This document shows positions 1 through 64,000 of a stretch of 64,000 nucleotides of DNA, piece after piece. The notes under the pieces were generated by a model, which was given only the letters and a program-made list of their open reading frames with translations, did not search any database and had not been told where the DNA came from. Source of the DNA: Cytophagales bacterium. GTDB lineage: Bacteria; Bacteroidota; Bacteroidia; Cytophagales; Cytophagaceae. Both the position numbers and the translations under genes were made by a program. Where the stretch lies: assembly GCA_004294225.1 (NCBI GenBank), contig REBA01000029.1, forward strand, positions 2,648 through 66,647, in the 5' to 3' direction. Within the stretch, counting starts at the first letter, position 1. Each line of letters opens with the position of its first letter.

Positions 1-1833
1 ACTAATAACAATTAGATATAATCCAGAGTTCCATTCTCTAACGCTGAATTTATTTGATTGAGTTTGTAACATCAACTCGCCAGTAGTATTATATATTTTC
101 ACTTCCTGTCTTCCATTAACGCCTTCTATAATTACCTCGTTATTTGATGGATTAGGAAATATATTATATTGTTGTTCTGCCTCAATAAAATTATTTGTTG
201 CTATAGCTAGGGGAGTATCATCAACAATTTCAATTTTTATGTTGTCTATAGTTGCATACACCTGATCTGAATTTATCACAGGCACATAAAATTTAATTGT
301 AGTTTTTCCAGAGGCTGCTACAGTAAACGGTACTATCTGTTTTTGCAATTTTCCGCCTTCTCTCAAATTTATATTAAATTCATTATTTCCTACCGCAAAT
401 CTCATAGGTCTATTTATCCCTCCCCAGCCAGGCATATAGGTATAGAAGGTGCATTTGTATTTGCCAGCAGCTAAATTTATTTCTTGGGAAAATCCTTGTA
501 CACTTTGTCCAAGTTTATTGATATATGCCGATTGTAAACCATCTATTCTTTCATTATCATCATTGACATAAATACCTGTAGTACCTCCAGAAAAAGTCCA
601 AGAAGAACCAATAGGATTATTGTTTTCGCCCGTAACTTTTGGCGTTTCAAAACTTCCATTTGTAACAAAAGGAAGTCCAGTGGTTTTTACATTTAATGTA
701 ATACTATAAACAGTAAAGTGTCCTGCGGCATCATATGCTTTTATATTTATTTTATAATTAATGCCTGGTCCTAATGAGCGGATTGGAAGGCTAGTAGAAG
801 TCCCAGTAGTAGTATGGTATAAAACTTCATCAATATAAACCTCATAACCAGCAACTGCTTTGTTATCCGTACTGGCTTTCCAAGTCAAATCAAAAGACAC
901 ATTGGTAATATTAGAAGCAGCCAATTGAGTGGGAGTGCTTGGTGCTTCAAAATCATTTGGGAAGCCCATGCTTAATAATATTTTTCTACCTATTTCGCAT
1001 CCCACACCTGCTAAATAATCTCTAATACTTGGTGTTTCCATAGGCGAAGGGAATTTAGGATTTAACCCTTTAGCAGATAAGCCTCCAGTGTAAATCGAAT
1101 ACAATGTATATGCATCTAATGCCATACCATTGCCATTTTGATGACCGCAATCGCTATAAAGCATTTTGATAAATCCACTACCGTTTGGAGGACAATTATT
1201 ATTAGCAGCTGGAAAATCAGTCCTAACACTATCCCAAGCAAGGTAACTGGGCATAAAATAGGAAACCTTATGTTGCTTTTGTAATTTAGCATAACATTCT
1301 TTTGCCTTAGTAGTTTCATTCACATAATCACTAGCTGCATAATGTGAAGCCCATAATACTAGCGTTGATTTATTTTTTCTTACCTCAGCATCATATATCT
1401 TATAATACTTGATTAGGGTATCTTGATTTTTAGGATAACCAGTCGGACCTCCACAACCCATGTATTCGTCTGCCATGTCATATACATCTACGGCGTCATT
1501 TTCAGGCTGAACGAATACATAATCAAAATGTGCATTTCTTATGCTATCAAGTGCTCCTGTGCCAGTTTTGCCAGTTCCCCAAACAACATATTCCTTCATT
1601 CTTCCACATCCTTTACCACCTCCAGCATTATAAATAGGTATAAATTTAGGGTCGGCAACTTTATAAATTTCATTGACAGCAGTATATACTGGTCCAAAAA
1701 AGTCAATATAGCTATCTCCTATCCATAGTGTTCGCTCACCGCCTCTCATAGGCTTAAATCCTTGTGTGTATGCTTTTTCACTTATAGCATTTAGTGCAAA
1801 TGCTATATAAATAATAATTGTATACTTTTTCAT
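1..1833 (-). CDS. Secreted multidomain protein, 3' end cut by the window edge: signal peptide, SGNH/GDSL-like hydrolase region, fibronectin type III, beta-sandwich (CBM-like) region and T9SS type-A C-terminal sorting domain
   Basis: Absent from the ORF track because it runs off the left edge. Hand translation from the ATG (complement of 1831-1833) gives MKKYTIIIYIAFALNAISEKAYTQ..., then 'ERTLWIGDSY' (GDS block). An FN3-like stretch reads 'PTQLAASNITNVSFDLTWKASTDNKAVAGYEVYIDE' (~690-945). The C-terminus is 'IFPNPSNNEVIIEG...REWNSGLYLIVIS'. The frame stays open to nt 1. Confidence 0.6.
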   Translation of the reverse strand, partial: MKKYTIIIYIAFALNAISEKAYTQGFKPMRGGERTLWIGDSYIDFFGPVYTAVNEIYKVADPKFIPIYNAGGGKGCGRMKEYVVWGTGKTGTGALDSIRNAHFDYVFVQPENDAVDVYDMADEYMGCGGPTGYPKNQDTLIKYYKIYDAEVRKNKSTLVLWASHYAASDYVNETTKAKECYAKLQKQHKVSYFMPSYLAWDSVRTDFPAANNNCPPNGSGFIKMLYSDCGHQNGNGMALDAYTLYSIYTGGLSAKGLNPKFPSPMETPSIRDYLAGVGCEIGRKILLSMGFPNDFEAPSTPTQLAASNITNVSFDLTWKASTDNKAVAGYEVYIDEVLYHTTTGTSTSLPIRSLGPGINYKINIKAYDAAGHFTVYSITLNVKTTGLPFVTNGSFETPKVTGENNNPIGSSWTFSGGTTGIYVNDDNERIDGLQSAYINKLGQSVQGFSQEINLAAGKYKCTFYTYMPGWGGINRPMRFAVGNNEFNINLREGGKLQKQIVPFTVAASGKTTIKFYVPVINSDQVYATIDNIKIEIVDDTPLAIATNNFIEAEQQYNIFPNPSNNEVIIEGVNGRQEVKIYNTTGELMLQTQSNKFSVREWNSGLYLIVIS

Positions 1834-1923
1834 TTATTTGGGGTTTTGAATATTTACGATTTTCGATATTAAATCTCAAATTTATTTAATAATAAATAGA
1901 AAATAAACTTGCGATTATTTATG

Positions 1924-1985
1924 TTAATCTAATGAAAATCAATTGTATTCTACTATATTTATACAGTTAATTTTCATTAGATTAA
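1924..1985 (-). terminator. Long hairpin just downstream of the 2003-2860 gene; candidate terminator
   Basis: A 16-bp perfect inverted repeat, TTAATCTAATGAAAAT (1924-1939) / ATTTTCATTAGATTAA (1970-1985), lies 18 nt after the stop codon. There is no clear U-tract. Confidence 0.4.
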
Positions 1986-2002
1986 TCTTTATTGTAAGAA
2001 TG

Positions 2003-2860
2003 TTAATTAGTTTTACTAATTTTCTTTACAATAATACCATTGTTAGAATATAATTTTATGGTATAGTAGCCGTTGGGCAGGTCAGATAGGTCTATACTTG
2101 AATCATTATTAATAACATCGATTTGTATCGTTTTTTTACCTTGTGCATCAAGTATTTCAGCTTTATTTATTAAGGTGCTTTTATCATTAATTTTAAAACT
2201 CAACAAATTTGTTGTAGGATTGGGAAATACATTCACTGATTCGTTACTATTCGTTGAAAATTCAACATTTGTAGGCTTTGGCATGAAGGTTTCATATAAT
2301 TTATTGTAATCTATATAGTCTCTATAGGAAAGTATATGTACGGCTTCTTTGTTTGGCTTAATCATAAGAAACATAGGAAACATACATCCATTACATCCTA
2401 AACCTTTTTCAACTATATCCCAGTCTTTTCCTTGAGGATTAAATATAGGGTATGGTTCTCCTGTTACCCAATCTCCTTTTGTATAATATCTCCAATCTTC
2501 TGGTACAACTTTATTAGACAATTTTAAGTCAGGAATATCTCTATCATGTTGCATTGCAAATACTGTTATGTCTTTTGTCTTTGTGCCATTGGGTCCATGC
2601 TCATTATATAGATTTCTCAATATTCCTTGTTCATGATACTCCCAACAGCCTCCACAATGAACACCAAAAACTTTTACAAACACAGTTATACCTTTGTTTA
2701 AATATTGGTATAACTCATGTTCCTTGCCATTTAAATCCTTTAATTTAAAGTTTGGAACGATATAACCCTCGGGAGGTTCGGAGTAAGAATTTACTATAGA
2801 AATAGTAAATAAAATAACAACCAATATTGGTTTTGATAAGAAAGAAGGGGTTTTTTGCAT
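2003..2860 (-). CDS. T9SS-secreted thioredoxin-fold (redoxin-like) protein
   Basis: Has an N-terminal signal peptide and a CxxC motif in 'FGVHCGGCWEYHEQG'. The type-A T9SS CTD reads 'VNVFPNPTTNLLSF...LPNGYYTIKLYSNNGIIVKKISK'. Confidence 0.6.
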   Translation of the reverse strand: MQKTPSFLSKPILVVILFTISIVNSYSEPPEGYIVPNFKLKDLNGKEHELYQYLNKGITVFVKVFGVHCGGCWEYHEQGILRNLYNEHGPNGTKTKDITVFAMQHDRDIPDLKLSNKVVPEDWRYYTKGDWVTGEPYPIFNPQGKDWDIVEKGLGCNGCMFPMFLMIKPNKEAVHILSYRDYIDYNKLYETFMPKPTNVEFSTNSNESVNVFPNPTTNLLSFKINDKSTLINKAEILDAQGKKTIQIDVINNDSSIDLSDLPNGYYTIKLYSNNGIIVKKISKTN

Positions 2861-2890
2861 AATTTTAAGTTTAAATTAGATTATTTTATA

Positions 2891-2927
2891 AATATAGTAT
2901 TTCTTATTAATAATATAGTATTTCTTA
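2891..2927. promoter_or_regulatory. Two perfect 16-bp direct repeats (AATATAGTATTTCTTA) spaced 21 bp apart in a divergent promoter region
   Basis: The copies at 2891-2906 and 2912-2927 are identical. They lie 31-67 nt upstream of the ATG at 2860. Confidence 0.3.
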
Positions 2928-3120
2928 ATTTAATTGATATCTAAGAAAAATTCAGATTAATAAGTAATTAGCAACAAGGATGGTTGAAACATATATTACA
3001 GACTATAAATTGGAACTATTCATAGAGTATTTGTATTTATATTTGATAACTTGAAGTAAAAGGATTGCTGTTTTTTATACTACTTCTATAAGCCTATTCA
3101 ATACACAGAAAATAAATTAT

Positions 3121-4119
3121 TTGCAAAAAAAAATGTTGGTGCATATTTTCAAAGTTTTTCGATTTGTGCTTCGGTTTATCAAAACTCAAAACCAATTCAA
3201 TGAACGGTATATTGATAGCTACCTTCAGCCGTTTTACTTGCAGTACCATAAGCAACTCAAAGCATCGACCCTTGTAAAAATAAAAAAATATTATTGCCTT
3301 GCACTACCAATGACTTGTGCCAGCTATGCAAAAATATATAATAGGGCACTTACCGAAAAAGAGAGCGTATATGCTGTATTAGCTGGTATTCTTATTCCTC
3401 TACTAGATGATTTTACCGACGAGAAAACATTGAGCAATGCAGATCTAGACCAGCTTACTACTTTCCCCGCAGATTATCGTCCCCAAACATTAGAAGAAGC
3501 AATAGTAAAAACTATTATTTGTTATTTATTAGAAAATGTAAAAAAACCAGAGGATTGCATCAATCTACTTCGCCAAATTATTCAGGCCCAACATTGGTCG
3601 CAGCGACAAACCGATGCCGATGTGTCTAGAGAAGAATTACTAAATATTTCACTAGAAAAAGGAGGACATTCACTTGTACTTTTTCATTTCCTTTTAGACG
3701 AAGAACCCAATCGGCAAACAATAGATACCCTCTATCTAATGGGAGGAATTCTTCAAATTTGCAACGATATATTTGACCTATATAAAGACTATCAAGAAGG
3801 CATAGCCACCTACGCCAATACTTGTGATGATTTTAATGTTTTAATAGCGTTTTACACCAATAAATGCAGGCAATTTGTAAAGGAGGCAAGAAAATTACCT
3901 TATAGCAGCAATAACATTGAATTCTTTATTACTTTTTTTGTAATTGTTATGGCAAGAGGTGCTGTAGCCCTTCGTAGGCTTAGAAAATTACAAATTCAAT
4001 TAGGAGGCGGTGTTTTGCCTATATCGCAATTAGACAGAAAACAATTGATCTGCGATATGGAAAAACCAATGAACTTCTTAAAAACGGCTTGGTTCACCTA
4101 CAACATATTATTGAAGTAA
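3121..4119 (+). CDS. Class I isoprenoid-synthase-fold protein (squalene/phytoene-synthase-like or terpene-synthase-like)
   Basis: Has an Asp-rich motif 'LLDDFTDEK' (DDxxD). A second motif, 'NDIFDLYKDYQEG', fits the NxxxDxxxDxxxG pattern of head-to-head prenyl synthases. The track start is TTG; ATG at 3133 is a more likely start. Confidence 0.45.
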   Translation: MQKKMLVHIFKVFRFVLRFIKTQNQFNERYIDSYLQPFYLQYHKQLKASTLVKIKKYYCLALPMTCASYAKIYNRALTEKESVYAVLAGILIPLLDDFTDEKTLSNADLDQLTTFPADYRPQTLEEAIVKTIICYLLENVKKPEDCINLLRQIIQAQHWSQRQTDADVSREELLNISLEKGGHSLVLFHFLLDEEPNRQTIDTLYLMGGILQICNDIFDLYKDYQEGIATYANTCDDFNVLIAFYTNKCRQFVKEARKLPYSSNNIEFFITFFVIVMARGAVALRRLRKLQIQLGGGVLPISQLDRKQLICDMEKPMNFLKTAWFTYNILLK

Positions 4120-4177
4120 ACGAATAATCATAAGTTGCTTAAAATTCACAATTTGATAGGTTTTGCATGTTATTAAA

Positions 4178-4208
4178 AAATGGATGGATTAAATATTACT
4201 ATCCATTT
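4178..4208. terminator. Hairpin between convergent genes; possible bidirectional terminator
   Basis: AAATGGAT (4178-4185) pairs with ATCCATTT (4201-4208), an 8-bp perfect stem flanked by A- and T-runs. Confidence 0.3.
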
Positions 4209-4230
4209 CTTTAATAAATACTGCATAAGA

Positions 4231-5862
4231 TTAACTATTGGTATTTAGTTTACTATGATGTCTACTATAGCCAAAGTAAAAAATAAGACCTATCAATAGC
4301 CAAACTCCAAAACGAATCCAGTTGGTGATTCCTAGTTCAGACATTAGGTAGAGATTGATATAAATACCCAATACAGGAATAGAAGAAAGTTGTTTTGTAA
4401 AGCTAATAATTGCAAATACAATTACTATTACCAAATAAATAATACTAGGAATATTAGAGTAAGTGAAATGATCAAAGACAAGAAAATCCCAATAAAATAA
4501 GTGGCTAATCAAAATTCCTAGACCAATAATTGGAATAAGAAATCTACCATTGATATACGGCACCTTAAAACCATTATTTTCATTGTCTAATGGTCGTTTT
4601 ACTAATATTCCAGCACAGACCAGAGTAAAGGCAAACAAAGTTCCTATACTACAAAGGTCTGTTACTTCTGTTAGATTAAGGAAAAGCACTGGTAAACCCA
4701 CCACTATACCTGTTACAATAGTTGAAAACCAAGGTGTCTTGAATTTTTGATGAATACTAGAAAAAATAGGAGGGAGCAAACCATCTCTACTCATACTCAT
4801 CCAAATTCTTGGTTGCCCAAGTTGGAAAACCAAGAGCACAGTAGCCAAAGATATAATTGCACTTAGGCCAATAATACCGGAAAGAAAATTTAGCCCATGA
4901 TGATGAAATACCAATGCCAATGGGTCGCCAACATTAAGTAAATAAAAAGGAACCATACCTGTGAGAATAAGCGTAACCAATACGTATAGAATAGTACATA
5001 TTGCAAGAGCCCAAAACATGGCTTTAGGCAAATCTCTTTTGGGGTTGATGCATTCTTCTGAGGTAGTTGCCAAAGCATCAAAACCAATATAAGCAAAAAA
5101 CACAGCTGAAGCACCTGTCATTATTCCCGAAAAACCATTTGGTGCAAAGGGTATCCACAAGCTGGGCGATACATAAAAAAATCCCACAACAATAATGAGT
5201 AAAATAATTATTAATTTGAACAATACCAATAGGTTATTAATTGATTTGGATTCTTTGATACCTATATATACAATAGCTGTAATCAATACATTAATTAGAA
5301 AAGCAGGTAAATCCATCACTATTTTTATCCCTTGAAGATTAGGTGCACTTGCCCAAGCTTCTGCTGCAATTTTTTCACTACCAACTAATACATTTAGATC
5401 AAGCATCGAAGCCCTACTGGCAGTAAAATAATCCATAGTAAGATAAAGAGGTATTTTGATATTTAACCCTTCTAAAAAGCTTGTAAAATAGTCAGACCAA
5501 GAAATAGCTACTGCTATGTTTCCAATAGAGTATTCCATGACTAAATCCCAGCCTATAATCCAAGCAATGAGTTCGCCAAATGAAATATATGCATAATGAT
5601 AGGCACTACCAGCTTCGGGGCTAAGAGAGGCAAATTCTGCATAACATAAAGCAGACAGAAGACAAGCTATAGCAGTAAATACAAACAATAAAGTTACTGC
5701 AGGCCCCCCTTGAGCACTGGCATTGCCAATAGTTCCATAAATACCCGCCCCTACTATTGCGGCTATACCCATAGAAGTAAGATCTCTAAGTCTTAGGGTT
5801 CTTTTTAATGGATTGAGTAGCAAAGTATCGCTACTTATCGTCTTTCTTTTAAAATAATTCAA
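4231..5862 (-). CDS. APC-family amino acid permease
   Basis: A 543-aa polytopic membrane protein with a typical APC N-terminus, 'LRDLTSMGIAAIVGAGIYGTIG', and about 12 or more hydrophobic segments. Confidence 0.8.
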   Translation of the reverse strand: MNYFKRKTISSDTLLLNPLKRTLRLRDLTSMGIAAIVGAGIYGTIGNASAQGGPAVTLLFVFTAIACLLSALCYAEFASLSPEAGSAYHYAYISFGELIAWIIGWDLVMEYSIGNIAVAISWSDYFTSFLEGLNIKIPLYLTMDYFTASRASMLDLNVLVGSEKIAAEAWASAPNLQGIKIVMDLPAFLINVLITAIVYIGIKESKSINNLLVLFKLIIILLIIVVGFFYVSPSLWIPFAPNGFSGIMTGASAVFFAYIGFDALATTSEECINPKRDLPKAMFWALAICTILYVLVTLILTGMVPFYLLNVGDPLALVFHHHGLNFLSGIIGLSAIISLATVLLVFQLGQPRIWMSMSRDGLLPPIFSSIHQKFKTPWFSTIVTGIVVGLPVLFLNLTEVTDLCSIGTLFAFTLVCAGILVKRPLDNENNGFKVPYINGRFLIPIIGLGILISHLFYWDFLVFDHFTYSNIPSIIYLVIVIVFAIISFTKQLSSIPVLGIYINLYLMSELGITNWIRFGVWLLIGLIFYFGYSRHHSKLNTNS

Positions 5863-5954
5863 TTTAATGTTTGGTTAAATCTATTTAAAGTAACAATGTT
5901 TTAGTTAAAAAACCGATTTAATTCAGATCATCGATAATGTAAGTCTAAATTTAA

Positions 5955-7235
5955 TCAATTGGATTGAAGTACCTCAAAAATGCTTGCTACTTTCAGCATA
6001 CACTCTTCATATTCTTTCTCAGCATCGCTGTCGAAGGTAATAGCACTTCCTACATAGAATCTTAGTTCATGGTCGTTAGAACAATATAAAATACTTCTTA
6101 TTACTACATTAAAATCAAAATCTCCATTAGGTTGGATATAGCCAATAGCACCAGAAAAATAACCTCTAGGATTAGTTTCATAATCATTGATTAAGTCTAT
6201 GGCTTTAATTTTAGGCGCTCCTGTCATACTCCCCATAGGGAAAGTAGATTTGATGATTTCACTAAATTTTATATTTGGTTTCAAGCGAGCAGAAATAGTA
6301 GATATCATTTGATGAAGGTGAGTAAAAGAGTAAATGCCAAATATCTCTTCTACTTTTACAGAGCCAATAGCAGATGTTTTTGCCAAGTCGTTTCTTGAAA
6401 GATCTACAATCATCATATTTTCAGCTTGTTCTTTCGGGCTATTTCTGAGTTTTTTTTGATTGGCTATATCTTTATTATTATCAGCTACTCTAGGGATAGT
6501 TCCTTTTATTGGTTGAATAATAATTAGATCAGAACTTTTCTTTAGGAATCTTTCAGGCGAGGCACATAGGATGGTTTGCTCAGGAGTTTTAAAAATTCCT
6601 GCAAAAGGCATTGGCGATTTGCTGTTTAATTTTAGAAAAGTAGTTATCGCATCAAAACCGGCTGTTTGTGCTGAAAAATCAATACAATAATTCAATTCAT
6701 ACACATCTCCTTCTTTGATATGTTGTTTGATTAAATTTATTTTTTCAATATAAGATTCTTTACTTGTTGTGTGTTTTATTAGAAAGTTAGAATTTTTTTT
6801 TGGTTGATTGATTGAGAAATCAATAATGGTGTTGTATATGGTCTTTGGGCTTATGTCCCAAGACCAGATTTCTATGCTAGAGGCGTTAAAAAAAAAGAGG
6901 TACTTGGGTTTGAAAAAATAAAGAAGACTTTGTTTTGATGAATTAGTGTTATGGTGTCGGTGTTCTATTTCATTTTTTAACTCATAACTCATGCATCCAC
7001 ACCACCATTCATTAGGATGGTTTTCTAAAAGTTGATCTAAGGTCTTTAGTGCAGAATTTTTTGGAGCAATTTCTATAAGGCTATCTATTCCCATCCAAGT
7101 TTGAAATCCTTGGTGCAACACTTCTATGTCGTTGGAGGTATAGTAGGCAAAATGATTAAACTGCTTTGCCCAATTCAAAGCATTGTTTATAAAACTAAGT
7201 TTATCTTGAAGCGGAAATGTTAGTTTATTATACAT
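5955..7235 (-). CDS. pabB: Aminodeoxychorismate synthase component I (chorismate-binding enzyme family)
   Basis: Chorismate-binding motifs 'SPERFLK', 'TFPMGSMTGAPK' and 'RGYFSGAIGY'. At 426 aa with no adjacent trp genes it favours PabB over TrpE. Confidence 0.65.
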   Translation of the reverse strand: MYNKLTFPLQDKLSFINNALNWAKQFNHFAYYTSNDIEVLHQGFQTWMGIDSLIEIAPKNSALKTLDQLLENHPNEWWCGCMSYELKNEIEHRHHNTNSSKQSLLYFFKPKYLFFFNASSIEIWSWDISPKTIYNTIIDFSINQPKKNSNFLIKHTTSKESYIEKINLIKQHIKEGDVYELNYCIDFSAQTAGFDAITTFLKLNSKSPMPFAGIFKTPEQTILCASPERFLKKSSDLIIIQPIKGTIPRVADNNKDIANQKKLRNSPKEQAENMMIVDLSRNDLAKTSAIGSVKVEEIFGIYSFTHLHQMISTISARLKPNIKFSEIIKSTFPMGSMTGAPKIKAIDLINDYETNPRGYFSGAIGYIQPNGDFDFNVVIRSILYCSNDHELRFYVGSAITFDSDAEKEYEECMLKVASIFEVLQSN

Positions 7236-7244
7236 ATAAACAAG

Positions 7245-7270
7245 AAAGGGAACTAAAATAGCTCCCTTTT
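7245..7270 (-). terminator. Small hairpin downstream of the 7290-8048 gene
   Basis: AAAGGGAACT / AGCTCCCTTT form an imperfect inverted repeat with one mismatch, followed by a T-rich tail on the minus strand. Confidence 0.3.
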
Positions 7271-7289
7271 GAATAAAATATGATATTTT

Positions 7290-8048
7290 TTATTTTTTAG
7301 CTCCTACTAATTCTGCTACCACAGGGCTTTCTACATCGCAGAATATTCTTCCGCAATGTTCGCAAACGATGATTTTCTTTTTTTCACGTATATCTCCCTG
7401 TCTTTGAGGAGGTACAGTATTAAAGCAACCACCACAAGCATCTCTTTTTACAGGTACAACAGCTAAACCATTCACTGCATTGGAGCGAATTCTGTTATAA
7501 GAGTAAAGTAAACGCTCATCAATAGATTTTTCGGCTATTTGTCTTTCTTTTTTTAGCTTATTTTCTTCTTCTTTACTTTCATCTACAATCTGCTCTAGCT
7601 CTACTTTTTTATTTTTTAAATCGGCTAATCTTTGATTTAAAATTTGCTCAGCAGATTCTATTTCTTTTTGCTTGCCTTCAATTTTCACGTTGGCTTCTCT
7701 AGTTTTCTTTTCCATAATCTGGATTTCTAGAGTTTGAAGTTCTATCTCCTTGGTGATAGCGTCATATTCGCGATTGTTTCTAACATTAGATTGCTGTTCG
7801 GTATATTTTTTAATATTCTTTTCAGCATCTTTTGCACCTTGTTTGTACTTGGTTTTTTCTTGTTCTAAGATTTCTATTTCAGAATTGTACTTGGCTATTC
7901 TTGTTTTATAGCCTTCTAATTCGTCTTCTAAATCTCTAACTTCTTCGGGCAAATCGCCTCTAACTTTTAGAATTTCATCTAGTTTAGAATCTATTGTTTG
8001 TAATTTTACCAGTGCTTCAAGTTTTTGTGCTACGGTGGTTTCCATCAT
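7290..8048 (-). CDS. Coiled-coil protein with a C-terminal C4 zinc ribbon (DUF164/COG1579-type)
   Basis: Has a long heptad-rich region and then 'CGGCFNTVPPQ...VCEHCGRIF'. It sits in the usual position after Nif3. Confidence 0.7.
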   Translation of the reverse strand: MMETTVAQKLEALVKLQTIDSKLDEILKVRGDLPEEVRDLEDELEGYKTRIAKYNSEIEILEQEKTKYKQGAKDAEKNIKKYTEQQSNVRNNREYDAITKEIELQTLEIQIMEKKTREANVKIEGKQKEIESAEQILNQRLADLKNKKVELEQIVDESKEEENKLKKERQIAEKSIDERLLYSYNRIRSNAVNGLAVVPVKRDACGGCFNTVPPQRQGDIREKKKIIVCEHCGRIFCDVESPVVAELVGAKK

Positions 8049-9146
8049 TTAGAGATAACTTATTGGGTTGGTATTTATTTTCGATAAAACGAGTGCAATA
8101 TTAGCGAAATTTTTATTCAAATGCTCAAATATTAATTCTTTTGTAAAAAATTCTCCTTCATAATGGTTAATATCAGCAATCATAGTGTCTTGATCGGCAT
8201 CAAAAAATTCATGGTATTTGAAATCTGAACTAATATAGACATCTGCTTTTGATTTTTTAGCTGTTTGAAACAAAAAACTTCCACTTCCTCCACAAAGTGC
8301 TACCTTAGAGATTAGCTTATTGGGTAATTTAGTGTGTCGCACTAATGATAAATTAAGCTTTTCTTTCAGGTATTTAACAAATTCTAATGGTGGCATAGGT
8401 GTAGCTAAATATCCTATTCTTCCAGCTCCAATCTCTGGAAATGGTTGCTGTAGACTTATGGTGTCGAACGCCACTTCTTCGTAGGGATGAGTTTTCTTTA
8501 ATATAGTAAGAAGATGGTTTTTTAAATAATTAGGAAATACCACTTCTACTCTGTCTTCTATTACTTTCTCTATTTGATTTTGAGCACCTATGAATGGTTG
8601 TGCTTGGTTATTAGGGTAAAATTGACCAGTGCCACTTTGCCTAAATGCACAGGCAGAATAATTGCCAATTTTACCCGCACCAGCTTCATGTAATGCAGAT
8701 AGGACTGTGTCGGTATGTGTTGAAGGAACATAAAATGTGAGTTTTGAAAAATTATCCCCACTTTGTTGAAGAATAGAAGTATTTGTTAATGAAAGTTTTT
8801 CAGCAATTTTGTGATTTACACCATCCCATAGATTATCTAAATTGGTATGAAGTGCATAAATGGCTATATCAGACTTGATGGCATCAATAATCATGCTTCC
8901 TACAGATTTGTCTATAGTAATTTTTTTTAAAGGTTTAAATATCAAAGGGTGATGAGCAATGATTAAATTACACTTATTAGCTACAGCTTCTCTAATTACC
9001 TCTTCTGTAATGTCTATGCTAATGAGAATCCCTGTCAACTCTGCTTCAGGATTTCCTACCAACAAACCACAATTATCGTAACTTTCTTGTAATGGTAGTG
9101 GTGCGATTTTTTCTATATATTCTGTGATTTCAAAAATCTGAGGCAT
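8049..9146 (-). CDS. Nif3-like dinuclear metal-centre protein (GTP cyclohydrolase 1 type 2 homologue)
   Basis: Contains 'DNCGLLVG', 'IIAHHPLIF' and 'ALHTNLD', with an inserted PII-like domain. It is directly adjacent to the zinc-ribbon gene. Confidence 0.8.
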   Translation of the reverse strand: MPQIFEITEYIEKIAPLPLQESYDNCGLLVGNPEAELTGILISIDITEEVIREAVANKCNLIIAHHPLIFKPLKKITIDKSVGSMIIDAIKSDIAIYALHTNLDNLWDGVNHKIAEKLSLTNTSILQQSGDNFSKLTFYVPSTHTDTVLSALHEAGAGKIGNYSACAFRQSGTGQFYPNNQAQPFIGAQNQIEKVIEDRVEVVFPNYLKNHLLTILKKTHPYEEVAFDTISLQQPFPEIGAGRIGYLATPMPPLEFVKYLKEKLNLSLVRHTKLPNKLISKVALCGGSGSFLFQTAKKSKADVYISSDFKYHEFFDADQDTMIADINHYEGEFFTKELIFEHLNKNFANIALVLSKINTNPISYL

Positions 9147-9166
9147 AAGGATTATTTGTTTATTTT

Positions 9167-10255
9167 TTGAAATTGCTAAATTGCATTTACATTTTATGCA
9201 TATTCAAAATGATTTTTCTAAAAATTTTTCTTTTTCCACTTGCTTTAATTTATGGAGCAATTACACGGATTAGAAATTTTGCATATTCTATTGGGCTGTT
9301 TGATGAAAATGTAATCCCTAAACCAAGCATAGTAATAGGAAATCTGACAGTAGGCGGCACAGGGAAAACACCTATGACGGAATATATAATTTCATTGTTT
9401 CATCAACAATACAAAGTATCGATGCTTAGTAGAGGTTATGGCCGAAAAACTAAGGGGTTTATAGAAGCAGATTCTACATCCAACGCCAGTATTATAGGTG
9501 ATGAACCATTTCAAGTATATTCTAAATTCAAAGATACAGTTCATGTTTTTGTTGGCGAAAACAGAAGAAATGCCATTCAACAAATTGTTTCTAAATATCC
9601 CTCTACACAGCTTGTTGTGCTAGATGATGCCTATCAGCACAGGGCAGTGAAAGCTAGTATAAATATATTGCTCTGTGATTATTACAGACCATTTTATAAA
9701 GACTATTTACTTCCTTTTGGCTTGCTCAGAGAATCAAGACATGGGGCAAAACGAGCAGATGCAATAGTGGTCACCAAATGTCCGCCTTTATTAAGTGATA
9801 AGAGCAAAATTGATATTACTAGGCAAATTAGAAACTACACCAAAATCAGGACGCCAATATTCTTTGCACATTTTACTTATGCAACACCAATCTCTGAGCA
9901 TAATCAAGAAAAACTAGATAAAAACACACCAGTGTTTTTATTTTCAGGTATCGCAAACGATTTACCTTTAGTAGAGTATGTGAAAAATAATTATAAGTAT
10001 CATAAACATATTACCTTCAACGACCATCATTTCTATACTCAACAAGACATCGAACACATTACTTTTCTTTTATCTAAATGCCCTGCCAATACAGTATTAA
10101 TGACTACTGAAAAAGATTTTGGAAAACTTCAATCTTCAGAATTGAGAGAGTTGTTAAAAAATTATCAACTTTACTATTTACCTGTAGCATTTAATTTCTC
10201 TGAACAAGCGAAAGAATTTGAAAGCTTTTTATTAGAGAAACTTAATTTAATGTAG
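9167..10255 (+). CDS. lpxK: Tetraacyldisaccharide 4'-kinase
   Basis: Has the P-loop 'GNLTVGGTGKTP', plus 'LSRGYGRK' and 'VLDDAYQH'. The track start is TTG; ATG at 9209 is more likely. Confidence 0.85.
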   Translation: MKLLNCIYILCIFKMIFLKIFLFPLALIYGAITRIRNFAYSIGLFDENVIPKPSIVIGNLTVGGTGKTPMTEYIISLFHQQYKVSMLSRGYGRKTKGFIEADSTSNASIIGDEPFQVYSKFKDTVHVFVGENRRNAIQQIVSKYPSTQLVVLDDAYQHRAVKASINILLCDYYRPFYKDYLLPFGLLRESRHGAKRADAIVVTKCPPLLSDKSKIDITRQIRNYTKIRTPIFFAHFTYATPISEHNQEKLDKNTPVFLFSGIANDLPLVEYVKNNYKYHKHITFNDHHFYTQQDIEHITFLLSKCPANTVLMTTEKDFGKLQSSELRELLKNYQLYYLPVAFNFSEQAKEFESFLLEKLNLM

Positions 10256-10264
10256 ATTTATATC

Positions 10265-12349
10265 ATGTTTTCTATAAATAAAATTGCTGATTTCTTGTTG
10301 ATTAATGTATTGTGTTTTAGATTAGGTTTGTGTTTTATTTTACTTAATGTACTAAATTTTTATTCCGCTAAGGCCCAAATATTAGATGACAGCACGAAGC
10401 AGGTTTATAGTAGCAAGACCACTAAATATGTATTAGAAGAAGATTTTCTAAATGGAGATTATTTAGTTCAGAAAACAGACTCTACATTGAAGATAATGGG
10501 GGCAAAGAACAGTATTGATACCTCATTTAGTGGATTTCATAATTATTCTTTTTTATTTAGAGGCACACAGCCCGCTCAAGATTTGGGGAATTATTTGAGT
10601 CCTATTCAGCCTATCTACTTTCAACAAACCACCCAAATCGGTAAGCAATTCGGATATACTGCCTTTGATATATACACAATTCCATCCAATAAAATCAAAT
10701 ACTATGACACCAAGTCTCCTTATTCCCAACTCAATTATAAACAAGGAGGTATTGGGCAGCAAGGAATGGAAGTAGATTTAAGCAGAAACATTTTACCCAA
10801 TTGGAATATAGGTTTTGACCTAAGAAGACAAACTTCCAAAAAGATATTGGCCTCCAATAATGGAGTAGGTGGAAAACAAAAAGCCTTAGAGTCTAGCGAT
10901 TATTTCTTTGCTGCATATACTAGATTTTACACCAAAAACGAAAGATACCAACTCTTGGCAAATCTTAATCATGGTCATCAAATCTATTTTAACAACGGTG
11001 GTATAAAGCCTACAGCAAAAGATAGTATTGTAAGTGAGAATTTCTCCTATCAGTTGGCTTCGAGCTATCTTAGCAATGCACGAACTATAGATAAAAGAAT
11101 CAATTATCATCTATACCAAGAATATCATTTATTGAAAAACAAAACCATTCAAATCTATACCATTACAGATTATACCCGAAGAACTTTTAGATTCAATAAT
11201 AAACTAGCATCAACTGATAATAAGACTTTTCTAGCGGACACTTTGTTCTATAATACAGCACCACTGGTTAATCCAACACTTGGAGGTTTAAAGCAACAAT
11301 TTAATTTCACGATGCTCAACCTAAACGACCGAACTGATTTTAATGATTTTGAAAACCAGATAGGGATTAAAGCAAAACAAGGAAAATTAGATTATCGATT
11401 TTTTGTAAGAAGAAGAGATTTTTCTGTACAACAGTTGAATTATGCTAAAGATAGTCTCCTTTTTAGTAAGGACTCGATAAGTTTTTTAAATGCAGATACA
11501 ATCCCTACCAATAGCAAATATTCAGAAAATTTTGTTGGGGCAAGATTAAGATATTCCTTTCAACCCAATTCCCAATTAATTTTCGATGGGGAGTATATGC
11601 TCGGTAGAGATTATCGTTACAAAATAGAATTCATTAACAAATATTTAAAATTAGGCTATTCAAAAATTTTTCATTCTCCAACCCTTGCTCAACTTGAGCA
11701 TAGAAGCAATGTAAGATCAATGACATGGAAAAATATCGATAACGAAGGCAATATAAAATTCTTGAACCCGCAGCTCGATAAATTTTATTTCAATACTGCC
11801 ATAAGTTCGCCCAAACACTTTTTGAGTATTGGTGTTAGCTATGAAATAAATAGAAATTTAGTGTACTTTGATAACCAAGCAAAACCTCGTCAAGCCAACC
11901 AAACATTAAACTTTCTGACAGCAGACCTGTCTGCTGGGCTTAGTGTTTGGAAATTTCATGTAGAAACTTTTTGGAAATACACTCATCAAAACATTGATAG
12001 TTTTTGGGTAGTACCTAAGTTGTTCAATAAAAATAGGCTTTATTTTCAATCTAATATATATAATAAGGCAGCACTGTTACAATTGGGTGTAGATACTTAT
12101 TGGAGAAGCACTTATTTGGGGGCTAGTTATATGCCTGTTACACAACAATTTTATAAAAATGATAGCTTTGAATTGAAAAGTTTCTTGCAAGTAGATGTTT
12201 TTCTGAATGTTCAGATTAAGTACGCTACTTTGTTCTTTAAATATGCATATATAAACAAGGGACCCAATGGTGGATATTTTATCACCCCTGGTTATACAGC
12301 CATACCAAATTCCTTTGACTTCGGTATTCGCTGGATGTTTTTTGATTAA
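10265..12349 (+). CDS. Outer-membrane beta-barrel protein (putative-porin family)
   Basis: Has a signal peptide ending 'SAKAQ', alternating aromatic beta-strand patterns and the C-terminal 'FDFGIRWMFFD'. Confidence 0.5.
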   Translation: MFSINKIADFLLINVLCFRLGLCFILLNVLNFYSAKAQILDDSTKQVYSSKTTKYVLEEDFLNGDYLVQKTDSTLKIMGAKNSIDTSFSGFHNYSFLFRGTQPAQDLGNYLSPIQPIYFQQTTQIGKQFGYTAFDIYTIPSNKIKYYDTKSPYSQLNYKQGGIGQQGMEVDLSRNILPNWNIGFDLRRQTSKKILASNNGVGGKQKALESSDYFFAAYTRFYTKNERYQLLANLNHGHQIYFNNGGIKPTAKDSIVSENFSYQLASSYLSNARTIDKRINYHLYQEYHLLKNKTIQIYTITDYTRRTFRFNNKLASTDNKTFLADTLFYNTAPLVNPTLGGLKQQFNFTMLNLNDRTDFNDFENQIGIKAKQGKLDYRFFVRRRDFSVQQLNYAKDSLLFSKDSISFLNADTIPTNSKYSENFVGARLRYSFQPNSQLIFDGEYMLGRDYRYKIEFINKYLKLGYSKIFHSPTLAQLEHRSNVRSMTWKNIDNEGNIKFLNPQLDKFYFNTAISSPKHFLSIGVSYEINRNLVYFDNQAKPRQANQTLNFLTADLSAGLSVWKFHVETFWKYTHQNIDSFWVVPKLFNKNRLYFQSNIYNKAALLQLGVDTYWRSTYLGASYMPVTQQFYKNDSFELKSFLQVDVFLNVQIKYATLFFKYAYINKGPNGGYFITPGYTAIPNSFDFGIRWMFFD

Positions 12350-12395
12350 ACCTCAGAATAGTTTATTAGATTTGTTTTGAATTAGAAATACTTTT

Positions 12396-12629
12396 ATGAA
12401 TAAAGAGAAATTTACTTGGCAGATTGATTGCCAGCACACCCCTGAAACTATAGATAGAATCTTGATGCCTATAAGGAAAAGAGCGATGATGGTCGTTGAA
12501 TTGCATTATACTCAAAAAACCAATGATGCGGCTCTTTGTAAAGTAGTATTTGAAGCAGAGGCTGCTGAAGCAGAACGTATCTATAAAAACATGCTAAGAA
12601 TAATAGATATTATTGAAATTCATAGATAG
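12396..12629 (+). CDS. Small ACT-like protein resembling the acetolactate synthase II small subunit (IlvM-like)
   Basis: 'HTPETIDRILMPIRKRAMMVVELHY' parallels E. coli IlvM 'NPETLERVLRVVRHRGFHVCSMNM' as I recall it. No ilv genes are nearby. Confidence 0.4.
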   Translation: MNKEKFTWQIDCQHTPETIDRILMPIRKRAMMVVELHYTQKTNDAALCKVVFEAEAAEAERIYKNMLRIIDIIEIHR

Positions 12630-12715
12630 CTATATATACCAGATATTTAAATGTTTTGTGAGATTTTACCAAACAAAACAACACAAACATAATTTGTAAG
12701 ATTAAGTTATTTTCA

Positions 12716-12740
12716 TAGTTTTGTATCCAGTTGAATACAA
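12716..12740 (+). promoter_or_regulatory. Candidate -7 box (TAGTTTTG) overlapping an inverted repeat, TTGTAT-N8-ATACAA, upstream of the TA operon
   Basis: TAnnTTTG lies at 12716-12723 and the inverted repeat at 12721-12740, 9 nt upstream of the higB-like ATG at 12749. Confidence 0.3.
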
Positions 12741-12748
12741 TTTAAAGT

Positions 12749-13048
12749 ATGTATTTTATTGAAAAAACGATAGAATTTGATAGATGGTTCAGAAAGTTAA
12801 GCGACCTGAGAACAAAAGCAAAAATTTTGTTCAGACTTCAAAAATTAGAAAAAGAAGAACACTTTGGAGATACTGAATCTGTTGGAGATGGAGTTAGAGA
12901 GTTGAAAATTAACTACGCAAAAGGTTATAGAGTATATTTCAAAGAAATTGATGGGAAAGTAATTATTCTGCTTATTGGAGGTGATAAATCAACTCAGCAA
13001 AAAGACATTGAAAAAGCAAAAAATATTTGGAATAAAATAAAAAAATAA
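12749..13048 (+). CDS. higB: Type II toxin, RelE/ParE superfamily (HigB-like 'addiction module killer')
   Basis: A 99-aa protein with 'FDRWFRKL...AKILFRLQKLE...GDGVRELKINYAKGYRVYF'. Toxin-first order with a 3-nt gap to the antitoxin. Confidence 0.8.
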   Translation: MYFIEKTIEFDRWFRKLSDLRTKAKILFRLQKLEKEEHFGDTESVGDGVRELKINYAKGYRVYFKEIDGKVIILLIGGDKSTQQKDIEKAKNIWNKIKK

Positions 13049-13051
13049 AAA

Positions 13052-13336
13052 ATGGAAACATCAAAATTTGATATTGCAGATTATTTGGACAGCAATAAAA
13101 TGATTGCAGAATATCTAAATACAGTTTTGGAAGATGGCAATGACGATGAAATTGTAACTGCTATCGGACATATTGCAAAAGCAATAGGTATGACTAAAAT
13201 TGCAGAAGAAACTGGAATGAGTAGACCTAGCTTGTACAAAGCATTGTCTGAAGGAGCAAAACCTCAGTTCTCAACAATAATGAAAGTTCTGAAAGCAGTT
13301 GGAGGAAAAATACATATAAATCCATTAACCTCTTAA
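13052..13336 (+). CDS. higA: HigA-family antidote protein (HTH)
   Basis: A 94-aa protein with 'DIADYLDS...IAEYLN...IGHIAKAIGMTKIAEETGMSRPSLYKALS'. Confidence 0.8.
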   Translation: METSKFDIADYLDSNKMIAEYLNTVLEDGNDDEIVTAIGHIAKAIGMTKIAEETGMSRPSLYKALSEGAKPQFSTIMKVLKAVGGKIHINPLTS

Positions 13337-13521
13337 AAAAAGCAATAGCAAAACCTCGGTTTGTAAATATGGCGAGTTTGATACTTCTATCAAAAAAATG
13401 TGCAAGGTTCAACATCGGTAATTGTTGGTTTGTACTAAAAATCCACCTCCCTAAAACCTGTTCTTTATAGTTTTTTAGATCAATTGAATTACTCAATAAT
13501 AATTAGTTATATTACAATAAG

Positions 13522-13911
13522 ATGAATCTAATTCAAAAAAAATTAAAATACAGTTGCTTGTTTTTGCTTTTACCATTATTAATCAATTGTAAAGAAAAAA
13601 AGTCTATAGCAGGTTTTAACGAACAAGTTTGGAAGACTGATAAAATGGGCTGTGCTAACAAAAGAGCAGCAATAAGTGATTTTGTTTTATCTACAAAAGA
13701 TCAATGGTTAGGAATAGATGATGATGTAATTGTTGATTTATTAGGAAGACCAGAAAGAAGTTACTTTTATGAAAGAAATGCAAGATCTTTTGCTTACTAT
13801 ATTCAATCAGGCAAACAATGCAATCAGCAATCTGCTCTTTTTGGTCAAAGACTTATTGTAGAGTTTAACGCAACAGGATATTCCAAAAGAATATATGTAG
13901 AACAAGATTGA
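13522..13911 (+). CDS. Hypothetical lipoprotein
   Basis: Has a lipobox-like signal, 'LLLPLLINC'. No recognisable domain. Confidence 0.45.
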   Translation: MNLIQKKLKYSCLFLLLPLLINCKEKKSIAGFNEQVWKTDKMGCANKRAAISDFVLSTKDQWLGIDDDVIVDLLGRPERSYFYERNARSFAYYIQSGKQCNQQSALFGQRLIVEFNATGYSKRIYVEQD

Positions 13912-13938
13912 TAAAGTATTTTAAAATGTACTTTCTTA

Positions 13939-14352
13939 TTATCGCTTAAAGGCAAGAACACTCACACAGCACTCAGATTCTGGGTTGAAATTAAACTTCA
14001 AATAGTACATTCCTGTTGATTTACAATTATAAGCTATAGCTGGATAATATTTATTGTTTTTTTTATCATAATTAGATGCCAACATTTTTCTTGAAGCATC
14101 AAACAAGGTAACTTCTACATTTTTGGCTCCTCCATCTTTGTCACAAAGAATAAGCATATAATTGGTTTCTTTACTAAACACATAGGATTGCTCCATTTCA
14201 TTTCCTATTTTTTCCATTTGGTAGGTCTTCAAGAAAGTATAACCGTTACCCATTTTTGAAATACATTCATCTGGTTTGCATTGAGCATTGACCATTTGTG
14301 TGCTAGTCCATAAAAAGACGACTAAAGTGCCAATTTTGAAGATAGTGTTCAT
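13939..14352 (-). CDS. Hypothetical secreted Cys-containing protein
   Basis: The signal peptide ends 'VNAQ'. There are 7 Cys, including a C-terminal 'ESECCVSV'. Confidence 0.45.
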   Translation of the reverse strand: MNTIFKIGTLVVFLWTSTQMVNAQCKPDECISKMGNGYTFLKTYQMEKIGNEMEQSYVFSKETNYMLILCDKDGGAKNVEVTLFDASRKMLASNYDKKNNKYYPAIAYNCKSTGMYYLKFNFNPESECCVSVLAFKR

Positions 14353-14442
14353 ATTGATATGAATTAATAAAGTTGTTGATTATTACGAAGTGTAGTTTGA
14401 TTTGATTAAAATTCATGAGAATATTTATCCCCATTTTATAAT

Positions 14443-15333
14443 TTAAGAAGTAATTCCATCTCGAATGGTTTTTACAGTATTCAAAATTGAATTTACTTGT
14501 TCGTCTGATATTATTACTTTGCTTTCACTTTGGTCTTCAATTACCAATACACCATTTACTTCTTTCATAGAAGATTCTTTGTAGGTGTATGAAATTTCTA
14601 CCTGATTAAATATTTTATTGAGTTCAAGCAATTGATTATTTAGCAAATTAATAGAAGGATCAGATTTAAAGTTGGATAATAACAATAGCAATTGGTTTAA
14701 TACGATTTTTTGCTCTCCGATTTTTTCATACAATTCTTTATTCTTTGTTTTCACTGCAACATTACAAGAGATATATACCGCCTCGAGCCAACCGCCAGTA
14801 AGTAAAAGTACACTTTGATCGGAACGTTTTTCTTTGTGTAGAAACTCGTTGATATGTTGAAAATTAGAGGTAGTGATATATAATAAGGAATCAATATTGT
14901 TGGAATTTGAGGCTAATCTCTTGATGGTGTTAAAATCATAAAATTGACCTATATTCAGTTCATCCGCCATAGTTTTTATTGCATCTAGATACACCAATGC
15001 ATCTTTAGATTTGTTGTAAATATTGATGTAACCCAAATCTGTGCCATACATACCAAGATTTAATGCTCTTTTATAGCTCGTATTGTAGTTTTCCTTATTT
15101 TCTGTAGGGTTTAGTATTTTTGAGTCATAAGCTCCTCCAGACTCTTTAATAAGCATTGATATCTCAATAGGAGAGGGGATAGATCTAATGATGTCACCAA
15201 TAGCTTGATCAGAAATCTTGCTTACTTGTGAAGTAGTATCTATTGCTTCACTAATAATTTGCTCGTTAGAGTTTTTATTATTACTACAAGCCCATATTCC
15301 TAAAATGGTTGATATTAAAAAAACTTTTTTCAT
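14443..15333 (-). CDS. Hypothetical lipoprotein downstream of the ABC transporter
   Basis: Has a lipobox, 'ILGIWAC', followed by a predicted helical protein. It lies 108 nt downstream of the ABC gene on the same strand. Confidence 0.5.
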   Translation of the reverse strand: MKKVFLISTILGIWACSNNKNSNEQIISEAIDTTSQVSKISDQAIGDIIRSIPSPIEISMLIKESGGAYDSKILNPTENKENYNTSYKRALNLGMYGTDLGYINIYNKSKDALVYLDAIKTMADELNIGQFYDFNTIKRLASNSNNIDSLLYITTSNFQHINEFLHKEKRSDQSVLLLTGGWLEAVYISCNVAVKTKNKELYEKIGEQKIVLNQLLLLLSNFKSDPSINLLNNQLLELNKIFNQVEISYTYKESSMKEVNGVLVIEDQSESKVIISDEQVNSILNTVKTIRDGITS

Positions 15334-15441
15334 ATAACTTAGGTGATTTTTAATGATTATTTTGATAAGATATTGCAGAAATATTAAGTAACAATTAAAA
15401 GATACTTAACGGATATTTAATGTTTTCAGTTTACTATATTT

Positions 15442-18400
15442 TTAAGGATTCAAGGGTTTTTTATGAAGAAATCGAAATTCAATAATTTTTTTCAAGACAT
15501 CAAAGTATAGAAGGATAAATAGTACAACAGTCATCAACCATATTACTGAAATATTGAACCAGAAAGTGCCTATAGATACTCCAAATAGCATTTTATTGGG
15601 TGCATAAAAATGGCTTCTAATATTGAAAATTTCTTTTGAGGAAGTTGTATTGAAATATACAGCATTCGTTTTAGGATAAATTTCTTGATTGAAGATGATA
15701 AATTTATTTTTATTCTCTGTATTGACCACTAAATCTGCTAAAGATTCATTATGATATTCATCTTTGAGTTGTGTTACATTATTTATTTTAAGTTGTTGTA
15801 GCAAGCTTTGACTAATAAAATCTTTCTTTTTATTGGCTTGATTAAATATGTTTTTATAAGTGTCTTCTAAAGTAATTAATATAGATTTCAGTTGTTCTAT
15901 TTTATCTGTAGAAATAGTATTGATATTTAATTGATTAAAATATTCTTTATCAATGTTTTTCAATAAGAAAACTTGTTTATTTAACTCGTTCCTAATGATT
16001 TCCAAGTTTGACTTATTAGTGTTGACTTGTTCAACTTCTTTGGAACCTAAGTTTTGAGCAATGTTATCCAATCTTTCTTCAATTTCAGGTAAAGTATATA
16101 CTAGGTGAAAATCTGAAATGTTTATGATTTGTTCTACATCAAAGAAGTTTCTTTCAAATTGATTGCTTTTAAATTGCTCGACTGCAAGTGCCTCAAAAGC
16201 CCACCTAGATGCCATAAAATCTGCAATAACAGGAGTATTCTTTTTATTACCTATCAAGGAATTTATTTTGTCAAAATTAAACATAGCTCCACTTAAAATC
16301 ATCTGTGGAATAAGTAGTAAAGGGATGATAATGTATACCGTAACTGCAGTGTTAAATCCAGACGAGATAAGCAAACCAAGTACATTGGCCATACAACCAA
16401 TAGACCATAATATTAACCAATATTCTAAGGTCATTGATTTTATAGCGAGTATTGAATTTCCTACAAGTACAAATGTAAAAGCTTGAAAAGCAGAAAATGA
16501 GAATAGTATTATTAGTTTCGATGATAGATAGCTAAATCGGCTTAAATGAAGGAGTGATTCTCGCTTTAGTATTTTTCTGTCTTTGATAATTTCCTCAGCA
16601 CTTATACTTAGACCAATAAACAAGGCAACTACAATACTCATTAGAATGTATGCAGGAATATTATCGTTGTTTCTGTATTTATAAATTCCTTCTGGATTAT
16701 CAGTATAGCGAATAATGACAGAAAGAATTAAGGATAGTATTCCAGCCTCTAAGAGGTTAATTATCATGTATTGCTGATTACTCCATTTGGTTTTTAAATC
16801 CCTATTGATGTATATGAGCAATTGTTGAATTTTGCTAGGTATTTTAAGTATTTTTGGTGCAGATTCAGTAAGATTAGAAAGGAATTTTACTTGAAAATTC
16901 TGTAGAAAAAATTCGTTCCAATGATTTGGGGTAATTTTTCTGTTATTGGTATAATTCCCATATTCATCAACTACTTTTTCTTCAATGATATTGAAGAGTT
17001 GTTCCACATTAATATTTCCACAGCTATTGCATTGCCCATGGTCAGAATCTACTTGGTTGGAGATTCTTTTAAAATAAGTAATTGCATCTATTGGGTGACC
17101 ATTGAAGATAAAATATCCTCCCGTATCGAGAATATACATTTTATCAAATATTTTGTAAATATCTGAAGAAGGTTGATGTATGACCACAAATATGAGTCTT
17201 CCCTTTAGGGAAAGCTCTTTGAGAAGGTCAATTACGTTTTCTGAATCCCGAGAAGATAAGCCAGAAGTAGGTTCGTCAACAAATAAGACAGAAGGTTCTC
17301 TGATAAGCTCTAAGGCTATATTTAATCTTTTTCTCTGTCCACCACTTATCTTTTTATTCATTGGGTTCCCAACTTCTAGGTGCTTAATATGCTCAAGCCC
17401 AAGATTAGATAGTACTTTGTTTACTTTTTCTGTGATTTCTTCATTGGATAAATCATTAAAGCAGAATTTTGCATTAAAATATAAATTATCAAAAACAGAT
17501 AACTCCTCAATCAGTAAATCATCTTGAGCCACATAACCAAAAGCACCTTGAATTTTTTCTCTCTCTGTATGGATATTTATACCATTCAATAGAACTTCTC
17601 CTTTCGATGGTTTCTCTATACCAGCCATTACATTAAGAAGCGTAGTTTTTCCTGCTCCACTGGCACCCATTATGCCTATAAGATTTCCTGCATCTTCAGA
17701 AATATTAATATTTCTGAGTCCTATAGCTTGGTTTGGAAATTTGAATTCGAGATTTTTTACATTAAAGACTAATTGTATCTGTCTTTGATTAGATATAAAG
17801 TTATTAACTATATCACTATAATAAAATGAACTTCCTTTGGAAGACCTTGCGATGCTTCCTGGTGAGAATAGAATGACATCGTCTGAGGCTACAGTTATAC
17901 CATTCATTGACATGTCACTTTCACCGATATATCGAAAAAATATCATTTCTGTGCTAGAAATTCTATAAAACAGAACAGTGCCTTCGATATATTCAGAGAA
18001 AAGATATTTAGTTTGGTATATATGCTTCTCGAAGGGGAATTTGTTATTGATAATAATAATATGGTCATTAGAAAAATTGCTAATATTATTTTCTAATACA
18101 AATTGTTCCAATAACGTGTATTCCTCTTTTTCTAGGTTGAATGCATCTGCTACTGTATGTATAATCTGCATTCTTTGAGGGGTCAATTTCCTATTGGATT
18201 TGACCATCTCAAGAAGTTCTATAATAACTACTACTTTTTGTTTTTGTGTAAGCGTTTTGTTGATTTTCTTACATATCACTAATGTTTTTACTGAGTCTTT
18301 TACAGAAGTCAACTTTTCTGGTTTAGAAGTACTCTCTACATCATTTTTTTGTTCTTCATAACCTACAAAGTCATCAAAGAGGGCAACGTACTCTTTTACT

Positions 18401-18528
18401 GTATCAATATTTAACTTCTTTTTAAAAGAATTAATTACATAAGTTCGTTCAATTGAAGTTGCTCCTCCATCTTGTTTGGAAACAATGGCATATAATTGTG
18501 CAAGTGCTTTAAGTATTTCTTCACTCAT
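15442..18528 (-). CDS. ABCG/White-type fused ABC transporter (ATPase plus ABC-2 permease) with a TerB-like N-terminus, an FHA-like or beta-sandwich region and a ~230-aa C-terminal coiled-coil/TM extension
   Basis: Walker A is 'GASGAGKTT', the signature is 'ISGGQRKRL', Walker B is 'LFVDEPTSGL' and the H-loop is 'VIHQPSSDIY'. About 6 TM segments follow the ATPase. The N-terminus 'LAQLYAIVSKQDGGATSIERTYV' is TerB-like. A final TM segment is 'FWFNISVIWLMTVVLFILLYF'. Confidence 0.8.
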   Translation of the reverse strand: MSEEILKALAQLYAIVSKQDGGATSIERTYVINSFKKKLNIDTVKEYVALFDDFVGYEEQKNDVESTSKPEKLTSVKDSVKTLVICKKINKTLTQKQKVVVIIELLEMVKSNRKLTPQRMQIIHTVADAFNLEKEEYTLLEQFVLENNISNFSNDHIIIINNKFPFEKHIYQTKYLFSEYIEGTVLFYRISSTEMIFFRYIGESDMSMNGITVASDDVILFSPGSIARSSKGSSFYYSDIVNNFISNQRQIQLVFNVKNLEFKFPNQAIGLRNINISEDAGNLIGIMGASGAGKTTLLNVMAGIEKPSKGEVLLNGINIHTEREKIQGAFGYVAQDDLLIEELSVFDNLYFNAKFCFNDLSNEEITEKVNKVLSNLGLEHIKHLEVGNPMNKKISGGQRKRLNIALELIREPSVLFVDEPTSGLSSRDSENVIDLLKELSLKGRLIFVVIHQPSSDIYKIFDKMYILDTGGYFIFNGHPIDAITYFKRISNQVDSDHGQCNSCGNINVEQLFNIIEEKVVDEYGNYTNNRKITPNHWNEFFLQNFQVKFLSNLTESAPKILKIPSKIQQLLIYINRDLKTKWSNQQYMIINLLEAGILSLILSVIIRYTDNPEGIYKYRNNDNIPAYILMSIVVALFIGLSISAEEIIKDRKILKRESLLHLSRFSYLSSKLIILFSFSAFQAFTFVLVGNSILAIKSMTLEYWLILWSIGCMANVLGLLISSGFNTAVTVYIIIPLLLIPQMILSGAMFNFDKINSLIGNKKNTPVIADFMASRWAFEALAVEQFKSNQFERNFFDVEQIINISDFHLVYTLPEIEERLDNIAQNLGSKEVEQVNTNKSNLEIIRNELNKQVFLLKNIDKEYFNQLNINTISTDKIEQLKSILITLEDTYKNIFNQANKKKDFISQSLLQQLKINNVTQLKDEYHNESLADLVVNTENKNKFIIFNQEIYPKTNAVYFNTTSSKEIFNIRSHFYAPNKMLFGVSIGTFWFNISVIWLMTVVLFILLYFDVLKKIIEFRFLHKKPLNP

Positions 18529-18550
18529 CGTTTATAGCCTATGTGAAAAT

Positions 18551-18913
18551 TTAATAAGAGATGATTTCAAAAGGGAGCTCTATTAATTCTGAAAATTCTT
18601 CTCCAGCTTCCTGCATATCTTCATCATCTTTATGAAAATACCATAATACTTTTGCACCTGAAATAGGCTCACATTTTGATAATAAATCTAAAATGAGTTT
18701 TGAGGAAGCGGTGTTAAAATATTCAAGTTTTATTTCAAAAGCTGAGGATTCATTAGGCGATTTGCTATACTGGTCTAGCCATTGAATTAAAGGTTGATAA
18801 AATTCAGCGGCATCTTCTGGAAGAGAGCGCCCTGAGATTTCAAATTTACCTTCGTTTTTATCTAAGATTACTTTTGGTGTATCTTCAGTTCCTAATATTT
18901 CTAATCTATTCAT
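18551..18913 (-). CDS. DUF1987 protein (SiaC-like partner-switch phosphoprotein)
   Basis: A 120-aa protein with 'LEILGTEDTPKVILD...GKFEISGRSLPEDAAEFYQPLIQWL...LEYFNTASSKLILDLL'. A Thr sits at residue 68. Confidence 0.75.
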   Translation of the reverse strand: MNRLEILGTEDTPKVILDKNEGKFEISGRSLPEDAAEFYQPLIQWLDQYSKSPNESSAFEIKLEYFNTASSKLILDLLSKCEPISGAKVLWYFHKDDEDMQEAGEEFSELIELPFEIISY

Positions 18914-18930
18914 AACTAATATATTTTATT

Positions 18931-19473
18931 TCAATCGTTGATTCTAGCAATTTTTGTTTTAAATGAGAAAAATGAATATTGTTCATTTATAGATTCAAAG
19001 CCATATTCTAGCTTCTGACCAGATTTTCTTGCGATGTCTACAAAACCTAAACCTGCACCTCCTTTTTCAGACAATTCTCCATTTTTTATTAAATCTTTAT
19101 AAAGATTTTTTAGACCTTCTTTATCCAAAGAATTGATGTGATGAAGTTTGCCTTCTAGGCCTTCTACATATTGGGTTTGAATAAAGTTACCCGACATGAT
19201 TACATAAAAGTCTTCTTCTTTGCCAATCATAAAAATAGCACCTTTTTCTTCTTCTGAGATAACAATATCAGAGTGTTTACAGATGTTTTGGAGGCATTCT
19301 ACCATAACATTGAAGACTTTCTTTTTGGTATTGATTTCTTCTCCTAAGGAATCAAGGTTTCGCTCTGCCATTGTCAGTACAGACTTGGTGATTTCTTGCG
19401 TAAATTCGCCTTCATAGACAAGAATCAGGTTCTTACTTGACATGATTTTGTGTATGTCATAAATAAATTTCAT
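18931..19473 (-). CDS. SiaB-like HATPase-fold protein kinase (anti-sigma-kinase-like)
   Basis: A 180-aa protein with 'NVMVECLQNICKHS' (N-box-like) and 'GGAGLGFVDIARKSG' (G2-box-like). It sits between the PP2C and DUF1987 genes. Confidence 0.7.
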   Translation of the reverse strand: MKFIYDIHKIMSSKNLILVYEGEFTQEITKSVLTMAERNLDSLGEEINTKKKVFNVMVECLQNICKHSDIVISEEEKGAIFMIGKEEDFYVIMSGNFIQTQYVEGLEGKLHHINSLDKEGLKNLYKDLIKNGELSEKGGAGLGFVDIARKSGQKLEYGFESINEQYSFFSFKTKIARIND

Positions 19474-19508
19474 AAAAGCAATTGGTGGTTTGTGAGTGAA
19501 TAATTGAT

Positions 19509-22205
19509 TTAAAATTTGATTCCTATTAAGAGTACATCATCAGTTTGTTTGTTATCGCCTTTCCATTGTTCAAATTCAGACAGCAGTGTAACGTGAATTT
19601 TTTCAATGGGGTTATTAGAATTTTCAAGAATAATGTTTTTTATTTTATTGGCAGTGAATTTTCTGTTTTCAGCCCCACCGAATTGATCTGGAAATCCATC
19701 GGAAAAGAAAAATATGGCATCGCCTTTTTTTACTTTTATTTGATGATTGGTGAAATGAGTTTGGTTTTTATATATTCCACCACCTATTGCCCATTTGTCT
19801 CCTTTATATTCTGTTATTTGCCCATTAGATAAATGTAATAACTGACGATGTGCACCTGCAAATTCTACTATTTTTGATTTATGGTTGATTTTACAAAAAG
19901 CTATATCCATACCATCTTTGATGGCTTCTTCAGAGTTTTCTTTTATAAGTGTATTATTTACTCTTTGATCAAGTTGATCTAGAATTATTGCTGGATTTTC
20001 ATCTGGCATAGCATCTACGATGTTGTTCAATTGAAAGTACCCAACTAGAGACAACATTGCCCCTGGTACACCGTGTCCTGTACAATCTACGGCAGCAATA
20101 TAGGAGGTATCATCTTTTTGGATAAACCACGGAAAATCGCCGCTTACAACATCTCTTGGTTTGTAAAGTATAAATGATTCTGGAAATATTGTTTGAATTA
20201 ATTTTGTATCAGGAATAATCGCATTTTGAATTCTTTTTGAGTAATTGATGCTTTCATTGATGTTTTTGTTTTTTGCTTGAATTTCAAGTTCAATTCGTTT
20301 GCGTTCTGTGATATCGTGAGATACTACTAATACAGATTCTAATTCCTCTTCATTAAATTCAGGTATTGCATTAATTTGCATTATTCTTTCTCCAATAGGA
20401 GAGTGGTATCCTGCTTCCATCTTGATTTTTGTGGAATTTACTTTTATCTCATCAAGGATTTTCTGCCATGTAGCTATTATTCCATTGCCAATTTTTAAAT
20501 CCGATAATGATTCGTTGATAAAAGCGTTAGGTTTATTTCCTGTATATACTTCAATGGATGGATTTGTATAAGCAATTATACCTTCGCTGCTTATTCTAGT
20601 GATTAAATCTGGACTGTTTTCAGAAAGTGCTTGCATGTTTTTACGCATTCTTTCTTCGATTTCTGCTTTCCTTTTAAGAGTAATATCTCTAGCATTGAAT
20701 ACAATCCCCTTTACTGCTGGGTCATCTAGTAAGTTTTTTCCTGTTGCTTCCAGCCAAATCCAATCTCCATTTCTTTTTAGATATTGAAATTGCAAGTTGA
20801 ATGTTTGAGATGGGTGAACTATTAATTTTCTGATAGTATCTTGAAATTCACTTAGATTTTCTTCGTGTAAATGTTTGTCTTCTTTGGTACCAATAAGCTC
20901 TTCCGCATTATAGCCTAATATTCTATTTACAGAGGGGCTAACATATTTTATTTTACCATCTTTTTCATAGATAGTGATTACTTCTGAAGCATTTTCTAGT
21001 AAAGAATGCATTCTTTTTTGGGTATTAGAAACTTCTTTAATTTGCTCTTCTAATTTTTGATTAGACATTTTTAGCTCCTCTTGGGTAGCTTGCATTTCTT
21101 CTGCGTTTTGTCTAAGCTCTTCTTGTTGTTGCCTCAATTCGGAGGACATTTTTTGTGACTGCTCAAGGTGCAACTGAGTTTGTAAGTTCACTTGAATATT
21201 GAAAATAGTTCTAGCAATGATAGGACTTACTTCTTCAATAAACTTAATTTGATTTGGAGTAAATTTCTCAAATCCAGCAAATTCAACCACTCCATAGACT
21301 TTTTCATTATTGATTAATGGACTAATTAGAATACATGTAGGTTTTTTATCTCCTAAAATACCAGAAGAGATAGATTCATAACCTTTAGGGATTTCTGTAC
21401 GAAGTATTGTATATTGCTCTGCAGCAGCTTGACCTATGAGACCTTCTCCTAAGAAAAATTTCTTAGTTACAAATTTCTTTCTGTTATAGGCATAAAGAGC
21501 AATAGCTTCTATTGAAGTACGTTGTTCCTCGTCACCTTCATTGACTACAAAAAAAGCTCCTTGAACTGCATTAATTCTTGTAATCATATATTTGATTACG
21601 TCATTACTTAATTCAGTTAGGCTGTTATTATTTCTTAAAATTTCTCCTAGATCAGCTACTCCATTGATAATCCAGTTTCTTTCTATTTCTCTTTGATCTG
21701 CTTCTTGGAGTGCATTACTCATGTTTAATAAGGAGTGCCCAAGCACATCTTCTTTGCTTAATGCTTTGAAATCTTCGTCAAATTTCCCTTCTCCTATTTG
21801 GTAAGCATATTGTGCAGTATTTCTAAGATTGGAAGTGATATTGTTTAGTTTTTTAGACATCTCACCAATTTCATCTTGGCTATCGATACTAATTTCTTTA
21901 GGAAGTATTCCTTGTTCTATTAAGGATAAACATTCGTTGAGGTAATTAATAGGGGATAAGAATTGTTTTAAAAAATAATATATTCCATAAATTGATATAG
22001 ATAGGGAAATAATGATAATTCCCCAGTAAATCGAGTCTATATTAGCAATCAAATTACCAGCATTGTCAGAAGGAATTTTAAAAGTATTGATGATGTTGTT
22101 AAAAATAGAGTTGCTAATAAAATATACAACCAATAAAATGATGGTCATAAATAATAAGACCATTAAGTTTATCTTGATTCGTGTAGTAAGAAATTTATTT
22201 AACAT
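19509..22205 (-). CDS. Membrane sensor PP2C/SpoIIE-family phosphatase (TM, HAMP, GAF, coiled coil, two PAS, PP2C); SiaA-like
   Basis: Has two N-terminal TM segments and the HAMP motif 'DEIGEMSKKLN'. The GAF region contains 'GEGLIGQAAAEQ...VYGVVEFAGF', and PAS is marked by 'ITIYEKDGKIKYVSPS'. The C-terminal PP2C region contains 'VSGDFPWF...AAVDCTGHGVPGAM...DGMDIAF...FFFSDGFPDQ...DDVLLIGIKF'. Confidence 0.8.
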   Translation of the reverse strand: MLNKFLTTRIKINLMVLLFMTIILLVVYFISNSIFNNIINTFKIPSDNAGNLIANIDSIYWGIIIISLSISIYGIYYFLKQFLSPINYLNECLSLIEQGILPKEISIDSQDEIGEMSKKLNNITSNLRNTAQYAYQIGEGKFDEDFKALSKEDVLGHSLLNMSNALQEADQREIERNWIINGVADLGEILRNNNSLTELSNDVIKYMITRINAVQGAFFVVNEGDEEQRTSIEAIALYAYNRKKFVTKKFFLGEGLIGQAAAEQYTILRTEIPKGYESISSGILGDKKPTCILISPLINNEKVYGVVEFAGFEKFTPNQIKFIEEVSPIIARTIFNIQVNLQTQLHLEQSQKMSSELRQQQEELRQNAEEMQATQEELKMSNQKLEEQIKEVSNTQKRMHSLLENASEVITIYEKDGKIKYVSPSVNRILGYNAEELIGTKEDKHLHEENLSEFQDTIRKLIVHPSQTFNLQFQYLKRNGDWIWLEATGKNLLDDPAVKGIVFNARDITLKRKAEIEERMRKNMQALSENSPDLITRISSEGIIAYTNPSIEVYTGNKPNAFINESLSDLKIGNGIIATWQKILDEIKVNSTKIKMEAGYHSPIGERIMQINAIPEFNEEELESVLVVSHDITERKRIELEIQAKNKNINESINYSKRIQNAIIPDTKLIQTIFPESFILYKPRDVVSGDFPWFIQKDDTSYIAAVDCTGHGVPGAMLSLVGYFQLNNIVDAMPDENPAIILDQLDQRVNNTLIKENSEEAIKDGMDIAFCKINHKSKIVEFAGAHRQLLHLSNGQITEYKGDKWAIGGGIYKNQTHFTNHQIKVKKGDAIFFFSDGFPDQFGGAENRKFTANKIKNIILENSNNPIEKIHVTLLSEFEQWKGDNKQTDDVLLIGIKF

Positions 22206-22232
22206 TGAATGAAAATGATTTATTCTTAATGA

Positions 22233-22982
22233 TTATATAATTGATTTGCAAAAACTTGATTTTGATTTTTCGATAATTTCTTGTTCAAGAACTGTAAGGT
22301 CTTTAAAAAGTGCTACTTCTAATATTCCTATTGTAGCTGAACTATTGTTCGAAAAAGGAATAATATAAATATAGCTAGGGCTACTACTTCCTAATCCAGA
22401 GAATACATTGATATATCCTTCAGGGATATTGTCTAATTTTAAGGTTCTATTTTCCTTTGCGGAAAGTCCTATCAAGCCTTCTCCAAATTGGTAACTTGTG
22501 ATTTGATTTTCTTTAGCAACAAAAGCATAAGAACAAACCAAACTAACTTTTTCTTCATTCTGATGGCACTGGTATAAAACACCTTGTCCCGCTTGAATAG
22601 CTGAACACATTAAATTAAATGTTTTTTCTATTTTTTGTTGAATCGAGCCTTCGCTTTGCTCAATTTGATTTAATTCACTTGTAAATTTATCTAATTGAAG
22701 CTTGTCACTTTTCTGAACATCTCCTGAGTTTGTTGTGTTTTCTAAAGTATTTTCTTGAATTTTTTCTACATAAATAATTGTGGAGTTTTTATAAGTATAA
22801 AAAGAAAAGAGTACAATTAATGTAGACAAAATAAGCACTGCGATTACAATAGCCTCATCTATTGCCTGAAATTGATAACTGTTGATAAATTTTACTAATA
22901 GATATTTTGAACTTAGATAAAGCAAACCCAACAAGAACAATGTATTGAAGAAGATAAGCAAACGTTGGTATAGTAATTTCAT
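22233..22982 (-). CDS. Membrane-anchored GAF-domain protein (first gene of the operon)
   Basis: Has two TM segments and then a GAF-like region, 'GQGVLYQC...YQFGEGLIGLSAKENRTLKLDNIPEGY...GILEVALF'. This is paralogous to the GAF of the next gene. Confidence 0.6.
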   Translation of the reverse strand: MKLLYQRLLIFFNTLFLLGLLYLSSKYLLVKFINSYQFQAIDEAIVIAVLILSTLIVLFSFYTYKNSTIIYVEKIQENTLENTTNSGDVQKSDKLQLDKFTSELNQIEQSEGSIQQKIEKTFNLMCSAIQAGQGVLYQCHQNEEKVSLVCSYAFVAKENQITSYQFGEGLIGLSAKENRTLKLDNIPEGYINVFSGLGSSSPSYIYIIPFSNNSSATIGILEVALFKDLTVLEQEIIEKSKSSFCKSII

Positions 22983-23190
22983 TAATTTGATAAAATTTAT
23001 TTTTGTACTCTATGTCTTTGTAGTTTAAAAGTTGAATTAAAAGCTAGTTTAATTGTTTAAATGCTTATTATACCTTATTAAAAAAAAATAGTTAAACATT
23101 ATGCTTTATTTTTATTAAGATATTTGAAAAAAAATGATTAAAAAATAACAAAAAAATACTATAGTATTAAAAATCATTATTTTATATGTG

Positions 23191-23198
23191 TATCTTTG
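23191..23198 (+). promoter_or_regulatory. Candidate Bacteroidota -7 promoter box (TATCTTTG)
   Basis: Matches TAnnTTTG, 58 nt upstream of the ATG at 23256. Confidence 0.3.
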
Positions 23199-23216
23199 TT
23201 GATAAGAATTTGATTC

Positions 23217-23642
23217 TTGTTTAAAAAAATTATCTTTACTTTACAAAACAAGACAATGACTTACGAAGAAAAATTACTTGCTGCTGAAACACACGTTTTT
23301 AAAACTGTTTTTCCTAATACGACCAATCATCATGATACATTATTTGGTGGAATGGCAATGCAGATGATGGATGAAACAGCATTCATAACCGCTACTAGGT
23401 TTTGCAGGAAAAAACTAGTAACTGTTGCTTCTGATAAGATTGATTTTGAACTACCAATACCAGCAGGTACTTTTATTGAACTTATAGGTAAGGTAGTATT
23501 GGTAGGTAATTCTAGTATAAAAGTTCAAGTAGATATTTATATAGAACAAATGTACGCCGAAGGCAGAATAAAAGCTGTTACAGGAACTTTTTCTTTGGTA
23601 GCTATTGATGACGATAAAAAACCTATTAGAATAATTGATTAG
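23217..23642 (+). CDS. Hotdog-fold acyl-CoA thioesterase
   Basis: Contains 'VFPNTTNHHDTLFGGMAMQMMDETAFITA...VTVASDKIDF'. The probable true start is ATG at 23256. Confidence 0.75.
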   Translation: MFKKIIFTLQNKTMTYEEKLLAAETHVFKTVFPNTTNHHDTLFGGMAMQMMDETAFITATRFCRKKLVTVASDKIDFELPIPAGTFIELIGKVVLVGNSSIKVQVDIYIEQMYAEGRIKAVTGTFSLVAIDDDKKPIRIID

Positions 23643-23663
23643 GCTGCTCCCTAGTAAATTTTA

Positions 23664-24200
23664 TTGACAAGTGTAGATTTTTTCAAATTGATCAAAAAGA
23701 TAGTTTTTTTTCTTCTTTTACTTTGGGCGGAACATAGTTTTGCTCAGCAAAGTATTTGTTTCGAAAATATTATTACTGGTAAGAAAATAGAATTAAAAGC
23801 AGAACAACTTGTTTTGTTAGAATATAAAGGATATTTAGGTCAATATTCTAAAGTTTATGGAACAATAAAACAAATTGCCGATAGTACTATAGATGTTATT
23901 GTAACAGAAAAAAATCGGCAATCTAATTTCAAGGTACACCTCAAAGATATTGTTGCATTCAATAAGTATAGCAAATTTAGATTAATGGCCGAACCTATTA
24001 TCAACCTCTCTGTGGCTGTAGCTTCTGTTTTTTTGTTTTATAGTTTAGAACAAAATCACCCCAATATTAGTTTTGGTTATAGATTAGGTTTAAGCTTTGG
24101 AATCAATGCCCTTTCTAATGGAATTACAAAAATAGCCTTTCAAAAAAAAGCTAAAAACAAGCTTGCTTATGGTTGGCACATGAAAATCAATAATCAATGA
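23664..24200 (+). CDS. Hypothetical signal-peptide/membrane protein
   Basis: The signal peptide ends 'SFAQQ' and there are C-terminal hydrophobic segments. An ATGA overlap joins it to the next gene. Confidence 0.4.
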   Translation: MTSVDFFKLIKKIVFFLLLLWAEHSFAQQSICFENIITGKKIELKAEQLVLLEYKGYLGQYSKVYGTIKQIADSTIDVIVTEKNRQSNFKVHLKDIVAFNKYSKFRLMAEPIINLSVAVASVFLFYSLEQNHPNISFGYRLGLSFGINALSNGITKIAFQKKAKNKLAYGWHMKINNQ

Positions 24201-24820
24201 TAAAAAAAACGAAAACTTTGAATGAAAATGATTTCATTCAAATGGAACAAAGGTACAGGGCAACTTTTTTTAATTCTATCGGAGGCTTTAAAAGCTTGAC
24301 CCTTGTTGGAACCATCAATAAAAAGAAGCAAACAAATCTCGCTGTAGTAAGTTCTGTTTTTCATATTGGAGCAAACCCTCCGCTAATTGGAATGATTTTC
24401 CGACCTGATAGCGTAGAGCGACACACCTTAGAAAATATTCTCGAAACTGGCCAATATACTTTTAATCATGTTAATGAAAACATTTTTAAACAAGCCCATC
24501 AAACCAGTGCACGATACCCAAGAGAGATTTCTGAATTTGATGCTTGTGGATTATCGCCTTGGTATTCGGAAGGATTAATTGCTCCCTATGTGGAAGAAAG
24601 CAATATTAAACTTGGAATTACCTTTGCTGAAAAAATAGACTTAAAAATCAATGGTACAGTAATGTTGTTGGGGCAAATAAAGGAAGTAATTGTCCCAGAA
24701 AATTGTTTGAGTACAGATGGATTTGTGGACTTAGAAAAAGCAGAAACATTAACAGTTTCAGGTCTAGATGCCTATCATTCTACAAGTTTTATTACACGCT
24801 TACCCTATGCAAAGCCCTAA
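24197..24820 (+). CDS. Flavin reductase-like (FMN-binding split-barrel) protein
   Basis: Contains 'FFNSIGGFKSLTLVGT...NLAVVSSVFHIGANPPL', typical of flavin-reductase-domain proteins. Confidence 0.6.
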   Translation: MIKKTKTLNENDFIQMEQRYRATFFNSIGGFKSLTLVGTINKKKQTNLAVVSSVFHIGANPPLIGMIFRPDSVERHTLENILETGQYTFNHVNENIFKQAHQTSARYPREISEFDACGLSPWYSEGLIAPYVEESNIKLGITFAEKIDLKINGTVMLLGQIKEVIVPENCLSTDGFVDLEKAETLTVSGLDAYHSTSFITRLPYAKP

Positions 24821-24917
24821 TAACTTAATCAGTAATAAAATAGTGATATGGTATGTTTTAGTTAAAAAAAATATTAACTTAATACCATAAAATTGCTACT
24901 GTTATCAGTAACCCCAA

Positions 24918-27900
24918 ATGATTTTCCTCTTGAATAATATTCGTTTAGTTCTACTTACATCACTAATGCTGATGAGAATAGGTTATCTATGCTATTCGAA
25001 ACCATTTCATAAGCCCAATGAATCCAAAAAGCTGGAGTACCTTTTTATCGAAAACAAAGGACAGTGGAAATCAGAGATATTATTTAGAGCCAATATTGGG
25101 CATGGTGATTTGTTTTTAGAGAAAAACCGTATGGTTTATTTCCTTAAAGACAATTCTATATTTGATCATCATTCCTTAGTTAAAGGTTTACCTTCAGATA
25201 AAATAAAACAAAATGCACATATTTTTAAAGTAGATTTTGTGGGAGCTAATACCAACTCTACTATGGAGACTGAACATCCTGCACCTTGCACCTACAATTA
25301 TTTCAGAGGTAACGACGCTTCAAAATGGGTTTCCAATGCAAAATCCTATAAAAAAATCAATTATCGTCAATTGTATGAAGGTATAGACTTAGATTTTTAT
25401 AGCAAAGGAGACTTTCTGAAATACGATTTTATTGTTCAACCGAACGTTAGCCCAAATCAAATCAAATTAAAATTTGAAGGAGCAGATGCTTTAAAACTTG
25501 AAAATGGGCAATTGTTGATTCAAACTTCTATCGTGAACATCAGAGAAAAAGCCCCAATTGCTTATCAGATAATCAATCAAAAAAAGTGCAATGTGCCTTG
25601 TAGGTTTGTCCTTCGTGGAAATGAAGTTAGCTACGAATTCCCAAATGGATACAATCAAAATTATCAATTAATTATAGATCCAGAACTTATTTTTTCTACT
25701 TACTCAGGTTCCAAAGTGGATAATTTTGGGTTTACAGCAACATTTGATTCAGATGGTTTTTTGTATTCTGGAAGTGCTGTCTTTGATGACCCAAATATTC
25801 AGAATGGCTACCCTACTACCTTAGGAGCATTTCAAAATGAAATTACTGGAGCATGCGATTTTGCTATAAGCAAATACGACACTACTGGTACAACAATGAT
25901 TTATTCCACCCTAATTGGTGGTTCACTCGACGAAGTACCTCATAGTATTGTTGCCAATACAAATGGAGAATTATATATCTTAGGCACTACTGGCTCTGCA
26001 GATTTTCCATTATTAAATCCAATTCAAGCTGTTTTTAATGGGGGAGACCCTGTACTTTTTCAATCTATCAATGTATCGCATCCTTTTGGAGTAGATTTAT
26101 TTATTACCAAACTCAATAACACAGGTTCGCAAATAATTAGCTCCACTTTTTTTGGCGGTACTAAAAATGATGGAATCAATAGCCTTGCAAATTCTTTTCC
26201 AATCAATTTTTTAGGTCGTGGATTGCTGAATATATTTTCTCCACTAAGCTATAATTATGCTGATGAAATAAGGGGAGAAATTGATTTGGACGCCAATGGA
26301 GAAGTGTATATTACCACCTGCACCGCTTCTCCAGATTTTCCTGTTACTCCCAATGCCTTTCAGCAAGTATTCGGAGGGGGCAGATTAGATGGCTGTATTA
26401 CCAAGTTTGATAACTCAGTTAGTCAAGTTATTTGGAGTTCTTTTTTAGGGAGCAGTGAATCAGATGCTTTATATTCTATAGACTTTGATAGCGTCAACCA
26501 AATCTACGTAGCTGGTGGTACTAATTCTATAGACCTTCCTACCCAACTTACTTCTTTTCAAAGAAATTCAAACCGTGGTAGGGCAGAGGGATACGTTGCT
26601 AAAATAAGTGCAAATGGCAATACTATCTTGGCATCTACCTATTGGGGTAATTTTTCTTATGACCAGATTTATTTTGTAGAATTAGATGGTAGGGGAAATG
26701 TGTATGTACTTGGTCAATCAGAGGATGGAGGAAATTATTTTATTAGAAATACAGCTTACTCAGTTCCTAATGCTGGGCAATTTATTACCAAATTCTCCAA
26801 TAATCTCAATCAGCTTATTTGGTCCACATCTTTTGGTACTCTCGGTGGCAGACCTAATTTGTCTCTAACAGCATTTCTTGTAGATTTATGCAGTAATGTG
26901 TATTTATCTGGTTGGGGCGGGAAAACAAATTCTGATTTGCTTGCTTATCTACCCAATGGTAATTCATTCAATATCTTTAGAGCAAATAACACTGTTTCTA
27001 CCGCTGGTCTGCCTACTACAGCAGACGCTTTTCAGAGAACTACAGATGGAAGCGACTTTTATTTGATGGTATTAGGTGACTCCTCTAGATTAGTCTATGG
27101 TTCATTTTTTGGTGGAGATAGAAGCACAGAGCACGTAGATGGTGGTACAAGTAGGTTTGATAGAAAAGGTAAGATTTATCAATCAGTCTGTGCTGGATGT
27201 CAAGGAAACAGTGATTTTCCGATAAAACCAACAAATGCTGTTTCTCCCATAAATGGTAGTACAAATTGTAACAATGCTGTTTTTAAATTTGATTTTAATC
27301 TGCCTATTGTAGTTGCAGATTTTAACTTTTCAGGTTGCAATCCTATCTTTTTTAATAATAAAAGTCTAACCCAAAAAGCCACCAATTTCCTTTGGAAATT
27401 TGGAGATGGTCAAACTTCAAGAGAGAAAACCCCATCACATACTTATGCTAGGTCTGGTACCTACAAAGTAACCTTAGTTGTTACAGATAATTTTACCTGT
27501 AATCTTGGAGACTCAATTACAAAACTAGTCTATGTTTCGCCTCTTTACGATGGGGTAAGTGCTACTGCTAATCCTGAGACTATAATTGAAGGAAAAAGCA
27601 CTTTATTATCTGCGTTTCCAGTTGGAAATTATACCTATCTTTGGTCTCCCTCAAAAATATTATCTAATCCTAACTTACCTTCTACAACAGCAAAGCCCAG
27701 AGATACGACAGATTTTGAAGTAGAAATTACGGATAAGTTGAATAATTGCTCTTATAAAGCTAAAGTAAGGGTAAATGTTATTGATGTCATTTGCGATGAG
27801 CCAAACATCTTTGTTCCCAATGCTTTTAGCCCAAATGACGATGATAACAACGAAGTTCTAAAAGTTAGAGGAATAAATATAGCCACTATGTATTTTGCAA

Positions 27901-28073
27901 TTTATGACCGCTGGGGCGAAAAAGTGTTTGATACCAATACACAGGAAAAAGGTTGGGATGGAAGATATAGAGGCAAAAAACTAGATCCAGATGTATATGT
28001 TTACTATCTAGAAGGTATTTGTATAGATGAAGAAAAGTTTCTTTTTAAAGGTAACATTAGCCTAATACGATAA
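24918..28073 (+). CDS. Large cell-surface protein with beta-propeller repeats, a PKD domain and a T9SS type-B (gliding-motility-associated) C-terminal domain
   Basis: PKD is marked by 'FLWKFGDGQTSREKTPSHTYARSGTYKVTLVVTD'. The type-B CTD reads 'IFVPNAFSPNDDDNNEVLKVRG...IYDRWGEKVF...GWDGRYRGKKLDPDVYVYYL'. Confidence 0.85.
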   Translation: MIFLLNNIRLVLLTSLMLMRIGYLCYSKPFHKPNESKKLEYLFIENKGQWKSEILFRANIGHGDLFLEKNRMVYFLKDNSIFDHHSLVKGLPSDKIKQNAHIFKVDFVGANTNSTMETEHPAPCTYNYFRGNDASKWVSNAKSYKKINYRQLYEGIDLDFYSKGDFLKYDFIVQPNVSPNQIKLKFEGADALKLENGQLLIQTSIVNIREKAPIAYQIINQKKCNVPCRFVLRGNEVSYEFPNGYNQNYQLIIDPELIFSTYSGSKVDNFGFTATFDSDGFLYSGSAVFDDPNIQNGYPTTLGAFQNEITGACDFAISKYDTTGTTMIYSTLIGGSLDEVPHSIVANTNGELYILGTTGSADFPLLNPIQAVFNGGDPVLFQSINVSHPFGVDLFITKLNNTGSQIISSTFFGGTKNDGINSLANSFPINFLGRGLLNIFSPLSYNYADEIRGEIDLDANGEVYITTCTASPDFPVTPNAFQQVFGGGRLDGCITKFDNSVSQVIWSSFLGSSESDALYSIDFDSVNQIYVAGGTNSIDLPTQLTSFQRNSNRGRAEGYVAKISANGNTILASTYWGNFSYDQIYFVELDGRGNVYVLGQSEDGGNYFIRNTAYSVPNAGQFITKFSNNLNQLIWSTSFGTLGGRPNLSLTAFLVDLCSNVYLSGWGGKTNSDLLAYLPNGNSFNIFRANNTVSTAGLPTTADAFQRTTDGSDFYLMVLGDSSRLVYGSFFGGDRSTEHVDGGTSRFDRKGKIYQSVCAGCQGNSDFPIKPTNAVSPINGSTNCNNAVFKFDFNLPIVVADFNFSGCNPIFFNNKSLTQKATNFLWKFGDGQTSREKTPSHTYARSGTYKVTLVVTDNFTCNLGDSITKLVYVSPLYDGVSATANPETIIEGKSTLLSAFPVGNYTYLWSPSKILSNPNLPSTTAKPRDTTDFEVEITDKLNNCSYKAKVRVNVIDVICDEPNIFVPNAFSPNDDDNNEVLKVRGINIATMYFAIYDRWGEKVFDTNTQEKGWDGRYRGKKLDPDVYVYYLEGICIDEEKFLFKGNISLIR

Positions 28074-28076
28074 TTC

Positions 28077-29111
28077 TTGAAAGCAAAATTATATATCAAA
28101 CATTTATTGATGTTAGCTTTTATAAAGCTTTGCTTATTTTTTGCACAAGATGTATATGCTCAAGATATTCATTTTTCTCAATTCTTATCTGCTCCAATGA
28201 ATTTGAATCCTGCTCATACGGGGTATTTTGAAGGCAATCTAAGAGCTGTTGCAAACTATAGAAGACAATGGAATTCAATAACTATTCCATACCAAACTTT
28301 TGGATTAAGTATAGACACCAAAGGCTTACCACAAATTAAAAATACTGCATTCGGATTAGGTGTTTATAATGATCAAACAGGAGATTCAAAACTAAATACC
28401 TTTTCAGGAACTATTGCCTTAGCTCAAACTATACCATTCAATAAAAAATCAACACAAGGAATTACTCTAGGAGTCCATCTCGGCATTACTCAAAGGAGTA
28501 TAAATTATAGTGGATTAAGATTTGATAGCCAATATGATGGAAGTGCTCACAATCCCAATCTCTCATCCAATGAAGACCTTTCCATGCAAAGAATCATCTA
28601 TCCAAATGTTCATTTAGGAATAGCTTGGTTCAAGCACCTTAGCAATAGAAAGAAGTTGAATATTGGCACAGCGGTATATCATATCAATAGACCCAATCAA
28701 TCATTTTTTTCAGCGAATTCTTCTCCCTTAGATCCAAGAATCAATTTACATGGTTCTTTTCAAACTCCAATTTCAAAAAATATAGATTTTCTGCCTGCCA
28801 TGTTATTCAACCTTCAGGGCACTTATACAGCCATCACTTTTGGGGGTTCATTGAAATACATTCTAAATCACAATCCATCCTACTATAGAGCAGTTTATCT
28901 AGGTTTTTGGAATAGAGCAGGCGACGCCGGTTGGTTTAGCTTAGGAATGGATTATGGAAATTTTTATGGGTGCATAAGTTACGATATCAATTATAGCCCA
29001 TTGGTCGATGCTAGTAATTTAAGAGGAGGGGTGGAGGTTTCGCTCATTTATATTATCAAAAACTTCTTACCCAAAAGGAAGAAATATCTTTCTTGCCCCG
29101 ACTTTTTATGA
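28077..29111 (+). CDS. PorP/SprF-family type IX secretion membrane protein
   Basis: Contains 'AQDIHFSQFLSAPMNLNPAHTGYFEGNLRAVANYRRQW' and lies immediately downstream of the type-B CTD cargo. Confidence 0.85.
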   Translation: MKAKLYIKHLLMLAFIKLCLFFAQDVYAQDIHFSQFLSAPMNLNPAHTGYFEGNLRAVANYRRQWNSITIPYQTFGLSIDTKGLPQIKNTAFGLGVYNDQTGDSKLNTFSGTIALAQTIPFNKKSTQGITLGVHLGITQRSINYSGLRFDSQYDGSAHNPNLSSNEDLSMQRIIYPNVHLGIAWFKHLSNRKKLNIGTAVYHINRPNQSFFSANSSPLDPRINLHGSFQTPISKNIDFLPAMLFNLQGTYTAITFGGSLKYILNHNPSYYRAVYLGFWNRAGDAGWFSLGMDYGNFYGCISYDINYSPLVDASNLRGGVEVSLIYIIKNFLPKRKKYLSCPDFL

Positions 29112-29143
29112 TATTAAATTAAGTAAAATAAAAATAAATACTA

Positions 29144-29584
29144 TTGAAAAGAATAACCTATATATTGTTCATCGTTTTTTGTTTTGAAAGCCTTAGTATT
29201 GCCCAAACTGCCCATCAATGGGCGAAGTACGGAAATAAGTCTTTTGAAGAAAAAGACTATTATGGTGCCTCATTGTATTTCAAAAATGCTTTAACTGCTG
29301 ATACTTTAAACCTAGAAATAATCAACAAATATGCAGCTGCACTCAGATTATTCAACGATTATGCCCAAGCAGAGAAATATTATCGTTACCTTCTCCAATT
29401 AGATAAAAATAAGGCTTATCCCGAAACAGTTTTTTGGTTAGCCACTTTACAAAAAAATAATGCAAAATATCAAGATGCTCGAAAGAATTTCTTGAAATAC
29501 AAAAATACTGCTGAAGACAAAAAAGTTACTTTTATAAAAAATCAGTTCAAGAAATTAGTGCCTGTGAATATGCACAGGAATTAA
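29144..29584 (+). CDS. TPR-repeat N-terminal fragment of a split TPR/PD40/OmpA protein
   Basis: Has a signal peptide 'SLSIAQ' and TPR-like 'YYGASLYFKNAL', 'AQAEKYYRYLLQLD' and 'YQDARKNFLKY'. The reading frame ends where the -1 frame continues. Confidence 0.6.
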   Translation: MKRITYILFIVFCFESLSIAQTAHQWAKYGNKSFEEKDYYGASLYFKNALTADTLNLEIINKYAAALRLFNDYAQAEKYYRYLLQLDKNKAYPETVFWLATLQKNNAKYQDARKNFLKYKNTAEDKKVTFIKNQFKKLVPVNMHRN

Positions 29585-31383
29585 TGAAAGATACAATTCC
29601 CTTAGAAATCAAAAATATTGGATTACCTATTAATACAGTCAATGCCGACTTTGCTGCATATCCCGTCAATGATTCTACCCTGTTTTTTTCTTCTTTGAGA
29701 AAATCTGAAATTGTAGTTGAAAAGAATAAAAATGCACAAGATTACAAAGTACAATTGCTAATGATTTCTTCTCGTAAGGATACCTTTAATTCAGCTTCTA
29801 TAAAAAATATAATTCAAGATTCAATCGATCCAATTGCAAATGGTTCTTATAATCATAACTTTAGTAAATTTTACTTTACCAAATGCCCCCAAGGAAATGA
29901 CTGCAAAATATGGGTTAAAGAAACTATAAATTCCAAAGACACAATTTACCAACTTCCAAAACCTATTAACCAAGAAGGTTTTACCAGCACCCAACCATAC
30001 GTTGCCTTTGAAGGAGCAAAAGAAATACTCTATTTTGCTTCCAATATTCCTAAAGGTATTGGGAAGTTTGATCTTTGGAAGGCAACAATTGAAAAGAACG
30101 AATATACTGAATTACAAAATCTTCAAAAACCAATCAATTCTATAGACGACGAACTCTGCCCATTTTATGATACTACCCAAAAACAACTGTATTTTTCCTC
30201 CAATTGGCATGAAGGCCTTGGTGGATTTGATATTTTCTATTCAAAAAAAGAAAATAACCTTTGGCAGAAACCAACAAACCTCGGATACCCAATTAATTCT
30301 AGTGCTAATGAATTGTACTTCTTTCATTATCCTTCCAAAAATATAACATACCTTACCAGCAACAGAATAGGTGCTATTACCGAAAAAAGTGCCACCTGTT
30401 GTAACGATATATGGTATTATCAGTTACCAAGTCAAGAGCCTTCTAAAGAAATTCTACGAGTGGATTCATCTTTTACCCTCCTTAAGCAATTTACGCCAAT
30501 CCCTCTTTATTTTCATAATGATGAGCCAAACCCAAAATCAATAGATACCACGACTTCAATCACTTATGAAATAACTTTTCAATCTTACAAAAACAAGTTT
30601 AATGATTACCTTAAAATCAATAAAGTACACCCCAAAGAACCACAAGAAAATAATCCTATCGCTGAATTTTTAACTAATGAAGTAGAGTCTAGTTGGAAAA
30701 AATTAGAACAATTTACCCATCAGATTTACCAACAATTGAATAAAGGCAAAAGATTAGAGGTTACCATCAAAGGCTATGCAAGCCCTTTGGCAAATACAGA
30801 TTATAACATAAAACTTACCAAGAGAAGAATAGCAAGCTTAGACCAGTATTTTAGAACTTATCAAAGTGGAGTATTGATACCCTATTTGGAAGATACTGCT
30901 AAAAACAAAGGCTACTTGCATCTGATAAAAATTCCTTTTGGTGAATATAAAGCAGGAAATCATGTAATTGATGATATTAACAATCCAGACTATTCTATAT
31001 ACAGCCTAGCTGCAGCAAAAGAAAGAAAGATAGAAATTATCAATGTAGAACTATCCCACGAAGATACCCTTCACTCTAGAATTAAATTCAATACCGAAAT
31101 ACATGATTTTGGAGCAATAGCTAATAATGATATACTTAGCTTTATTTTTAGATTAAGCAATAAGGGCAATTATCCTTTAGAAATATTAAGAATAGATAAT
31201 AATAATAGTAATGTATCCATAGAATATGACCCAAAGCCAGTATTACCTAATCAACAAATTGAAATAAAAGTACTTTTAACTCCAGAATTAACAATAGGAA
31301 AAAAAATCATACATTTTCAATTATATACTACTGCAAAAAATTCATTTAAAGAATTAACTTTGACTTACGAAAAAATAAGATAA
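29584..31383 (+). CDS. PD40 (TolB-like) repeat, OmpA-like and DUF1573-like C-terminal portion of the split gene
   Basis: PD40 repeats include 'INTVNADFAAYPVNDSTLFFSS' and 'INSIDDELCPFYD...LYFSSN'. The OmpA-like part is 'IKGYASPLANTDYNIKLTKRRIASLDQYF'. This frame is open from 29515, reading '..KKSVQEISACEYAQEL' before the ATG. Confidence 0.65.
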   Translation: MKDTIPLEIKNIGLPINTVNADFAAYPVNDSTLFFSSLRKSEIVVEKNKNAQDYKVQLLMISSRKDTFNSASIKNIIQDSIDPIANGSYNHNFSKFYFTKCPQGNDCKIWVKETINSKDTIYQLPKPINQEGFTSTQPYVAFEGAKEILYFASNIPKGIGKFDLWKATIEKNEYTELQNLQKPINSIDDELCPFYDTTQKQLYFSSNWHEGLGGFDIFYSKKENNLWQKPTNLGYPINSSANELYFFHYPSKNITYLTSNRIGAITEKSATCCNDIWYYQLPSQEPSKEILRVDSSFTLLKQFTPIPLYFHNDEPNPKSIDTTTSITYEITFQSYKNKFNDYLKINKVHPKEPQENNPIAEFLTNEVESSWKKLEQFTHQIYQQLNKGKRLEVTIKGYASPLANTDYNIKLTKRRIASLDQYFRTYQSGVLIPYLEDTAKNKGYLHLIKIPFGEYKAGNHVIDDINNPDYSIYSLAAAKERKIEIINVELSHEDTLHSRIKFNTEIHDFGAIANNDILSFIFRLSNKGNYPLEILRIDNNNSNVSIEYDPKPVLPNQQIEIKVLLTPELTIGKKIIHFQLYTTAKNSFKELTLTYEKIR

Positions 31384-31398
31384 TACCCAATAAAAGCA

Positions 31399-31701
31399 AT
31401 GATTTCTACTTCAACTACCATTGTGGATAAAATACAGCTTCTAGAAAGCAAAATAAAATCTATGCTATTGGAAAGGCAAACATTGCATAATGAACTAAAA
31501 AACATAAGGTTAGAAATAAAGAAGTTAGAAACTTGCTTAGAAGATCAAAATGAAGATTTAAAAAAGTTTCAAAATCAAGATAAAATAACTAAAATTGTAA
31601 ACGTAACAACAGAACAAACAAAGAGTACTGTCGAACTTCGAATGTTGCTTAATCAATACATTCGAGAAATTGACAAATGTATAGCTCATATAAGTGAATA
31701 A
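31399..31701 (+). CDS. Small coiled-coil protein upstream of zapA
   Basis: A 100-aa protein with heptad-rich 'LLESKIKSMLLERQTLHNELKNIRLEIKKLE'. Confidence 0.45.
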   Translation: MISTSTTIVDKIQLLESKIKSMLLERQTLHNELKNIRLEIKKLETCLEDQNEDLKKFQNQDKITKIVNVTTEQTKSTVELRMLLNQYIREIDKCIAHISE

Positions 31702-31719
31702 TTTAAATGATCTTCCCAT

Positions 31720-32007
31720 ATGAGGGAATTGTCTATAAAAATCAGAATTGCAGATAGAGAGTACCCTATGACGGTTCCCTCTTCTGATGAACAAAGGCTA
31801 AGAGTAGCCGGAAGATTAATTAATGAAAAAATAAAAACGTTCAAAGAAACTTTTGGTATAGACGACAAACAAGATCTACTCTCTATGGTAGCTTTTGATG
31901 TCATGGTAGAAAGACTTAAAGCCGAAGAATTAAATAACGAAACCAACGAAATACTTGTATCTAAGTTGGATGAATTGAACCATTTGATAGACCATTCATT
32001 AAAATAA
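31720..32007 (+). CDS. zapA: Cell division protein ZapA
   Basis: A 95-aa protein with 'LSIKIRIADREYPMTVPSSDEQRLRVAGRLINEKI'. Confidence 0.7.
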   Translation: MRELSIKIRIADREYPMTVPSSDEQRLRVAGRLINEKIKTFKETFGIDDKQDLLSMVAFDVMVERLKAEELNNETNEILVSKLDELNHLIDHSLK

Positions 32008-32068
32008 TTTTTACTGATTATTAAATTATTTTTTATTCATAAGCTATAATACTGCACTTTGTAAGTTC

Positions 32069-33667
32069 TTGTTATTTAAATTATTTAACACATTATTTAC
32101 AATGGAAACCATATTATACATTATCGTAACTGCCATCATAACTTCTGGAATAGGAATTTATGTGGGAAAAATCATTTACTCAAAAGTTGCCCTTAGGCAT
32201 GAGGAGGAAGCAATAGAAAAATCAAAACTTATTGTAAAAGAAGCAGAACTTCAAGGAGAGAAAGTAAAAAACAACAAAATTCTTGAAGCTAAAGAACAAT
32301 TCATTAAACTAAAAGCAGAATTTGAAGAAGAAGCCAATAAAAAGAAAAACATCATTCTTCAAAACGAACAAAAATTAAAACAAAGAGAGCAAACTATATC
32401 TAAAACTATAGAGCAAAATCAAAGAAAAGAAGCCGAATTAGAGAGCATGAAAGAAAATGTTTCTGCTCAAATAGAAATAGTTGCAAAGAGAAAAGAAGAA
32501 GCCGAAAAAGTACTTGCCCAACAAGTATCAAGACTAGAGAAAGTAGCTAACCTTACCGCAGAAGAAGCCAAAAATCAAATTATTGATGCTTTGAAAGAAG
32601 AAGCTAAAACAAAAGCATCTTCCTATATCAAAGATATTGTGGACGAAGCTAAACTTACTGCTACTAAAGAAGCCAAAAAAATCATCATCGAAACTATACA
32701 AAGAACAGCTTCTGAGACAGCAGTAGAAAACTGTGTTTCTATATTTAATATTGAAAGCGAAGATATCAAAGGTAAAATCATTGGTAGAGAAGGTAGAAAT
32801 ATCAGAGCATTAGAAGCTGCTACAGGAGTAGAGATTATAGTGGATGACACACCAGACGCGATTGTTATTTCTGGATTTGATCCAGTTAGAAGAGAAGTAG
32901 CCAGATTATCACTCCACAGACTGGTTCAAGACGGCAGAATACATCCTGCAAGGATTGAAGAAATAGTAGCTAAAACATTTAAAAACATAGAAGAAGAAAT
33001 CATAGAGATTGGTGAAAGAACAGTAATCGATTTAGGTATTCATGGTTTGCATCCAGAGTTGATTAAGTATGTAGGAAGAATGAGATTCAGGTCATCTTAT
33101 GGTCAGAATCTATTACAACATTCTAGAGAAGTAGCCAAATTATGCTCAGCTATGGCATCAGAACTTGGGCTAAACCCCAAAGTAGCCAAAAGAGCAGGCT
33201 TGTTGCATGATATAGGCAAAGTGCCTACGGAAGAGTCTGAATTACCTCATGCAATTCTTGGAATGGAAATAGCAAAAAAGTTTAAAGAGTCTTCAGAAGT
33301 GTGCAATGCCATAGGAGCTCACCATGATGAAATAGAAATGACCAGTATGATTTCGCCAATTATTCAAATCTGCGATGCGATATCAGGCTCTAGGCCTGGT
33401 GCAAGAAGAGAAATGATGGAGTCTTACATGAAGAGATTGAAAGAATTAGAAAACCTTGCACTTTCTTTTGATGGAGTGACTAAATGCTTTGCTATTCAAG
33501 CAGGAAGAGAGCTTCGTATCATGGTAGATGCAGAGAATGTAACTGATGAAAAAGCAGGAATACTCTCTTTTGATATTTCTAAAAAGATAGAAAACGACAT
33601 GCAATACCCAGGGCAAATCAAAGTAACTGTAATCAGAGAGATGAGAGCAGTAAGCTTTGCCAAGTAA
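32069..33667 (+). CDS. rny: Ribonuclease Y
   Basis: Has an N-terminal TM segment, a coiled coil, a KH domain '[19 protein letters not shown]' and an HD domain 'LLHDIGK...GAHHDE'. The likely start is ATG at 32102. Confidence 0.9.
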
Positions 33668-33693
33668 TATCAATGAATCAATAAAATAAAAAA

Positions 33694-33717
33694 AGTCTAC
33701 CAACGTAGACTTTTTTT
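33694..33717 (+). terminator. Rho-independent terminator after rny
   Basis: AGTCTAC-caac-GTAGACT is followed by T7 and preceded by an A-run, so it may act in both directions. Confidence 0.7.
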
Positions 33718-33766
33718 ATTTTTCAACATTTAGAATCATTGCTATTATTATTTATTTTATAAGTCT

Positions 33767-33774
33767 TATTTTTG
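33767..33774 (+). promoter_or_regulatory. Candidate -7 promoter box (TATTTTTG)
   Basis: Matches TAnnTTTG, 15 nt upstream of the ATG at 33789. Confidence 0.3.
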
Positions 33775-33788
33775 AAAAAATATTTTAT

Positions 33789-34727
33789 ATGAAACTAAAT
33801 TCCCTTGTTTTCTTTGTTTTCTTGATTCTGAGTACATCATGTATTGTAAGCAAAAAAAAGTACGATGAATTGGCTCGTCAGAAAGCTCAATTAGAACTTG
33901 ATAAAGCAGATTGTGAAGAAAGAACAAAAGCACTGGGTGTAGAAAAAGACAGACTAAGCGATCAAATAAAACAATTTTCAGATGCTGTGATAGCTTTAGA
34001 AAAAGACTCAGTAGCCAACAAACAACTTATCAGTAAACTCAATAAAGAAATAGCAGCACTCAACGATTCTTATAACAAAATATCAAAAAGTTATGAAAAA
34101 TTGCAAACCAACAGCAATAGCGAAATAGCTAAAAGAGAAAAAGATTTAATGGATTTAGAAAAGAAAAACAACCTCTTAAAAATTGACCTTCAAGACAGAG
34201 AAATCAAAGTAAAAGAACTAGAGAAAATTATTGCTGATAAAGAAAAAGCTACTAAAGATCTTAAAGACAGAGTGAGCAAAGCCTTACTGAGCTTTAAAGA
34301 CAAAGATATCTCTGTAAATGTAAAAAATGGGAAAGTATATGTATCGCTTGCTGAGCAATTGCTCTTTAAATCAGGCAGTACAAAAGTAGATGCCAAAGGT
34401 GTAGATGCACTAAAGAAATTGGCAGAAGCCCTTAAAGATGAAAACGACGTATCTGTACTGGTAGAAGGGCACACCGACGATGTAGCCATAGCAAAAGGAA
34501 CTTCAGGCATGGAAGACAACTGGGATTTAAGTGTGTTGAGAGCAACTTCTATCACTAGAATACTTCTTTCCGCTGGACTTAGCCCCAAAAGAATTAGCCC
34601 TTCAGGAAGAGGAGAATTTATGCCTGTTGCAGAGGGCAAAAGTGCAGAAGCTAGACAAAAAAATAGACGTACCGAAATTATTTTGACCCCTAAACTAGAC
34701 GATTTATTTAAAATCCTAGAACAATAA
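33789..34727 (+). CDS. OmpA-family lipoprotein with a long coiled-coil N-terminal region
   Basis: Has a lipobox 'LSTSC'. The OmpA-like C-terminus contains 'VEGHTDDV...NWDLSVLRATSITRIL...NRRTEIILTPK'. Confidence 0.75.
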   Translation: MKLNSLVFFVFLILSTSCIVSKKKYDELARQKAQLELDKADCEERTKALGVEKDRLSDQIKQFSDAVIALEKDSVANKQLISKLNKEIAALNDSYNKISKSYEKLQTNSNSEIAKREKDLMDLEKKNNLLKIDLQDREIKVKELEKIIADKEKATKDLKDRVSKALLSFKDKDISVNVKNGKVYVSLAEQLLFKSGSTKVDAKGVDALKKLAEALKDENDVSVLVEGHTDDVAIAKGTSGMEDNWDLSVLRATSITRILLSAGLSPKRISPSGRGEFMPVAEGKSAEARQKNRRTEIILTPKLDDLFKILEQ

Positions 34728-34737
34728 TCTATCTCAT

Positions 34738-35727
34738 TTGGCAATCATCACCTCAAATTATCAACCCAATTGCCTTTTTAGAAATGGACATGTACAAACC
34801 ATTTTCCCAGCCTTATTGAGGTCCATAAATGGTTTTAACTATCAAAGAGAACGAATCATCACTCCCGATGAAGATTTTTTAGATTTGGATTGGAGCAAGG
34901 TAGGCAGTAAAAATCTAGCCTTGATTTCTCACGGTTTAGAAGGCTCCTCAGATACTGCCTACGCCAAGGGGATGTCTAAAATACTCAATAAGCATCAAAT
35001 AGATGCACTTGTATGGAACTACAGAGGTTGTAGTGGCGAAATAAACTTATTGCCTAGATATTACCATAGTGGTGAAACGGGCGATTTGCAAACGGTTATC
35101 AATCATATTTTGGCTTTAAATCAATACGAGTCGATATATCTTCTTGGTTTTAGTGTAGGCGGGAATATTACTCTCAAATATTTGGGAGAACAATCAAGCA
35201 ATATCCACCCACTCATCAAAAGTGCAATCACCTATTCTGTTCCCTGCGACTTAGAGGCATCGGCAAAACACCTCTCTAAAATTCAAAATAAAATCTATCT
35301 AAAACGCTTTATCAAAAGCCTAGTTTTCAAGATCAAAGAAAAAGCTAAAATTTTCCCAGAAAGCTTTGATATTACTGCTATTGAAAGCATTGTAAATTTT
35401 GAACAATTCGACAATCAATTTACCGCACCAATGTTTGGCTATGCTTCTGCCAATGAGTACTGGAAGTCCAATAGTTCAAAATACTTTATCAATTCCATTA
35501 CATTACCCACTTTGATTATTACGGCTGAAAACGATCCCTTTTTTACCAAAGCATGTTTTCCAATAGAAGAAACAAAACATCACCCTAAAGTAGATTTAGA
35601 ACTGAATAAATATGGAGGACATTGTGGATTTGGTTATTCCCCGTTTTCTAATCAATTTTATTCAGAACAAAGAACCATAGAATTTCTTGCTAACTGTCTT
35701 CTATCAAAGTCCAAATCTGCCAGTTGA
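34738..35727 (+). CDS. Alpha/beta hydrolase (YheT-like)
   Basis: Contains 'NGHVQTIFPALLR', the nucleophile elbow 'GFSVGGN' and 'GGHCGF'. The start codon is TTG. Confidence 0.75.
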   Translation: MAIITSNYQPNCLFRNGHVQTIFPALLRSINGFNYQRERIITPDEDFLDLDWSKVGSKNLALISHGLEGSSDTAYAKGMSKILNKHQIDALVWNYRGCSGEINLLPRYYHSGETGDLQTVINHILALNQYESIYLLGFSVGGNITLKYLGEQSSNIHPLIKSAITYSVPCDLEASAKHLSKIQNKIYLKRFIKSLVFKIKEKAKIFPESFDITAIESIVNFEQFDNQFTAPMFGYASANEYWKSNSSKYFINSITLPTLIITAENDPFFTKACFPIEETKHHPKVDLELNKYGGHCGFGYSPFSNQFYSEQRTIEFLANCLLSKSKSAS

Positions 35728-35770
35728 ATGCTGCGTACTTCCATACAACGCAGTCCACAGCCATAGTGTC

Positions 35771-36057
35771 TCGTCCTAAAAAAAGTTGAGCGTTTAATTG
35801 ATTTATCCTGCTATTGATTTACAGTTCTAGTTTAGTCCTGTATATGGATTTAATAAGCTCAAGGCTTGTCTTTGTTTACAAACTCTTCCATGCTTCGCAT
35901 TTGCATTTGAAATAGGTCTTGAGGGGGCGATTAGGGCATATTTGAGATGTGTTTTCCTTTTTTAAATAGTCAATTACACGTTCTTTTCTAATTATTATTT
36001 TGATATATTTACTAGAAAATAAACGGTAGTTTTTTCACAAACTGACGTTGGATGATA
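35771..36057 (+). repeat. Copy 1 of a ~287-bp direct repeat (module R) preceding a cassette ORF
   Basis: By-eye alignment with 37008-37296. The first ~170 nt are nearly identical, the next ~60 nt are roughly 80% identical, and the last ~60 nt are nearly identical. Confidence 0.85.
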
Positions 36058-36111
36058 TGCTTACCCAGCATTCTGTAAAATTGATAGAGTAAAACCAAAG
36101 ATATTATTTTG

Positions 36112-36119
36112 TAACTTTG
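36112..36119 (+). promoter_or_regulatory. Candidate -7 promoter box (TAACTTTG)
   Basis: Matches TAnnTTTG and ends 6 nt before the ATG at 36126, which implies a near-leaderless transcript. Confidence 0.3.
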
Positions 36120-36125
36120 TAAACT

Positions 36126-36701
36126 ATGACAGAAAAAAATCTTTATATAATTGCGGGTTGTAACGGAGCTGGAAAAACAACAGCTTCATTTACAATTCTA
36201 CCCGAAATAATTGACTGTAAAGAATTTGTAAATGCTGACGAAATTGCAAAAGGATTATCACCTTTTCAACCCACAAAAGTAGCTTTTGAAGCGGGTAGAA
36301 TAATGCTAAAAAGAATGGATGAATTGTTGAATAATAATGAAAATTTCGCTTTTGAAACTACATTGTCAACAAGAAGTTACAAAACAAAAATTATCGAAGC
36401 AAAAGAGAAAGGTTACACCACAACTTTGCTTTTCTTTTGGCTTCAAAATGTGGAATTAGCCAAAGAGCGTGTGAAAATAAGAGTTTTGGAAGGCGGACAT
36501 AATATTGAACCTGAAGTTATTGAAAGGCGATATTACAGAGGCATAAAAAATCTATTTGAAATTTACTTACCAATAGTTGACGGAACATTGATTTTTGACA
36601 ATTCAAATGGAAAACACGAACTTTTAGCTGAAAAAACAGTTGATGGACGAATAAATATTATTGACCAAGAGAAGTTTAACGAACTAAATAATATAAAATG
36701 A
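36126..36701 (+). CDS. Zeta-toxin-like / COG4185-type P-loop ATPase
   Basis: Walker A is 'IAGCNGAGKTT'. Also contains 'FVNADEIAKGLSP', 'FAFETTLS' and 'ERVKIRVLEGGHNIPEEVIERRY'-like 'RVLEGGHNIEPEVIERRY'. Confidence 0.7.
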   Translation: MTEKNLYIIAGCNGAGKTTASFTILPEIIDCKEFVNADEIAKGLSPFQPTKVAFEAGRIMLKRMDELLNNNENFAFETTLSTRSYKTKIIEAKEKGYTTTLLFFWLQNVELAKERVKIRVLEGGHNIEPEVIERRYYRGIKNLFEIYLPIVDGTLIFDNSNGKHELLAEKTVDGRINIIDQEKFNELNNIK

Positions 36702-36850
36702 CAACAGTAGAAAAACAAATAGAACTTAGAAATAAAATTTTATTTGGGCTTGAAAAAGTTTACGAAAAATTAATTGAATTTAAGAAACAAAAAAATACGA
36801 AACTTGTTGTAATGAGAGACAACAAAATAGTAAAAGTAATGCCTGAATAA
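36698..36850 (+). CDS. 50-aa ORF translationally coupled to the zeta-like ATPase (candidate partner or antitoxin)
   Basis: Not in the track because it is under 60 aa. An ATGA start/stop overlap lies at 36698-36701. The hand translation is MTTVEKQIELRNKILFGLEKVYEKLIEFKKQKNTKLVVMRDNKIVKVMPE. Confidence 0.4.
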   Translation: MTTVEKQIELRNKILFGLEKVYEKLIEFKKQKNTKLVVMRDNKIVKVMPE

Positions 36851-36863
36851 AAACACGTCGCCT

Positions 36864-36917
36864 AAAAACTAAGTCTTCGTGGTGGCTGCAAGCCAAGCCA
36901 TGAAGACGGTGTTGAAC
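36864..36917 (+). repeat. Imperfect hairpin element (module E, copy A) after cassette 1
   Basis: GTCTTCGTGGTGGCT-GCA-AGCCAAGCCATGAAGAC (36873-36907) has unpaired bases in the 3' arm. It is flanked by ..AAAAAC and GTTGAAC. Sequence similarity to copy B continues to about 36985. Confidence 0.5.
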
Positions 36918-37007
36918 ATTTCAAAAACAATAGTTTTTGAGAAAGTATGTGCGGTATGTTTTGGGAGAGTGCTTATTTATTATGGGTTTCTGGTGTAGAG
37001 ATTTGTT

Positions 37008-37296
37008 TCGTCCTAAAAAAAGTTGAGCGTTTAATTGATTTATCCTGCTATTGATTTACAGTTCTAGTTTAGTTCTGTATATGTAATTTAATAAGCTCAA
37101 GGCTTGTCTTTGTTTACAAACTCTTCCATGCTTCGCATTTGCATTTGAAATCGGTCTTGAGGGGGCGATTAGGGCATATTTGATATCTGTTCTCCCTTTT
37201 AAAATATTCAATTACAGGTTCTCTTCCAATTATTATTTTGATATATTTACAAAAAAATAAACGATAGTTTTTTCACAAACTGACGTTAGATGAAAT
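37008..37296 (+). repeat. Copy 2 of the ~287-bp direct repeat (module R)
   Basis: See copy 1. Both begin TCGTCCTAAAAAAAGTTGAGCG and end ..TTTTTTCACAAACTGACGTT(G/A)GATGA. Confidence 0.85.
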
Positions 37297-37315
37297 TTAA
37301 AAATAACTGAGATAA

Positions 37316-37921
37316 ATGAACCAAAAGCTAGTTATTGAACAAAAAAGAGGACGGCAGCTTAGAAAGTATCAGATATTGGATGACGAAATTAAAGCTGAGT
37401 TAAGGACCGACAGCACATATCGAGCCTTTTCATTTAAGTTTGACGACATTGAATTCAATGAAATGGTTGTTGATACTAAACCAAATCCAGTTGAGATTGG
37501 CTTATTCCTATCAGTACTGTTTAACTTAATGTTCAGTGTGATTTTAATTTCGGACTGGGCCGAGAAAATGCAAATTGGAACAGTTGGGGTTTCTTCGACA
37601 TTAATTGGTGTGGTGAGTGGAATGAGTATTTGGACTTACAACCTATTCAGGTTTGAACGCGAGAAAATACTCAAAGGAACGCAAAATATATTCCTGTTTT
37701 ATTCGAAGAAGGATCAGCAAGAAGTGGACGACTTTATACAAGTACTAAAGAACAAACAAAAGGAATATTTTAGAAAAACATATATGTATTTTGACGATAC
37801 ATTAGACTTGTGGACTTACGAAAGCAGACTTAAGTGGCTCTTAGAGAAAAGGTTTATTGAAAAAGAAGAATATAAGAATCTTCAAGAAGAAATTACCAAC
37901 AGACGACTTTTGGGCGACTAA
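37316..37921 (+). CDS. Hypothetical membrane protein (cassette 2)
   Basis: A 201-aa protein with two central hydrophobic segments, 'IGLFLSVLFNLMFSVILI' and 'VSSTLIGVVSGMSIW'. No recognisable domain. Confidence 0.5.
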   Translation: MNQKLVIEQKRGRQLRKYQILDDEIKAELRTDSTYRAFSFKFDDIEFNEMVVDTKPNPVEIGLFLSVLFNLMFSVILISDWAEKMQIGTVGVSSTLIGVVSGMSIWTYNLFRFEREKILKGTQNIFLFYSKKDQQEVDDFIQVLKNKQKEYFRKTYMYFDDTLDLWTYESRLKWLLEKRFIEKEEYKNLQEEITNRRLLGD

Positions 37922-37933
37922 ACTGCAATCCAA

Positions 37934-37980
37934 AACTAAGTCTTCGTAGTGTCTGGAAACCAAGCCAAGATGCTGTTGAA
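37934..37980 (+). repeat. Module E, copy B (degenerate hairpin) after cassette 2
   Basis: AAAACTAAGTCTTCGTAGTGTCTGGAAACCAAGCCAAGATGCTGTTGAA aligns with copy A, but the stem pairing is poorer. A further similar stretch, ..GGTGTTTTGGGTAAGTGATTAT, runs to about 38022. Confidence 0.4.
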
Positions 37981-38212
37981 AGTTAACTTTGCTAGTGGTG
38001 TTTTGGGTAAGTGATTATCTGATTTTGATACTATTCAAAAAAATGTATTTTTCTAAAACATCATTTCCCCTCATGGTGAATCCATTATTGGTATAGGATA
38101 GCATGAATTTCTGACCTAGTTTTTCTTTAATCAGCTTAAATAAGTATATTTTTTCTACAGCGGAATCTAGGCTCATTATCAGATAGACTAATATTTTGTT
38201 GCATAATTCTTG

Positions 38213-38220
38213 TAACTTTG
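38213..38220 (+). promoter_or_regulatory. Candidate -7 promoter box (TAACTTTG)
   Basis: Matches TAnnTTTG, 38 nt upstream of the ATG at 38258. Confidence 0.3.
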
Positions 38221-38257
38221 AAAAAAACTATTGTAAAAATCTTATTATTCTATCAAA

Positions 38258-39202
38258 ATGCTTGATTTCTTTAGACGTTTAAAGGCAACTTATATGATGT
38301 ATAATTTCTTTCAGAAAGATGCATTGGTTCATAATGTAGCCTTGTATAGAAAGTATGGGGTCAAGAAAAAATATTTTTCTACTGTTTCTAGCAAAGATTT
38401 TAAGCATTTGCCGGCATCATCTCTTATTGCCAACACAAGTTCAAGAATAAAAGAGACTACGCTATTCAAAAATCAAGATGCCAATAACCAAGAAAGCATG
38501 CTTGGGTATGATCAGAAAGGGTATTTAATTCTTAGAAATTATTTGTCAGAAGATAAGGTAGATACCCTCAATCAATCAATAGATCAACTGATTGAGTCAG
38601 GGCAAGTAAGTTTTAAGTATGGTAAAAAAATAATGTTTGCTATCCACTTATTACCCATGTTGGCGAGTATAGGATACGAGCAACAACTGCAAGAATTACT
38701 GAATGTACTAATTGATGGTGAAGCAAAGCTTTTCCAGAGTATAAATTTTATTATGGGAAGTGAACAAAAAACGCATTCAGATTCTTTTCATATGACCACA
38801 TATCCTCTGGGGGGATTGCTTGGAGTTTGGTTAGCTTTGGACGATATAGATGAGTCTAATGGACCACTTCATTATTACCCTGGAAGCCATCTTTTACCTT
38901 ATTATCTCAATTCGGATTATGATAATGAAGGCAATTATTTTATGATTGGCAAAAAAACCTACAAAGCTTACGAAGCCATGATTGCTAAAAAAATAGTACA
39001 GCAAGGATTAAAAAAAGAAATTTTTAAAGCAAAGAAAGGTGATTTATTGATATGGCATGCCAACCTATTTCACGGAGGTGAGCCTCATTTAGATAAAACT
39101 AAGACTAGAAAAAGTGTTGTATTTCATTTTTTTAAAAAAGATTCCATTTGCTATCACGAGATTACCCAAAGGCCGACCTTGATGAAGAAATTTCAAAAAT
39201 AG
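38258..39202 (+). CDS. Phytanoyl-CoA dioxygenase (PhyH)-family Fe(II)/2-oxoglutarate oxygenase
   Basis: Contains 'THSDSFHM' (HxD), 'GVWLALDDIDESNGPLHYYPGSH' and 'LIWHANLFHGG'. Confidence 0.7.
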   Translation: MLDFFRRLKATYMMYNFFQKDALVHNVALYRKYGVKKKYFSTVSSKDFKHLPASSLIANTSSRIKETTLFKNQDANNQESMLGYDQKGYLILRNYLSEDKVDTLNQSIDQLIESGQVSFKYGKKIMFAIHLLPMLASIGYEQQLQELLNVLIDGEAKLFQSINFIMGSEQKTHSDSFHMTTYPLGGLLGVWLALDDIDESNGPLHYYPGSHLLPYYLNSDYDNEGNYFMIGKKTYKAYEAMIAKKIVQQGLKKEIFKAKKGDLLIWHANLFHGGEPHLDKTKTRKSVVFHFFKKDSICYHEITQRPTLMKKFQK

Positions 39203-39220
39203 TCTATTTTAAAATTAGGC

Positions 39221-39973
39221 TTATTCTGTTTTTCTAGACCAGTCTAATTGATGAAAAAAAGCAACTCGTAGGGTGTGTATTTTTTCAAAATTCACTCCTG
39301 ATGCTCGTTGAATAAATACATTGATATAGTGGATTTGTAAATTGTATTTACTATTGAATTTGTAACCTAAGCCTAAAATTAACCTGTTCTGGTCAAAATA
39401 ATTTAGCACTACACCAGAGCCAAAATTCACAAAAAATTCATCTGCTAAAATCAAATAGGGTCGATGTGGTTTTAGTTCTTTTCCCCATAAAGGAATTTGA
39501 AGATTGAACTGGTATCTTAATCGTAAAGTAAAATTATAATTTTCCCTTTTAGTGGAGTTTTGAATAAAACGTTCTTCAGCCCTTAGTCTATGGCTTATAT
39601 TCACTCTGCCTTCAGAAGAAGAGGTTTGAAATTGTTGGAAAAAGCGATGTTCGTTTCTAAAAAAACCATCAGTATTTTGATAAGCATAGGAACCAAAATA
39701 GGCATAACCGGCCAATAATTGATTAGAAGAAGATAGCTGATATCCCAAGCCTGGACGAAAAGAAATTAATTGGGTAGCTTTGTAAAAATCAAATGCCCTG
39801 TATGCACCATCGAAGTAGAAAAAATATTTTTTAGACAGCTTGGCATTTAAGAAATATTGATACCAGCCTACATTAAATTCTGATGTTGATTTTGCAGGGT
39901 TCTGAGCAAAAGCGGATGAGCTTATTTGAAAAGAAATAAAAACAAAAAACAATCTTAAAAACAGCTTATACAA
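39221..39973 (-). CDS. DUF2490-like outer-membrane protein
   Basis: Has a signal peptide 'SSAFAQ' and contains 'FRPGLGYQL...LLAGYAY...RNEHRFFQQ...ISHRLRAEERF'. Confidence 0.55.
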   Translation of the reverse strand: MYKLFLRLFFVFISFQISSSAFAQNPAKSTSEFNVGWYQYFLNAKLSKKYFFYFDGAYRAFDFYKATQLISFRPGLGYQLSSSNQLLAGYAYFGSYAYQNTDGFFRNEHRFFQQFQTSSSEGRVNISHRLRAEERFIQNSTKRENYNFTLRLRYQFNLQIPLWGKELKPHRPYLILADEFFVNFGSGVVLNYFDQNRLILGLGYKFNSKYNLQIHYINVFIQRASGVNFEKIHTLRVAFFHQLDWSRKTE

Positions 39974-40164
39974 TTAGGAGTATTTTTTTAGATTTTAAAA
40001 ATAAAAATTTGATAATTAAATTTACAACTTATAAGAAAATTACTCATCTATTTATAAATTATTTATTTTAATAAGAAGACTATTCTATCGTTTTCTACTA
40101 TAAATCGGTTTATAAACTATTCTATTGATTGTTGATTATTCCTGTTTGATTTTATTGAAGTTTA

Positions 40165-40180
40165 TTGCAACATTGTTGCG
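40165..40180. promoter_or_regulatory. 7-1-7 palindrome, copy 1 (TGCAACA-T-TGTTGCG)
   Basis: TTGCAACATTGTTGCG has one mismatch from a perfect palindrome. It lies 99 nt upstream of the ATG at 40279. Confidence 0.4.
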
Positions 40181-40278
40181 ATTAAAAGTATATTGATTAA
40201 TATTGTATTAGAATCGATTTTAATTTGTTGGAAATATATTACTTCTAAAATAATATTGAAAAGCTTCTTGTATTTTAT

Positions 40279-41112
40279 ATGAAAAAAAAATATTCTACAA
40301 TATTCATTTTATTTTATCTCATTGGAATATACATAATGAGTTGTATAAGTTCTTGTGTCAATAAAAATGTTGAACCAGAAGTGAATACTAAAGAAAAGCC
40401 TACTATTAGCATTGTTTCCCAAAACATTCCTTCGGTAACTGCTCCTTTGTGCAAGGCAAGTTTTGATAATGTACTAAAAATTAATACTGGAGTAGATTTG
40501 AAAATTAAATTTAGGTTCAGAGCAGCAAACAATTTATCGGAATACAAGGTAGATGCTCATAATAATTTTGATTGTCATACCCATAGGAAAAGGGTTTTAA
40601 CTAAGCCTTGGAAACTCTTAAAAATAGTCAGTTTACAAGGAAAAGATGTTTTGATAGAGGAGACTATTACTATTCCTACGGACGCATCAGCTGGTAATTA
40701 TCATCTTATTTTTCAGTTGATTGATGACTTAGGGAATGAAGCTGTTCCGGTGGAGTTCAACGTGATTATATTAAACAGTAATGACACAATTAGTCCAACG
40801 ATTGAATTGACTCAACCAAGCATTGATTCAATTTCTGTGGCTAGGGGAAATATGCTCAATATTGCTGGAATTATTGGAGACAATATTTCTTTGAATGGTG
40901 GAAAGGTTGAAATTTCCTATATAGATTCGGCAGGTACACAGTTTGATATTGAACAATTAAATTTTTCTCCTACTCAAGGAAATAAATATTTGCTCAACTA
41001 TAATTATATTATTCCTAGTTTTTCGGTTAAAGGGGCTAGTGTTTTTTATATTCGTGCTTTTGATGAAGTGAATAACGTAACTTCAAAACAGCTGAAAGTA
41101 ATGATTAATTGA
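40279..41112 (+). CDS. DUF4625-like lipoprotein (two Ig-like modules) upstream of the TonB-dependent receptor
   Basis: Has a lipobox-like 'MSCISSC' and 'YKVDAHNNFDCHTHRK', which resembles the His-rich signature I associate with DUF4625. Confidence 0.45.
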   Translation: MKKKYSTIFILFYLIGIYIMSCISSCVNKNVEPEVNTKEKPTISIVSQNIPSVTAPLCKASFDNVLKINTGVDLKIKFRFRAANNLSEYKVDAHNNFDCHTHRKRVLTKPWKLLKIVSLQGKDVLIEETITIPTDASAGNYHLIFQLIDDLGNEAVPVEFNVIILNSNDTISPTIELTQPSIDSISVARGNMLNIAGIIGDNISLNGGKVEISYIDSAGTQFDIEQLNFSPTQGNKYLLNYNYIIPSFSVKGASVFYIRAFDEVNNVTSKQLKVMIN

Positions 41113-41131
41113 TATTTAAAATCACAAAAAA

Positions 41132-43270
41132 TTGTATTTCAGAATTACCATTTGTAAATCTGTTCTTTTCTTATCAGTATTTCAATACGATGTTACTTTA
41201 GCACAATCTCAGGGCAAAGATAGCTTGAATATATTTCAAGAAATAGTTGTAAAGGCACCAGCCAAATCTGAGCAGGATATAGGAAAAACATTAAATTATG
41301 AAGTGTTAAACGCAGAATACTTAACTAGGAATCAGGGCAATACTTTTGTGAATTCCTTAGAAAGATTACCAGGAATTAGTGCTATTAATGTTGGCGTTGG
41401 AATATCAAAACCAGTAATAAGAGGTTTGAGTCTGAACCGTGTCATGGTCAATGAATATGGTATTAAACAAGAAGGTCAGCAGTGGGGTTCAGACCATGGA
41501 ATAGAAATAGATCAATATAATGTAGATAGGGTAGAGGTGGTAAAAGGTCCAGTCTCTGTTTTATATGGGTCTGATGGAATAGGTGGGGTAATCAATATTT
41601 ATCCATCCTTACTGCCTCAAAGAAATACAATTAATGGAGATTTTCTTATGAATTATAAATCCAATAATGATTTGTTTGGTTCTAGCATTAAGCTACAAGT
41701 CAATAGAAATGATGTTTACGCTATAGCACGGTGTACTTTTCAAGATTATGCAAGTTATAGAGTTCCAGCCAATGAATTTACTTACAATGGTTACGTGTTG
41801 CCTATTTATAACCAACGCCTAAAGAACACTGCTGGAAATGAAATCAATTTTTCTATACTTACTGGAATTCAAAGAAAATGGGGCTTTAGTAGAGTGCTCT
41901 TCTCTAATTTCAATCAACATGCTGGTTTTTTTGTGGGGGCATTCGGTGTGCCAAGAGCATATCAATTATTTGATGATAAAAAACCTAGAAATATTGACCT
42001 CCCTAATCAGAATATAAATCATTTTAAAATTGTTTCGAATACTTTTTTCGCATTCAATAAAAATTATTTAGAAATAGATTTAGGCTACCAGTCAAATACA
42101 AGAGAGGAATATTCTCGCCCACATGCACATGGCACAGCAGATACATCCTTTGGTAATTTAGCACTAAGGCTTATTTTAAACACCTATACTGCAAACCTTA
42201 AATTTACCCACCTTATTAAAAAAAAAAAAAAAAATATTTATGGCATAAATACCCAATATCAAGCCAACCAAAAGTCGGGACACGAATTTTTGATACCTGA
42301 TTTCAAAACAAACGCATTGGGAATATTTGTATTTTCAGAGCATAAGCCTAAAGCACATTTTATTATTTCTGGTGGTTTAAGACTTGATTATGCTGCACAG
42401 AAATCCGCATCTTATTTTCGATCTATTTATGACGGACAGCTCAATTTTCTCAAACATGAACAAGTAGCACCTTCTCTTGATAGAAACTATATTAGTTCAT
42501 CGGGTTCAATAGGTTCATCCTATCTCTTTAAAGAGTTTTGGAAATTAAAAACCAATTTAGGTTCTGCTTTTAGGGTTCCAGTTATTGCTGAGTTAGCAGC
42601 AAATGGTGTGCATCATGGAACATTCAGGCATGAGCAAGGCGACTCTACATTATCACCAGAAAGAGGTTATATGCTTGACGTAGGTCTATACTATAAAAAG
42701 AAAAAAATCGAGATAGATTTCACACCTTTTTTTAATTATTTCAGCAACTATATTTACCTAAGCCCAAGTGCAAGATTCTCTCCATTGCCAGATGCAGGAC
42801 AAATATATAAGTATAAAGCATCTACGGCTTTTTTTGGAGGTTTTGAGAGTAATATTAATTATAATTTAAACCAATATGTTTCCAATGAAATATCTATAGA
42901 ATATGTCTGGAATAAAAACCTTATGAGTGGATTGCCATTACCCTTTACACCACCATTTTCTGTTTTAAATGAGATAAAAATACATCCATTCCAAACTAAA
43001 CAGCTAAAAGATTTTAGTTGTGATATAATAGGTCAATATTTCTCTGCTCAAAGGCGAGTCGATAGAAATGAACCCACAACCGATGCTTATTTTTTACTAC
43101 ATTTTTCCTTATCAAACACCTTCTGTATGGGTAAAACCAAACTCAATTTTTATTTTCAGATAAGAAATGTAGCCAATACAAGGTACATGAACAATATGAG
43201 TCGTTATCGTTTGTTGAATTTACCAGAACAAGGAAGAAATTTTCAGGTTTTATTAAAATACTCTTTTTAA
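41132..43270 (+). CDS. TonB-dependent outer-membrane receptor
   Basis: The plug domain contains 'RLPGISAINVGVGISKPVIRGL' and 'VEVVKGPVSVLYGSDGIGGVINI'. The C-terminal barrel ends '...NFQVLLKYSF'. The start codon is TTG. Confidence 0.85.
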   Translation: MYFRITICKSVLFLSVFQYDVTLAQSQGKDSLNIFQEIVVKAPAKSEQDIGKTLNYEVLNAEYLTRNQGNTFVNSLERLPGISAINVGVGISKPVIRGLSLNRVMVNEYGIKQEGQQWGSDHGIEIDQYNVDRVEVVKGPVSVLYGSDGIGGVINIYPSLLPQRNTINGDFLMNYKSNNDLFGSSIKLQVNRNDVYAIARCTFQDYASYRVPANEFTYNGYVLPIYNQRLKNTAGNEINFSILTGIQRKWGFSRVLFSNFNQHAGFFVGAFGVPRAYQLFDDKKPRNIDLPNQNINHFKIVSNTFFAFNKNYLEIDLGYQSNTREEYSRPHAHGTADTSFGNLALRLILNTYTANLKFTHLIKKKKKNIYGINTQYQANQKSGHEFLIPDFKTNALGIFVFSEHKPKAHFIISGGLRLDYAAQKSASYFRSIYDGQLNFLKHEQVAPSLDRNYISSSGSIGSSYLFKEFWKLKTNLGSAFRVPVIAELAANGVHHGTFRHEQGDSTLSPERGYMLDVGLYYKKKKIEIDFTPFFNYFSNYIYLSPSARFSPLPDAGQIYKYKASTAFFGGFESNINYNLNQYVSNEISIEYVWNKNLMSGLPLPFTPPFSVLNEIKIHPFQTKQLKDFSCDIIGQYFSAQRRVDRNEPTTDAYFLLHFSLSNTFCMGKTKLNFYFQIRNVANTRYMNNMSRYRLLNLPEQGRNFQVLLKYSF
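42218..42234 (+). repeat. Poly(A) tract of 16-17 nt inside the receptor CDS, encoding KKKKK(N)
   Basis: Read directly from the sequence. My count from the printed blocks is 16 A, whereas the supplied translation 'LIKKKKKNIYG' implies 17. Confidence 0.8.
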
Positions 43271-43287
43271 ATTATTTATATTTTTTA

Positions 43288-43303
43288 TTGCAACATGGTT
43301 GCA
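43288..43303. promoter_or_regulatory. 7-1-7 palindrome, copy 2 (TGCAACA-T-GGTTGCA)
   Basis: TTGCAACATGGTTGCA lies 18 nt after the receptor stop codon and is followed by TTTTAT. It could also act as a weak terminator hairpin. Confidence 0.4.
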
Positions 43304-43325
43304 TTTTATAAACAATACTGCTATT

Positions 43326-43341
43326 TTGCAACATTGTTGCA
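43326..43341. promoter_or_regulatory. 7-1-7 palindrome, copy 3 (perfect TGCAACA-T-TGTTGCA)
   Basis: TTGCAACATTGTTGCA ends 17 nt upstream of the ATG at 43358. Confidence 0.45.
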
Positions 43342-43357
43342 TTAAATAAATAAAAAC

Positions 43358-45529
43358 ATGAGAAAAAAAATCCTTTACGGAATAACATTAGTAATTGCTT
43401 TGACATCATATGATGTAGACGCTCAATTAGGTACTTGGAAGTACCAGAATCCATCACCTGGCCCTAATGGGCAAAATTCGCTCAAAGTAGTGAATGAGAA
43501 AACCGTTTATGTTGGTGGTTGGGGTGGATATATAGCAAAAACGATTAATGGAGGAACTACTTGGACAGATTGTACTCCACCTTCAAATGATGGAATTGGA
43601 GCGCTTGAGTTTATCAATGACACTGTAGGTTTTGCATCTGGTGAATTAGGTAAATTATACAAGACCCAAAATGGAGGAATGTCTTGGACTATAATTCAAC
43701 TTCCTGATTCTACTATGTACATTGGTGATATGTTTTTTATTAACCAGAATGTAGGCTTTATAGGAGGAATGACATTTGGATCAAATGGTGATAGCACTTA
43801 TATCGCTAAGACAACAGATGGTGGTTTGACTTGGGTCAATTTTAAAAATCTTAAAAGATTTCCTCGTAACATAGCTAAAATCCAAGCATTTTCATCAGAT
43901 ACCATCATGGCTTTTGGTTTTGCATCAGAATACGATGGTACTATGTTTACTTGCTCGCACGATGGTGGAAAGTCATGGACTAATGTTTTTTCATTACCTA
44001 ATGTAGGTAGTAGTAATTACAGTCAAGGTACTATGCATTTTCTAAATAATAAAGAAGGATATTTGTTTTGTACTACGCCTGACACCATTTTAAAAACTAT
44101 GGATGGCGGATTGACATGGCAAAGCGGAGGTGTGCTGAAACTTTCAAAAGGTACAGATTTTTTCCCTAATACATTACATTATTTCAATTCTAAAGAAGCA
44201 GTAGCTTTTGCATCTTATGCAGCGGATGCAATATACACCAGTGATGGAGGAATTACATGGAGTAATAGTGTACAATCATCTAATACTTCCTGGATATATT
44301 CAATGAAATTTGCAAAAAAATCTTTAGTAGGATATGCTAATGGTGGTGGTGGCGAGGTATTAAAGACCATTGATGGAGGAAAAAATTGGGCTTCAGTGCA
44401 GAGCCCGCTTAGAACCACCCAATGGGGTGTTGATTTTCTAGACAATCAAAATGGATTTACTTGTGGAAACAATGGTACAATCTATAAAACGACCAATGGT
44501 GGTATATCTTTTATGGAATTAAAAACTGGCTTAAAATCGAGATTGACAAGTATTCAAAAAATTAAAAATACTCAAATAATTTATGCCTGTGGATTTGAAG
44601 GCAAGGTATTAAAAAGTGTTAATGATGGAAATGATTGGACAGTCTTAAATACTGAAGTAAAAAACAATCTTAATAGTATCTATTTTGTTGACAAAGACTT
44701 GGGAATAGCCGTAGGTGATAGTGGTACGATTATTAAAACTATTAATGGTGGAACCACTTGGGCTTCAATAAATGCGTCTACAAAAGCTAAGTTGAATAGA
44801 GTAAAGATTAAAGATGTCAATGTATATATCTGTAGCGACACTCTAGAAGGTGGCTTAGGCGTTTTTTATAAAAGTCATAATTTAGGGGATTCTTTTAGCA
44901 AAATTAATATTTCAGGTTATCCTGAATCTTTCTTCGGTTTATCATTTATTAATGACTCTACTGGTCATATGTGTGGAACTACTGGCACTATTATCAAAAC
45001 AACAGATTATGGAAAAACATGGTCTCAGATGCTTACCAATACCACCGATGAATTTTTTGATGTTGAATTTGCTGACGAATCAAGAGGCATAGCTGTAGGT
45101 AACTTTGGTTTAATTTACGAAACCAGCGATGGTGGTGAGACTTGGGATCAAAATCAAGGTGTAATTACTGTTGCTTTATATGATTTATCTTATACAGATA
45201 TTAATAATGCTTGGGCTGTAGGTAGAACCGGAGGTGTTGCTAAATACACCAATAACTTTAAACCAACAAGTGTTAAATCTGTAGTTTCAAATTTTACTAA
45301 TCTACAACTGTTCCCTAACCCTAGTAATGGAAAAATCAATATCAGTACTAATGAAAAAATTAACCAATTAGAATTAATTAATTATTCGGGAACTGTAATC
45401 AAAAGTAGTTCTTTCAATGAGTCTCAAATTACTTATAATATTCCCGAAAATTTATCAGAAGGAATATATTTTATTAGGTTAATTGGAGACCAAGGATCTA
45501 AAACAACCAAAATAGTTTTTACTAAATAG
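43358..45529 (+). CDS. BNR/Asp-box (Ycf48-like) tandem beta-propeller protein with a T9SS type-A CTD
   Basis: About 12 repeats of the 'T.(D/N)GG.TW' type, for example 'TINGGTTWTD', 'TQNGGMSWT', 'TTDGGLTWV', 'SHDGGKSWT' and 'TSDGGETWD'. The CTD reads 'LQLFPNPSNGKINIST...GIYFIRLIGDQGSKTTKIVF'. Confidence 0.75.
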   Translation: MRKKILYGITLVIALTSYDVDAQLGTWKYQNPSPGPNGQNSLKVVNEKTVYVGGWGGYIAKTINGGTTWTDCTPPSNDGIGALEFINDTVGFASGELGKLYKTQNGGMSWTIIQLPDSTMYIGDMFFINQNVGFIGGMTFGSNGDSTYIAKTTDGGLTWVNFKNLKRFPRNIAKIQAFSSDTIMAFGFASEYDGTMFTCSHDGGKSWTNVFSLPNVGSSNYSQGTMHFLNNKEGYLFCTTPDTILKTMDGGLTWQSGGVLKLSKGTDFFPNTLHYFNSKEAVAFASYAADAIYTSDGGITWSNSVQSSNTSWIYSMKFAKKSLVGYANGGGGEVLKTIDGGKNWASVQSPLRTTQWGVDFLDNQNGFTCGNNGTIYKTTNGGISFMELKTGLKSRLTSIQKIKNTQIIYACGFEGKVLKSVNDGNDWTVLNTEVKNNLNSIYFVDKDLGIAVGDSGTIIKTINGGTTWASINASTKAKLNRVKIKDVNVYICSDTLEGGLGVFYKSHNLGDSFSKINISGYPESFFGLSFINDSTGHMCGTTGTIIKTTDYGKTWSQMLTNTTDEFFDVEFADESRGIAVGNFGLIYETSDGGETWDQNQGVITVALYDLSYTDINNAWAVGRTGGVAKYTNNFKPTSVKSVVSNFTNLQLFPNPSNGKINISTNEKINQLELINYSGTVIKSSSFNESQITYNIPENLSEGIYFIRLIGDQGSKTTKIVFTK

Positions 45530-45539
45530 TTTTCACTTC

Positions 45540-45575
45540 GACATCGCATTTGTAGCCATTATACAATGCGATGTC
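45540..45575 (+). terminator. Hairpin after the BNR gene
   Basis: GACATCGCATT (45540-45550) pairs with AATGCGATGTC (45565-45575), an 11-bp perfect stem 10 nt after the stop codon. The tail is A/T-rich. Confidence 0.5.
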
Positions 45576-45600
45576 TTAATAATCTTAATAATTTTATATT

Positions 45601-46527
45601 ATGAAAAAGACATCTATACTTTTATATACCTTGTTTTTAATTGTTAATTCAATGGTATTTGCCCAAGATACATTAAGAAATCTTTCCAATTCTACACCTA
45701 GAACAATTGATAAATATGCTTCTGGCTGGGGCTATTTTACTGGTCATAACAGTCGTTATACAGAAGAATTCGCAGAAAAATATTATATAAACGGAACCAG
45801 ATCTCTTCTTGGAGTTATAAGTGAGCATACAGGTAAAGTTGGTAATCCTAAAAATATTAGTCAGTTTAAAGCATACACTGTAGGTACTAACCGTTTGCCG
45901 GCTAGGTTAAAAGCAAGTAAGAATATTCGTTATGGCGATATAGACTTATCTGGCACACCAATGCTTACAATATTTCCGACCCCAGCATCTGTTACAGATT
46001 CTTTTTATGTTTCATTCAATCTAACAGATTATGCCCATGGTGGATTTGATGGAGATACCATTGGTTTACTTTATGGTGTAAACGGCTCAAGACCTAATGG
46101 TGATCTGCCATTATTTGGAAGAAATATTGTTAGACATCATAGTCATGGTGCTCCATTATGGAAAGATTTTTATTCGCAAAATTTCACTCCTGTTGCTACC
46201 CATTTAGCTATTTTTCCAATATTGAGTGCTGAAATTACAGAGATAAATGAGTTAGCAACTAGTGAGTTTCAAATAACAAAAGTATTTCCTAACCCTTTTA
46301 TTGAAAGTGTTACATTGAGCGTACTTGCTAAAGAGGTAAATTCTTTAAGTGTTTTTTTCTATAATGAAGCTGGACAAATAATTAAAAAACAAGAAACCGA
46401 AAATGCAGAGTTCAATGCAAACGGAGAAGTTAAAATAGATTGTAAAGATTTACCCGTTGGGAAATATATTCTACTTATAAAAGGCGAAAATACAGGAATA
46501 GCAACTCAAGTTGTAAAACTTAATTAA
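45601..46527 (+). CDS. Hypothetical T9SS-secreted protein
   Basis: Has a signal peptide 'SMVFAQ'. The CTD reads 'ITKVFPNPFIESVTLSV...LPVGKYILLIKGENTGIATQVVKL'. Confidence 0.6.
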   Translation: MKKTSILLYTLFLIVNSMVFAQDTLRNLSNSTPRTIDKYASGWGYFTGHNSRYTEEFAEKYYINGTRSLLGVISEHTGKVGNPKNISQFKAYTVGTNRLPARLKASKNIRYGDIDLSGTPMLTIFPTPASVTDSFYVSFNLTDYAHGGFDGDTIGLLYGVNGSRPNGDLPLFGRNIVRHHSHGAPLWKDFYSQNFTPVATHLAIFPILSAEITEINELATSEFQITKVFPNPFIESVTLSVLAKEVNSLSVFFYNEAGQIIKKQETENAEFNANGEVKIDCKDLPVGKYILLIKGENTGIATQVVKLN

Positions 46528-46664
46528 ATATAGTTTATAGCACAAGTGCTAATATAATTTTGATTTGTTTTTTGAAAAGAAATTGCTCAAATATCTTTTT
46601 TAAAAAAAGGAAAATTTGATTAGAAAAAAACATAATATAATTGTTTCATAAAATCAGTACATTC

Positions 46665-46713
46665 AAATGAAAACGATATCATATTATTAGGTAATATTAT
46701 ATCGTTTTCATTT
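46665..46713. terminator. Long hairpin spanning the stop codon of the 46697-47221 gene, between convergent genes
   Basis: AAATGAAAACGATAT (46665-46679) pairs with ATATCGTTTTCATTT (46699-46713). An inner ATATTA/TAATAT pairing and a 5-nt loop give about 21 bp in total. Confidence 0.45.
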
Positions 46714-47221
46714 GTCGAAATAGATTTTCTTTATTATTTGACTTCAAAAAATAAGAAACAATCAGGGTAATTATAATTCCAAGAAATAGTGAGCCTAATG
46801 AACTCTGTAGGATGTAGTTTTTCAGGTTAAAATGTGCTTCTGCTTCTGAAATAGTCATTTTATTAATTTTTACTGCATAATCAATTACATTCTCAAAATA
46901 GTCTGGTGTAATCAATGAGGCAATTAAGTACTGAGTAAGTGGAGCTAGTAATGAAACAAATAAAGTGATAATAAAACCTGTAGCTAAACCTTGTTTGTAG
47001 GTCATCGTATTAGTGTAGAATTTTGCTTTTTTCTCTTTGATACCAAGTACATAGATAAGCACAGCAGGAATAAGGATGAAATTTGTAAAAATAGCGTGTT
47101 GGTGAATAAGTTCATCGTGAAGCCCAGTTATTTTTTCTAACCACATCCAAGCTAATGTAGCCATTGAAAATAAAATGGCCCACTTGATTTCAATATAAAA
47201 TTTATTCATTGGAAAATACAA
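46697..47221 (-). CDS. Small 4-TM membrane protein (DUF4199-like)
   Basis: Has four hydrophobic segments, and 'IEIKWAILFSMATLAWMWLEKITG' resembles DUF4199 proteins. This is a low-certainty family call. Confidence 0.4.
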   Translation of the reverse strand: MYFPMNKFYIEIKWAILFSMATLAWMWLEKITGLHDELIHQHAIFTNFILIPAVLIYVLGIKEKKAKFYTNTMTYKQGLATGFIITLFVSLLAPLTQYLIASLITPDYFENVIDYAVKINKMTISEAEAHFNLKNYILQSSLGSLFLGIIITLIVSYFLKSNNKENLFRQMKTI

Positions 47222-47251
47222 TTAAGTGCAAATATGAGTAAGTGTTAGTGT

Positions 47252-47650
47252 TTATAAGTTATACTTTATTTTTATTTTTTGAATAGAATTTGTGATTATT
47301 ATTTTTAATAATTCAATATTAATGTCTTCTAATTGTTTTACATACAAACAACTTTTGCCAGTCTTAAATTTGCCTAAGGCTTTCAATATTTCTGGGTAAT
47401 CTTCAAATCCGTCGGTGATATATATGGTCAGGTTTTGTTTTCTAGAAGAAAAACCAGCAAAGAACCAATCGCCAGTTCTTCCGCTTTCATATTCATAGCG
47501 GTATTTTCCAAAGCCTACTATGGAGTTTTTTGCCCACATTTCGGCATCGAAACCAGTGGTTGATTTTAAAATTTTGATAAGTTGAATGCAGTCTTTCTTC
47601 CTGTTTTCGTCAGAAAGTTGATCCAAATATTCTTTTACTTCTTTAGTCAT
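47252..47650 (-). CDS. DUF1801 (YdhG-like) protein
   Basis: Contains 'VKEYLDQLSDENRKKDCIQLIKIL...IVGFGKYRYEYESGRTGDWFFAGFSSRKQNLTIYI'. Confidence 0.6.
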   Translation of the reverse strand: MTKEVKEYLDQLSDENRKKDCIQLIKILKSTTGFDAEMWAKNSIVGFGKYRYEYESGRTGDWFFAGFSSRKQNLTIYITDGFEDYPEILKALGKFKTGKSCLYVKQLEDINIELLKIIITNSIQKIKIKYNL

Positions 47651-47777
47651 TTTGTGTTGGTAGCAGATTTTACAGGGAAAGATATCAAAAAAATCAATTG
47701 CTAAGAATTTTTACTTAGCTCTTTTTTGATATTGCAAATAGGATGGTTTAATTGCTTTCAACTTATCTCAAATTACA

Positions 47778-47993
47778 ATGATTAAAAAAGGAATCTATAG
47801 ACATTACAAAGGCAATGATTATTTGGTTTTGCATACTGCAAGGCATAGTGAGACCGAAGAGTATCATGTGGTCTATGCTCCAGTAAAGAATCTAGAAGAT
47901 ATTTGGATTCGTCCTTTGAAAATGTTTACTGAGTTGGTAGAAAAAGAAAATCTAAAAATTCCTAGGTTTGTTTGGATTGCTGCTAGTCTCTAA
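47778..47993 (+). CDS. DUF1653 protein
   Basis: Contains 'GIYRHYKGNDYLVLHTARHSETEEYHVVYAP'. Confidence 0.7.
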   Translation: MIKKGIYRHYKGNDYLVLHTARHSETEEYHVVYAPVKNLEDIWIRPLKMFTELVEKENLKIPRFVWIAASL

Positions 47994-48019
47994 TGATATT
48001 TATCTATTAATAATAGAAG

Positions 48020-48892
48020 ATGACGCATAATATTTTACCTTCAGTAACACTTTTAATAGATTGCCCCGATCAAAAGGGTTTAGTTTACCAAATTACCTCG
48101 TTTATTTTTCACCATCAAGGAAATATACTCAGTATAGATCAGTACGTGGACGAAGCTACACAATGGTTTTTTATGAGAGTAAAGTGGGATTTGCAACATT
48201 CAGATATTCCACCTGCTCATATTGCAGAAGTATTTGACAAAGAAATAGCACAGCAATATCAGATACGGTTTAAGATTTTTTTCTCTGAATACAAGCCTAA
48301 GATGGCCATATTTGTATCTAAAGCAGCTCATTGCCTATATGATTTATTGAGCAAAGTGTATTCAAAGGATTTCTGGGTTGATGTACCTTGCATCATAAGC
48401 AACCATGAAGATTTGAGAACAATTGCCGATGATTTCGGTATTGCATTTCATCATCTTCCAATAGATGCTTCAAATAAAAATGCTCAAGAAGAAATTACCT
48501 TAAACCTTATGAAACAATATGAGGTTGATTTTATAGTACTCGCCAGATATATGCAGGTACTTTCAGATAGCTTTGTAAGTCATTTTCCTAATAATGTTAT
48601 TAATATTCATCATTCATTTTTACCAGCTTTTGCTGGTGCAAAGCCATACCATGCTGCATTTGAAAGAGGTGTAAAGATTATAGGTGCTACAGGGCATTAT
48701 GTTACAGCAGATTTAGACGAAGGACCCATTATTGAACAAGATGTAATCAGGATAGAGCAAGGGGATTCTATTAAAGATTTTATCAGAAAGGGACAAGATA
48801 TGGAGAAGGCTGTACTTTCTAGGTCTGTTTATCTTCACTTACAACATCAGACTTTGGTAAGGAACAATAAGACTGTAGTATTTAAGGCTTAG
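48020..48892 (+). CDS. purU: Formyltetrahydrofolate deformylase
   Basis: Has an N-terminal ACT domain ('CPDQKGLVYQITSFI') and a formyltransferase core ('IISNHEDL', 'VLARYMQVLS', 'INIHHSFLPAFAGAKPY'). Confidence 0.85.
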   Translation: MTHNILPSVTLLIDCPDQKGLVYQITSFIFHHQGNILSIDQYVDEATQWFFMRVKWDLQHSDIPPAHIAEVFDKEIAQQYQIRFKIFFSEYKPKMAIFVSKAAHCLYDLLSKVYSKDFWVDVPCIISNHEDLRTIADDFGIAFHHLPIDASNKNAQEEITLNLMKQYEVDFIVLARYMQVLSDSFVSHFPNNVINIHHSFLPAFAGAKPYHAAFERGVKIIGATGHYVTADLDEGPIIEQDVIRIEQGDSIKDFIRKGQDMEKAVLSRSVYLHLQHQTLVRNNKTVVFKA

Positions 48893-49392
48893 TTTTTCTG
48901 TTTCTTTCTTCTGTAAAACTGCCAATAGATTCCTATCATCATTCCAATAACGCTACCTAGATAAGTATAGTTATGTATATTTTGAATGATTAAAAATTGA
49001 GGATTTGTAAAGTTATTGCTTGTTGTACTACTTAGGGAATTTCCGAAAAGAAAGTTAAATACTAAGCCAAAGGCAGTAAAAACAGAAGTTGTAATCATTA
49101 CAATTATAAATGATTCAAAAGTGAATTTTATAATCTTTGGGTTATTTGCATGAATAAGACCTGTAAAACTAAGAACAAGGCTGATGATGAAACCTATTTT
49201 CCAACTACTGAAAAACGCAACTAAGCCAGCCCCTAGACGTCCTTCCGAACTATTAATGCCAAGTTGAGGGAAGCGAACTTGATTATAAAACTCAGGGGAT
49301 AGGGTATAGGTAATCTGATCGTGAACAACACCAAATAATACAGAGATTGCTGTCCCTATACCTACCAATAATAAAAGAGTAAGGATTCGCAT
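48889..49392 (-). CDS. Hypothetical membrane protein
   Basis: A 167-aa protein with about 4 TM segments and no recognisable motif. Confidence 0.4.
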   Translation of the reverse strand: MRILTLLLLVGIGTAISVLFGVVHDQITYTLSPEFYNQVRFPQLGINSSEGRLGAGLVAFFSSWKIGFIISLVLSFTGLIHANNPKIIKFTFESFIIVMITTSVFTAFGLVFNFLFGNSLSSTTSNNFTNPQFLIIQNIHNYTYLGSVIGMMIGIYWQFYRRKKQKN

Positions 49393-49397
49393 ATTTA

Positions 49398-50666
49398 CTA
49401 TTCAATATAATCTAATTCTTTGCCAAATGTTTCTTTTGTAAAATATAATGCAATCAAAGTTATTAAAAATACCAATACCCCTAATAAATAAGTTCCTGTA
49501 ATCAAACCGAGTTGTTGTGTAAATGATTTAAATAAGTAGACTAATGGAACCAATGCACCACGAACAAAATTTGGAATAGTGGTGGTAGTGGTAGCTCTTA
49601 TATTCGTGCCGAATTGCTCTGCTGCATTGGTTACAAACATTGCCCAGAAACCTACTGAAAACCCCAATAGGGTGATAAGACTATAAAACATGGTTGTATT
49701 CACGTTATTGGCATTCAAATATGCAGAAATGGCAATCATGCAAAGAATATAAAACAGAAAAAATGATTTTTTACGACTTTTGAATACTTGACTTAAAGCA
49801 CCGCTTACAATATCTCCAAACACCAAACCAGTATAACAAAGCATTACACAGGTGGCGTCCGCAATACTTCCATTGACATTCAATTTCTTTGCAAACACAG
49901 GAGCTAAGCCCACTAGAATTCCAATTACAAACCATACCGGAAGCCCAAGCATTATGGCTTGAATGTATCGTGTTGCTCTTTCTTTTGTAGCAAATAAATA
50001 AAAGAAATTTCCTTTTGATACCCCAGCTTCTACCTTGTTAAACATCTTAGATTCAAAAATACCGACTCTTAATAAAAGTAATGATAGACCGAGTCCGCCG
50101 CCAATGAAATAAGCCATTTGCCAACCTGATTTAGCAACCAATGCAGCCACTACGGCACCTGTAACTCCTATTGATGCTACTACCATAGTTCCATAGCCAC
50201 GTTTTTCTTTGTGCATTAGTTCAGATACAAGCGTAATACCAGCACCTAATTCTCCTGCTAAGCCAATGCCAGCGATAAGTCTAAGCAAAGCATACATTTC
50301 AATACTATTCACAAAACCATTAGCAATATTGGCCAAAGAATACATAAGAATAGAGCCAAATAATACAGATAAGCGGCCTTTCTTGTCTCCCAAAATTCCC
50401 CAGAAGATACCACCGATCAACATTCCTATCATTTGAACATTCAGTAGAAACTGAAACTCGCTTATAATTAATGATGGTGCTATACCTATGTCAGCCAAAC
50501 TTTCTTTTCCTACAATTAGAAATAATACGAGGTCATATACATCTACAAAGTAACCTAAAGCTGCCACTATGACTGTGGTATTCAATATGTCTTTCCATTG
50601 AAAAGAAGAATTTGGCGAGATTTGCATTGGTTTGTTAAGGGAGATTAAAATTTTAATGGTTTGCAA
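49398..50666 (-). CDS. MFS transporter
   Basis: Has 12 TM-like segments and the MFS motif 'GDKKGRLSVL'. The track start is TTG; ATG at 50627 is more likely. Confidence 0.8.
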   Translation of the reverse strand: MQTIKILISLNKPMQISPNSSFQWKDILNTTVIVAALGYFVDVYDLVLFLIVGKESLADIGIAPSLIISEFQFLLNVQMIGMLIGGIFWGILGDKKGRLSVLFGSILMYSLANIANGFVNSIEMYALLRLIAGIGLAGELGAGITLVSELMHKEKRGYGTMVVASIGVTGAVVAALVAKSGWQMAYFIGGGLGLSLLLLRVGIFESKMFNKVEAGVSKGNFFYLFATKERATRYIQAIMLGLPVWFVIGILVGLAPVFAKKLNVNGSIADATCVMLCYTGLVFGDIVSGALSQVFKSRKKSFFLFYILCMIAISAYLNANNVNTTMFYSLITLLGFSVGFWAMFVTNAAEQFGTNIRATTTTTIPNFVRGALVPLVYLFKSFTQQLGLITGTYLLGVLVFLITLIALYFTKETFGKELDYIE

Positions 50667-50751
50667 AATAGGAAAAAAAAATAACCCTAAAAAGCTTCCT
50701 TATCTAATCTAATTCCTAATTTTGAAACTATTGAATAAATCATTTTAAAAT

Positions 50752-51984
50752 TTGATTGTATTATACAACTTTGCAATTGCAGCATATACATTGCTGATGA
50801 AGGTTTTTGCTACCTTTCATCCCAAAGCAAAACTTTGGGTAGAAGGAAGAAATGGTCTACTGAATCAATTAAATCAATATTTTCAAAACAATAATTCCCC
50901 TGTTGCTTGGTTCCATTGTGCATCTTTGGGAGAATTTGAACAAGCTAGACCAGTAATAGAATCTTTCAAAACAGAGTTTACTGAGTATAAAATTTTGCTT
51001 ACTTTTTTTTCTCCTTCAGGTTTTGAGATTCGCAAAAACTACCCACTAGCAGACTTTGTCTGCTATCTTCCTATAGACACTGCCAGTAATGCAAAAAGAT
51101 TTATTTCAATCACTAATCCTAAAGTAGTTTTTTTCACTAAGTATGAATTTTGGTATCATTATTTGACCCAGTTGAAATTGAGCCAGCGTATTGTGATTTC
51201 GATTTCAAGCATATTTAGGCCTAATCAAGTTTTTTTTAAGTGGTATGGTGGATTTTATTTGAGTTTTTTAAAATGTTTTGATAAAATATTTGTTCAAAAT
51301 CAAGCTTCAATTTCATTACTTTATCAACATGGGCTACATAGTGCAGTTTATGCTGGAGATACAAGGTTTGATAGAGTTATGGCATTAAGCAATTCTCCTA
51401 TAGGTTATGAAAAAATAAAAAAATTCAAGTCAAATCAACAACTATTCATAGGAGGAAGTCTTTGGAAAGAAGATGTAGCTGTTATTCTTCCGATGCTGTG
51501 TCAGCTAAAAGGCTTGAAAATTATTATTGCCCCACACGAAATCGAAGAATCGTTCATGAAATCTATAGAAGCAAATCCATACCTCAAGGTAATTAGGTAT
51601 TCTAAATTAACAGATAATAGTGCAGAAGATTTCGATTTGTTAATTATAGACAATATTGGGATGCTTTCTAATTTATATCAATATGCTGATTATGCTTTTA
51701 TCGGTGGCGGCTATGGAAAAGGAATTCATAACACGTTGGAAGCTGCTTCATATGGAATGCCCATCTTTTTTGGACTCAACTACACTAAATTTCAAGAAGC
51801 AAAAGATATGATAGCTATTGGCTGTGCTGCTGCGGTAAGCTCAAGTAATGATTTTCAAAATAAATTTTCAAAGTTGTATGGTTCTGATAAAACTAGAGCA
51901 TTAGGAATGCTTTCCAAGCAATATGTGGCAGAGAATACTGGTGCTACAGAGAAAATAATTTCTTACTGTAAATCTGTTTTATGA
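50752..51984 (+). CDS. waaA: 3-deoxy-D-manno-octulosonic acid (Kdo) transferase
   Basis: Contains 'VAWFHCASLGEFEQARPVIE' and C-terminal 'GGSL...APHE' and 'GGGYGKGIHNTLEAA'. The start codon is TTG. Confidence 0.8.
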   Translation: MIVLYNFAIAAYTLLMKVFATFHPKAKLWVEGRNGLLNQLNQYFQNNNSPVAWFHCASLGEFEQARPVIESFKTEFTEYKILLTFFSPSGFEIRKNYPLADFVCYLPIDTASNAKRFISITNPKVVFFTKYEFWYHYLTQLKLSQRIVISISSIFRPNQVFFKWYGGFYLSFLKCFDKIFVQNQASISLLYQHGLHSAVYAGDTRFDRVMALSNSPIGYEKIKKFKSNQQLFIGGSLWKEDVAVILPMLCQLKGLKIIIAPHEIEESFMKSIEANPYLKVIRYSKLTDNSAEDFDLLIIDNIGMLSNLYQYADYAFIGGGYGKGIHNTLEAASYGMPIFFGLNYTKFQEAKDMIAIGCAAAVSSSNDFQNKFSKLYGSDKTRALGMLSKQYVAENTGATEKIISYCKSVL

Positions 51985-52907
51985 TAGAAGGTATTGTTGT
52001 GAAATCTACAGGTTCTTGGTACGAAGTTTTGATAGATAGATCTACTAGAATCAAAGCCCGACTTAGAGGTAAATTTAAAATTAAAGATCTAAATGTAACC
52101 AACCCAATAGCAGTGGGCGATAAGGTGCTTTGTCAATTAGAATTGGGAGAAGAAGGTACTTATGTAATTCATGAAATTTTTCCAAGAGAAAACTACATTA
52201 TAAGAAAATCGGTACATAAAGCCAAACAAGGTCATTTAATTGCAGCCAATATTGATCAAATGGCTTTGATAGTTACCCTTTATCAACCAAGAACTTCTTT
52301 AGGGTTCATAGACCGCTTCTTAGTTTCTGCTGAAGCATTCAGAATTCCTGCAATTATAGTATTCAACAAAGTCGATTTATATAATGAAGAAGAGCTAGAG
52401 ACATTGAATAAATTATCTATTTTATACACTTCTCTAGGTTATCAATGCGTGGTAACTTCTGTCGTTCAGGATATTGGTATAACAGAGTTGAAACTAAAGA
52501 TAGCAGATAAAATCACTTTGTTTTCGGGGCATTCTGGGGTGGGCAAATCTTCTTTATTAAATTTAATTGATGTAAGACTAGATTTGAGAACCGCTGAGGT
52601 ATCTACATTTGCAGATAAAGGCGTTCATACTACTACTTTTGCAGAAATGTTTACTACCGCTAAAGATACTTATGTGATAGATACACCAGGGATAAAAGAG
52701 CTAGGTATATTTGAAATAGGTCAAGAAGAATTAGCTCATTATTTCCCAGAAATGCTTGCATTAATGGGAGACTGCAAGTTCAACAACTGTAGGCATATCA
52801 ATGAGCCAGGCTGTGCAGTAATAAGTGCATTAAAGCAAGGCTCATTATCACCAACCAGATATCAGAGTTACATTAGTATGCTGAATAATGAAGACAACTA
52901 TAGGTGA
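51981..52907 (+). CDS. rsgA: Ribosome small-subunit-dependent GTPase A
   Basis: Contains 'NIDQMALIV', 'VFNKVDL', 'GHSGVGKSSLLN', 'DTPGIKE' and the Zn motif 'CKFNNCRHINEPGCAV'. Confidence 0.85.
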   Translation: MIEGIVVKSTGSWYEVLIDRSTRIKARLRGKFKIKDLNVTNPIAVGDKVLCQLELGEEGTYVIHEIFPRENYIIRKSVHKAKQGHLIAANIDQMALIVTLYQPRTSLGFIDRFLVSAEAFRIPAIIVFNKVDLYNEEELETLNKLSILYTSLGYQCVVTSVVQDIGITELKLKIADKITLFSGHSGVGKSSLLNLIDVRLDLRTAEVSTFADKGVHTTTFAEMFTTAKDTYVIDTPGIKELGIFEIGQEELAHYFPEMLALMGDCKFNNCRHINEPGCAVISALKQGSLSPTRYQSYISMLNNEDNYR

Positions 52908-52912
52908 TCGAT

Positions 52913-54199
52913 TTAGTTCATCAGGGCTTCTATTTCTTCTACTTCAATCGGAATGTTTTTCATCAAATTTAGATTTCCCTTTTTTTGAATTAATATGTTG
53001 TTTTCAAGTCTTACCCCAATTTTTTCGGACTTGACATAGATGCCGGGTTCACAAGTTAGCACCATTCCAGTCTTAAATTTAGTGTCTCTGGAGCCTACAT
53101 CATGAACATCTAAGCCTAAATAATGAGATATACCATGCATGAAATATTTTTTATATTCAGGCTGCTTAGGGTCTTGTTTCTTGATGTCATAGAGAGAAAT
53201 AAGCTTTAGTTTTACCAATTCTTTTTCCACAATACTTGCTACTTCTTTGATATAGTCTTTGAAGTTATTGCCAACTGTAAGTAATTGCTGTGCTTCAAAA
53301 AGGATGTTTTGTACAGATTGATAAATTTGTTTTTGTCTTTTAGAAAATTTACCGCTAACTGGAACACATCTGGTTAAGTCAGCAGCATAATTCCCGAATT
53401 CTGCACCGAAGTCCATGAGCAATAAATCTCCTTTTCTACACTGATTGTTGTTTTCAGTATAATGGAGCACACAGGCATTTCCCCCTGAAGCGATAATAGA
53501 AGGATAGGCAACAGTTCGAGATCTATTGATAATAAATTCATGAATTATTTCTGCTTCAATTTCAAACTCCCATTTGCCTGGTTGAATAAAAGGAAGTATT
53601 CTTCTGAATGCCTTTTCAGTGATATTGCAAGCATTTTGAATTTGTGCAATTTCCTCCAAAGATTTAATAGTTCTAAATTTACTTGTGATTGGATATAACC
53701 TATAGTAATGATGAAGTGGATACTTTTCTTTACACCAAACCAAAAAACGATCATTTCTTGTTGCTATATCATTTTCATAGCGATTATGTTCATTGGTATA
53801 TAAGTAAATATTTTCAACCTCTGAAAGCATATTTTTTAATACGTTTTCAAATTGATGAGACCAGTATATTTCTTTGATACCAGATAGCTCAAAGGCTTCT
53901 TTTTTGTTAAGTTTATTACCTTCCCAAGTAGCGATGTGCTCGTTAGTTTCTTTGATAAATAAAATTTCTTTGACTTCGTTATCTTTTGAAGAAGAAAGTA
54001 ATAAGAAAGTATCTTCTTGGTCAATGCCTGTGAGATAAAATAAATCACTTTGTTGTTTAAACCCCATTACACCATCAGCATTGGTGGGCATAATATCGTT
54101 AGACAATAGAATAACAATGGAATTTTCTTTTAACTCTTTTTGTAATTTTATCCTATTATTGATGTAGAATGCAGAATCAATATTGGTATATCTCGCCAT
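52913..54199 (-). CDS. Xaa-Pro aminopeptidase (M24B, aminopeptidase P family)
   Basis: Contains 'LLMDFGAEFGNYAADLTR', 'HGISHYLGLDVHD', 'VLTCEPGIY' and 'RLENNILI'. Confidence 0.8.
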   Translation of the reverse strand: MARYTNIDSAFYINNRIKLQKELKENSIVILLSNDIMPTNADGVMGFKQQSDLFYLTGIDQEDTFLLLSSSKDNEVKEILFIKETNEHIATWEGNKLNKKEAFELSGIKEIYWSHQFENVLKNMLSEVENIYLYTNEHNRYENDIATRNDRFLVWCKEKYPLHHYYRLYPITSKFRTIKSLEEIAQIQNACNITEKAFRRILPFIQPGKWEFEIEAEIIHEFIINRSRTVAYPSIIASGGNACVLHYTENNNQCRKGDLLLMDFGAEFGNYAADLTRCVPVSGKFSKRQKQIYQSVQNILFEAQQLLTVGNNFKDYIKEVASIVEKELVKLKLISLYDIKKQDPKQPEYKKYFMHGISHYLGLDVHDVGSRDTKFKTGMVLTCEPGIYVKSEKIGVRLENNILIQKKGNLNLMKNIPIEVEEIEALMN

Positions 54200-54282
54200 A
54201 AAAATTAAATTATAGACTTAAACTTTTGTATAATAAAACTAATAAATGTGAATAAAACACAAACTATTTATAATGAAAATCA

Positions 54283-55875
54283 ATGAATATATGGTTAAAT
54301 TTAATATTACATTATTTAAATAAATATAATTATATGTTTAGAATAGCATTTTTATTAAACATTAGTGTATTATTAGCACATCTGTCTAACGCTCAAACCA
54401 AGTATTGGATAACGTTTAAAGACAAAGATACTTCAGGCTATGAGCTGAGTCAATCTATCAGTCAAGAAACCATTCAAAAAAGAAAACTTCTAGAGATTCC
54501 TTTATATCAGGTTTCAGACGTTCCCTTGAACCACAAATACCTTAGAGAAATATCTTCTATAGGCATTAATATACTTCATAAGTCTAAGTGGTTAAATTCA
54601 GTATCAGCCTACTTAAACTCAGAACAATTAGCTCAATTGAAAGATAAATTTTTTGTTCAAGAAATAGTTCCTATTAATTCAAAAGTTAGAATTACCAGCT
54701 GTAACGAAGAGGTAAACCCTACCAGTGTTCACACTGCTTTGGCACAAATGCAATCTCATTTTTTTTCCGATCAAAATCTTACAGGAAAAGGAATTAATAT
54801 AGGAGTAATTGATGCTGGCTTTTTTAGAGCACACCTAGAGAAAAACTTAGAACATCTATTTAAAGAATTTAGAATCCTAGCTCAGAGAGATTTTCAAAAT
54901 CCAGAACGCAAAGACATCATCACCAAGTCCGAAACCAATGGTGATGGACACGGTAAATCTGTATTAGAAAAAATTTGTGGATATGATGCAGATTTAAGAG
55001 TGCAATATGGCATGGCAGTAAATGCCAATTTCTACATTGCAAGAACAGAAAATGGAAACAAAGAGAATAGGGGAGAAGAAGACAAATGGATTGAAGCAGT
55101 TGAATGGATGGACAGCTTAGGAGTGAGGTTAATAAGTACTTCACTTGGCTATTCTACCAAAATGGATGACCCCCTAGACAATTACAAACTAGAAGAAATG
55201 AATGGTAGTACAACTAAAATTTCAAAAGCAGCTCAATTAGCCGTTGATAATAAAGGCATATTTTTGGTGGTCTCGGCAGGTAATGAAGGAGCATCTGCTT
55301 GGAAAATCATTTCTTCACCAGCAGATACCAGAGGTGCCTTATCCGTTGGTGCAACAAGAGAATACACTCTTGATAGAATAGGATATAGCAGCATAGGGCC
55401 AGAATTCTTGCCTTATTTAAAACCAGAAGTGTCTTGTTTTTCTCCTAATGGAACTTCATTTTCAGCACCAGCGGTTACCGGTTTTGTAGCATGTTTGATG
55501 CAGAAAAAACCAAGCATTAAAAACACTGATTTAAAAAAAGTGATTGAGCAAAGTGCCCATTTGTATCCATATGGAAATAACTTTATAGGATATGGCGTAC
55601 CTCAAGCTGACCGTGCTTTGGTGCTTTTAGAAAATCCTACTCAAACATTTAAGAATACCATCATCAAAAAGGTTAGAGGCAAAAAAATAAAATTCAAACT
55701 ACCTGAAAATACTCCTAATCATGGAATCATATTTCATAAGAAAAACGAAACCATAGTAGTAAAACAACAAGAAGTAAATATCATCAAAAGAAAACTTAAG
55801 CTTAGACGGCAGACAAATGTTACCCACACTACTTTATCGGTAGGGTCAATTGTTGTAGAATTTATTTGGAAGTAG
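54283..55875 (+). CDS. S8-family (subtilisin-like) serine peptidase
   Basis: The catalytic triad context is 'IGVIDAGF' (D), 'GDGHGKSV' (H) and 'NGTSFSAPAVTG' (S). The likely start is ATG at 54334. Confidence 0.8.
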   Translation: MNIWLNLILHYLNKYNYMFRIAFLLNISVLLAHLSNAQTKYWITFKDKDTSGYELSQSISQETIQKRKLLEIPLYQVSDVPLNHKYLREISSIGINILHKSKWLNSVSAYLNSEQLAQLKDKFFVQEIVPINSKVRITSCNEEVNPTSVHTALAQMQSHFFSDQNLTGKGINIGVIDAGFFRAHLEKNLEHLFKEFRILAQRDFQNPERKDIITKSETNGDGHGKSVLEKICGYDADLRVQYGMAVNANFYIARTENGNKENRGEEDKWIEAVEWMDSLGVRLISTSLGYSTKMDDPLDNYKLEEMNGSTTKISKAAQLAVDNKGIFLVVSAGNEGASAWKIISSPADTRGALSVGATREYTLDRIGYSSIGPEFLPYLKPEVSCFSPNGTSFSAPAVTGFVACLMQKKPSIKNTDLKKVIEQSAHLYPYGNNFIGYGVPQADRALVLLENPTQTFKNTIIKKVRGKKIKFKLPENTPNHGIIFHKKNETIVVKQQEVNIIKRKLKLRRQTNVTHTTLSVGSIVVEFIWK

Positions 55876-55884
55876 CAATATCAT

Positions 55885-57156
55885 ATGCGTAATAAATTTA
55901 TTCCCAATAATACCAGTAAAAAAACCAAAGAATTTGAACTTTTTGAAATGCCCAGTGGCATTCGTATAGTTCATAAAAAAATGCAACATACTAAAATTGT
56001 TCATTGTGGCTTTATGCTTGATATAGGCACAAGAGATGAAACCTCTGCCAATGCTGGTATCGCTCATTTTTGGGAACATATGGCATTTAAAGGTACACAC
56101 AAAAGAAAAGCCTATCATATCATCAATAGGTTAGAAATTTTGGGAGGCGAACTCAATGCTTACACCACCAAAGACAAGATATGCATTTATTCTTCGGTAA
56201 TTCAAGAGCATTTTGAAACAGCCTTTGAATTGCTTGTGGATATCACATTCAACTCTATTTTTCCTGAGAAAGAAATAGAAAAAGAAAGAGGGGTAATATT
56301 AGAAGAAATGTCCATGTATATCGATCTTCCCGAAGATGCTATTTGCGATGAGTTTGAAAATATAGTATTCGCTTCTCACCCATTAGGCAAAAATATACTT
56401 GGTAATCAGAAAACAATCAAAAGTATTACTAGAGCAGATTTTATAAATTTTATTGAAAAACATTTAGATACTAATAAAGTAGTTTTTTCATCCGTAGGTA
56501 ATATCAATTCAGACACAGTAAGGCTTGTTGCAGAAAAATACTTATCACCAATTCCTAGTAAAACCTCAAGCTATAAAAGAAAATCATTTACTAAATATAA
56601 AGCTCAAAAGATAGAGTTGATTAAGCAATATTCTCAATCGCATTCAGTAATTGGAAGAGATGCTTATAATATTTTTCACAAAGAAAGATTATCACTATTT
56701 ATGCTTAGCAATATACTCGGAGGGCCAGGAATGAACTCTAGACTTAATCTCGCTTTGCGTGAACGCAGAGGCTTAGTCTATACTGTAGAAGCTACCTATA
56801 ATTCTTATGTAGATACAGGATTACTTTCGATTTATTTTGGAACAGAAAAAAAGAATTTAGAAAAAGCTCAAGAAATTATCGCCGCTGAATTAAATAAACT
56901 CAAAGATACTCCTTTAGGTACACTTCAATTAAGTGCTTATAAATCCCAATTGATAGGCCAATTAGCTATGGCAGAGGAAAGCAATGTTAGCCTTATGCAG
57001 ATGATGGCAAAAAGTATGTTGGATATGGGAGCCATTGAGGCATTAGAAGATATTTTTTATAAAATATCATTAATTACTTCAAATCAATTGCAATCCGTTG
57101 CTCAAGAAATTTTCCAAGAGCAAGAATTGAGTATATTGACCTATAAATCAGAATAA
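55885..57156 (+). CDS. M16-family (pitrilysin-like) zinc peptidase
   Basis: Has the inverted zinc motif 'HFWEHMAFKGT' (HxxEH) and 'GVILEEM'. Confidence 0.8.
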   Translation: MRNKFIPNNTSKKTKEFELFEMPSGIRIVHKKMQHTKIVHCGFMLDIGTRDETSANAGIAHFWEHMAFKGTHKRKAYHIINRLEILGGELNAYTTKDKICIYSSVIQEHFETAFELLVDITFNSIFPEKEIEKERGVILEEMSMYIDLPEDAICDEFENIVFASHPLGKNILGNQKTIKSITRADFINFIEKHLDTNKVVFSSVGNINSDTVRLVAEKYLSPIPSKTSSYKRKSFTKYKAQKIELIKQYSQSHSVIGRDAYNIFHKERLSLFMLSNILGGPGMNSRLNLALRERRGLVYTVEATYNSYVDTGLLSIYFGTEKKNLEKAQEIIAAELNKLKDTPLGTLQLSAYKSQLIGQLAMAEESNVSLMQMMAKSMLDMGAIEALEDIFYKISLITSNQLQSVAQEIFQEQELSILTYKSE

Positions 57157-57800
57157 TGGATTTTATTGACCCTAAATTAGAAGCCTATGTAGCTGCCCAT
57201 AGCGGAGAAGAACCAGCTATTCTGCAAAATCTAAATAGAGATACCTATGCCAATGTATTAATGCCGAGAATGCTCTCTGGGCATGTCCAAGGAAGGATAT
57301 TGGCTATGTTTTGTCAAATGATAGCGCCAAAGAGAATACTTGAATTAGGTACCTTTACAGGTTACTCAGCTATATGTTTGGCAGAAGGTCTTAAACCTGA
57401 TGGGCTACTCTATACCATTGATATTAATGAAGAGTTAGAAGAGATGGCTAAAACTTATTTTGAAAAAGCAGGAATATCAAGTCGTACCAAGCAATTTATT
57501 GGTAATGCCATTGAAATTATCCCTAAGCTTGACGAAGAGTTTGATTTAGTTTTTATCGATGCCGATAAATTGAACTATAGCAAATATTATGATTTAGTTT
57601 TCGATAAGCTAAAAATAGGAGGGTATATTATTGCAGATAACATACTCTGGAGTGGAAAAGTCCTTACTGAAGACCCCAAAGATAAAGACCTAGAAGCAAT
57701 AAAAATATATAATCAAAAAGTAAAAAATGATTCAAGAGTTTCTTGCGTTGTACTTCCCCTTCGTGATGGAATCTCTATCGTAAGAAAAAATTCAAACTAA
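57156..57800 (+). CDS. Class I SAM-dependent O-methyltransferase (caffeoyl-CoA OMT-like)
   Basis: Contains 'ILELGTFTGYSAICLA' and 'FDLVFIDADK'. It overlaps the M16 stop codon by 1 nt. Confidence 0.8.
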   Translation: MDFIDPKLEAYVAAHSGEEPAILQNLNRDTYANVLMPRMLSGHVQGRILAMFCQMIAPKRILELGTFTGYSAICLAEGLKPDGLLYTIDINEELEEMAKTYFEKAGISSRTKQFIGNAIEIIPKLDEEFDLVFIDADKLNYSKYYDLVFDKLKIGGYIIADNILWSGKVLTEDPKDKDLEAIKIYNQKVKNDSRVSCVVLPLRDGISIVRKNSN

Positions 57801-59807
57801 ATGGCTACAATGCAACACAGAGTATATTTAAGTATATTAATTAGCTTATTATTTCAAGTATTCAATACCCACGCACAGAAAATAATCATACCTGAAGCGA
57901 TGTACTTTGCAGGGATGAAGCTTAATCTCTCCAAAGGAGCTAGAGAAATCGTAGAGAAAGATTTTATAGCAATCACCAAGAATCAGAAATATTTTACTTC
58001 TATTACTCAAAGAGCAGATCTTTATTTCCCAATTATAGAAAAAGTTTTTAGAGAAGAGGCAACTCCTCCTGATTTTAAATACTTAGCCTTACAAGAAAGT
58101 AGTCTTCAATCTAATGTAGTTTCAAAATCTAATGCGGTAGGCTACTGGCAATTCAAAAAAGAATCAGCCATAGAAGTAGGACTGCAAGTAGATAGCGAGG
58201 TAGATGAGAGAATGAATATTGAAGCCTCTTCTAGAGGTGCTGCTAAATATCTTAAAAAAGGAAATCAAGTTCTAAATAATTGGGTTTACACTTTACTAGC
58301 CTATTACCTTGGTCGGGGTGGGGTAATGCCTTATGTAAAGGAAAAATATAGAAATTCCAACGAAATGGACATCGACGAAGAAATGAATTGGTATGTTCTT
58401 CGTTTTTTAGCTCATAAATATGCCTATGAAAGAGTAGTTGGGCAATTATCACATCCACAATTAAGGCTAGCTCTCTATCAAGATTGCAACGGAAAATCAT
58501 TGAAACAAATAGCTGAAGAAAAAAATATTGATAATTCTTTGATTGACGATTATAATAAATGGCTAATTACCAAAAAAGTACCCTTTGAGAGAACATATAC
58601 TGTTATTTTGCCATATAAAATTGATCAAGATTTATCAGGAGAAAATGTAGTTTTTGCTGATAAAACAGAAGTGCCACCAATAGTAATTTCACCTCCTATT
58701 CTAACACAAGAAAAACCTAGAAAGAAAAAAGATAAAAACAAAGCCCAATCTAAAGAAGAACTTGGCTTTGATCCTATAGACATCCCTCTTGTTACATCAC
58801 ACAATAAACTCAAAGCTATTCAAGCTAGAAACAAAGATTCTTTTGCAAAACTAGCCTATGCAGGAAATATTTCAGTTCCCCAACTTTTAGCACATAATGA
58901 TTTAGAAAGCTTTGATAAACCTGTTGCGGGGGAATTTTATTATCTCGAGCCAAAGAGAAATAAAGCCTTGGTAATGAACCATACAGTACAAAATGGAGAA
59001 ACAATTCAACAAATATCTCAAAAGTATGGTATCAGAATAGAAAGTATTAGGAAAAAAAACAGAATGAAAATGCATGAAAATGTATATGTAGGACAGTTGC
59101 TCTTCCTGACTAAAAAAATCTCAAAATCTGAGAAGAAACACCCTAGAACTACCCCTCTCTTTATTAAAAAATCAGAAGATACTCAAAGCCAAGAAATCAT
59201 TTCGTCAAAAAACGAAAGTCAGACTATTCCAACAACAACAATTGAGAAATCAGACTTAGAAAACAAATCTGTCCCCCCCCCAAGCCAAGCTGTTCCTAAA
59301 GATACCAATCGATTAGTGGTGATTGATACTAGGTCGGGAGATGACAAAGAAGATATAAAAGACAATACCGATAGCAAAAGCCCAATTACTTTGGCAACAT
59401 CAGAAGCAAATACCAACACATCCAATCCATCTGGCACTAAAATAACTTCTTATGATGTAATAAAAACTCAACTATTAAAGGATTCAATAACCCATCATAT
59501 CGTGCAATCAGGTCAAACTTTATATTTTATTTCTAGAACATATAGCACCCCAGTAGACTCCTTAAAAATTTGGAATAATCTTCAAGGTAATGAAATCAGT
59601 ATTGGAAGACAGCTTATTGTAAAAAAACAAAAAAATAAGCTTAGTGAAAGTTTGTCTGAGAATAATTCAATTTATATCGTAAAGCAAGGGGATACTATTT
59701 ATAGAATAGCAAGGATGTATGGTGTAAGTGTGGATGAAATATTGAAATGGAACAATAAAGAAACCATGATATTAAGTATTGGAGAAAACATTAAAATCTT
59801 AAAATAA
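57801..59807 (+). CDS. Lytic transglycosylase (SLT domain) with three LysM repeats (MltD-like)
   Basis: The SLT domain contains 'LALQESSLQSNVVSKSNAVGYWQF'. The LysM repeats are 'HTVQNGETIQQISQKYG', 'HIVQSGQTLYFISRTYS' and 'YIVKQGDTIYRIARMYG'. Confidence 0.8.
   Translation: MATMQHRVYLSILISLLFQVFNTHAQKIIIPEAMYFAGMKLNLSKGAREIVEKDFIAITKNQKYFTSITQRADLYFPIIEKVFREEATPPDFKYLALQESSLQSNVVSKSNAVGYWQFKKESAIEVGLQVDSEVDERMNIEASSRGAAKYLKKGNQVLNNWVYTLLAYYLGRGGVMPYVKEKYRNSNEMDIDEEMNWYVLRFLAHKYAYERVVGQLSHPQLRLALYQDCNGKSLKQIAEEKNIDNSLIDDYNKWLITKKVPFERTYTVILPYKIDQDLSGENVVFADKTEVPPIVISPPILTQEKPRKKKDKNKAQSKEELGFDPIDIPLVTSHNKLKAIQARNKDSFAKLAYAGNISVPQLLAHNDLESFDKPVAGEFYYLEPKRNKALVMNHTVQNGETIQQISQKYGIRIESIRKKNRMKMHENVYVGQLLFLTKKISKSEKKHPRTTPLFIKKSEDTQSQEIISSKNESQTIPTTTIEKSDLENKSVPPPSQAVPKDTNRLVVIDTRSGDDKEDIKDNTDSKSPITLATSEANTNTSNPSGTKITSYDVIKTQLLKDSITHHIVQSGQTLYFISRTYSTPVDSLKIWNNLQGNEISIGRQLIVKKQKNKLSESLSENNSIYIVKQGDTIYRIARMYGVSVDEILKWNNKETMILSIGENIKILK
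59273..59281 (+). repeat. Poly(C) tract of 9 nt within the MltD-like CDS, encoding VPPPS
   Basis: GTCCCCCCCCCAAG, read directly from the sequence. This is unusual in so AT-rich a sequence. Confidence 0.75.
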
Positions 59808-59900
59808 TTGCTATGTGATTTAATCAAAGAACATACGCTAATAATCATCGTATTCAATGGGTAATATATAATAAGTCAAACTATTTAATATTTTAACTAA

Positions 59901-61796
59901 TTGCAAAACACTTTGATAAATAATTCACAATCGATATTAAAGGTTTTTGATAACCTTGATGATGGAGTTATTATTGTAGATTTGCAACTTAGGGTTCAGT
60001 TCATCAACAGCACAGCAAAAGATATTCTTGGACTAGACGATTATTCTTTTCTTGGTTCCGAATTAGAAATTATTTACCATATTACCAATGAATTATATCA
60101 GCCTATTTTAAAAAATCAGTTAAATACAATTCTACATTCTCGTACAAAAGTAGTTGATAATGTTTTATTAACAAATCAGAATAATCGAGAATTTCTACTA
60201 CAGCAAACCCTCTGCCCTTTAATAGAAGACAATCATTGCACAGGTTTTCAGTTGATTATCAGAAAGCAACAAGAGGCAAATAATGATCCAATAAAAAAAT
60301 CAAAAACGTACTTGTCTGATTCTAATGCTCAGTCAAGTCATCATCAAACAAGCAAACAATTTTACAATCTGGCAGAGAAATCACCTGATATTATTTATAT
60401 TATTGATGTTCAAAAAAGAACTGTAGTTTATTTCAATAGGTCTGAACTCTTTGGTTATGATTGTAAACAACTAGAAGCACCAGAAGGATGGATAGAAATA
60501 GTTCATCCCGAAGACCTAAAAAAAGTTCAAGCACATTGGAATAAATTTATAAAAACTTCTTTAGAAACAGAATCTATTGAATATCGCATAAAGAAGAAGA
60601 ACGATGCCTATGAATGGGTACTTAATAGGCATTCTATTTTAGAAAAAACAGAAGATGGGGCACCACTTCTTATCCTATTGAACATTACAATTATTACTGA
60701 TAGAAAGTCTCAAGAACAAGCTTTAAAAACTAGTGAAAAAAGATTATTAGAATTAATTGAAAATACTCAAGACCTGATTTGGTCTATTGATACGGATTAT
60801 AATTTCACCATATTAAATTCTGCATTTAAGAATTGGATGAAGAATAACTATAAAACAATAGTAAATATTGGTGATAACTTATTAGATACACTACCCGAAA
60901 AGATAAATATCGAATGGCTAATGTTGCATAAAAAATCTCTTTTAGGAGAAAATTTTTCCACAGAAGTCAAGCTATTCAAGAAGAAACATGAACACCCATT
61001 TGAATTTGAATTTCATGCTATAAAAAATGAAAACGAAGAAGTTACAGCAGTGTTTGTAAATGCAAAAGACATTACCTCTAGAAAGAAAATTCAAAACGAT
61101 ATCATTAGAACCAATTTTGAATTAGACAGCTTTGTTTATCGTTCCTCCCATGACTTAAGAGCTCCACTCAGGTCAATACTCGGCCTTATTCAGGTGATTA
61201 GAAATGAAACAAGCAACGAACAAAGAAATAAATATTTTGAATTGATAGATAAGAGCATCAATAAGCTAGATGCTTTTATTATAGACCTTACCAATTTCTC
61301 CAGAAATAGTAGGTTAGAAGTAAAAAAAGAACTAATCAACTTTCAAGAAATTATAGATCAATGTCTTGAAAACTTACAGTACATGGAATATGCTAAAAGA
61401 ATAAAAGTAGGGATTCATATTCAAGGTCAAACCAACTATTATTCAGATCCTTCAAGACTTGGTATTATTTTTCAAAACTTACTTTCTAATGCTTTCAAAT
61501 ACTGTAATCCAAGAGCTGAAGAATCGTGGGTGAAAATTACAATTATTAATACATCATCTCATTGTTCAATAGCGGTAGAAGACAATGGACTTGGAATAAA
61601 AGACCAATACCTTAATCAAATATTTAATATGTTTTTTAGAGCAACCAACGATTCTTATGGTTCAGGACTTGGGCTTTACATTACTAAACAAGTAGTTGAA
61701 AAACTAGATGGACTAATCTCTGTAAGCTCATCATCTGGAATTGGAACAACATTTAATATAAAGTTAAATACAAAAAACAAACAGGTAAACAATTAA
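59901..61796 (+). CDS. PAS-domain sensor histidine kinase
   Basis: Has several PAS-like segments, the H-box 'SHDLRAPL' and the HATPase motifs 'LLSNAFKY', 'DNGLGI' and 'GSGLGLYITKQVVEKLDG'. The start codon is TTG. Confidence 0.85.
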   Translation: MQNTLINNSQSILKVFDNLDDGVIIVDLQLRVQFINSTAKDILGLDDYSFLGSELEIIYHITNELYQPILKNQLNTILHSRTKVVDNVLLTNQNNREFLLQQTLCPLIEDNHCTGFQLIIRKQQEANNDPIKKSKTYLSDSNAQSSHHQTSKQFYNLAEKSPDIIYIIDVQKRTVVYFNRSELFGYDCKQLEAPEGWIEIVHPEDLKKVQAHWNKFIKTSLETESIEYRIKKKNDAYEWVLNRHSILEKTEDGAPLLILLNITIITDRKSQEQALKTSEKRLLELIENTQDLIWSIDTDYNFTILNSAFKNWMKNNYKTIVNIGDNLLDTLPEKINIEWLMLHKKSLLGENFSTEVKLFKKKHEHPFEFEFHAIKNENEEVTAVFVNAKDITSRKKIQNDIIRTNFELDSFVYRSSHDLRAPLRSILGLIQVIRNETSNEQRNKYFELIDKSINKLDAFIIDLTNFSRNSRLEVKKELINFQEIIDQCLENLQYMEYAKRIKVGIHIQGQTNYYSDPSRLGIIFQNLLSNAFKYCNPRAEESWVKITIINTSSHCSIAVEDNGLGIKDQYLNQIFNMFFRATNDSYGSGLGLYITKQVVEKLDGLISVSSSSGIGTTFNIKLNTKNKQVNN

Positions 61797-61803
61797 TTAG
61801 CGA

Positions 61804-64000
61804 ATGGATAAAGTTGCTATTTTTGATGCACTATATAAATCTAGTCCTAATGCAATTATTGTATTAGAAGCTAACTTATTCCAGCAAATTTATGCCAACC
61901 GAAATGCCTTAAGCCAAAATATATCCTTAGCAATACTATCAGAGTTAATTGATAAAAATCATCAAATATCTTCATTTGAAGAGATAAAGAATAATGAAAC
62001 CTATAGAATAAATAATGAGCTTAACTTAGAATCATTGCAATATATTGATAATGAAAAAATAAGCTACCGATTGCTTCAAATAAATATCAGACTGGTAGTG
62101 TTAGAAGCACACAGCTATATGGTAATAGAAACAATTGTTCTTTTTGATACTAAAGAAAGTTCAGAAAATCAGAGTTTCTCTCAAAGATTGCTACAAAAAA
62201 CAATTGATTTATTTCCAGAACCAGTTTTTCTAAAAGATAATCAAAGAAGATTGATTATGGTGAATAAAACTTTTTTAGAATTTCACCAACTTGATCATAG
62301 CCAAGTAATAGGGAAAAAAGACGAGGATATAAAATCTAACAAAGAAGAATATCAGCGTTTTATTAGTGATGATTTAGAAGTAATCAATAATAGAACTTCT
62401 AAGCAAATTAATAAGGAATCATTCACTAATTTTCAGGGCAATAAAATAAGCCTACAAACTACCAAAGAGCCATTTTACTTTAATACAAATTCTGAAGATA
62501 ATCCAGGAATAATAGGCATAGCCATAGACATTACCGCTAAAATATCCTTTAAAGAACATTTGCTGAGCAATAAAAAAATGCAGCGTCAAATAGTGGATTT
62601 AGTGCCTCATATGATTTTTATTAAAGACGTTCAAGGCAGATATGTTTTCGTAAATAAAGAATTTTTAAAAAGAACAGGCTGGAAAGAATCCTATATTATC
62701 GGTAAAACGGCCTCAGACCTATACTCACCAAATAAAGCAGAAAGATATACAAGAGAAGATCAAGATGTGCTTTCTACCCTTCAAGAGAAAATAATTGAAA
62801 AAGAATTCGGCGGTAATTATCTGGGAGCACCATCAATATACAACGTTTTGAAACGTCCTTATTTTGACTACGAAACTAATCAATTTGGTATTTTAGCTAT
62901 TTGTACCGACTTGACTGAGAAAATGCGAAACAAAGAGTTGCTTGATCAACAAAAAAATATACTTAATGAAATAATTAATTTGCTTCCTCAAGAAATATAC
63001 CTGAAAGATGAGGATTCAAAGTTTATACTTGCCAATAAAGCTTGTGCAGAACTATTTCATTTATCAGCCGAAGAGCTTGTAGGTAAGACCGACTATGATC
63101 TTTTTGATAAAGAATTTGCAGAACAATTTTATCAAATAGAAAAAGACATAGCTCTAAAAGGAATTACAAAATACATCAAAGAAGAAACTTCCATTGACAA
63201 ATTCGGTGTAAAAAGAATCAAAAATGTGATTAAAATGCCATTTTACCTTAGTGATAAAAGAAAGAATGGAATTTTAGGAATAAATTTCGACATCACAGAA
63301 GAAAAAAATGCAGAGAAAAAAATTATAGACAGCGAAATAAGGTACAAATCCCTAATGGAACAGGCTTCAGACGGCATTTACCTGTCAGATGAAGAGGGCA
63401 ACATCATAGCAGCTAATCAAAAAGCTGCAGAAATATTTGGTTACGAGCTTGCAGAGTTCCAACAACAAAATATTAAAAAAATAGTTGCACCTGATTTTGA
63501 ACAACACCAAACCGTAAGAATGCCTTTTAGTGAAGACAAACAATCTCTAATTTTAGAAAGAAAATTCCAAAAGAAAGATGGTAGCTCTTTTACTGCCGAA
63601 CTCAGTGTGAAATTGCTTGAAGATGGAAAGCATCAAGCAATTTTAAGAGATGTAACCGAAAGAAAAAAACAAGAAAAAATTCTTGTTGATAATGAAAAGA
63701 AATTTAGGTTATTGATTGAAAACTCAAGCGATATCATCATTATTTTAAGCCAAAATTTTATTGTCAAATTTGTATCACCTTCTGTATATAAGTTATTGGG
63801 TTATAATGAGGAAAATCTCATTGGTAGTTCCATTCTTGGTTTGCTTAACGAAAATGATATTGAGCAAACCTCTCATTACCTCTCAAAAGTTTTGTCTAAT
63901 AAAAATCACCTTAATCTAGATGAATTAAAGATCAAAAATAATAACAACGAGTTTCAGTACTTCGAGACTGTAGCCGTAAATATGCTTGAAGATGAAAATA
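61804..64000 (+). CDS. Multi-PAS sensor protein, 3' end cut by the window edge
   Basis: Absent from the track because it runs off the right edge. Hand translation from ATG 61804 gives MDKVAIFDALYKSSPNAIIVLE... . In-frame checks at 62581 (QRQIVDLVPHMIFIKDVQGRYVFVNKEF), 63301 (..IRYKSLMEQASDGIYLSDEEGNII) and 63961 all remain open. Confidence 0.7.
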   Translation, partial: MDKVAIFDALYKSSPNAIIVLEANLFQQIYANRNALSQNISLAILSELIDKNHQISSFEEIKNNETYRINNELNLESLQYIDNEKISYRLLQINIRLVVLEAHSYMVIETIVLFDTKESSENQSFSQRLLQKTIDLFPEPVFLKDNQRRLIMVNKTFLEFHQLDHSQVIGKKDEDIKSNKEEYQRFISDDLEVINNRTSKQINKESFTNFQGNKISLQTTKEPFYFNTNSEDNPGIIGIAIDITAKISFKEHLLSNKKMQRQIVDLVPHMIFIKDVQGRYVFVNKEFLKRTGWKESYIIGKTASDLYSPNKAERYTREDQDVLSTLQEKIIEKEFGGNYLGAPSIYNVLKRPYFDYETNQFGILAICTDLTEKMRNKELLDQQKNILNEIINLLPQEIYLKDEDSKFILANKACAELFHLSAEELVGKTDYDLFDKEFAEQFYQIEKDIALKGITKYIKEETSIDKFGVKRIKNVIKMPFYLSDKRKNGILGINFDITEEKNAEKKIIDSEIRYKSLMEQASDGIYLSDEEGNIIAANQKAAEIFGYELAEFQQQNIKKIVAPDFEQHQTVRMPFSEDKQSLILERKFQKKDGSSFTAELSVKLLEDGKHQAILRDVTERKKQEKILVDNEKKFRLLIENSSDIIIILSQNFIVKFVSPSVYKLLGYNEENLIGSSILGLLNENDIEQTSHYLSKVLSNKNHLNLDELKIKNNNNEFQYFETVAVNMLEDEN

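Follow-up and report, generated by a model that had tools for sequence, protein, structure and literature searches.

What does a phosphorylation switch of the SiaA/SiaB/SiaC type control where no diguanylate cyclase accompanies it? The place held in SiaABCD of Pseudomonas aeruginosa by the output protein SiaD is occupied, at a locus in the 64-kb stretch of DNA analysed here (the window), by the gene of an ABC transporter. The lack of a diguanylate cyclase, pointed out in a preliminary description of the locus, was borne out by a search for the motif [RK]xG[GAS][DE]EF, which was absent from all frames of the window and of 80 related loci. The answer favoured here, by analogy and as a fairly probable one, is that the switch would control an ABCG-type exporter after translation, instead of a diguanylate cyclase.

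Locus organization

Five open reading frames lie in series on the minus strand, from the gene of the TM-GAF protein p1 to the transporter gene, with spacers of 27, 35, 17 and 22 nt (Table 1), in agreement with the five same-strand genes, 17-35 nt apart, described previously. An operon is suggested by this gene spacing; scans for promoters and terminators were uninformative. As an account of the unit, the list of five genes was correct and incomplete, as two exported proteins, d296 and d137, are encoded downstream and the units of most relatives include CheR, CheB and a dCache sensor. The conserved unit in the window is seven genes, the five-gene series with d296 and d137, and the genes flanking the cluster are unrelated to it. 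Both cheR and cheB are absent from the 64-kb window by tblastn; they occur together in 59 related loci, most relatives' units begin with them, and the CheB protein of these relatives has 197 aa and no receiver domain. Comparison of the cluster proteins with PADLOC defence models gave only generic ABC-ATPase similarity and no defence-system match.

Table 1 Features of the locus, with positions numbered from the first nucleotide of the window
Feature	Position	Strand	Length	Basis
p1, two-TM protein with cytoplasmic GAF-like domain	22233..22982	-	249 aa	
SiaA-like sensor phosphatase, TM-TM-HAMP-GAF-coiled coil-PAS-PAS-PP2C	19509..22205	-	898 aa	
HAMP of SiaA-like phosphatase	21822-21986	-		Pfam
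GAF of SiaA-like phosphatase	21204-21626	-		Pfam
Coiled-coil motif LRQNAEEMQATQEEL, phosphatase residues 364-378	21072..21116	-		
First PAS of SiaA-like phosphatase	20679-21014	-		Pfam
Second PAS of SiaA-like phosphatase	20295-20621	-		Pfam
PP2C of SiaA-like phosphatase	19515-20114	-		Pfam
SiaB-family Ser/Thr protein kinase, HATPase-like fold	18931..19473	-	180 aa	
SiaC-family (DUF1987) phosphoprotein	18551..18913	-	120 aa	
SiaC Thr68 codon, putative phospho-acceptor	18710-18712	-		Alignment
ABCG/ABC-2-type half transporter	15442..18528	-	1028 aa	
TerB-like helical module of transporter	18112-18507	-		Pfam
FHA-like beta domain of transporter	17794-18060	-		AF2 and Foldseek
NBD of transporter	17029-17763	-		
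TM1-5 of transporter	16261-16827	-		
Periplasmic insert of transporter	15559-16281	-	~200-240 aa	
TM6 of transporter	15496-15552	-		
d296, predicted lipoprotein	14443..15333	-	296 aa	
d137, small Cys-rich protein with signal peptide	13939..14352	-	137 aa	

Proteins of the predicted phosphorylation switch

In p1, the TM segments were placed by hydropathy at residues ~3-33 and 44-62 and the GAF-like domain at residues ~120-249, with the motif GEGLIG at 167. The protein itself has no Pfam match; its ortholog in Marivirga matches Pfam GAF_2 at 1.2e-9. The C-terminal half of p1 aligns with the GAF domain of the phosphatase (BLASTP E=2e-14), and GEGLIG is present in both, which upholds the earlier suggestion that the two GAF domains are paralogous. 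The p1 gene stands upstream of SiaA in ~60 loci.

The 898-aa phosphatase was matched in Pfam by HAMP_2, GAF_2, two PAS and SpoIIE/PP2C models, and lacks the dCache domain found in relatives of 1150 aa. Its PP2C domain aligns with that of P. aeruginosa SiaA (6K4E) at E=1.9e-41, including the metal-site motifs GDF, VDCxGHG, DGFxDQ and DD. The motif LRQNAEEMQATQEEL in its coiled coil, which we take to resemble the chemoreceptor (MCP) methylation site consensus EExxA[ST], is almost invariant in the SiaA-like homologs preceded by CheR/CheB; that the phosphatase is methylated is no more than a lead.

The 180-aa kinase was matched by DUF6272 (Pfam, 1.7e-42) and by the NCBIfam model SiaB_fam_kinase (NF038262; 172 bits, cutoff 85), and aligns with P. 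aeruginosa SiaB (6KKO_A) at E=1.6e-13, its E59 being paired with E61, the predicted catalytic residue (PMC7647112). The 120-aa protein was matched by the SiaC model PF09345 at 131.4 bits against a Pfam gathering score of 24.5, and aligns with P. aeruginosa SiaC (6KKO_C) at E=1.5e-13. In this alignment YFNTASSK of the window protein lies opposite LYLNTSSIK, which puts Thr68 on T68, the phospho-acceptor of P. aeruginosa SiaC at the start of helix alpha2 (PMC7647112). None of the three proteins reached its NCBIfam equivalog cutoff, for SiaA, SiaB or SiaC (full-length phosphatase against NF038263, 198.6, cutoff 700; kinase against NF038264, 80.9, cutoff 225). To judge from these scores, the switch proteins of the window are members of the SiaA/B/C families, not orthologs.

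The family-model scores and the alignments to the P. aeruginosa proteins thus confirm that the trio is a SiaA/B/C-family module, and the proposed assignments to DUF1987, a SiaB-like kinase, PP2C and TerB were all matched by family models. By homology, SiaC would pass through a Thr68 phosphorylation cycle, phosphorylated by SiaB and dephosphorylated by SiaA. The form of P. aeruginosa SiaC that binds helices of SiaD, with the N67/T68 face at the interface, is the unphosphorylated one, and phosphorylation of T68 abolishes the binding (PMC8457831). The SiaC face that makes this contact is invariant in the window family: Y65, N67 and T68 are the same in 77/77 homologs, and Thr68 and its neighbours are invariant also where the neighbouring SiaA and SiaB genes are gone.

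The transporter and the exported proteins

Pfam models for TerB, ABC_tran (113.9 bits) and ABC2_membrane (71.6 bits) matched residues 8-139, 271-422 and 568-756, respectively, of the 1028-aa protein, and residues 271-759 align with human ABCG2 (E=1e-39). The score against the subfamily model TIGR00955, 248.7, was below the cutoff of 736. The NBD is N-terminal to ABC2_membrane, the order of an ABCG/ABC-2 (type V) exporter. The Walker A (GASGAGKTT, residue 288), ABC signature (ISGGQRKR, residue 394), Walker B (VLFVDEPTSGL, residue 414) and H-loop (VIHQPS, residue 449) motifs are intact. Residues ~750-990 were placed outside the cytoplasm by hydropathy and charge distribution.

The TerB match (PF05099, cutoff 24.4) scored 25.0 bits with the full protein and 31.4 bits with residues 1-152, and precomputed PF05099 matches are present on most homologs of the transporter. 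An AlphaFold2 (AF2) model of residues 1-267 had a mean pLDDT of 88.7, and in this model the N-terminal module is confidently folded; it is predicted to be cytoplasmic.

The gene of d296 is downstream of the ABC gene in 71/72 informative loci. The protein has a signal peptide and Cys16, which is invariant in 79 homologs, and was modelled by AF2 (pLDDT 80) as a helical repeat with a small sheet; no PDB fold match and no Pfam or NCBIfam match was obtained. The d137 gene is downstream in 70/72 informative loci, and its product matched nothing in Pfam, in NCBIfam or, by sequence, in the PDB. Judged by their recurrence, d296 and d137 are conserved partners of the transporter.

Conservation of the gene neighbourhood

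The same gene order recurs in ~75/80 genomes, so the arrangement is far beyond chance; it is kept in divergent relatives (33-40% N-terminal identity) and in Sporocytophaga. SiaC is upstream of the transporter on the same strand and within 1.2 kb in 76 of the 78 informative genome loci, with a median gap of 99 nt, and one further locus (L065), with SiaC 1.2 kb from the transporter, brings the total to 77; the remaining one, L011, is the only transporter locus without SiaC. Where other switch genes are missing, namely SiaA from two loci (L073 and L075) and both SiaA and SiaB from two more (L046 and L067), SiaC is still beside the transporter. A converse test used metagenome loci picked through SiaC alone, and the transporter N-terminus was directly downstream in all 35 loci with a SiaC of at least 54% identity. 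In a sister clade (SiaC 45-52% identical), SiaB-SiaC stands beside a paralogous 1023-aa transporter in ~16 loci, on the opposite strand and convergent; at ~14 other SiaB-SiaC loci of the clade, no transporter of this kind lies within 6 kb. Since the SiaC-transporter link is kept on opposite strands there, it is independent of co-transcription.

The adjacency of SiaC and the transporter is not accidental. The preliminary description was to be abandoned if the neighbourhood of the ABC gene was not conserved, and this objection fails because the link recurs in 77/78 genome loci and in 35/35 loci chosen through SiaC. The N-terminal module did not stand out as the co-evolving partner of SiaC in a crude test of similarity correlation (partial r=0.19, p=0.056).

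A conserved gene order does not by itself establish that the products interact physically, and d296 and d137 are conserved too, with no known link to SiaC. The genes might simply be co-regulated parts of a single physiological programme such as envelope remodelling, and the switch and the transporter might never touch. We consider this very unlikely, as SiaC has no enzymatic or DNA-binding domain and in the known system acts by partner binding only (PMC8457831), the cytoplasmic regulatory module of the transporter, ~260 aa long, is specific to its family and serves no other purpose that is evident, and the adjacency is kept in two different orientations.

Another reading makes the transporter the input: its TerB/FHA-like module would inform SiaB/SiaC of transport flux or substrate load, much as flux-sensing Bce-type transporters do, and the target of SiaC would be unlinked. 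Being small adaptors, SiaC-family proteins could have several partners, TerB-like domains are possibly sensory, and the sister-clade SiaB-SiaC pairs with no transporter nearby fit such a scheme. However, no output (GGDEF protein, sigma factor or DNA-binding protein) is conserved in the cluster, the multi-domain sensor phosphatase already is a dedicated input, and the part that never leaves the transporter is SiaC, not SiaA or SiaB. This reading was judged unlikely.

The FHA-like beta domain

The preliminary description proposed that a region of the transporter, if truly FHA-like, could dock the phosphorylated DUF1987 protein, so that a Thr phospho-switch would gate the exporter; phospho-Thr68 of SiaC would then be what is read. 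A likeness was seen at most at the level of the modelled fold. In the AF2 model the beta domain has nine strands, with pLDDT ~90-97 over residues 170-240, and every Foldseek match over it in the PDB with a probability of at least 0.8 is an FHA domain, one of them a bacterial FHA domain bound to a phosphopeptide. These matches had probabilities of ~1 but E-values of only 0.03-0.1, and TM scores to the target of 0.45-0.57. A profile of the family matched the FHA domain of Mek1 in the PDB at E=0.008, its sole significant match to a solved FHA domain, over the C-terminal half only. The proposal has a precedent in Rv1747, an FHA-bearing ABC exporter regulated by Thr phosphorylation (PMC3138270).

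The likeness did not extend to the sequence. FHA assignment by HMM failed, as the Pfam FHA (PF00498) and YscD-type models gave no match to the window beta domain (domain ~157-245, tested as residues 147-265) at E<=10 and matched 0/56 homologous beta domains at E<=5, and the nine strands compare with 11 for FHA. FHA domains bind phosphothreonine by a loop Arg, Ser-x-x-His and the Asn of S/T-x-N-G. The residues invariant in the beta-domain family are G183, S192, F197, Y200, G202, N209, G210, F221, G224, S225, Y236/237 and D239, none of them an Arg or a His; in the Mek1 alignment the invariant LNG (N209-G210) lies opposite the second NG, a structural one, and the column of the canonical phosphothreonine-contacting Asn is variable. 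When 1.84 billion representatives were searched with the profile, the domain turned up mainly at residues ~135-250 of transporters of ~970-1160 aa, and in shorter fragments; among the 150 matches listed, there was no other architecture and no bridge to canonical FHA proteins.

The modelled beta domain is FHA-like at most in fold. Docking of phospho-SiaC is unsupported because there is no FHA model match and there are no conserved phosphothreonine-binding residues; moreover, in the only characterised system the target is bound by unphosphorylated SiaC and phospho-T68 blocks the binding (PMC8457831). A functional FHA reader of phospho-Thr68 is accordingly considered quite unlikely.

Proposed mechanism

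In the favoured reading, in which the switch would act on the exporter, the membrane phosphatase (HAMP-GAF-PAS-PAS-PP2C) would perceive a signal, perhaps in concert with its paralogous TM-GAF partner p1, and remove the phosphate from Thr68 of SiaC, and the SiaB-family kinase would put it back. Unphosphorylated SiaC would dock by its Y65/N67/T68 face on the cytoplasmic N-terminal module of the transporter, at the TerB-like helices, at the FHA-like beta domain that immediately precedes the ATPase, or at both. Docking would alter ATPase activity and transport, most simply by favouring a productive dimer, the effect that SiaC has on SiaD, and phospho-SiaC would be released. The exporter would pass a substrate, probably lipid-like or another envelope component, to its periplasmic insert, d296 and d137. 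We infer the contact between SiaC and the transporter from genomic context and analogy; the binding phospho-state, the direction of the regulation and the kind of substrate are likewise parts of the proposal.

Comparison with known systems

Chemosensory pathways with non-motility outputs, such as Wsp, resemble the units of the relatives in having CheR and CheB next to the sensor and EExxA[ST] in the sensor coiled coil, but CheA, CheW and an MCP signalling domain are lacking here. In the STAS-type switches HptB-HsbR-HsbA/HsbD of P. aeruginosa and BgrSTUWV/BgrR of Sinorhizobium meliloti, as is predicted here, a PP2C phosphatase and a HATPase-type kinase decide between them whether a small adaptor is phosphorylated. 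STAS-like adaptors in switches with enzyme outputs bind and regulate an enzyme, not a sigma factor (PMC8457831); unlike the window unit, these two have a canonical STAS adaptor, and the output is a diguanylate cyclase, not a transporter.

Rv1747/PknF of Mycobacterium tuberculosis is a system in which an FHA-bearing ABC exporter is controlled by Ser/Thr phosphorylation (PMC3138270). The two transporters share the NBD-then-TMD order, regulatory domains N-terminal to the ATPase, and a gene beside that of a kinase; control of export by Thr phosphorylation, known for Rv1747 (PMC3138270), is predicted for the window unit. Rv1747 bears a pair of canonical FHA domains and is itself the substrate of a Hanks-type kinase, whereas the sole kinase of the window cluster is of the SiaB type with a HATPase fold, the putative phospho-acceptor is a separate adaptor, and the transporter has a TerB-like module and an FHA-like domain lacking the phosphothreonine-binding residues. 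The likeness would be one of functional analogy only. The remark that no description of such wiring was known held in part: Thr-phosphorylation control of an FHA-bearing ABC exporter was already known, and the wiring there is different (PMC3138270). The conserved place of the switch beside the ABC exporter suggests a transporter gated by a signal, one not previously described.

With SiaABCD of P. aeruginosa the locus shares three switch proteins of the same families, whose catalytic and acceptor residues align, the conserved T68 face that contacts SiaD (PMC8457831, PMC7647112), and the order phosphatase, kinase, SiaC, output. It differs in that only the catalytic domain of the phosphatase aligns with SiaA, the sensory part being HAMP-GAF-PAS-PAS (with dCache in relatives), in the addition of a TM-GAF protein and of two exported proteins, to which relatives add CheR/CheB, and in its output gene, which encodes a 1028-aa ABCG-type transporter and not a GGDEF enzyme.

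Organization of the gene cluster

Seven consecutive genes on the minus strand of the window (G+C content approximately 32 %) extend from position 22982 to 13939. The first five form the string given in the preliminary description, with gaps of 27, 35, 17 and 22 nt, and encode a TM-GAF protein, a SiaA-like sensor phosphatase, a SiaB-family kinase, a SiaC-family (DUF1987) protein and an ABC transporter; the unit extends beyond these five genes, since two exported proteins of 296 and 137 aa (d296 and d137), encoded 3' of the transporter gene, also belong to it. The families proposed for the phosphatase, SiaB, SiaC and TerB/ABC proteins were confirmed by profile searches of Pfam and NCBIfam. The two GAF domains thought to be paralogous do align, at E=2e-14 between the C-terminal half of the TM-GAF protein and the phosphatase GAF domain, with GEGLIG in both, and the Marivirga ortholog of the TM-GAF protein has a Pfam GAF match. 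The reported absence of a GGDEF gene was borne out, as no GGDEF-type motif was found in any frame of the window.

Alignment to solved P. aeruginosa structures links all three switch proteins directly to that system: SiaA-PP2C (6K4E) is matched by the PP2C domain of the phosphatase at E=1.9e-41 with aligned metal-site motifs, SiaB (6KKO_A) by the kinase at 1.6e-13 with E59 facing the predicted catalytic E61, and SiaC (6KKO_C) by the window SiaC at 1.5e-13, T68 in YFNTASSK aligning with the mapped phospho-acceptor T68 in LYLNTSSIK (PMC7647112). None of these window proteins reached the NCBIfam equivalog cutoff for SiaA, SiaB or SiaC, and by these sequence comparisons they are classed as family members, not orthologs, of the P. 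aeruginosa proteins. An exact-sequence look-up of the window SiaC returned no record, d296 shares 100 % identity with EAZ07_08020 from a Cytophagales MAG, and PADLOC defence models gave only generic ABC similarity with the cluster proteins and no defence-system membership. Counts in a promoter and terminator scan, whose models do not include Bacteroidota promoters, were at or below the shuffled expectation. The flanking genes are unrelated and encode a thioesterase, a flavin reductase, a type IX secretion cargo protein, a porin and a toxin-antitoxin pair.

Features of the cluster, its surroundings and selected related loci (L021, Marivirga ortholog locus; other L-numbers, further related loci fetched for comparison)
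Feature	Location	Strand	Description
TM-GAF protein		(-)	249 aa; two TM segments; C-terminal half paralogous to phosphatase GAF
SiaA-like phosphatase	window 19509-22205	(-)	898 aa; TM-TM-HAMP-GAF-PAS-PAS-SpoIIE/PP2C by profile search
Coiled-coil motif of phosphatase	window 21072-21116	(-)	LRQNAEEMQATQEEL; residues 364-378
SiaB-family kinase		(-)	180 aa; DUF6272 1.7e-42; NF038262 172 bits, cutoff 85
SiaC-family protein		(-)	120 aa; PF09345, 131 bits
ABC transporter		(-)	1028 aa; TerB 8-139, ABC_tran 271-422, ABC2_membrane 568-756
Toxin-antitoxin-like pair	window 12749-13336	(+)	just past cluster; Gp49/HigB-like protein (99 aa) and HI1420-type antidote (94 aa, 2.3e-45)
Porin	window 10265-12349	(+)	Porin_10 outer-membrane protein
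Type IX secretion cargo	window 24918-28073	(+)	1051 aa; DUF7948-PKD-CHU_C
CheR and CheB of relative	L021:2763-4209		receiver-less CheB (197 aa)
Phosphatase of relative	L021:5412-8861		extracellular dCache domain
Serine hydrolase	L021:14642-15283		Abhydrolase_2/FSH1-type
Convergent sister-clade transporter	L130:6528-9599	(-)	also L131, L133, L142, L145, L146, L148, L149, L151, L153, L158, L162
SiaB-like (DUF6272) and SiaC fusion	L147:5021-5896		one 291-aa ORF
Transporter without SiaC	L011:3973-7185	(-)	convergent 1070-aa Reg_prop/Y_Y_Y-SpoIIE phosphatase directly downstream

Conservation of the SiaC-transporter adjacency

With the N-terminal module of the transporter as query, at least 556 loci were found when one genome per species was scanned; the best 80 were fetched and their gene order was read by tblastn with the window proteins. 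The order TM-GAF, SiaA-like, SiaB, SiaC, ABC, 296-aa and 137-aa protein was found in approximately 75 of these 80. SiaC is encoded upstream of the transporter, on the same strand and within 1.2 kb, at 76 of the 78 loci with enough sequence (median gap 99 nt); at one further locus it is 1.2 kb off, and only L011 is without it. Among 72 informative loci, d296 lies 3' of the transporter in 71 and d137 in 70. The most persistent neighbour of the transporter is SiaC: SiaB-SiaC-ABC is retained without SiaA at L073 and L075, and SiaC-ABC alone at L046 and L067, where a cytidine deaminase gene lies upstream. In Sporocytophaga myxococcoides the order is CheR-SiaB-SiaC-ABC-d296-d137. The full order is kept in relatives with only 33-40 % N-terminal identity.

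In the converse test, metagenome loci were picked via SiaC alone, and the transporter N-terminus was directly downstream in all 35 loci having a SiaC of at least 54 % identity and room downstream. The preliminary description had allowed for a juxtaposition peculiar to this DNA; genome and metagenome loci agree that it is a conserved feature, the exporter adjoining SiaC in more than 100 of the loci examined.

A sister clade, with SiaC 45-52 % identical, has two kinds of locus. At approximately 16 loci the SiaB-SiaC pair is followed by a paralogous transporter of 1023 aa encoded on the other strand (convergent), so that the SiaC-transporter link survives a change of orientation; the N-terminal module of this transporter is just 28-33 % identical and its core 45-47 %. 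At approximately 14, no such transporter lies within 6 kb and the neighbours are housekeeping genes. At the related locus L147, the SiaB-SiaC fusion gene is followed by a second, free-standing SiaC gene.

The N-terminal module of the transporter

The N-terminal beta-rich region was originally described as FHA-like, which holds for its predicted fold and not for membership of the FHA sequence family. An AlphaFold2 model of residues 1-267, built on a 97-sequence alignment (mean pLDDT 88.7, pTM 0.84), has eight helices (3-145), nine strands (157-236) and a last helix (237-245). Foldseek matches in the PDB at a probability of at least 0.8 were all FHA domains (Mek1, KIF1A, Rad53 FHA1, CEP170, aprataxin and Bdellovibrio DgcB), with probabilities of approximately 1, yet with E values of 0.03-0.1 and TM scores to target of 0.45-0.57. 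The Pfam FHA model matched neither the isolated beta region of the window transporter (E<=10) nor any of 56 homologs of the domain (E<=5). A profile of the beta-domain family aligned with the solved FHA domain of Mek1 at E=0.008 over its C-terminal half alone, placing the invariant LNG of the family on the second, structural NG of Mek1 and the canonical phospho-Thr-contacting Asn opposite a variable column, and neither Arg nor His is among the invariant residues of the family.

Searched against 1.84 billion representative proteins, the profile returned 361 clusters. The 150 clusters listed comprise long proteins, which are transporters of approximately 970-1160 aa carrying the beta domain at residues 135-250 or so, and shorter fragments; they include neither another architecture nor a SiaC fusion, and they give no bridge to canonical FHA proteins. 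At two loci (L082 and L083) the cluster genes are broken into several ORFs, the transporter for example as 353 + 733 aa or 277 + 452 + 277 aa; these may come from assembly frameshifts, and such splitting may be the reason for the many short-fragment database homologs of the module.

The modelled fold and the family alignment indicate a distinct family with an FHA-like fold and without the canonical phospho-Thr pocket. The earlier idea that an FHA domain of the exporter reads phospho-Thr SiaC, and so gates export, would draw on this fold; it is unsupported by the FHA model searches, the invariant residues and the variable Asn column, and we consider it quite unlikely.

Transporter body and exported proteins

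Alignment with human ABCG2 spans the nucleotide-binding and transmembrane domains of the transporter (residues 271-759, E=1e-39), which keeps every ATPase motif. Five TM segments at 588-749 are followed by approximately 240 residues and a last TM segment at 993-1011. The beginning of the ABCG 'EL3' loop was placed from the WAFEALAVEQF motif and from where the Pfam alignment ends, and the loop charges obey the positive-inside rule, so residues ~750-990 are assigned as a periplasmic insert. The insert had no significant match in a PDB sequence search; d296 and d137 could plausibly dock on it.

The d296 protein is a predicted lipoprotein with an invariant Cys16; its AlphaFold2 model (pLDDT 80) combines a helical repeat and a small sheet, for which Foldseek found only designed helical repeats and noise in the PDB and no fold match. 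The d137 protein is small and Cys-rich, has a signal peptide and gave no Pfam, NCBIfam or PDB sequence match. At the Marivirga locus and 42 others (approximately half) a serine hydrolase gene, missing in the window, follows d137.

Sensor phosphatase and CheR/CheB

In most relatives the cluster opens with CheR and a receiver-less CheB, both present in every one of the 59 loci that have a SiaA-like gene and extend far enough upstream, and the phosphatase is approximately 1150 aa long with an extracellular dCache domain. These clusters contain no CheA, CheW or MCP; CheR and CheB adjoin a phosphatase sensor, not a chemoreceptor. Neither cheR nor cheB was found in the 64 kb of the window, and the window phosphatase is without dCache; at 898 aa, its two TM segments joined by only a short loop, it is regarded as a reduced version of the sensor. 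Among phosphatases of CheR/CheB-bearing relatives a coiled-coil motif, LRQNAEEM[QE]ATQEEL, is nearly invariant and resembles the chemoreceptor methylation consensus EExxA[ST]. The window keeps this motif, and its nearest relatives (L002, L098 and L102), in which CheR/CheB are likewise missing upstream, have EEMKVT.

Proposed mechanism

The SiaC of P. aeruginosa binds helices of SiaD in its unphosphorylated form, with Y65, N67, T68 and S69 at the interface; the binding is lost when SiaB phosphorylates T68, and SiaA reverses this phosphorylation (PMC8457831, PMC7647112). All 77 SiaC homologs compared here keep Y65, N67 and T68, also those without adjacent SiaA and SiaB. By homology, a SiaC phosphorylation cycle would be expected in the window bacterium, where the sensor phosphatase and the SiaB kinase would oppose each other in setting the phospho-state of SiaC and the paralogous TM-GAF protein would perhaps tune the phosphatase. 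Unphosphorylated SiaC would dock on the cytoplasmic N-terminal module of the transporter, and docking would alter ATPase and transport activity. The data show the family memberships, the conserved residues and the synteny; we infer the contact between SiaC and the transporter, the active phospho-state and the sign of regulation. The wiring of switch and exporter in the preliminary description stands and is conserved. Its FHA/phospho-SiaC mechanism is not supported, and we regard the docking of unphosphorylated SiaC as the probable reading as a whole. Against docking, a crude 'mirror' correlation of sequence similarities, in which SiaC was compared with the transporter N-terminus and the transporter core was controlled, gave a partial r of 0.19 (p=0.056) and did not single out the N-terminal module as the partner of SiaC.

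The adjacency could also be read in the reverse direction, with the transporter sensing flux and SiaC acting below it, which seems unlikely. Co-regulation alone would need no contact between the two proteins; it is judged very improbable.

For the ancestral cluster, a wider reading that builds on docking of SiaC is offered tentatively, as possible and not as the expected case: a complete sensory pathway with a transport output, in which an extracellular dCache sensor would receive the input, the coiled coil of the PP2C phosphatase would be reversibly methylated by CheR and receiver-less CheB, the SiaB/SiaC Thr switch would let SiaC dock directly, as its phospho-state dictates, on the family-specific TerB/FHA-like gate of an ABCG exporter, and this exporter, together with its insert, the lipoprotein and the small secreted protein, would move an envelope component, the window being a reduced form without dCache and CheR/CheB. 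If true, adaptation in this pathway would be chemotaxis-style without CheA, CheW or MCP.

Relation to known systems

In full-text searches, DUF1987, DUF6272, SiaB and SiaC led only to P. aeruginosa studies and one Campylobacterota comparative paper, none of which describes the cluster; a search on CheB/CheR fusions gave only noise, and one on CheR/CheB with PP2C nothing relevant. Regulation of neighbouring proteins by DUF1987 proteins had merely been suggested by the SiaA/B/C authors (PMC8457831). Added interest comes from the CheR/CheB association in relatives and from the uncharacterised apparatus for envelope export, made up of transporter, lipoprotein and small secreted protein, which the cluster suggests for gliding Cytophagales. 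The TerB-like part and the degenerate FHA-like domain together make up a new cytoplasmic regulatory module.

The closest functional analogue of the output is Rv1747/PknF of M. tuberculosis, an FHA-bearing ABC exporter encoded with its kinase and positively regulated by Thr phosphorylation (PMC3138270), so that gating of an exporter by Thr phosphorylation is not new as a general idea; gating by an adaptor-mediated partner switch is new, and the cluster offers a concrete, testable case of such a switch acting on a transporter post-translationally. The closest system overall is SiaABCD: the SiaA/B/C switch, so far known only as a diguanylate cyclase regulator in Pseudomonas, is the same, whereas the output differs, being SiaD there and here a proposed second, very different one, an ABCG-type exporter.

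Follow-up and report, generated by a model that had tools for sequence, protein, structure and literature searches.

A likely relic of a two-cassette, integrase-less cluster with IS1182-family scars in a Cytophagales bacterium

Background

Where two or more attC sites lie within 4 kb and no integron integrase is nearby, the cluster is designated CALIN (PMC4889954), and single attC sites without an integrase are designated SALIN (Cury et al. 2016, PMC4889954; Loot et al. preprint, 10.1101/2022.09.11.507474). The commonest CALIN size is two cassettes. Known attC-specific inserters are IS1111-attC (IS110 family) and the group IIC-attC introns. Toxin-antitoxin cassettes of chromosomal integrons are small two-gene, widely transferred units within cassette arrays. 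[quoted passage not shown]

The window analysed here is a 64-kb stretch of DNA from a Cytophagales bacterium, in which 2.5 kb between the genes of an alpha/beta hydrolase and a PhyH protein hold two repeats (R1 and R2), two unrelated cargos (A and B) and two copies of a 3′ module (E_A and E_B), as listed in Table 1. The preferred reading is that of a small cassette cluster in decay, not of a new kind of gene array. It is like CALIN and SALIN in that its small accessory genes are co-directional, each with an imperfect-palindrome site behind it, and in that no integrase was found in the 64 kb. The two E sites, candidates for attC, are 1.07 kb apart. It differs from CALIN in that the 3′ sites have no canonical R″/R′ duplex, one of them (E_B) is decayed, and remnants of an insertion sequence (IS) stand at the junctions.

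Table 1. Features of the region between the hydrolase and PhyH genes (coordinates of the window).
Feature	Coordinates	Strand	Remarks
R1	35767..36058	-	IS outer terminus at 36049; repeat shared with R2 continues to 36058
Transposase-start remnant (R1)	35862..35939	-	ATG at 35939-35937, premature stop, then QDLFQMQMRSMEEFVNKDKP followed by a stop
IRL of R1 IS remnant	36025..36049	+	GGTAGTTTTTTCACAAACTGACGTT
Cassette A	36048..36917	+	Start TTGGAT right after IS terminus (G/TT); ATPase gene, 50-aa ORF, E_A
Zeta-toxin-family ATPase gene	36126-36701	+	191 aa; Pfam Zeta_toxin, E = 5.5e-11
50-aa ORF	36698-36850	+	Overlaps ATPase gene; no Pfam, NCBIfam or PADLOC match
E_A, attC-like site	36860..36917	+	58 nt; R″-like box, hairpin, R′-like box
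E_A R″-like box	36860-36869	+	GCCTAAAAAC
E_A hairpin	36873-36907	+	15 bp, 2-nt bulge, GCA loop
E_A R′-like box	36911-36917	+	GTTGAAC
Spacer between E_A and R2	36918..37003	+	86 nt; holds block 2 (36957-36976)
R2	37004..37296	-	Truncated IS left end as in R1; terminus 37287, IRL 37263-37287
Cassette B	37286..37981	+	Start TTAGAT right after IS terminus; 201-aa gene, then E_B
201-aa protein gene	37316-37921	+	Two hydrophobic segments (by eye); no Pfam, NCBIfam or PADLOC match
E_B, decayed E copy	37928..37981	+	Degenerate stem
E_B R″-like box	37928-37936	+	ATCCAAAAC
E_B R′-like box	37975-37981	+	GTTGAAA
Block 2 copy after E_B	37999..38018	+	TGTTTTGGGTAAGTGATTAT; 85% identity to 36957-36976

Results and discussion

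Identity of the repeats

R1 and R2 are 93.5% identical and align as one direct repeat of ~292 nt with a single 1-nt indel (35767-35851 versus 37004-37088, 95% identity; 35848-36058 versus 37086-37296, 93%), within limits that differ by 1-4 nt from those of the first-pass annotation. A 59-nt core of R occurs exactly twice in the 64-kb window and in none of 100 shuffles. The near identity that had been claimed for the first ~170 nt holds, with 3.8% divergence over R positions 1-185, but the last ~60 nt, for which the same had been claimed, are only ~95% identical; the divergence is uneven, rising to 11.2% over positions 186-292, and the repeat pair is thus a mosaic.

Comparison of sequences identifies R as the truncated, decayed and pseudogenised left (5′) end of an IS1182-family insertion sequence, comprising, on the minus strand, the terminal repeat, the promoter region and the first transposase codons. 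Over R positions 96-283 the identity to IS left ends of the related loci L004, L009 and L010 is 74-76%, and tblastx extends the homology to approximately R position 68 (E-value 1e-17). The homologous stretch of L004 is the upstream region and first codons of a transposase gene, the product of which has an N-terminus that matches Pfam DUF772 (PF05598, 9.8e-15) and the NCBIfam IS1182 transposase model NF033551 (98 bits, model positions 5-129); homologues on annotated plasmid records are labelled 'IS1182 family transposase'. In a six-way alignment the terminus ..GGTAGTTTTTTCACA[A/G]ACTG[A/C]CGTT is conserved, and it is present as inverted repeats in the two-ended relatives L007 (1802 bp), L052 (1713 bp) and L178 (1718 bp). 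The left inverted repeat (IRL) of R1 differs at one position from the consensus terminus that related IS copies have at either end. When translated and compared with the sequence MAYL..DRFQ[MV]QMRSMEEFV.KD.P of related IS1182 transposases, the transposase remnant was found to carry stops and a frameshift, and R positions 1-95 are decayed transposase codons by tblastx and codon spacing. Since only the IRL is present and the transposase remnant is so disrupted, R is a fragment (~290 nt, one end) and not a complete IS element. The window contains no inverted partner of the IRL, even with up to five mismatches allowed, and tblastx found no IS segment in it other than R. The relatives of R resemble the IS1182 family in their DUF772/NF033551 N-terminus, their length of 1.7-1.8 kb and their terminal inverted repeats, whereas R itself is a broken, pseudogenised, one-ended piece that occurs twice. 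The first-pass annotation had regarded R as a conserved module of a cassette system, a view to be given up should R prove to be a fragment of an IS or a miniature element (MITE); a fragment of an IS is what it is.

Placement of related insertion sequences at attC

Elsewhere in Bacteroidota, the IS relatives of R are found, to judge by their junction sequences, at the 5′ boundaries of integron cassettes, inside attC at ACGT, a placement that fits seven of seven independent sites. The 8-10 nt beyond the IS left end match exactly, as reverse complement, an R″-type box located after the next ORF or ORFs (9/9 in L004; 10/10 in each of L009b, L052 and L047), attC arms directly precede the IS right end in L009a, L007, L052 and L178, and ACGT was seen at both IS ends upon inspection of the junctions by eye. 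The lineage appears to insert in one orientation at ACGT, a target that overlaps the AAC/GTT junction of attC, with the consequence that the IS left end would always abut the TTRRRY of the next cassette; this would account for the position of R immediately 5′ of two cargos that are not related to each other.

IS1111-attC and the IIC-attC introns are likewise inserted into attC in an orientation-specific manner and stay between cassettes; unlike them, the relatives of R, which insert at the R′ end, belong to the IS1182 family, have ~20-bp terminal inverted repeats and a 4-bp ACGT duplication, and are neither DEDD insertion sequences nor retro-introns. A literature search retrieved no report linking IS1182-family elements to attC targeting. 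An IS1182-family lineage in Bacteroidota that recognises attC with base-pair precision, as the seven of seven sites appear to indicate, would extend the short list of attC-targeting elements and would bear on the break-up, silencing or re-promotion of cassette arrays.

The two cargos

Cargo A is a sharply bounded unit of ~790 bp. At the DNA level it is 80-90% identical to a two-gene unit in seven other loci, the homology being confined to 36076/36096-36850/36865, and it has more than 8000 protein homologues (best 82-92% identity), with 82-92% conservation across Bacteroidota. In L042-L045 the unit runs from a cassette start G/TTAGGC, with which the start of cassette A aligns, to R″ GCCTAAC..L″/L′..GTTAG, between canonical attC sites, and the start of each cassette of that array is complementary to its own R″. 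In these other genomes its sequence context marks cargo A as a true cassette of the integron type. Proteins of Pedobacter and other Bacteroidota share 91-92% identity with the zeta protein, whereas no other protein exceeds 60% identity to the housekeeping hydrolase of the host; this contrast points to horizontal acquisition of the cargo. The ATPase and the 50-aa ORF are probably a toxin-antitoxin pair, as predicted from sequence. In being a small two-gene unit that has spread horizontally, lies in arrays and, from a TAnnTTTG-like motif at 36112-36119, appears to have its own promoter, cargo A is like the toxin-antitoxin cassettes of chromosomal integrons; it is different in that the small ORF is downstream of the zeta-family gene and that toxin-antitoxin function is a prediction. 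Scans for sigma-70 promoters and for terminators were uninformative, the latter finding nothing. The locus exemplifies a single highly conserved toxin-like cassette that has different 3′ sites in different hosts.

The 201-aa protein of cargo B has 126 representative homologues (best 74% identity). A 39%-identical homologue, followed by an E-type hairpin, is part of a cassette array in L056. Both cargos therefore have counterparts within arrays, and the cassette-like layout proposed in the first pass is upheld by the canonical attC boundaries of cargo A elsewhere and by the position of E, which is that of attC.

The 3′ modules

E_A and E_B share a module of ~55 nt that begins 10-14 nt after the stop codon of each cargo, on the coding strand (36865-36903 versus 37932-37970, 87% identity over 39 nt), in addition to block 2. 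The proposed imperfect hairpin of E_A, flanked by ..AAC and GTTGAAC, is confirmed by its predicted fold (-14 kcal/mol, z = -3.3, equalled by 0 of 200 shuffles). E_B has no stable hairpin (z = +0.13), its hairpin having been lost without compensating changes; with model R1 the scores are 83.7 bits for E_A and 63.6 bits, with unpaired positions, for E_B. Further E copies follow the cargo-B homologue and a DUF1287 gene in L056, and another is found in L118. When E_A is aligned with the copies from L056 and L118 (three lineages), seven of 16 pairs have changed on both sides, and 85.5% of cells are paired, compared with 67% in shuffles and 26-43% in slid controls; conservation with covariation extends to the bulge and the stems, and every intact copy has the same CTGCAAG and GTGTTGAAC. 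On these comparisons E constitutes a conserved family of structured elements, one with a covarying hairpin that fills the attC position without fitting the canonical attC boxes. A weak match of E_A to an attC arm of L009 is marginal (10 of 300 shuffles). Peptides FNTVFMAWLAATTKT and FNSILAWFPDTTKT, each ending at a stop, and an in-frame 3-nt indel had suggested that E might be the 3′ end of a minus-strand gene; this idea was dropped, as the two copies differ in the frame of block 2 and the stems show covariation from genome to genome.

Comparison with attC yields a mixed result. The R′ consensus GTTRRRY is matched by GTTGAAC of E_A and, with one mismatch, by GTTGAAA of E_B, and E_A, at 58 nt, has an L″/L′ palindrome with extrahelical bases within the range of ~57-141 nt, which E_B does not. 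The R″ consensus RYYYAAC is not matched: E_A and E_B both have RYYY, an expanded run of four or five A, and C, although the R″ box of the canonical zeta cassette, GCCTAAC, has its homologue in GCCTAA of E_A. R″ and R′ of E_A pair only as AAC with GTT, and the E copies of L056 have no AAC on the 5′ side. The cassette start is complementary to its own R″ at five of six positions in B (TTAGAT/ATCCAA) and three of six in A (TTGGAT/GCCTAA), compared with 9-10 of 9-10 in the related loci. GTTGAAC and several bases after it are conserved between E copies, which would be unexpected of a G/TT crossover point with variable neighbours, and R2 is located 86 nt beyond GTTGAAC of E_A, not inside it. Rfam gave no attC-type match for E. 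Thus the proposed likeness of E_A to attC is sustained by the R′ box, the bulged hairpin and the position, and is weakened by the R″/R′ test and the lost hairpin of E_B; the broader suggestion of an integron is sustained by the cassette status of cargo A elsewhere and the attC-like features of E, but not by a canonical R″ or by R, an IS fragment.

The remark that no recombinase is visible in the window also stands: domains of integrases, recombinases or transposases are absent from the scanned ORFs of the 64 kb, which were 36 of the 39 ORFs of at least 180 aa, plus the 50-aa ORF (the other three being two antisense shadow ORFs and the 1051-aa ORF at 24918-28073).

Interpretation and alternatives

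Taken together, these observations make it somewhat probable that the region is a relic two-cassette, integrase-less, CALIN-like cluster with IS scars. Cassettes A and B would be the remnant of an array from which the integrase is now absent, E would be the 3′ recombination-site-like module of that array, intact in E_A and decayed in E_B, and R, being IS-derived, would be outside the cassette system. E may once have been a working attC-type site. The truncation point and internal defects of R1 and R2 are identical, so they are not two independent IS insertions; both copies presumably descend from one decayed fragment that was spread by non-transpositional recombination, whether by duplication, by gene conversion or through a two-cassette circle that was reinserted. 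The cluster would now be immobile, and the locus itself a small relic of acquired cassettes and transposon scars between housekeeping genes. A genome scan with the R core found only two related IS fragments, in a Daejeonella MAG and a Pedobacter genome, and two chance 20-mers; a metagenome scan with a 20-mer from the left of R gave chance matches only, viral scans with a 16-nt E_A seed and the R core gave nothing or chance matches only, and a search of plasmids found neither R nor E. The only other assembly of the organism, Logan SRR7244343, breaks inside R, and with 60% identity to the closest non-self hydrolase, comparison of synteny in close relatives is impossible.

Other explanations of the layout were weighed against the relic cluster. 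Local tandem duplication of an R-cargo-E unit of ~1.24 kb, with one cargo later replaced and without any cassette function, is unlikely, although it agrees with the spacing of the R copies (1237-1238 nt), with there being no E to the left of R1 and no R to the right of E_B, with the location of the end of E_B homology (~36980 in E_A coordinates) within ~25 nt of the start of R1 homology (37004), and with the scans that found R and E nowhere else. Precise replacement of a cargo would still be required because the cargos are unrelated and the R-to-E intervals differ in length (806 nt for A versus 635 nt for B), and a single event fails to explain both the uneven divergence (~15% in E versus 6.5% in R) and the mosaic nature of R; nor does duplication account for cargo A being a cassette elsewhere or for E behind the cargo-B homologue in L056. 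There is considerably less to be said for R and E as flanks that permit cargos to be swapped by homologous recombination after DNA uptake and without a site-specific recombinase, in the manner of 'minimal mobile elements'. Such flanks would be conserved around variable cargo, and cargo A has spread horizontally with no recombinase found in the window, but cargo A occurs elsewhere without R or E, homology stops sharply at the cassette boundaries, and the full R and the E of the window were absent from the genome and metagenome scans. It is very improbable that R is a structured leader RNA, as the first pass had offered as an option, a riboswitch, or a MITE that was mobilised twice. The nested inverted repeats that had invited such readings fall in the decayed transposase codons, and the two near-identical copies at an attC-type target, GTTRGAT, have one terminal repeat each. 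Both copies of R fold no better than shuffles (z = -1.65 and -0.75), which led to rejection of a structured RNA, and Rfam gave nothing relevant for the whole window at the gathering threshold or for the region at E-values up to 10. A two-ended MITE was rejected for want of a partner terminal repeat within five mismatches. A likeness of the left ends of R and E_A to an IS right end, noticed by eye, did not hold. The tail before R2, the 86-nt spacer, was rejected as a decayed IS right end, not being significantly similar to those of five relatives.

The short co-oriented genes of the region, with their repeated intergenic sequence, recall rAID-1, yet a rAID-type array, which the first pass had brought up, is scarcely credible here: the defining 5′ XerD-like recombinase was not found in the scanned ORFs of the 64 kb, the cargos have no recognised immunity domains, and the long repeat is an IS fragment. 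That E acts in RNA, as a 3′-UTR stabiliser or an atypical terminator of the cargo transcripts, and not as a DNA site is improbable, about as much so as the tandem duplication. Its placement just past the stop codons on the coding strand would suit an RNA, as would a G-T(U) wobble that two lineages share at one position of the stem and that pairs on the plus strand only, and covariation cannot tell RNA from single-stranded DNA. However, no U-tract follows the stem, the terminator scan was empty, Rfam had no match, the neighbouring gene in L118 is on the opposite strand, and E stands where a known cassette has its attC; moreover, neither the loop nor the 9-nt tail varies between distant genomes, which points to sequence-specific recognition by a protein.

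A more tentative proposal, possible but less probable than the relic cluster, has two parts: the E family may be the site at which a cassette system of Bacteroidota, different from the classical IntI/attC system, recombines, and the IS lineage of R may be an undescribed attC-specific one of the IS1182 family. The site would consist of the bulged hairpin, the CTGCAAG loop and the GTGTTGAAC tail, with no R″/R′ duplex, and the window would retain a two-cassette fragment of such a system, while the IS1182 lineage would be a DDE-type counterpart to IS1111-attC. If E is a working site, searches for integrons in Bacteroidota may be missing cassettes. The array of L056, besides its E copies, also holds long attC-like sites that end in GTTAGCA and GTTGTGG.

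IS1182-family origin of the upstream repeats

The upstream repeats R1 and R2, each preceding an unrelated cargo between a hydrolase gene and a PhyH gene, lie where the first-pass annotation had placed them. Their ~292-nt alignment has 19 differences and a single 1-nt indel, and the window has two occurrences of a 59-nt core that is absent from shuffled sequences. Divergence is uneven, 3.8% at repeat positions 1-185 and 11.2% at positions 186-292; both copies are truncated at the same point and have internal defects in common. The suggestion that R might be a structured leader RNA was not borne out: R has no Rfam match, its fold is unremarkable compared with shuffles, and it is homologous to the IS1182 family. 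Directly 3′ of the hydrolase stop codon, before R1, is a hairpin that may be a remnant of the hydrolase gene's own terminator.

A 20-nt query from the R core, searched against a set with one genome for each species, matched a Daejeonella MAG (L004), the end of a Pedobacter contig (L003) and two chance sequences. The R-like stretch of L004 consists of the upstream region and first codons of an opposite-strand gene, whose product has an N-terminus recognised by Pfam DUF772 and by the NCBIfam model for IS1182 transposases. R1, R2 and five related loci have in common the terminus ..GGTAGTTTTTTCACA[A/G]ACTG[A/C]CGTT, a promoter-region block (TTTGATATATTTAC) and the start of the transposase, reduced by decay in R to M-P-stop and then QDLFQMQMRSMEEFVNKDKP-stop. 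In L007, L052 and L178 (Chryseobacterium plasmid), elements of 1.7-1.8 kb have the R-type terminus at either end as inverted repeats, and RefSeq annotates the genes of R-homologous elements as IS1182 family transposases. An intact relative lies at 5240-6957 of NZ_CP041688.1, a plasmid of Chryseobacterium sp. SNU WT5. Coding homology detected by tblastx reaches approximately R position 68, and codon spacing read by eye (KDKP + 10 aa + LEL; N..FL) suggests that R positions 1-95 are additional decayed transposase codons with a ~30-nt deletion. Since the window contains neither an inverted partner of the terminal repeat nor any IS segment besides R1 and R2, R is a one-ended, pseudogenised IS fragment. 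The match in Pedobacter sp. JCM 36344 (L003), 48 nt at the contig end and 100% identical to R positions 100-147 with unrelated sequence thereafter, is a further broken copy of a closely similar IS; housekeeping sequences in this genus are far more diverged, which indicates that the IS spread horizontally in recent times.

Insertion of R's relatives at attC sites

In relatives of R, the bases right after the IS left end (..CTGACG/TTRRRY.., slash at the junction) match exactly, as reverse complement, an R″-type box (RYYYAAC) after the next ORF or ORFs. Such complementarity marks an integron cassette; the chance expectation is ~0.004-0.02 for each of the four matches (see table). The opposite IS flank is an attC 3′ arm in L009 (site a), L007, L052 and L178, and pairs with the sequence after an R″ box (..TAAC-A-stem ... 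stem-AAAAC). This junction pattern was found at all seven independent sites, with the transposase antisense to the cassettes every time. ACGT was read by eye at both IS junctions, and therefore the target is A[ACGT]T, spanning the spacer and the R′ box (GTTRRRY); the insertion point of this IS lineage in Bacteroidota is ACGT across the AAC/GTT junction of attC. No report of attC targeting by IS1182-family elements was found in the literature, and this attC-specific lineage is a by-product worth following up. The window copies end ..GACG/TTGGAT (R1) and ..GACG/TTAGAT (R2), both GTTRRRY as in the relatives. Because an IS so inserted always adjoins the next cassette, whatever its content, R is found directly 5′ of unrelated genes.

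Cargo genes

Cargo A encodes a Zeta_toxin-family ATPase (191 aa) and an overlapping 50-aa ORF. Homologues of the ATPase number more than 8000, and the best of them, at 82-92% identity, belong to Pedobacter, Flavobacteriales, Chryseobacterium and other Bacteroidota, whereas no relative of the neighbouring hydrolase exceeds 60% identity. DNA homology of cargo A to seven other loci is confined to the unit itself. In L042-L045 the unit starts G/TTAGGC and ends with an R″ box GCCTAAC, a long imperfect palindrome and GTTAG.., and the first bases of every unit in the L042-L045 array match that unit's own R″. The window unit starts at the aligned position, immediately after the R1 terminus, and retains GCCTAA at the R″ position, where E_A-specific sequence begins. 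Cargo A is thus identified as an integron-type cassette, with canonical attC sites on both sides in L042-L045. The zeta and PhyH genes are both closely preceded by the motif TTGTAACTTTG, which holds a TAnnTTTG-like Bacteroidota -7 box; its conservation in the zeta cassette of all homologous loci suggests that this cassette brings a promoter of its own.

The zeta-family gene and its 49/50-aa partner have 80-90% DNA identity across different Bacteroidota classes (window, L039-L045), and the attC-type 3′ site differs from host to host. Many metagenomic contigs with the pair are just 1-2 kb long, as if assembly breaks at its flanks. The L042 array around the zeta cassette has repeated ORF-less units of ~547 nt between attC sites; in this array the 25-nt motif CATTCTGCTTACCCCACCAAACCCC occurs 15 times and TTTTGACGACCATTGTGTGA 14 times.

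Cargo B is a 201-aa protein unrelated to cargo A and without a family match. A homologue with 39% identity is found in the array of L056, which also has long attC-like sites, and is followed by a hairpin of E_A-type architecture.

Hairpin modules

As first noticed from the sequence, a module (E) is common to both cargos. Block 1 (87% identical) starts 10-14 nt 3′ of each stop codon, and block 2 is 85% identical. E_A forms a hairpin of 15 bp (z = -3.3) that is capped by a GCA loop and interrupted by a 2-nt bulge. No fold was found for E_B. A second E-type hairpin of L056 is 3′ of a DUF1287 gene, and a third lineage is represented by L118, an IMG/VR contig. Among the window, L056 and L118 copies, seven of 16 stem pairs are changed on both sides with pairing kept; pairing holds in 85.5% of cells (shuffles, 67%; slid controls, 26-43%), and the 2-nt bulge stays in place. 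Intact copies do not vary in CTGCAAG around the loop or in the tail GTGTTGAAC; E_B, a decayed copy, departs from each by one substitution. A covariance model built from these copies has no matches in the window besides E_A and E_B, and matches a short attC-like hairpin of L009 more weakly. E belongs to a conserved structured family at attC positions. It has the R′-type box GTTGAAC; R″ is non-canonical (RYYY, an expanded A run and C in the window; no AAC in L056) and R-box pairing would be AAC/GTT at most, so that E is termed attC-like, not attC. This hairpin family is a second by-product worth following up.

The L009 hairpin is near-perfect, lies between ..ATAAC and GTTGGCG, and is directly 3′ of an S41 peptidase stop codon at the edge of a cassette-like region. 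The L118 hairpin (IMGVR_UViG_3300010965_000478, classed viral) adjoins an opposite-strand gene and has a GC content of 0.58 in AT-rich surroundings.

Coordinates of features in the window and in comparison loci
Sequence	Position	Strand	Feature	Post-IS bases matching R″-type box; distance downstream
Window	24918-28073		1051-aa ORF	
Window	35731-35754		Hairpin CTGCGT-(11 nt)-ACGCAG	
Window	35767-36058		R1	
Window	36076/36096-36850/36865		Cargo A homology to seven loci	
Window	36109-36119; 38210-38220		TTGTAACTTTG motif	
Window	36126-36850		Zeta-family + 50-aa pair	
Window	36865-36903; 36957-36976		E_A blocks 1; 2	
Window	37004-37296		R2	
Window	37932-37970; 37999-38018		E_B blocks 1; 2	
L003	3245-3292		R-identical stretch	
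L004	7165-7661		IS1182-family element at attC	9/9; +1497
L007	3893-5694		IS1182-family element at attC	
L009	3890-4993; 5602-5790		IS1182-family elements at attC	10/10; +482 (site b)
L009	7581-7641	minus	Hairpin, 25 bits with E model	
L042	4200-10100		Array around zeta cassette	
L047	3416-4096		IS1182-family element at attC	10/10; +476
L052	3414-5126		IS1182-family element at attC	10/10; +1297
L118	34-98	minus	E-family hairpin, 56.5 bits	
L178	2914-4631		IS1182-family element at attC	

Nature and origin of the locus

The locus is best read as ordinary in kind: a pair of cassettes that was acquired, has decayed and bears scars of the IS. The first-pass annotation had described a small cassette-like array in which E_A loosely resembles integron attC sites, which holds insofar as the cargo A cassette occurs elsewhere and E is attC-like, but R is an IS fragment and the R″ of E is non-canonical. 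It had also compared the locus to the recombinase-associated arrays of Bacteroidales (rAID-1), of which a recombinase is the defining feature (10.1101/471110). No integrase, recombinase or transposase domain was detected in the 36 scanned of the window's 39 ORFs of at least 180 aa (the other three are the 1051-aa ORF and two shadow ORFs on the antisense strand), and an rAID-1-type array is excluded on that ground; the neighbourhood of the pair consists of housekeeping genes. The locus would fit the definition of integrase-less cassette clusters (CALIN; PMC4889954) if its attC-like E sites, of which E_B is decayed, counted as attC. Two cassettes is the commonest size of such clusters (PMC4889954; 10.1101/2022.09.11.507474).

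Because R1 and R2 have the same truncation and defects, we infer that they descend from one broken fragment copied otherwise than by transposition. The end of the likeness of E_B to the E_A-R2 interval and the start of the likeness of R1 to that interval coincide within ~25 nt, as would result from a tandem duplication junction or from a circle of two cassettes that was opened inside an E-R unit. R is mosaic in its divergence and E has diverged more, which suggests later gene conversion.
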